Shown here piece by piece: positions 1 through 16,367 of a stretch of 16,367 bases of DNA. Positions within the stretch are counted from its first letter, which is position 1. Every line of letters begins with the position of its first letter. Below the pieces are notes generated by a model. That model saw nothing but the letters and a program-made list of their open reading frames with translations, was not told the origin of the DNA and made no database searches. The DNA is from Candidatus Thorarchaeota archaeon (GTDB taxonomy: Archaea > Asgardarchaeota > Thorarchaeia > Thorarchaeales > Thorarchaeaceae): the NCBI GenBank assembly GCA_048882325.1, contig JBHLRS010000047.1:4001-20367 (forward strand), read 5' to 3'. The translations under genes were made by a program, and so were the position numbers.

Positions 1-435
1 ATTCGCTTTTGAAAGCAAATTAGTTCCTTCAGGGCGCATTGCCAAGTTATATGCATGCGCGAGAAGGAGCTCTGCTGCAATCCAACTATCTATTGGAGGT
101 TTCAATGCTGAATCCAAAGACTGCAATATTGCTTGACAGTTTTCGTGTTTGTAACTCTCTTGTGTCCCCCAGTAATATGTCCATGGCCTGATAGATGTAA
201 GCGAGTTGTACTTCTCCAATACCGCATTTCTGAGGTCACTGAAATCGGCATACCAGCATTGACCCGCTGCAATATACACCAAGTTATCTGAGGTGTCTTT
301 CTCAAGGACCATATTACACAGTCGCTGCACAAAATCATAGTAGCTATTCGACTCATCTATCAGAGAGTCCAGTATCGACTTACTTTCTTCGTCGATGAAG
401 GGATAGTACTTGGTGATGGTCCCCATTGGTTTCAT
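1..435 (-). CDS. TPR-like helical protein, paralog of 432..1928; runs off the window edge (N-terminal 145 aa visible)
   Basis: Not in the ORF track. Open frame from ATG at 435: MKPMGTITKYYPFIDEESKSILDSLIDESNSYYDFVQRLCNMVLE... ATGA overlap with the upstream stop (432-435) and GAGGAG SD upstream. 35/45 N-terminal residues are identical to the upstream gene. Confidence 0.9.
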   Translation of the reverse strand, partial: MKPMGTITKYYPFIDEESKSILDSLIDESNSYYDFVQRLCNMVLEKDTSDNLVYIAAGQCWYADFSDLRNAVLEKYNSLTSIRPWTYYWGTQESYKHENCQAILQSLDSALKPPIDSWIAAELLLAHAYNLAMRPEGTNLLSKAN

Positions 436-1928
436 GAAACAATCTCCTCATCATGAAGATGTTTTTCTATCTCATGAATCCTAGTAGTGATTCTCTTTTT
501 CAGAGTCGTAACACCTGGAGAGTCGCTGATATTCAATGCCTCCCGAAGGACTGCCTGAGCATCCTTGAGTTGACCATGCAGTTCATAGAACTTTGACTTG
601 AGAAGAGCTGCTTGCATCCTTATTCCTGGCAAGTCATTTTCTAAGGTATAGTCCTCAAGTCTACAGAGCCACATACCCGGAGTGGGAATTTTCGTTCTGT
701 CTTCGGATTTACAAGACAGCATGATCTCAGCAAGTGCTAAATCAAGCAGAGCTCGGTTTTGATTCGTACCAGCCGGATTGCGTTCTGCGATTTCCCATGC
801 CTTCTCGAACAAATCAATCGCCTCTAAGAGATTGCCTCTTCTTAGCTCAACTACTCCTGTGAAGTGATAGTAGTTACCCAAGGCTCGTTCTACACCTGAT
901 TTGATTATCATTGAATATGCGATTTCCAAGGTTCGTTCTGCTTCCTCAAAATTATCAACCAGAGCCAATGCCCAGGCTTTCCAAAGATAGAAGACTGGTG
1001 TTTCAACAGTTTCATAGAAATCAAAGTACGCATTGATAGATGCAATAGCTTTCTCCCCATCACCCATTGTAGCATAGATTCTACCGGGAAAGATATCTGG
1101 TGTATCCTCAAGTCCATAGACCTTCATCTTCTCGACGTGACTCGATAGTGCTAGGTCATATTCACCAGCTGTTTCGAAAACCAAGGCTGAATCGTGCAGG
1201 GTTTCACCCAGGAAATATGGCACCTCTAGGTCTTGGGCCAGTTGGTAAAGTTCCTCGAAGAGTGCAATCGATTCTTGAACTCCGCTATTCCTCAAGAAAG
1301 TCGCATGTTCTAGGATATTCATGTAAATGAAAGGAGCGTCATCATATGTTTCTGCAATCTCTCTACCTCTCTCAACCAAATCAATAGACTCCTCTCGACA
1401 TGCCTCTCTTGCCTTCACCATTGCTTCAAAGGCATAGACTAGGGGACTAAAGCAGTTCAAGTGGGGGTTTGAATCAATCAAAGTCTTTGCCTTCTCAACT
1501 GGTTCAAGAAGATCTGGAATGACACCCCCAGGCCAATGATAGAACGCATGAAGAAGGTGTAGCTCTGTCTCCATCCAATCCTCAATAGAAGACTGCAGAG
1601 TCTTGTCAATCCCCTCAACAACTTCGTCATGATACAGTATTTGATCCCGCTGGTAGGAATTATGGGCATATCCCCAGGGCCTTATGCATGGGACATCCTT
1701 GTACCTCTCCTGAATCATGCCCTTCTTGTCTTCTAATCGGCACCACCACGAATGGACTGCCGCAAGATAAGATAGATTGACTGGAACTTCGTTTTCGAGA
1801 ACAACATCGCACAATCGATTCACGAAATCATAGTAACTACTTGACTCTTCCATGAGGGAGTCTAGTATTGACTTTGCTTCCTCATCGATGAATTGGTAGT
1901 ATTTTGTAATGGTCCCAAGTGGTTCCAC
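432..1928 (-). CDS. Tetratricopeptide-repeat (TPR)-like protein, ~498 aa
   Basis: TPR-like helical segments (GEYDLALSSH, GRIYATMGDGEKAI, GVVELRRGNLLEAIDLFEKAWEIA, GQLKDAQAVLREALNI). Start moved from TTG 1958 to GTG 1928, based on alignment to the paralog (MEPLGTITKYY) and an upstream GGAGGGAG SD. Confidence 0.85.
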   Translation of the reverse strand: MEPLGTITKYYQFIDEEAKSILDSLMEESSSYYDFVNRLCDVVLENEVPVNLSYLAAVHSWWCRLEDKKGMIQERYKDVPCIRPWGYAHNSYQRDQILYHDEVVEGIDKTLQSSIEDWMETELHLLHAFYHWPGGVIPDLLEPVEKAKTLIDSNPHLNCFSPLVYAFEAMVKAREACREESIDLVERGREIAETYDDAPFIYMNILEHATFLRNSGVQESIALFEELYQLAQDLEVPYFLGETLHDSALVFETAGEYDLALSSHVEKMKVYGLEDTPDIFPGRIYATMGDGEKAIASINAYFDFYETVETPVFYLWKAWALALVDNFEEAERTLEIAYSMIIKSGVERALGNYYHFTGVVELRRGNLLEAIDLFEKAWEIAERNPAGTNQNRALLDLALAEIMLSCKSEDRTKIPTPGMWLCRLEDYTLENDLPGIRMQAALLKSKFYELHGQLKDAQAVLREALNISDSPGVTTLKKRITTRIHEIEKHLHDEEIVS

Positions 1929-2015
1929 CTGATTACACTCCCTCCAGAGTTCCAGCAATCAAACGGCCGGTCCAACAAAGAGACAACACATATATAGTAA
2001 TGTCGAGTATACATT

Positions 2016-2036
2016 ATACACGATACGCGATACATA
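2016..2036 (+). promoter_or_regulatory. Phased heptad direct repeats (ATACACG-ATACGCG-ATACATA), putative regulator binding site
   Basis: Seen in the divergent intergenic region. The same 11-mer ATACGCGATAC recurs at 3040-3050. Confidence 0.55.
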
Positions 2037-2064
2037 AAACGTGTGTCGTGGTGTGGTGTAGAAA

Positions 2065-2439
2065 GTGGAAAGTGTTGCTGAATCTGAAAAAATAAAATTC
2101 GAAATTGGTACCGTGCTTGATGAACGGGAAGATTTTGCTGAAACAGAAGTCAAATCCAAGAGGAAATACCAAGACCCAAGGAATACACTCCTATATGCTC
2201 AGTCTCTGAGTGGGTTTGCGGTGATTGTTGCACTTCTCTTTGTGCCGCTGATCACTCTACCGGGCTTGTTCATACTTGTTCTCGTTGCCGAGGTCTACCT
2301 CCTTGACTGGACACATTCGAAAGTAAGTCAAATTCGTGAAGCTAAGTCATTCATCTCGAAGGAAGCTGAAAGCGGTCCCGAGGATGAGATTGATCGAAAA
2401 GTGGCGAGAACTAGTCCAAAAGACCAGTTCGTAAGGTAG
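2065..2439 (+). CDS. Hypothetical small membrane protein (central hydrophobic hairpin, charged termini)
   Basis: 124-aa ORF with a GTG start and a hydrophobic stretch GFAVIVALLFVPLITLPGLFILVLVAEVYLL. Confidence 0.75.
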   Translation: MESVAESEKIKFEIGTVLDEREDFAETEVKSKRKYQDPRNTLLYAQSLSGFAVIVALLFVPLITLPGLFILVLVAEVYLLDWTHSKVSQIREAKSFISKEAESGPEDEIDRKVARTSPKDQFVR

Positions 2440-2483
2440 TCACGCGATTTACCAAATGCGTATCGTAGGAGTTGATTTGGAGA

Positions 2484-2888
2484 ATGACGGAAATTAAAAT
2501 GCTCACAAAAATATCGCTTCTGATTTACGGTCTTGTTTGCACACTTTACGGTGTGCTTACAGTATTTATGACTGAAATGATACTGGCGACTCTAGGATTA
2601 CCGATGGATCTTATATATCCACGAATGTTGGGTGGGATATTTTTCACGATCGCTATCTTCGATTTTCTTATACTAATCAAAAAGGATTGGGATTGGGAAT
2701 ACATCAAATTTGGGTGGTTCCTGCTATATGCCATGATCGTGAGCTGTCTAATCATAGAAGGGTCATACTTTGTTTTATCGTATCCAACACTATCTACAGA
2801 AGCAATAGGGTTCCATGTTATGGACCTACTCATAATGCCAATACTGCTAATCCTCGGTATTGTTTCGTATATGAAGCAGAAAGAATGA
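2484..2888 (+). CDS. Hypothetical 4-TM membrane protein
   Basis: Four hydrophobic segments and a YPRMLGG motif. The start is uncertain (TTG 2472, ATG 2484 or ATG 2499). Confidence 0.8.
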   Translation: MTEIKMLTKISLLIYGLVCTLYGVLTVFMTEMILATLGLPMDLIYPRMLGGIFFTIAIFDFLILIKKDWDWEYIKFGWFLLYAMIVSCLIIEGSYFVLSYPTLSTEAIGFHVMDLLIMPILLILGIVSYMKQKE

Positions 2889-2960
2889 CCCAATGTTTCA
2901 AACGACCCATTTGTGGATGAAGAGGTAATCATTGGATACCTAAAGCAAAGGGGACAAAGG

Positions 2961-2985
2961 AAAAGGAGAGGGGGAGTCCTTTTTT
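2961..2985 (+). terminator. Possible terminator (7-bp stem ending in a T-run)
   Basis: AAAAGGA (2961-2967) pairs with TCCTTTT (2977-2983), with a T6 run at 2980-2985. It lies downstream of the two + strand membrane genes. Confidence 0.35.
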
Positions 2986-3039
2986 CAGCAACTCGAAAGA
3001 TTCATATTGACGATAGTATTGCCCGCATATGTAAGATAA

Positions 3040-3067
3040 ATACGCGATACGCAATCTTAAATACAAA
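3040..3067 (+). promoter_or_regulatory. Phased heptad repeats (ATACGCG-ATACGCA-ATCTTAA-ATACAAA) upstream of the RHH gene; putative autoregulatory operator
   Basis: 7-bp periodic ATAC motif, a further ATACGAG at 3077-3083, and a match to 2016-2036. Confidence 0.55.
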
Positions 3068-3097
3068 TGAAACCAAATACGAGGCAGGTAAGTTACA

Positions 3098-3424
3098 GTG
3101 GCAAAGAAAGAGGAGAAGCCAAAAAAGACAACATTACGCGACCGTGTCTTGAAAAACATCTCAGCCGACGGATTCGAGGGAGAAGAGAGAGAAATCCCGG
3201 TTGTGGCTAGGATGAACAAACGGGTCGTGGAGACCCTGGATTCAATGGTCGCTATTGGTATCTTCAAGAGTCGGTCAGAGGCTGCAGCAGCTCTGGTAGA
3301 GGGGGCTATATCTTCTAGAGAGGATCTGTTCGACGACATTAGGAAACAGGCAGCAAGTCTAAGTGAAAGACAGGATGCTGCTATGAAAGAGGCTCAAGAT
3401 GCTATTCTTGGAAAGCTCAAGTAG
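3098..3424 (+). CDS. Ribbon-helix-helix (CopG/Arc/MetJ-like) DNA-binding protein with C-terminal coiled coil
   Basis: IPVVARMNKRVVETLDSMVAIGIFKSRSEAAAALVEGAI fits the RHH pattern (beta strand, helix, GxFxSRSE, helix). Confidence 0.75.
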   Translation: MAKKEEKPKKTTLRDRVLKNISADGFEGEEREIPVVARMNKRVVETLDSMVAIGIFKSRSEAAAALVEGAISSREDLFDDIRKQAASLSERQDAAMKEAQDAILGKLK

Positions 3425-3442
3425 GATTGCCAACCATAACAT

Positions 3443-4039
3443 CTATTGAGGTTCTGTGAGTCTTTCAATTCTCTTCTCAAGTGCTACCTTCTCAAAGGGA
3501 TATTCCTTGAGGTCCATTTGCTTCTTGAACACATCAACAAGATTCGGTCGAATGGCATAGACATCTGCATCAACCGACCGCTCCGCTGAACTCATCAGAA
3601 AGCATAACACAGGAATCATGGCTACTGTGACGCCACCTGCAATCAGGAATATCTCGAAGTCATCTGTGCCTTGAATCCTGAGAACCAACACCGAGAAGAG
3701 TATCACTGGGATTCCAACGGCAAAGGCAAGGACTATCATACCATGATACTGCCTTCTGATTTTACGGTTCGTCTGTATCTGATGAATGAGAAAGGTCACG
3801 AGCTCTTCTTTGTCTAGTGTCTTGACGTCATCATCCTCAATCTGAAAGTGAACAGTCCATTGGTTGCTCTTGAATTTCATGATGAGGTGTTCAGTTGTGC
3901 CATCCACGATTCTCGTCTTGTAGCTGAAGTCACCACTCTTGATATGAATCTCAAGAGCACTGTCAATATCAGGATGTGAGGTTTCCTCTCCGGATTCATG
4001 AACCATCAGATTCACCACATATGCATACCTTTTCGACAA
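3443..4039 (-). CDS. Membrane protein, probable catalytically degenerate M48/HtpX-like fold
   Basis: LDKEELVTFLIHQIQT resembles LxxEELxAVLAHExxH. It is followed by two TM helices, SAERSVD (cf. RExxAD) and a C-terminal KRIERL. Confidence 0.65.
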   Translation of the reverse strand: MSKRYAYVVNLMVHESGEETSHPDIDSALEIHIKSGDFSYKTRIVDGTTEHLIMKFKSNQWTVHFQIEDDDVKTLDKEELVTFLIHQIQTNRKIRRQYHGMIVLAFAVGIPVILFSVLVLRIQGTDDFEIFLIAGGVTVAMIPVLCFLMSSAERSVDADVYAIRPNLVDVFKKQMDLKEYPFEKVALEKRIERLTEPQ

Positions 4040-4110
4040 AGTCTACTTCAGTTGTTTTGTCTTGAGAAGGCATAAATCCATCGTAGCATTACACCTGATA
4101 TGGTGTAATT

Positions 4111-4308
4111 ATGAGTGAGGACCTTGAACAAACTGACAGTTCTGAGCCAATGGTAAGTTACGAGGTTTTGTTTGTTTTGGGAATAACACTCATTGGAGCT
4201 GGTGCAGCTCTCTTGATTTCGAATCGATCAATGGGTGGACTACTTGTAATTGGAGTCATATTATTGGCAGTCAGTATATTAAACAGAGACAAATGGAAGC
4301 CTGCGTGA
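4111..4308 (+). CDS. Hypothetical small 2-TM membrane protein
   Basis: 65-aa ATG ORF with an acidic N-terminus and two hydrophobic helices. It fills the gap between neighbours. Confidence 0.7.
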   Translation: MSEDLEQTDSSEPMVSYEVLFVLGITLIGAGAALLISNRSMGGLLVIGVILLAVSILNRDKWKPA

Positions 4309-4342
4309 GTGTATAGTAGAGCTTGCTCAAAGGCCGTCTCAC

Positions 4343-5161
4343 TCAATCAGTCTTTGCAGCCCTAATGGAGAACACCAAAGGAAGCTGGACATCCGGATTG
4401 TCATAATACCAATAGCCATCATCCATCTGTTTCAAAAAGGAAAAAGACTGGAATGGTGTCTTGGCATGTTCATTGAGAAACTCGATTCTGAGTCCAGCAC
4501 TGATGATAGCATTGACAGCATCAGCCAAAGTGTGTGCCCACTCATAATCTGGTTGAGTGTCAAACTTGGCTTCTCCATCAGCATAGGATCCTTCAACCTC
4601 GAACTCACATGGTGATGAGTTGTGAAAATATCCACGTACTATCTTGAAGTCATCCTTGGCATCCCAATCAAAGGTCCATAGCAGTGGGTGAAACTCTGCG
4701 ATGTAGAACATCCCGCCAGGTTTGACATAGTGAGCGACGATTTCACCCCATCGTGGAAGGTCGTTCAACCAGCAGTGGACACCATAGGATGTGAAAACGA
4801 TATCGAACTTCTCATCCAAGACATCAGGAAGGTCATAGATGTTGGACTGTATGAAGTTGGCTTCTAATCCTGATTCTTCAGCAAGATTCCTAGCCAATTG
4901 AATGGCATCTCCGGAGAAGTCTACTCCAGTGACCACAGCCCCTTCACGAGCCCAAGATAGTGTATCCAATCCAAAGTGGCACTGAAGATGAAGCAGTGAT
5001 TTTCCCTTGACATCCCCCACCTCCTCCAATTCGATGGAGTTGAGAGAGGTCTTGCCCTTGAGAAACTCCTTTACTCTATATGTTTCAGAGTCGTAGTTGA
5101 TCTTGGCAAATCTGTCCCAAATGGCTCGATTGGCTTCAAAGAACTTCTCAGGTCCGGTCAT
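4343..5161 (-). CDS. Class I SAM-dependent methyltransferase
   Basis: KSLLHLQCHFGLDT (variant motif I), VTGVDFS, FDIVFTSYG, VKPGGMFY. Confidence 0.92.
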   Translation of the reverse strand: MTGPEKFFEANRAIWDRFAKINYDSETYRVKEFLKGKTSLNSIELEEVGDVKGKSLLHLQCHFGLDTLSWAREGAVVTGVDFSGDAIQLARNLAEESGLEANFIQSNIYDLPDVLDEKFDIVFTSYGVHCWLNDLPRWGEIVAHYVKPGGMFYIAEFHPLLWTFDWDAKDDFKIVRGYFHNSSPCEFEVEGSYADGEAKFDTQPDYEWAHTLADAVNAIISAGLRIEFLNEHAKTPFQSFSFLKQMDDGYWYYDNPDVQLPLVFSIRAAKTD

Positions 5162-5290
5162 GTCGCACGCATCCTAGCCACCCCCAGTTTGCTAAGATTT
5201 CAATCTACGTATTTGAGTAGCAACATCTTACACATTCCTAAAGACACTTATTATGAAATCAGAGGAAAATTCGTATCTGAGGGAGTGTAC

Positions 5291-7381
5291 ATGGGACAAA
5301 AATATCCAGTCACACGAAGAGAGAACATTGTTGATGAGATACATGGTGTCAAGATAGAAGATCCATATCGATGGCTAGAGGATGCAACCTCAAAGGAAGT
5401 CCTAGATTGGGTCGAGGAACAGAACAAGTTGACTTCCTCAATCCTAGAAGGATATGGAGGGGAGGACATCGTCAAGAAACGACTCCTAGACCTGTTCCAC
5501 TACGATTACATCCAGGCGCTCAATTTCTGGGTCGTCAAGACCGAGAAGGGCCCGAGGTTCTTCTACTTCTATAGAGAGGCCGGAAAGAACCAACCATCGA
5601 TCTGCTATCAGGATGGTGAGGACGGCAAGAGGATTGTGCTCTATGATCCCTTCTGGGATTCAGAGGAGGGTCTCATCTCTGCAGATTGGTTTGCACCAAG
5701 CAGTGATGGCAGTTACATCGCTTACGGGAAATCACACGGTGGAACAGAGCAGAGCACACTCTACGTGAAGGAGGTTGAAACAAAAGAATCCCTCTCGGAA
5801 GCAATACCTCAGACTAAGTGGTGTAGTATCGTATGGTACAAGAACGAGGGATTCTATTATAGTAGGTATCCACTTCCCGGTACGGTTTCGCCTGAGGATG
5901 AGAACTACTACCACCATATCTATTATCACAAACTGGGTGATGACTACAAGAACGACGTGAAGGTATTCGGTGAGGGCAGGCCTAAGACGGAACACCCCAT
6001 CGTAACCATCAATGAAGACCACACGCTGTTAGCGATCTGTAGTTACCGTTTCATAAGCTCTGACACTCATGTGGCCCGGATTGACCCTGGTAATCCATCA
6101 GACCTTAATTTTGTGCCTTTGATCGAGAACGACCAAGTGAACAGCATGGGGGAGTTCTATGGCAACTACTTCTATGTGGTCACTCAGATTAGCGCTCCAA
6201 ACGGGCAGATCACAAGGTATGACATGTCTGAGTTCAAGGATGCAGTTCCCAAACTCGAGACCATTGTTAAGGAAACAGACGGAGTCCTGACAATTACTCC
6301 TGACATTTTCGCAGTCTTTGGGGACCAGATTGCTGTCGTCGAGGAGAAAAGCGCAGCCAGCAGACTCAAGGTGTATGATATAGAATCAGGCAATCTTGTG
6401 AAGGAGGTCAACTTCGACTCACAGGTGACGGTGAACAATGTATCAACAGCCCCAGGGCTGGATGCCTTCTATTACAGTTATGGAGGGTACTTCTACCCTG
6501 CGACTCACTACACCTATAGTGATGGCGAGTCGAAGCTCTTCTACAAACCGAAACTTGACTTAGATGATGACCAGTTCCAGACAAAACTGGTCTGGTATAC
6601 ATCCAAAGACGGGACTAAGGTTTCCATGTTCATTCTATCGAAGAAGGGAATGGAGGTATCAGAGAAGACACCAGTGACTCTTGCTGGTTATGGCGGGTTC
6701 GCAATATCAAATACTCCAATATACTCCCCAGCCTATGTTGCATGGGTTGAACGGGGTGGGATAGTGGCTGTTGCACATCTCCGGGGTGGTGGCGAGTACG
6801 GACAGAAGTGGCATCGGGCTGGCAACCGCGAGAACAAACAGAATGTCTTTGATGACTTCATTGCCGCTGCAGAGTGGTTGATTGAGAACAAGATTGGCAG
6901 TCGAGAGACCATTGCAATTCTTGGGGGTAGTAATGGGGGTCTCCTAGTGGGAGCTGCACTTGTTCAGCGACCAGACCTATTCAAAGCGGTCTCCTGTCAT
7001 GTGCCGCTACTCGATATGGTCAGATACACCAACTTCCAAGTCGCAAAGACATGGGCTACTGAGTATGGTGACCCTGAAATCAAGGAAGAGTTCGAGTGGA
7101 TCTATCCATACAGCCCATATCATCATGTGAAAGATGTGGAGTATCCAGCTACGTTTCTCCATACAGCTCTGGGTGATACACGAGTGGACTCGATGCATGC
7201 CTTCAAGATGGTGTCAAAGCTCCAGAATGTTGCTGGTGAGATTGATGAGAAGAGACCTCAGATTCTTCACACAGAGAGTCAGGCGGGCCATGGTGCAGGC
7301 TCATCCATAGACCAGACAGTCGCAATCTGGGCCAAGTCGTTTGTCTTCCGGGCGTACCACACTAGTCTAGATATCAAGTAG
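5291..7381 (+). CDS. Prolyl oligopeptidase (peptidase S9A)
   Basis: N-terminal DPYRWLED, HLRGGGEYG, KQNVFDDF, catalytic GGSNGGLL, DTRV (Asp) and AGHG (His). ATG 5291 after GAGGGAG is preferred over TTG 5189. Confidence 0.96.
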   Translation: MGQKYPVTRRENIVDEIHGVKIEDPYRWLEDATSKEVLDWVEEQNKLTSSILEGYGGEDIVKKRLLDLFHYDYIQALNFWVVKTEKGPRFFYFYREAGKNQPSICYQDGEDGKRIVLYDPFWDSEEGLISADWFAPSSDGSYIAYGKSHGGTEQSTLYVKEVETKESLSEAIPQTKWCSIVWYKNEGFYYSRYPLPGTVSPEDENYYHHIYYHKLGDDYKNDVKVFGEGRPKTEHPIVTINEDHTLLAICSYRFISSDTHVARIDPGNPSDLNFVPLIENDQVNSMGEFYGNYFYVVTQISAPNGQITRYDMSEFKDAVPKLETIVKETDGVLTITPDIFAVFGDQIAVVEEKSAASRLKVYDIESGNLVKEVNFDSQVTVNNVSTAPGLDAFYYSYGGYFYPATHYTYSDGESKLFYKPKLDLDDDQFQTKLVWYTSKDGTKVSMFILSKKGMEVSEKTPVTLAGYGGFAISNTPIYSPAYVAWVERGGIVAVAHLRGGGEYGQKWHRAGNRENKQNVFDDFIAAAEWLIENKIGSRETIAILGGSNGGLLVGAALVQRPDLFKAVSCHVPLLDMVRYTNFQVAKTWATEYGDPEIKEEFEWIYPYSPYHHVKDVEYPATFLHTALGDTRVDSMHAFKMVSKLQNVAGEIDEKRPQILHTESQAGHGAGSSIDQTVAIWAKSFVFRAYHTSLDIK

Positions 7382-7435
7382 TACAACCCCTAAACTTGGG
7401 AAACAGTGAATACTTGAACTATTCTAGTACAGTTC

Positions 7436-7849
7436 ATGAAATGGCCGAATGCGAAGATTGTGTCAGCCCAGTTCCTGTTCTATACAGTCGGAGGAATTGG
7501 TGCATTTATTGCATGGGGGATGATTCAAACTGGCAATGAGGTCTTGCTCGAGGACATAGCTGGAAACTATCTGACATATCATTTCCTTCAATGGACCTCA
7601 CGGTTGTACTTCTGGGGACCACTCGTTCTTGTTAGTGCTGTGCTTGCAATGGCGACCGCATGGTTGATTTTTCAGCGGAACAAGATCGGAAGCTATCTGG
7701 GAATATTAGCAGTTCTAATTGGGTTTGCTGTTGATATCCTAGTTGCTAATGTTATGTTTGTGCATGTCCTAGTTGGAATCCTCATTGGATGGGTGCTTCT
7801 AGCCCCACTCGTCTTTGGCGGGGATGACATCTTCGAATCAAATCAATAG
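7436..7849 (+). CDS. Hypothetical 4-TM membrane protein
   Basis: 137-aa hydrophobic ORF. Its 3' end overlaps the convergent aminotransferase by 7 bp. Confidence 0.8.
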   Translation: MKWPNAKIVSAQFLFYTVGGIGAFIAWGMIQTGNEVLLEDIAGNYLTYHFLQWTSRLYFWGPLVLVSAVLAMATAWLIFQRNKIGSYLGILAVLIGFAVDILVANVMFVHVLVGILIGWVLLAPLVFGGDDIFESNQ

Positions 7850-8967
7850 AGTTCAGTATCAAGCACTTGCACAAACCGTGACAAGTGCTCAGGAGAACTG
7901 AGGAAGACCACACGAATGTATCGATCCCCGATATATGGATCATGGACACTAGCAGGGGTTACTAGGATATTGTGGTTCATAACAAGACGAGTACAGGTTT
8001 CCCAATCGTTCCACGGGGTCTTTACAATTTGGTACGTTGCCCCTCTAGCTTCAACACTCTTGAGATTCGTTGACTCCATGATAGCTTTTTGTAAAACATT
8101 CCTTCGGGCTCGGATAGAATCGAATTGTGCCTTTCGATAAGATTCATTCTCCTCCAGCAATCTCAGTGCAAGCATCTGTGAGAGGGGATTTACTCCAAAA
8201 CCAAGTGCAGCCACCTGTTGTATCTCACTAAATAACTCATCTACACTGTTTGACGGGTCGTGAAGGATAAGGAAGCCCACGCGGATTTCAGGAGCCCTCC
8301 AGACTTTGCTGAATCCGTGCATGTAAATGACAGGTATATCCTTTGACACCTTGAGCAACGAGGCGAATGGACTGAAGCTCATCTCATCGTAGACCTCGTC
8401 AGTGATCAGGATTTGGTCGAACTCTCCAGCAAGGTCGACGATCTTTCGCAAGTCAGATTCACTGTGTATATGACCTGTTGGATTGGACGGACTGACGAGG
8501 AAAAGGGCGCCTGGATTGTTTCTGCCCGCCAGTTCTTTCCGCAGCAGGTCAAGGTCCAGAGCCCAATCTAGTTCTGGTCTACATCGAGCATACCAGATAT
8601 CAGTAGTCCTTCGAAAGTACTCATAGGCTGGTAGGTAGAATGGGGTTTCAATACCGACAGTCCATCCTCTTAGTGCTATTGACAGGACACCAAATGCTCC
8701 TCCGCACCCATTGGTGATGACCACCTCAGAGTCATCAACGGACACTCCTGTGAATGACCTCGTACGTTGTTTTATTCCTTGGATGAGCTCCTCATTGACA
8801 GAGGGATAGCCCTGCTCTGGACTCTCTATATTCATTGATGCAGTCAGGTCGGGATCTGGCCCAAATCCAAACCGGGGTGGGTCGCACATCGAGAGCTCTA
8901 TGGTGTCAGGATTCTCCCGTGCTGGGCTAGTCAGTGCACTAAGTCGTTTGCAGTATCCCAAGTCCAT
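7843..8967 (-). CDS. PLP-dependent aminotransferase class I/II (alanine/aspartate aminotransferase-like)
   Basis: VITNG, SPSNPTG, ITDEVY, GFSKVW...RVG (PLP lysine), YIRVVF. The start is ATG 8967 or TTG 8973. Confidence 0.92.
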   Translation of the reverse strand: MDLGYCKRLSALTSPARENPDTIELSMCDPPRFGFGPDPDLTASMNIESPEQGYPSVNEELIQGIKQRTRSFTGVSVDDSEVVITNGCGGAFGVLSIALRGWTVGIETPFYLPAYEYFRRTTDIWYARCRPELDWALDLDLLRKELAGRNNPGALFLVSPSNPTGHIHSESDLRKIVDLAGEFDQILITDEVYDEMSFSPFASLLKVSKDIPVIYMHGFSKVWRAPEIRVGFLILHDPSNSVDELFSEIQQVAALGFGVNPLSQMLALRLLEENESYRKAQFDSIRARRNVLQKAIMESTNLKSVEARGATYQIVKTPWNDWETCTRLVMNHNILVTPASVHDPYIGDRYIRVVFLSSPEHLSRFVQVLDTELY

Positions 8968-9030
8968 ATTCAAAACCCACGGGTCTGTTTCCTAGAATTC
9001 CCTTTGTATCTTCCTTTCACAGTAGTTGGA

Positions 9031-9327
9031 CTAGTCAGGAAGCTCACCAATTATCTTGTTTGCCTCCGCTGCTGTGACAGCGACCATAGTTCTGGTCCTG
9101 TTTGTTCCAGCCTTTCCAAATGTTAAGAGGGCCTTCATAGCAGCCTCGATAGATGGACCTTCGACAATCGAGACCCAGTCGTACTTACCAAAGGTATAGT
9201 AGAGACCTAGTAACTTTCCACCGACTGACTTGATGATGTCTTCAGCCTGCTTCTGTCGTTTTGGTGCGTCCTTTATGTTCTTGACTCCTTTCTCAGTCAG
9301 ACTACCCATTATCACGAACACTGGCAT
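9031..9327 (-). CDS. GYD domain-containing protein
   Basis: GGKLLGLYYTFGKYDWV signature, ~98 aa, with a strong AGGAGGTGA SD at 9332-9340. Confidence 0.92.
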   Translation of the reverse strand: MPVFVIMGSLTEKGVKNIKDAPKRQKQAEDIIKSVGGKLLGLYYTFGKYDWVSIVEGPSIEAAMKALLTFGKAGTNRTRTMVAVTAAEANKIIGELPD

Positions 9328-9378
9328 TTTCTCACCTCCTTCTCATATTTATCAAAAGATACCTATTGCACTCTGTTG

Positions 9379-9386
9379 TTATAAAA
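9379..9386 (-). promoter_or_regulatory. Putative TATA box for the GYD gene
   Basis: TTTTATAA on the minus strand, about 50 nt upstream of the start codon. Confidence 0.45.
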
Positions 9387-9396
9387 CCTGACGACG

Positions 9397-9816
9397 CTAT
9401 GAACCATAGCTGAAGACCTTTCTTAATTCCTTTCGTCGGTATAGGTCTAAAGTCATGATGGACAAAATCAGGATGAGAAGGGACTCTTTGATTAGAAAGG
9501 TCTGTATGTCCGGAGCATACTTGAGTCCCGTTGTATAGTCAACCACAGTGACAAGGAATACACCAAGCACTACCATGGTGGCCAGAGTCAGACCAAACCA
9601 GAATCTTCTGATCTCTCTGTGCCTATTTCGAGTGAAGATATATCCTGCAATGAGATAGGGAGGGAAAAACACTCCTGCAATGAATGTTGCAGGATCATTC
9701 AGGAGTTCTGAAATCCTGAAGTATAAGATCAGGAGTATGCTGACTAAGTTGACTATCATAGTGACAATACAGATCCTCTCTATGGGAGGTCCTTGCTTAC
9801 GAACCATTCCCTCCAT
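9397..9816 (-). CDS. Hypothetical 4-TM membrane protein
   Basis: 139-aa ORF with four hydrophobic segments. Confidence 0.8.
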   Translation of the reverse strand: MEGMVRKQGPPIERICIVTMIVNLVSILLILYFRISELLNDPATFIAGVFFPPYLIAGYIFTRNRHREIRRFWFGLTLATMVVLGVFLVTVVDYTTGLKYAPDIQTFLIKESLLILILSIMTLDLYRRKELRKVFSYGS

Positions 9817-9906
9817 GATGAAATCTCGTTAGGTGGCACCTTATTTCACTTTTGTAACTCTCTAATATTCCATTTAGAGCCCGCATTCCCATTTTATCAG
9901 AATGCC

Positions 9907-10371
9907 TTAACCTGCGAGTTCTTCTGCAAACCGCACTCCAAAATCTCGAGCCTTCGCGGGTTCCGATGCACCGAGTGGTCCCTTCAGTCCCTCTACAAGC
10001 GCAGCGAGTCCAGGCTTGAACAGTCTGGCCTCTGGTTCTTTGTCTGCAACCGCATCTTCAACAAACTTCACTGCACGACCTGCATGTCCTGGAGCCTGAT
10101 AGGTTTCAAAAGCGCCAACTAACTTGCCCTTCAAGCCTTGTTTGAGGACATTCTTCACCGCACCTCTGAGTCCGCCAGCAGGTCTAAACATGTGGATTGG
10201 TCCGCCGAGAAGAACACCGTCAAAAGACCCAATATCATGTGAGTTGACCTCATTGATGCCTATGACTGTGCATTCTGCCTTCCCGGTCTCAGTGATTGCA
10301 GCAGCGATCTCTCTGGCCAGTTTCTCTGTGTTTCCATAGGTTGAGTCGAAAATGACTAGGACTTTCTTCAT
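9907..10371 (-). CDS. Flavodoxin-like protein
   Basis: FMN phosphate loop FDSTYGNTEKLA, plus FDGVLLGGP, GAFET and GPL motifs. Confidence 0.9.
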   Translation of the reverse strand: MKKVLVIFDSTYGNTEKLAREIAAAITETGKAECTVIGINEVNSHDIGSFDGVLLGGPIHMFRPAGGLRGAVKNVLKQGLKGKLVGAFETYQAPGHAGRAVKFVEDAVADKEPEARLFKPGLAALVEGLKGPLGASEPAKARDFGVRFAEELAG

Positions 10372-10440
10372 GTTCTATGCACCACATGCTCTGATTGAAC
10401 TTTTTCGGAATTGCATCAAGACCTAGTAAACCTTGGCAAA

Positions 10441-10472
10441 GGAGAATAAAGTGGGGAGGTGGGGACCTCCCC
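10441..10472 (-). terminator. GC-rich hairpin followed by a pyrimidine-rich tract; putative 3' end of the small-ORF transcript
   Basis: On the minus strand, GGGGAGGT-CCCC-ACCTCCCC forms an 8-bp stem (10453-10472) followed by ACTTTATTCTCC. Confidence 0.5.
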
Positions 10473-10511
10473 GGGGAATGAACGAAAATCTAGGATTTCA
10501 GAAACTAGAAG

Positions 10512-10568
10512 CTATTTCTTTGGTTTCTGAGCGGTCTTCTGTTCTTTCTTCTGCTTGTTCTTACCCAT
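10512..10568 (-). CDS. Small Lys-rich peptide MGKNKQKKEQKTAQKPKK (18 aa)
   Basis: Below the ORF-track cutoff. ATG...TAG with a perfect GAGGTGA SD 5 nt upstream (10574-10580), a TATA candidate upstream and a hairpin downstream. Confidence 0.6.
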   Translation of the reverse strand: MGKNKQKKEQKTAQKPKK

Positions 10569-10661
10569 TAATGTCACCTCACTTGACATTCGGGGTCAAT
10601 TTGCCTTGGACACCGTTGCATCCGAAAGGGACTGAGACGAGAAGTCTGTACAAAAAACCCG
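10569..10661 (-). ncRNA. Putative structured 5' leader (cis-regulatory RNA) of the small ORF
   Basis: Nested stems: CGGGUU/GACCCCG closing helix, AGAC/GUCU, CCUU-GGAUGC-AACG-GUGUCC-AAGG (G-U pairs favour the minus strand), and AAUGUCA/UGACAUU enclosing the SD. Confidence 0.45.
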
Positions 10662-10684
10662 TAGCCTTATTTGCGTTTTAATTT

Positions 10685-10692
10685 GATATAAA
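10685..10692 (-). promoter_or_regulatory. Putative TATA box for the small-ORF transcript
   Basis: TTTATATC about 24 nt upstream of the first leader stem, inside a GATAT-AAAC-ATATC inverted repeat. Confidence 0.45.
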
Positions 10693-10896
10693 CATATCTA
10701 ACTAAATTTAAGGCACTCATAAGCCTTTATTTTGTACTTTACGGTCTGATAATTCTTTCATTTTATGAGGGTTTCATTATTGGATTAGGCACAGTGTCTG
10801 CTTCTCACTCTTTACAATATGCGCGATATCTTTCTGACAGAGAATTTCTTTCTCCTCTTACGCTTAAAGCAAGATTTATTTACTTAGGTCAACTTT

Positions 10897-10914
10897 ATTT
10901 TACTTGAGTAAAAT
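10897..10914. promoter_or_regulatory. Palindromic operator, probably for the adjacent TetR
   Basis: ATTTTACT-TG-AGTAAAAT has perfect 8-bp arms. It lies just upstream of the TetR gene and downstream of TATA-like TTTATTTA (10875-10882). Confidence 0.7.
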
Positions 10915-10924
10915 CATCAGTGTG

Positions 10925-11614
10925 ATGACCATGAGTAAGAAGAACGCCGCGTCACCAAAAGCACAGAGGCTCGAACGTCTGAGAAAGCAGCGACGAAAAG
11001 CCATTATCGCAATCGCTAGAGAGTTCTTCGCAACCCAGGGTTATGATCAGGCAATGGTCGAAGACATCGCAGAAGCTGCAGGTTATACCAAGATGACCAT
11101 CTACAACTACTTTGAGTCCAAGGATGACCTCTTCCTGGCAGTGATTTCGGAGGCATACCAGAAGTTGTTCGATATAATGGACAGTCATCTCAAGAGAGAT
11201 GATGTGAGCTTCGAACTTAGGTCCATGGGAGATGCGTATCTTCTATTCTTTGAGAAATATCCAGAGGATGCGATTCTCTTTGAGTCAGGGCGTCTAGGCA
11301 TTGTGATCTCCAATTTGCTGAGGAAAGTAGAAACCGGGGAACAGATGACTGAGAGCGAGCAAGAGTTCAGGCACTACATGATACAGATTGAGGAACTCAT
11401 GACCTCCGTCATAACAGAAACCATGAAGAAGTCAGGAGTCCAGAGCAAGGTGGACCCTTTCTCTGTGATCATGGTCCTCAGTACATTCGCACAGACAATC
11501 CGAGAACTGGTCATACGTGGTAAAAGGAATGAACAGCCAGAAGTGAAGACCCGAGAGTATCTCTCCATCTTCTTCACAATCGTTGACCAGGGTCTGAAGC
11601 ACTATGTAGATTGA
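10925..11614 (+). CDS. TetR/AcrR family transcriptional regulator
   Basis: IIAIAREFFATQGYDQAMVEDIAEAAGYTKMTIYNYFESKDDLF is a TetR HTH. ATG 10925 or 10931 is preferred, because TTG 10904 lies inside the operator. Confidence 0.95.
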   Translation: MTMSKKNAASPKAQRLERLRKQRRKAIIAIAREFFATQGYDQAMVEDIAEAAGYTKMTIYNYFESKDDLFLAVISEAYQKLFDIMDSHLKRDDVSFELRSMGDAYLLFFEKYPEDAILFESGRLGIVISNLLRKVETGEQMTESEQEFRHYMIQIEELMTSVITETMKKSGVQSKVDPFSVIMVLSTFAQTIRELVIRGKRNEQPEVKTREYLSIFFTIVDQGLKHYVD

Positions 11615-11638
11615 ACTAGTTTCTGAAGGTAATAGATA

Positions 11639-12109
11639 ATGAACGAAACAGAGGTTATTCAATACAGGAATGAAGAAGAGAACATAGTACGTCATCCTTC
11701 AGGGCTCTTGAGAGTCCTCAAAGTGATCGGACTGACCCTCATATGGGCATTCGTGTCCGCGGGGATAGTGGGTGCTCTGGCAGCAGCGGTCTGGACCGTG
11801 ATTCCAACAGATATGCTGTCATGGGGGGCGACCAAGGTCAACCTCATCGGGTATGTTTCCCACTGCCCCTTTGTTCCGGTCAGTACAATGATCCTCCTCA
11901 GTACGGTTGGCGTTCTGTCAGTCGTAGCCTACAAGCTGAAACGAGTGAGAAACATAGGACTTGTTGTATTTACAGGGACTGCAGTTGGTTTGCTGGTAGG
12001 ACTCCTCGGAGGCATTGATGTCACCATGTACATGGGAATGGGATCAGGTGTCGCTGTTGGTGTCATGCTTGGTCTAGTTGTCGGACTGATCAGAAACACA
12101 GGAGAGTGA
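11639..12109 (+). CDS. Hypothetical membrane protein with NLIGYVSHCPFVP motif
   Basis: Gly-rich TM helices, in an apparent operon with TetR and flavodoxin (24-bp and 4-bp gaps). Confidence 0.8.
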   Translation: MNETEVIQYRNEEENIVRHPSGLLRVLKVIGLTLIWAFVSAGIVGALAAAVWTVIPTDMLSWGATKVNLIGYVSHCPFVPVSTMILLSTVGVLSVVAYKLKRVRNIGLVVFTGTAVGLLVGLLGGIDVTMYMGMGSGVAVGVMLGLVVGLIRNTGE

Positions 12110-12113
12110 TAGA

Positions 12114-12593
12114 ATGAAGAGTGCGTTAGTCCTTTATCATTCGGTCTTTGGAAACACCAAGAGTGTCGCCCAAAAACTCTCTCAAGGTTTGGAGGCGGCT
12201 GGTCTCGAGGTGAAGTGTCTAAGCATTGAAGATGTCGACATGTCCGTGATTCCCAACTATGATTTCATCGCTATTGGAAGTCCAACACATATGATTCGAC
12301 CCTCAAAGAAGATGAAAGGGTTTCTAATTAGGCTAGGTAAACTAAACCTCTCCGGACTTGCAGGGTTCAGTTTTGACACTAGGAACGAATCACGGATGAA
12401 TCGTCGCGGCCTATTAGTTCTAGAGAACAGTGCTGCCAGGACCATTGAGAAGGCGTTGAAACGTATGAAAGTCAAGATTGTCAGGTCCCGTTCATCCGCT
12501 ATCGTGATTGGAAGGGAAGGACCACTTGAGTCAGGAGTCGAAGCATCTTTCTTCCAGCTTGGAAGAGAGATAGGTAGTACAATTGCGGCGTGA
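12114..12593 (+). CDS. Flavodoxin-like protein
   Basis: YHSVFGNTKSVA, YDFIAIGSPTH, SFDTR and EGPL motifs. Confidence 0.9.
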   Translation: MKSALVLYHSVFGNTKSVAQKLSQGLEAAGLEVKCLSIEDVDMSVIPNYDFIAIGSPTHMIRPSKKMKGFLIRLGKLNLSGLAGFSFDTRNESRMNRRGLLVLENSAARTIEKALKRMKVKIVRSRSSAIVIGREGPLESGVEASFFQLGREIGSTIAA

Positions 12594-12705
12594 TTTTCAG
12601 ACGCTGCAACTCACTTTTTTGAGCATTTATCACCTTTGGAAGAGTTTATATTCTTTCGTGTCATGTAATACGTAATAGAATTACAATAGTTTGAGAGATG
12701 AAGAG

Positions 12706-13242
12706 ATGAGTGAGTCCAATCGCGTAAGAGTCGTGGCTGATGAGATCCTCAAGGGTCAGGTTCTGGCCTTGAGCGAGCCTCTTTCCTACTCGGGAATTGT
12801 CATTGTCCCAATCGTCAGGGTTGACCAACCAATTCAAACAGGACGAAGAAAGCTCAGTCGAACCATTTTGACAGAGTATGTACACAAGGTCATCGTAGGA
12901 AGCCTCCCCAGAAACTCATGTGGCGTTTTTGTTTTGGACTCACTAGGCGACATAGTGGCATTCAAGCTTCACATGGAGGTCGACATGTTCTGGGAGAGGA
13001 TCAACTTCGTAGAGAGGCTGGTCATGGAACACTACAAGGAAACAAGAAAGCCACTCGGGAAGGAGAGCGCAACAGCACGAGCTATTGCCTTTCTGATGAG
13101 ACTGAAGTTTGAAGGACCCAATGGCGTGATGAAGTCCAAAGCAGCCTACTTTGCAGTTTCGCGAACAGAGTTAACAGAAGAGCTGTGCAAGAACAGCGAC
13201 CTGCTCTGGTCTACATCAGCTGTCATATACGCAGCTGGCTGA
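12706..13242 (+). CDS. Hypothetical protein, possibly a degenerate ARPP-1/DUF6569-like protein
   Basis: Long ORF with start ATG 12706 or TTG 12691. LSEPLSYSGIVIVPI and CGVFVLDSLGDIVAF loosely resemble that family (recall only). Confidence 0.7.
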   Translation: MSESNRVRVVADEILKGQVLALSEPLSYSGIVIVPIVRVDQPIQTGRRKLSRTILTEYVHKVIVGSLPRNSCGVFVLDSLGDIVAFKLHMEVDMFWERINFVERLVMEHYKETRKPLGKESATARAIAFLMRLKFEGPNGVMKSKAAYFAVSRTELTEELCKNSDLLWSTSAVIYAAG

Positions 13243-13294
13243 TATCATTCTCACACCGGAGCATTCAAGATTGTTTTAGGACATCACAATCGAA

Positions 13295-13912
13295 ATGAGT
13301 CCAGAGAGAACTCCAGAACTTTTCGATTCATGGGCCTCATCTTACGACTACTTCATTGAGGCAGGAAAAGATAGCTTTCCATTCCTGGGATACGATGATG
13401 TCCTTTCTAGAGTCGTTGACCATGCAAATCCCGAGCCAGGCATGAAGATACTGGATGTTGGTATCGGGACTGGTTGTCTGGCTGTAAGATTCTCAGAGTT
13501 CGACTGCGAAATCTGGGGGATTGACTACTCCTCAAGGATGCTTGAAGAGGCCAGGAAGAAAGTCCCCAACGCACAACTCCTACATGTTGACGTTCGATCG
13601 GAGTGGCCACCTCAACTCAGCGAATTCGACAGAGTTGTTTCTGCATACACGCTTCATCATCTCACACTTGAAGACAAGACAGAAGCTGTTCAACGCATGG
13701 CGAATGAACTACTCAAAGAGGGAGGGAGAATCATCATCGCAGATATTTCATTTCCAACTGTCAAGACTCGTGAACAAGCCCGAAAGAAGCTTGGGTATGA
13801 ATGGGATGATGATGAGTATTACTGGGCTGCAGATGAGTTCAAGATAGCGGGTATGGATATCGCCTATGAACAGGTTTCACGATATGGAGGCGTTTACATC
13901 ATTACTCCTTGA
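13295..13912 (+). CDS. Class I SAM-dependent methyltransferase
   Basis: ILDVGIGTG motif I, GIDYSSRML, FDRVVSAYTLHHL, LKEGGRIIIAD. Confidence 0.95.
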   Translation: MSPERTPELFDSWASSYDYFIEAGKDSFPFLGYDDVLSRVVDHANPEPGMKILDVGIGTGCLAVRFSEFDCEIWGIDYSSRMLEEARKKVPNAQLLHVDVRSEWPPQLSEFDRVVSAYTLHHLTLEDKTEAVQRMANELLKEGGRIIIADISFPTVKTREQARKKLGYEWDDDEYYWAADEFKIAGMDIAYEQVSRYGGVYIITP

Positions 13913-13984
13913 TCCTAAATGTGAACAAGGCATCTATCTAGTTTCCACTAGACTCTTGCACATTTCTGCGAGGGTCGAGCTGTA

Positions 13985-14209
13985 TCAGATTGCCATACAG
14001 GTCTCAGTTCTCTCGACGCCAGGTGCATCATGAATTGCTTCAACTAGCTTTCTAAAACCCGCTTTTACAGGTATGTCAGCATAGGCAATGATGTCATACG
14101 GTCCTGTTACCATATGGACATGTTGAATATCTTTGATTTTCTCAATCTCGGTAAAAGCAGAACTTGCTGTTCCAGCTTTGACCTGTATTAGAACGATCAC
14201 CACAACCAT
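13985..14209 (-). CDS. Stand-alone Lrp/AsnC ligand-binding (RAM) domain protein
   Basis: VHMVTGPYDIIA and GVERTET signatures, with no HTH. ATG 14209 is preceded by AGGAGG. Confidence 0.9.
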   Translation of the reverse strand: MVVVIVLIQVKAGTASSAFTEIEKIKDIQHVHMVTGPYDIIAYADIPVKAGFRKLVEAIHDAPGVERTETCMAI

Positions 14210-14284
14210 CGTCGGAACCTCCTGAACGCAATCTAGTATAACGTCATTTCCACACAAAAGTATAGCTGATTGTGATTTAAAGGG

Positions 14285-14509
14285 TCAAAGACGTGCATGG
14301 ACATTAACTTTGAGTCGTTCCTTGAATCCTTCTGCATCATACTTGAGCTTCTTTCGAAGCATCTTCCAGGTGGCAGCACAGTTTGGGTAGTCAACACTTA
14401 ACATATCATGGAGAATCTCATCGACCATCTCTATGTTCTCTTTAGTATCTTCGATCTCAATCTCGCTCAGCAGTTCCTTCATTCGAGAGTTCTTGAAATA
14501 ACAGGTCAT
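14285..14509 (-). CDS. Small conserved-type hypothetical protein (MxCYF...YxNCxxTWK)
   Basis: 74-aa ORF with a GGAG SD. The two-Cys pattern resembles a small archaeal/firmicute hypothetical family (recall). Confidence 0.8.
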   Translation of the reverse strand: MTCYFKNSRMKELLSEIEIEDTKENIEMVDEILHDMLSVDYPNCAATWKMLRKKLKYDAEGFKERLKVNVHARL

Positions 14510-14675
14510 CTAAACGACTCCGGTTTCCGCTGTTCCTCTTGTAAATATAATCTCTCTTGTCGTGGAGGATGAACATTGTGAAACAATGGAAATGGATGGA
14601 TTCTTGGATGTCGTTACTTCTGATGATCAGAAAACAGAAATGACCTGTCTGATGGGTGACTCACCAAGAGAGGAC

Positions 14676-15638
14676 TCAGTCGGATGAGATGAAGTCCAGG
14701 ATAGCCTGTACGAGCTCCTCCCCCTTATCTTCCTGAAGAAAGTGGCCGGCACCTTTGATGGTGATGTGCTGCCGGTTCTGTGCCCCTGGAATCATCTTCT
14801 GGAAGTATCTTTCACCGCCTCTTGTGATTGGATCTTTGTCACTGAACGCTGTGAGGAATGGTTTCTTCCATTTTGTCAAGACGTTGTCCCATACCTTTCG
14901 GTTCTCTGACAACTGTGATTGGACTAGATAGGGAAAGATTCTTGCACCTGCTTTGTACGATGCATCAGGAAATGGAGCATCATAGGCTTTTACAACAGCA
15001 GGAGAGAGATTCGTCAGGGTTGAATTTTGAATAAGCTCACCGATGGGAAGTTCTGGAACTGTTTGAGAGTATGCAACCCATGTCATTAAGTTCGGATTCT
15101 TTTGGAGCTGTTCCGCAGTCACCTTGCCAAGCCGTCTGATTCGTAGCTTGAAGAGAGGGTAGCCGATTATCGCCTTGATACCCCTCGCAGAGGGAAATCC
15201 AGTATTTGCAGCCACCACACGAACAAACCTGTCTGGCTGGTCTCCAAGGATTCTAAATCCAATGAGTCCACCCCAGTCTTGGCCAAACAGAGTGATGTTC
15301 TGAAGATTCAGATGCTTCACTAGCTGTATCATAAGGTCGACGTGCTTCTGATAGCTGTAGTCCCTGGTGTTAGCGGGTTTGTCGGACTTTCCAAACCCTA
15401 GCAGGTCAGGTGCAATTGCACGAAACCCAGCCTCGACCAAAGGAGGAATCATCTTTCTATACAGATAGCTCCAGGACGGTTCTCCATGCATCAGAAGAAT
15501 GGGAGGCGCATCCCTGTGTCCCTCATCCACATAATGAATTCTCAGACCAGATATGTCAAGATAGTTGGGAGAGAAGTCATAATCGGGAAGATTCTCAAAT
15601 CGGTCGTCAGGAGTCCGAAGAACTCTAGCTTTTGACAT
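14676..15638 (-). CDS. Haloalkane dehalogenase (alpha/beta hydrolase, HLD-I/DhmA-like)
   Basis: LRTPDDRF, MHGEPSWSYLYRKMI, nucleophile QDWGG, AYDAPFPD, FSDKDP (acid) and GHFLQED (His). Confidence 0.92.
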   Translation of the reverse strand: MSKARVLRTPDDRFENLPDYDFSPNYLDISGLRIHYVDEGHRDAPPILLMHGEPSWSYLYRKMIPPLVEAGFRAIAPDLLGFGKSDKPANTRDYSYQKHVDLMIQLVKHLNLQNITLFGQDWGGLIGFRILGDQPDRFVRVVAANTGFPSARGIKAIIGYPLFKLRIRRLGKVTAEQLQKNPNLMTWVAYSQTVPELPIGELIQNSTLTNLSPAVVKAYDAPFPDASYKAGARIFPYLVQSQLSENRKVWDNVLTKWKKPFLTAFSDKDPITRGGERYFQKMIPGAQNRQHITIKGAGHFLQEDKGEELVQAILDFISSD

Positions 15639-15729
15639 GATCCACCCATTTTACGCGCTCAAGAAGAGTCTTACGCAACTCGAAAGTGTATAATACCCGG
15701 TTGTAGAGACCTATTTGGCCGGTGTGTCT

Positions 15730-16367
15730 ATGGAACTGCTCTACCTAATCCCTGGAGAAGGGATGCCCGAAGAAGAGATCAAGCGTCGAGAATCGGTCGC
15801 AAACGCCTTAGCACGAAAGGGAACAGAAGTCGCAGTGAAGGAGGTCGGAAAAGGAGCGCTGTCTATTGAGTCCGAGATTGAAGCTTACATGTCGATTGGA
15901 CCAATGTTAGAGTGGCTCTTCAATATTCGGAAGGATAACAAGTTCGATGCTATCATCATCGGGTGTGCTGGGGACCCTGGGTTGGGAGCTGCAAGAGAAC
16001 TGATGGACGTCCCAGTCATTGGTCCAGCAGAGTCAGCATATCATATTGCGTGCATGGTGGCAGACCGATTCAGTGTGATATCCCCAAGACAGGCTGGGGG
16101 TCACGATGTTGCAGATGATCTTGTTGCTCGAACACGAGAGATGGGTATCAACAGTCGACTTGCATCTGTTGAATTCGTGGATATGCCGATCACAGAGATG
16201 TGGGGAGATGACCCTACAGCTGTCATCAAACAGGCTACTGCCGCCATCAATAAGGCAAAGGAACACGGAGCTGGAGCAGTAGTTCTGGGTTGTATGTCGA
16301 TGGCATTTCGGACAGCCAATGCAGATTGGGATGTGGGAATACCTATCATCAATCCGCTGACTGCAGC
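15730..16367 (+). CDS. Asp/Glu/hydantoin racemase family protein (hydantoin/allantoin racemase-like), truncated at the window edge
   Basis: Not in the ORF track. Open from ATG 15730: MELLYLIPG...SIESEIE...DAIIIGCAGDPGLGAARELMDVPVIGPAES...VVLGCMSM...IPIINP. Both catalytic Cys are present. Confidence 0.93.
   Translation, partial: MELLYLIPGEGMPEEEIKRRESVANALARKGTEVAVKEVGKGALSIESEIEAYMSIGPMLEWLFNIRKDNKFDAIIIGCAGDPGLGAARELMDVPVIGPAESAYHIACMVADRFSVISPRQAGGHDVADDLVARTREMGINSRLASVEFVDMPITEMWGDDPTAVIKQATAAINKAKEHGAGAVVLGCMSMAFRTANADWDVGIPIINPLTA

Follow-up and report, generated by a model that had tools for sequence, protein, structure and literature searches.

The histone H1 C-terminal tail, S/T-P-K-K minor-groove motifs and Lys-rich histone tails are Lys/Pro-rich and disordered. 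Compactly folded bacterial mRNAs that carry small ORFs include those of the type I toxins hok and tisB, as well as the dual-function sRNA SgrS/SgrT. In the archaeon Methanosarcina mazei, the 23-aa protein sP26 is encoded by the leaderless, ~70-nt spRNA26 and binds glutamine synthetase; its gene has a BRE/TATA promoter of its own, and the protein is conserved in the genus (bioRxiv 10.1101/2020.05.06.080432). Judged by analogy, sP26/spRNA26 is the nearest described precedent for the locus that we characterize here, a short gene cassette on the minus strand of a 16,367-nt stretch of DNA (hereafter, the window) from a 3.6-Mb Candidatus Thorarchaeota MAG.

Including an upstream repeat, the cassette spans positions 10438-10727. 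The gene on one side of it, at 9907-10371 and also on the minus strand, is flavodoxin-like; the one on the other side, at 10904-11614, belongs to the TetR family and lies divergently on the plus strand. All of its features are read on the minus strand. An inverted repeat with an A/T box (AAGGC-TTATGAGT-GCCTT-AAATTT, 10704..10727) precedes a promoter block in which a BRE-like element is followed by a TATA box (TAGATATG-TTTATATC, 10685..10700; TATA-like box TTTATATC at 10692-10685). The 5′ leader is ~95 nt long (10569..10662), with its 5′ end, a TSS at ~10662-10660, placed solely by the usual archaeal TATA-to-start-site distance; the TATA box lies 117 nt from the ATG. The leader ends in the Shine-Dalgarno (SD) sequence GAGGTGA (10580-10574) and the 5-nt spacer CATTA, which are followed by the ATG (10568-10566) of a micro-ORF of 18 codons plus a TAG stop (10512..10568, stop at 10514-10512) encoding MGKNKQKKEQKTAQKPKK. 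Downstream of the stop codon, a terminator scan identified a terminator-like hairpin (GGGGAGGT-cccc-ACCTCCCC, 10472-10453) with a pyrimidine/T tract on its 3′ side (ACTTTATTCTCCTTT, 10452-10438).

We consider it likely that 10438-10727 forms a self-sufficient gene cassette, complete in its parts, that encodes a tiny, probably disordered polycationic protein, which would act by charge on a polyanion. In kind the cassette is an ordinary gene, with a promoter, leader, SD, ORF and terminator. As we envisage its expression, the TATA/BRE promoter, with the conserved inverted repeat just 5′ of it, would give rise to a predicted ~225-nt transcript. The ~95-nt leader would bring ribosomes to a consensus SD at genome-preferred spacing, from which the 18-residue peptide would be made, and the GC hairpin and T-rich tract would set the end of the transcript.

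An earlier, sequence-only reading of the window had described a TATA-like box, a GAGGTGA 5 nt before an ATG, the ORF, and a hairpin with a pyrimidine tract, and had argued that these parts occur together beyond chance. Each part was found where that reading had placed it, and the argument from co-occurrence agrees with our comparisons: when the intergenic region was compared with 40 relatives by BLAST, seven other species of the genus proved to share a ~310-nt block at 76-81% identity, against only 45-61% in its flanks; the predicted fold is more stable than that of shuffled sequences (z = -2.5); and the SD spacing is the one preferred in this genome. A covariance model (R1) found exactly one copy of the cassette in 8 of the 28 genus genomes. 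Those relatives with the cassette that carry names are Candidatus Thorarchaeota MAGs. In two large public collections scanned for an exact motif, the only true members came from Thorarchaeota-type MAGs and from four metagenome contigs. In an aEF-2 tree, the six marker-bearing carriers fall into one 100/100 clade of ten genomes; the distribution fits a single origin in the genus, then losses or assembly gaps.

In the alignment of 11 genus members, the promoter averages 0.91 in pairwise identity (with 15 of 22 columns of the promoter block invariant), the leader 0.84, the ORF 0.83 and the 3′UTR 0.61, compared with 0.45-0.61 for the flanks. Leader and ORF are equally conserved within the genus, and a peptide-centred reading leaves this unexplained.

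We examined the pattern of substitution along the micro-ORF, which is retained in all members. Variable columns of the genus alignment fall at the three codon positions in the proportion 6/4/14, and columns polymorphic for A and G only in the proportion 2/0/9, with 139 synonymous versus 89 non-synonymous codon differences. The sole indel within the ORF is 3 nt long and removes or adds one whole codon, compared with flanking indels of 1, 2, 5, 7 and 9 nt. GTG stands in place of ATG in one genome (G016), the stop, fixed in position, is TAA in some members and TAG in others, and an upstream in-frame ATG within the SD hairpin loses its frame through a 1-nt deletion in two relatives (G022 and L050). 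Among 20 members, the codons of the terminal P-K-K-stop vary at third positions only, and a peptide alignment of 16 diverse members shows M1, K3 and the C-terminal P and K to be invariant. Across 2120 long ORFs of this genome, GAGG peaks at -11 to -13 relative to the start, and the SD of the micro-gene sits at this preferred spacing.

Judged by these comparisons, the micro-ORF is under coding selection and is a real protein-coding micro-gene. Homologous loci keep both the SD and the ORF, with substitutions biased to third codon positions, and the stand-alone basic micropeptide gene that had been proposed from the single sequence is upheld by the codon-position statistics, the whole-codon indel, the conserved start and stop, and peptide termini that are kept family-wide. 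Other open frames in the region were rejected. A plus-strand ORF of 82 aa (10433-10681) has no Pfam match and is unconserved (among relatives, the longest stretch that stays open varies between 39 and 87 aa), and a leader ORF (10579-10653) contains a stop codon in most aligned relatives. No conserved antisense ORF was found opposite the cassette in the relatives' alignment.

Beyond the genus, R1 gave weaker full-length matches in three genera of the family (g28, g25 and g15). A sequence-only model built from 16 members (R2) added four more (g26, g27, g23 and g24), for a total of ~25 of the 86 family genomes and 8 of 16 genera, some of the MAGs being incomplete. The encoded peptides are MSKDKKKQQPKPKPKPKK in g28, MAKDKNQKPKAKPKPKK in g25 (with the variant MAKKKPATKKKAKEKPAPKKKK in three further g25 genomes), (V)KNNKQKKQAKPKPKPKINS in g15, MAKDKKPAKTQKK(K)NEKKPKK in g26, MSKDKKPQPPKKEESKTKPKTSTPR in g27, MAKDKKGKKDKKPKPKK in g23, and MAKDKKGKKTTDEKKKKPKK together with variants in g24, where two copies stand in tandem ~500 nt apart. 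The family pattern is a Lys-rich peptide of 17-26 aa of the form M-[AGS]-K-[DN]-K ... K-P-K-K-stop, to which the window peptide conforms when aligned with 15 others.

The architecture of the cassette recurs along with the peptide. GAGGTGA is present 4-10 nt before the start codon in 23 of 23 listed members (5 nt in the window), and a TATA-like box lies 109-130 nt 5′ of the start codon in all genera with members. In the window the GC hairpin lies within ~60 nt past the stop codon, and hairpin and TATA box are also found in other genera. The hairpin occupies the same site in nearly all members; its arms differ completely between genera yet stay complementary, with arm pairs elsewhere including GGAGGAG/CTCCTCC, CAGGAGGATTT/AAATCCTCCTG, GAGGGGGG/CCCCCCTC, GGCCAG/CTGGCC and GAGAGAGAG/CTCTCTCTT. 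Upstream of the TATA box, the sequence (A)AGSn-CTAT-N4-5-nSCTT-(T)AAAWTTT recurs in members from g1, g25, g28, g15, g26 and g27. In the window this inverted repeat (10704..10727), flagged as a 5-bp hairpin by the terminator scan, is a candidate regulator site or insulating hairpin. We found no regulon sharing the promoter motif in this genome, where matches equalled the control and the motif is unique.

Because the peptide is short and of low complexity, between-genus homology rests on this architecture and on a few invariant residues. On these matches, the micro-gene family is much older than the genus. Outside the family, R2 gives weak matches only. Look-alike units are present in two genomes from a second Asgard family, where they encode (V)AEEKKKEQIPKKPQETRKPKK and MAKKKKAAAKKKTEAKPKKK; their homology cannot be proven at that distance, since the sequences are so short and low in complexity. 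A genus-only peptide profile had no matches beyond genus members among 301 Asgard genomes, and a broader peptide profile was too weak, missing known members. Several candidate members were discarded (the first match in G225; G115/G092; and the weak matches in G005, G042, G043 and G020), as they consist of the hairpin only or of tails or N-termini of larger ORFs.

We next consider the RNA itself. A 253-nt stretch of the cassette has a predicted minimum free energy (MFE) of -66.6 kcal/mol, equalled by 2 of 200 shuffles. Four features are common to the genus consensus fold and to the separate MFE folds of 11 of 11 members: a helix between the 5′ pyrimidine tract and the ORF, a hairpin at the SD, a helix joining the 3′ end of the ORF to the 3′UTR, and the terminator hairpin. 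In the window, the 5′ tract (UUUUUUGU, 10650..10657) is predicted to pair with ORF bases 10554-10547 (GCAGAAGA), that is, with codons 5-8; in 19-aa relatives the predicted partners are codons 6-9. This helix has 10 pairs, one of which has changed on both sides (UA to CG), and the duplex scores z = -1.1 to -2.4 in the seven genus members tested. As a family-wide feature it was rejected, being unsupported in g23, g24 and one g27 member.

Further along the leader, a predicted central hairpin (GAC/UCGUC/GUC ... GAU/AACGG/GUC, 10609..10646) shows one compensatory CG to UA change in the genus; the hairpin that occupies this position in other genera is unrelated in sequence. The SD hairpin (AAUGUCA-AGUGAGG-UGACAUU, 10570..10590) places the GAGG of the SD in its loop and the AUG 1 nt past its stem. 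Within the genus all 7 of its pairs are kept, with 97% of cells paired. A compensatory GUGUC/GACAC pairing is found in g15, and the genera with GAGGTGAAA are without this hairpin. In the helix between the ORF 3′ end and the 3′UTR (10498..10530), UCAGA (10530-10526) pairs with UCUGA (10502-10498) and AGAA (10519-10516) with UUCU (10510-10507), which is predicted to leave the stop codon in a 5-nt loop; the third-codon positions paired in this helix (alignment columns 211, 214 and 223) are invariant.

Across the genus fold as a whole, 95.3% of cells are paired versus 43-53% in slid controls. Covariation gave the genus fold no support beyond shuffles, 155 of 500 of which reach the observed score. 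The energy required to open the ribosome-binding site (RBS; -14..+6) is 8.1-12.7 kcal/mol, compared with a genome mean of 8.2 +/- 2.9, placing it at the 51st-93rd percentile of the genome's SD-bearing genes. Strong sequestration of the SD is unsupported by these opening energies, which make the RBS only modestly less accessible than that of ordinary genes. The idea of an anti-SD within the terminator hairpin was also dropped, the hairpin sequences being wholly different in other genera. A compact mRNA fold is a plausible genus-level property, and in these models it would probably serve mRNA stability or mild translational tuning, not on/off gating.

Such a fold raises the possibility, which we regard as unlikely while giving it real weight, of a dual-function RNA: a peptide mRNA whose leader is also a riboswitch-like or protein-binding sensor, or a base-pairing regulatory RNA. 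The leader matches the ORF in identity within the genus, with 53 of its 93 columns invariant, and by TATA-to-ATG spacing it measures ~95 nt in all genera. Part of this conservation could, however, reflect an operator at the DNA level, as TCTGTACAGA, just 3′ of the inferred TSS, is a DNA palindrome; it may be a candidate operator. The motifs GGCGAGG (near the 5′ end), TGTACAG and CCAAGGCA are common to the leaders of several genera, yet the helices themselves are unconserved between genera. A dual role is also favoured by the synonymous sites of the ORF, which are frozen where predicted to be paired (4 invariant and 3 variable) relative to those predicted to be unpaired (1 invariant and 11 variable; Fisher p = 0.038), and by a fold that beats shuffles; against it stand covariation no better than shuffles and an RBS that is not predicted to be unusually occluded. 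Known RNA families, riboswitch and RNA-thermometer classes among them, offer no counterpart, with no match of this stretch in Rfam 15 at gathering score and only chance-level matches (E > 2) in a permissive search, and ARAGORN detected no tRNA or tmRNA within it. Antisense targets of the leader within this genome were likewise not found, complementarity extending to at most 14 nt, which is chance level, and no ligand came to light.

The peptide-centred reading, of a micro-gene whose product acts by charge, draws on the composition of the peptide. With 8 Lys and 3 Gln in 18 residues, and no Trp or Arg, the window peptide has Met1 and one Ala as its only hydrophobic residues and a calculated charge of +6.5 at pH 7; among the 634 short ORFs of this genome that follow an SD, none encodes a more basic peptide. 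Eight Lys in 18 residues and the lack of a hydrophobic core suggest that it is probably disordered and acts by charge. Such a polycation would most plausibly have RNA, the ribosome or DNA as its polyanion target, and we propose that it would act like a free histone-tail or SPKK-like segment. Its patchy presence (~25 of 86 genomes) points to a dispensable gene that is unlikely to encode a core component.

Searches for relatives of the peptide returned no Pfam match for the 20-26-aa members, even at E up to 10, and no match of a family sequence profile in the PDB. A tblastn search for a paralog or parent gene in this genome found only unrelated KP-rich tails, and neighbourhoods at the loci examined were uninformative as to peptide function. 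The impression that this is not a described family was thus borne out for Rfam, Pfam and PDB sequences. We also rejected the idea that the peptide pairs by charge with a flavodoxin, as neither of the two flavodoxins is acidic (pI 7.9 and 10.1), and a resemblance to TMA7 that we had considered was dropped.

This genome does encode two ultra-acidic Asp/Glu/Trp micro-ORFs, and a polyelectrolyte pair could be envisaged, with the acidic member buffering, chaperoning or antagonising the Lys-rich polycation. A second Lys-rich micro-ORF, MSKKKPAKKAKPATASKKKKK, follows one of the acidic micro-ORFs after 68 nt on that strand; a single hairpin lies beyond the two, which apparently form one transcription unit. 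The second Lys-rich micro-ORF is, however, a different variant that R2 does not detect, and the acidic genes are on another contig (C18) than the window micro-gene (C47). Their distributions do not coincide either: by profile, acidic genes are present in 5 of the 8 genus genomes that carry the micro-gene and in 10 of the 20 that lack it, with none detected in other genera. We judge such a partnership to be improbable.

Far less credible still is a non-coding small RNA in which the purine-rich stretch is merely ORF-like. The transcript is predicted to be compactly folded, and T is so scarce in the ORF region that its composition by itself leaves all three frames open. A non-coding RNA would nonetheless be at odds with the codon-position bias of substitutions and an ORF indel that spans a whole codon, with a start, stop and SD kept at optimal spacing in every member, and with peptide termini that are kept across genera while nucleotides and RNA helices diverge.

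A protein-coding cassette could still be subordinate to a neighbouring gene, and its surroundings bear on this. At 8 of the 12 genus-level loci examined, the cassette lies ~70 nt 5′ of the flavodoxin-like gene flavodoxin-1, on the same strand. In a second arrangement within the genus it stands tail to tail with flavodoxin-2, with nothing downstream (G013, G003 and L040/L054). In g25 and g15 the cassette is convergent with unrelated genes, with no flavodoxin within 3 kb, and in other genera neither flavodoxin nor TetR genes are found near it, its neighbours including FtsZ, UPF0047, and MarR- and AsnC-type regulators. Genes on its 5′ side vary too. In genomes without the cassette, flavodoxin-1 has its own TATA box ~50 nt 5′ of its ATG, and the homologous AAGGTTTACTAGG is kept in the window, 3′ of the hairpin. 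The two arrangements in the genus, the separate promoter of flavodoxin-1, and the unrelated neighbours elsewhere together argue that the cassette is autonomous. A leader-peptide attenuator steering read-through into the flavodoxin gene at 10371, which the sequence-only reading had offered and which the common arrangement with hairpin and T tract between the two genes would suit, is contradicted by the loci with no same-strand gene downstream (G013, G003, L040/L054, g25 and g15), the TATA box of flavodoxin-1 and its retention in the window as AAGGTTTACTAGG, the lack of any flavodoxin nearby in other genera, and a consensus and 11 individual folds with one stable terminator hairpin and no predicted antiterminator overlapping the ORF.

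Genes this short escape standard annotation, so a peptide of at least 8 Asgard genera went unnoticed. By the searches above, this 17-26-residue Thorarchaeota peptide family, absent from Rfam, Pfam and PDB sequences, is undescribed. As a well-supported archaeal micro-gene within a complete and delimited cassette, it provides a test case for small-protein discovery in uncultured lineages near the eukaryotic ancestor. If the peptide binds ribosomes, RNA or chromatin, it would represent a new type of small basic cofactor in archaeal cell biology; if it is merely a dispensable polycation, it would illustrate that such genes can still persist for long periods under selection. More speculatively, and with a low likelihood in our estimation, Thorarchaeota and possibly other Asgard archaea might make polylysine micro-proteins, free and either histone-tail-like or ribosome-binding, and use them as a regulated polycation, maybe in a disordered pair with the ultra-acidic Trp micro-proteins of these genomes, tuning chromatin, ribosomes or RNA condensates. 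If true, stand-alone peptides of ~20 residues would be performing polyelectrolyte tuning on a eukaryote-like principle.

Among known proteins, the ribosomal protein eL41 (PF05162), found in archaea and eukaryotes, is likewise an extremely basic peptide of ~21-25 residues encoded by a stand-alone gene. In contrast to eL41, which is Arg-rich with a K-W motif of the K-W-R-K-K-R type, the peptides of the micro-gene family are rich in Lys, Gln and Pro, contain almost no Arg and lack Trp altogether. Their occurrence in only ~25 of the 86 genomes is also not what a core ribosomal protein would show. A weak match of R2 in the Asgard genome G076 proved to be an eL41-like ORF, MRRKWLKKRRRRMKRKQRRRK. A PF05162 search matched 0 of 151 genomes although this obvious eL41-like ORF was present, which makes the search insensitive.

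Compositionally, and in that sense only, the peptide resembles the histone H1 tail: it is Lys/Pro-rich, ends in K-P-K-K and has a similar charge density. It differs from histone tails in being free-standing rather than the tail of a folded protein. The hok, tisB and SgrS mRNAs share with the cassette a short ORF within a structured transcript, pairing between the 5′ region and the ORF (predicted here) and a narrow distribution, though the fold of the cassette is unconserved beyond the genus. Unlike the type I toxins, its peptide is hydrophilic and not a membrane toxin, its RBS is predicted to be accessible, and no antisense RNA gene is evident from the sequence. Compared by description rather than by sequence, the window cassette differs from sP26 in its ~95-nt leader, strong SD and 3′ hairpin. 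Like sP26, it specifies an archaeal micro-protein of ~20 residues from an intergenic gene with its own BRE/TATA promoter, conserved in its lineage at both the nucleotide and amino acid levels and missed by annotation.

Two tandem copies of the Lys-rich micro-gene, about 500 nt apart, are found in genus g24 of the same family (loci L151, L152 and L154, from genomes G222, G245 and G153, respectively), with an SD and a hairpin present separately for each copy. One of these genomes, G222, carries a third copy on a different contig. A GGGGAGG-N6-CCTCCCC hairpin followed by a T tract, nearly identical to the micro-gene's terminator, also lies 3′ of an unrelated gene in genome G225 (L131:3036-3093); in these genomes, hairpins of this type may commonly serve as terminators.

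On another contig of the genome holding the window, C18, we observed an apparently bicistronic micro-unit (L181:470-730, minus strand). Its first ORF encodes an ultra-acidic 25-aa peptide, MHFDDEDTWDADDDDDWEDDDDDDW, in the start context GAGGTGA-cataa-ATG, and its second a Lys-rich 21-aa peptide, MSKKKPAKKAKPATASKKKKK, whose ATG lies 68 nt after the acidic ORF; a hairpin with one mismatch, CGGGAGAAGT/ACTTCCCCG, and then a T tract follow. A second ultra-acidic Trp micro-ORF, MHFEDDDLWEEEDWEDDEWDEDDDDW, lies about 3.7 kb from the first (L181:4373-4453, minus strand). Using a profile of these two ORFs (E <= 0.01), we detected ultra-acidic Trp micro-ORFs in 15 of the genus's 28 genomes, whereas the family's other genera yielded no match.

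A short ORF resembling ribosomal protein eL41, MRRKWLKKRRRRMKRKQRRRK, was noted in a different Asgard family (L172 of genome G076, minus strand, approximately 1301-1816). Searching six frames of 151 Asgard genomes with the Pfam eL41 model returned no matches; because the model misses even MRRKWLKKRRRRMKRKQRRRK, this search is no gauge of eL41 presence in Asgard archaea. For aEF-2, our tree marker (~740 aa), most genomes of the genus also hold a second, aEF-2-like paralog of ~710 aa, whose match is limited to the first ~480 positions of the model.

Within the window, the TetR-family gene has its listed start, a TTG, at 10904. The 59 nt preceding this start (10845-10903) show 77-87% identity in five relatives, and this identity persists even with inserts of 0.75-2 kb between the TetR-family gene and the micro-gene. 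This segment probably serves as promoter or operator for the TetR gene itself. Between species, the TetR-p156-flavodoxin-2 block shifts as one cassette relative to p183/p205. In contrast to classical flavodoxins, which are acidic, the window's two Flavodoxin_5-type proteins (12114-12593 and 9907-10371) are neutral to basic, with pI values of 7.9 and 10.1.

Follow-up and report, generated by a model that had tools for sequence, protein, structure and literature searches.

Bacterial mRNAs are known to carry leaders that stabilise the transcript at its 5' terminus or display its Shine-Dalgarno (SD) sequence, such as the hairpin in the 5' UTR of ompA and the STAB-SD element of the Bacillus cry3A mRNA. 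The leader described here is encoded on the minus strand of a 16,367-nucleotide stretch of DNA (in the following referred to as the window), which belongs to contig C47 of a 3.6-Mb genome (93% complete) of a Candidatus Thorarchaeota archaeon. Judged by analogy, its mode of action would appear closest to that of a 5'-terminal stabiliser that also presents the SD. Similar to the bacterial examples, a helix is predicted at the very 5' end of the mRNA while the real SD remains accessible, an SD-like GAGGU is found near the 5' end in most genera carrying the unit, and the mRNA would be short and monocistronic with a 3' hairpin. In contrast to them it originates from an Asgard archaeon, shares no sequence relationship with either leader, and an anti-SD-like CCUC, not the 16S rRNA, is the predicted pairing partner of its SD-like bases at the 5' end.

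The leader also shares features with the fourU and ROSE thermometers and with translational riboswitches, namely a start-adjacent hairpin covering the spacer and the UGA of the SD, and an upstream domain that is closed by a helix and could form mutually exclusive pairings. Unlike in these regulators, the SD core is located in a loop and is predicted to be open throughout 4-75 °C, the inner domain lacks conservation from one genus to another, and neither an Rfam match nor a ligand-related gene was found. Within the Archaea, small RNAs encoding small proteins are known from Methanosarcina mazei. They resemble the unit as short archaeal transcripts with a conserved micro-ORF and structured untranslated parts, but they belong to a different phylum and show neither sequence nor structural similarity to it. 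Literature searches revealed no description of either the leader element or the peptide.

In Asgard archaea, few RNA structures acting in cis have been described, and annotations lack genes of less than about 30 codons. The main value of the locus lies in a defined and testable RNA-plus-microprotein unit in this group. The unit is reproducible and comprises a promoter, a folded leader, a displayed SD, a micro-ORF and a 3' hairpin, for which a working covariance model is now available. It may serve as a test case for translation initiation on leadered mRNAs and for the stabilisation of very short transcripts in relatives of the eukaryotes.

The leader-bearing unit and its micro-ORF

The site is a folded 5' leader of about 95 bases which belongs to a real, unannotated gene of 18 codons encoding a lysine-rich peptide. 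Read on the minus strand, to which all coordinates of the unit refer, it is arranged as promoter, leader, SD, micro-ORF and 3' GC hairpin, and spans about 330 nt. The promoter consists of a BRE-like AGATATG (10699-10693) directly followed by the TATA box TTTATATC (10692-10685). A TATA box of the GTTTATATCC type is kept across genera, and the 14-mer of the promoter occurs only once in its own genome. Based on the spacing from the TATA box, transcription is predicted to start at 10662-10660. The SD GAGGUGA (10580-10574) precedes a micro-ORF of 18 codons plus stop (10568-10512, stop codon at 10514-10512) with the product MGKNKQKKEQKTAQKPKK. Further downstream follows a 3' hairpin, GGGGAGGU-CCCC-ACCUCCCC (10472-10453), with a U-rich tail. 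No tRNAs were detected in a scan of the window. The leader had no match in Rfam 15 at the gathering thresholds, and up to an E-value of 10 merely noise was obtained.

A BLAST search in 60 relatives yielded seven homologs from the same genus with 75-83% identity over about 250 nt, in which promoter, leader, SD hairpin, ORF and 3' hairpin all align. The covariance model R1, which was built from these same-genus homologs, detected the unit in 16 further genomes from six genera of the family, after one match had been set aside because it represented the lysine-rich C-terminus of a 360-aa ORF. A pattern search for an SD followed by an ORF ending in KPKK-stop regained nearly all R1 units and added a seventh genus with a different leader, while the control gave zero matches. 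A pattern scan of metagenomes revealed six more leader-bearing units, among them a tandem pair. In total, 22 leader-bearing units were found in addition to that of the window (23 units), distributed over seven genera of one Thorarchaeia family and metagenomes. The unit is patchily distributed, occurring in 8 of the 28 species of the genus and being absent from the same-genus genomes G001 and G024, which are nearly complete (97% and 99%). No second copy of the leader was present in any genome examined, and the unit is single-copy per genome except for tandem pairs. Such tandem paralogous copies of the micro-gene, about 390-500 nt apart, were observed at L060 (G032:C3), L061 (G099:C13) and L172.

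Genus g6 possesses a different leader, whose UGCCA/UGGCA stem holds the SD in a loop and involves the start codon in pairing. A pairing of its SD with the post-stop sequence CACCUCUG was considered and was not chosen by RNAfold. Lysine-rich ORFs of 15-25 codons that are preceded by an SD and end in KPKK also occur in other Asgard families (L083, L084, L089), and similar ORFs are located on unassigned metagenome contigs (for example L127, L135, L168 and L152); examples of the encoded peptides are MSEEKKKESKIRKPQIKKPKK, MGKKGRRQNKKKPKPKK and MPEKKKPEEKKKPKK. The KPKK ending of all these ORFs was imposed by the search pattern, and their homology to the unit of the window is not established. At L083 and L084 the ORF is followed by a GGAGGUG/CACCUCC hairpin.

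The coding nature of the micro-ORF is shown by the pattern of variation, since in 11 close homologs of 19 codons the variable sites at codon positions 1, 2 and 3 number 7, 4 and 17, respectively. Every one of the 23 units contains an uninterrupted, in-frame ORF of 17 to 21 codons, always preceded by the invariant SD GAGGUGA, which is complementary to the sequence GGAUCACCUCC that terminates the 16S rRNA of same-genus genomes at the 3' end. The spacer between the SD and the start codon (AUG or GUG) measures 4-5 nt in 22 of these units. The peptide has no match in Pfam or among the PDB sequences, and a search of 400-500 nt around each of the 23 units yielded no acidic partner micro-ORF. Due to the lack of a hydrophobic stretch in the peptide we discarded the assignment of the transcript as a type I toxin mRNA, and an inspection of 10440-10510 revealed no TATA-like box on the opposite strand that could belong to an antisense partner. 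Two other reading frames were rejected as well: an 82-aa ORF on the plus strand (10433-10681), which spans the whole unit, is broken in the homologs and conserved in none of them and is therefore regarded as spurious, and the frame of an upstream ORF beginning at the AUG of the leader GGAUGC is changed between homologs by a 1-nt indel, as read from the alignment.

In 22 of the 23 units, the ORF is succeeded by the 3' GC hairpin, whose 5' arm is GGAGG-like and whose 3' arm is CCUCC-like. Despite this common arm pattern, the sequences of the hairpin (10472-10453 in the window, equivalents at L027-L042) differ between genera. Pairing between its anti-SD-like 3' arm and the SD would be conceivable.

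Predicted folding of the leader and exposure of the SD

The sequence-only reading from which this analysis started had described a multi-stem leader with a closing helix formed by 10591-10597 and 10656-10661, a long and a small inner hairpin, and an SD hidden in a hairpin before the start codon. The closing helix, hereafter P1, was recovered by RNAfold in nearly the same position and pairs GGGUU (10660-10656) with GACCC (10597-10593). P1 is present in the form GGGU/ACCC in most sequences of the genus, as GAGU/ACUC in three and as GGGU/AUCC in one of them; CGCAG/CUGUG is found in a metagenomic relative, and AGGU/ACCU, GAGG/CCUC or GAGG/CUUC, and GAGGUCC/GGGCCUC in other genera. At three of the four P1 pairs the pair types amount to 17 GC and 4 AU, 12 GC and 10 AU, and 16 UA and 5 GC, respectively. 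Over the whole structure, 13 pairs are changed on both sides in the alignment of the 23 sequences, compared to 4.4 in shuffled alignments (0 of 500 reaching the observed count) and 1-3 in slid registers, a count that leans towards the structure as the alignment was fitted to it by the model.

For this reason an alignment-free duplex test was applied, the windows of which were fixed by the SD and by the 5' position of P1, the latter being taken from the model alignment. It gave p = 0.006-0.1 for P1 in most lineages and was not significant in g3 (p about 0.5-0.6), while the two values for g9 were p = 0.07 and 0.67. P1 has a length of only 4-7 bp, and when the first 12 codons of the ORF are included its probability in RNAfold drops to about 0, the U-rich leader then pairing with the purine-rich ORF. 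A long-range pairing of the U-rich leader with codons 6-9 is possible for 94% of the positions in the genus; its covariation equals that of shuffles, and the duplex energy is only marginally better than in composition-matched shuffles (p mostly 0.03-0.6).

In the homologs checked, the 5' strand of P1 begins 23-26 nt after the last base of the TATA box. As archaeal transcription usually starts at about this distance from the TATA box, the 5'-terminal bases of the mRNA are probably part of P1. Together with the 3' hairpin, both ends of an mRNA of about 220 nt therefore appear to be structured.

P1 encloses an inner domain (10654-10604) which is predicted to form a long imperfect hairpin with the helices UGU/GCA, GAC/GUC, UCGUC/AACGG and GUCC/GGAU and a variable apical loop. 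Hairpins do exist on the minus strand at the positions given by the sequence-only reading, although not all of them are conserved. The small hairpin AGAC/GUCU (10647-10635) is restricted to the window, its middle pair being formed in only 1 of 12 close homologs. The long hairpin with the core GGAUGC/GUGUCC and its two G-U pairs can form in the window and is pairable to 89% in the homologs; it competes with a fold composed of GAC/GUC, UCGCC/GGCGG and GUCC/GGAU, for which 95% of the cells are pairable in the 12 close sequences, and shows essentially no covariation. Covariation among homologs had been proposed as a check; P1 does covary, and neither of the two inner folds covaries within the genus. 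A K-turn or C/D-box at the CUGA/GAUG internal loop was dismissed upon inspection, as the middle base of UGA varies and tandem G-A pairs are missing.

From genus to genus the inner domain changes in both sequence and length, being neither conserved nor alignable. Within the genus its identity exceeds 0.9 except for the apical loop, a near-invariance that goes beyond the needs of a generic stabiliser and hints at a specific partner. The leader as a whole is more conserved within the genus than third codon positions, with the exception of the apical loop and a linker, which suggests either a specific partner or a constraint at the DNA level, a TGTACA palindrome being a candidate for the latter.

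The folding energy offers little discrimination. For the leader (10665-10560) the minimum free energy of -24.8 kcal/mol compares to -25.4 ± 3.7 kcal/mol in dinucleotide shuffles (z = +0.16), so that the window folds no better than shuffled sequence, an outcome which the sequence-only reading had named as one that would refute its proposal. After trimming the ends to the predicted transcript the z-score of the window is -0.63, and across the 23 leaders it averages -0.92 (range +0.57 to -2.56). The only region that stands out is the local surrounding of the SD hairpin (10598-10563) with -11.0 kcal/mol and z = -2.2. Since the energies are close to those of shuffles, thermodynamics alone supports the fold weakly.

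The SD hairpin (10590-10570) consists of a stem of 7 bp (AAUGUCA/UGACAUU) and a loop of 7 nt (AGUGAGG), has an energy of -4.6 kcal/mol and is separated by a single A from the AUG (10568-10566). The previous assignment of the SD to the loop and the 3' arm proved accurate, since the GAGG core is positioned in the loop and UGA and the spacer are paired. In the core of the window's genus the stem comprises 7 bp. It has 5 bp in two other lineages, in one of which a G-C pair is replaced by U-A and in the other an A-U pair by G-C; a unit of yet another genus retains 4 bp, the remaining ones about 3 bp, and in one close relative the stem is disrupted. UCA and UGA are nearly invariant, UGA being part of the SD. 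Based on the sequence comparison, an SD-proximal hairpin recurs in several lineages with a few compensatory changes.

This hairpin does not appear to sequester the SD. According to the partition function of the predicted transcripts, the probability of GAGG being unpaired is 0.75-1.0 in 11 of 12 close homologs and 0.98 in the window, compared to 0.2-0.45 if the leader is shuffled upstream of the SD. The exposure of the native SD exceeds that of at least 93% of the shuffles in most of the close homologs and in 14 of the 23 units, and that of at least 85% in 17 of them. Six units stay outside this pattern (m118, g31, both of g9 and one of the two of g2), and for four units belonging to g31, g9 and g2 (one of its two) the predicted SD exposure does not surpass that obtained with shuffled leaders. 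UGA and the spacer are paired (probability of being unpaired 0.01-0.05), and the AUG is open to about one half. Since GAGG is unpaired beyond the level of shuffles, the fold is predicted to display the SD rather than to hide it. A function as thermometer is likewise contradicted by a constant predicted accessibility between 4 and 75 °C, the in silico probability of being unpaired ranging from 0.97 to 1.00 for GAGG, from 0.01 to 0.17 for UGA and from 0.45 to 0.66 for AUG.

Possible function of the leader and competing explanations

The leader is perhaps best explained as the 5' UTR of an autonomous monocistronic micro-gene, which stabilises the mRNA and presents the SD mostly constitutively in cis, an interpretation in which we place about even confidence. 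The strong BRE/TATA promoter would probably start the RNA at about 10662-10660. Together with the GACCC immediately preceding the ribosome-binding site, its first bases GGGUU would form P1, which encloses the long imperfect hairpin. By means of P1 and the inner hairpin, the pyrimidine-rich leader would be folded on itself, leaving the purine-rich GAGG unpaired in the loop of the small hairpin, with the SD 5 nt before the AUG. The base-paired 5' end and the 3' hairpin would presumably stabilise the very short mRNA, and the displayed SD of 7 nt would provide efficient initiation on the ORF of 18 codons for a polycationic peptide, for which high expression and a cellular role might be expected. 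The small stem over UGA and the spacer, together with a competition of ACCC for GGGU in the window's genus, leaves room for modulation. Of the candidate novel translational control element suggested before, a conserved structured leader directly before a translated start with a covarying P1 and without an Rfam family is retained, while the switch and the sequestration are not supported.

Such a switch, in which a signal shifts the leader from P1 with an open start to a fold occluding the start or the SD, might be realised by a riboswitch, by an operator binding a protein or peptide, or by a thermometer; in one version the basic peptide itself would exert the feedback, in the manner known from the leaders of ribosomal-protein mRNAs. 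In the window's genus the ACCC of P1 can indeed pair either with the 5' GGGU or with the GGGU at AUG-GGU, the local alternative coinciding with the region of z = -2.2 mentioned above. This alternative start-site fold reaches pair probabilities of 0.45-0.58 in a longer transcript, and RNAfold prefers it if 12 codons are included. In other genera the 3' strand of P1, CCUC, is also complementary to the SD, and the near-invariance of the inner domain within the genus, apart from its apical loop, would agree with such a switch. However, the alternative pairing is confined to one genus because codon 2 is GCN, AGU or AAA elsewhere, and the SD core is open at every modelled temperature. In particular, a riboswitch aptamer is not supported, since no curated model matches, the inner core varies between genera in a manner untypical of aptamers, and the leader always precedes the lysine-rich micro-ORF, the product of which has no metabolic link to any ligand. 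Altogether, a regulated switch therefore seems unlikely.

It is still less probable that the leader represents a true sensor, that is, a new Asgard-specific riboswitch-like element or an operator for the polycationic peptide which toggles between P1 and a start-occluding fold. If this applied, the unit would exemplify how a tiny protein that binds nucleic acids or the ribosome, and that standard gene callers omit because of its size, is controlled by feedback.

A dual-function small RNA, in which the leader of the transcript of about 220 nt base-pairs with other mRNAs in trans and the micro-ORF is a second product, would be in agreement with a short, stand-alone unit possessing its own promoter and 3' hairpin and with a leader that is more conserved than synonymous sites. 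As pairing is predicted for most of the conserved segments, and as the codon pattern, together with a strong SD and a fixed spacer, shows that translation is the selected feature, we regard this function as improbable.

The conservation might also partly act at the DNA level, with the palindrome and a block upstream of the TATA box serving as transcription-factor sites and the RNA fold being incidental. The palindrome TGTACA (10652-10647), which has the form CTGTACAG in most homologs, occupies about +10 to +17 in the predicted RNA. The genera g1, g3 and g9 retain (C/U)UGUACAG, the predicted pairing partners of which differ between genera, so that it may represent a DNA operator; the sequence upstream of the promoter is conserved across genera as well. 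Given that the coordinated changes on both strands of P1 and the compensatory changes in the SD hairpin would be left unexplained, we assign a small probability to this explanation. The block in question covers about 60 nt upstream of the TATA box (10760-10700), includes TAAAGG..CTAT and CCTTAAATTT, and moves with the unit; its conserved parts may be transcription-factor sites.

Genes adjacent to the unit

In the window, a flavodoxin-domain ORF begins at 10371 on the same strand, 140 nt downstream of the micro-ORF. A TetR gene is divergently oriented at 10904 and a second flavodoxin gene is located beyond it, so that the two flanking flavodoxin genes noted from the sequence alone are both present. 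The downstream flavodoxin gene is found in five of the seven same-genus loci and in no other genus. The neighbours in other genera include genes encoding UPF0047, FtsZ, HTH regulators, an FlpD/Fe-S protein and DUF362, and are mostly convergent. Since the neighbours differ and the next gene is usually convergent, the unit is autonomous and the leader belongs to the micro-ORF. A leader-peptide attenuator was rejected on similar grounds, the linkage to one downstream gene being not conserved and the 3' hairpin following the ORF.

That the leader instead regulates the downstream flavodoxin gene from its 5' side, the micro-ORF serving as leader peptide or the structure sensing FMN, is suggested by the position of this gene in the window and in five same-genus loci. 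This explanation is already contradicted by the non-conserved synteny and is hardly credible, because the GC hairpin and the U-rich tail stand between the two, an unrelated and usually convergent gene comes next in two same-genus genomes and in nearly all loci of other genera examined, and Rfam gave no FMN riboswitch match. With the autonomy of the unit, the tempting interpretation as an FMN riboswitch next to flavodoxins loses its basis and was abandoned as unsupported.

At two same-genus loci, L029 (G013) and L032 (G003), the unit adjoins the 3' end of a convergent TetR-orf156-flavodoxin operon, an arrangement which is a local rearrangement around the unit.
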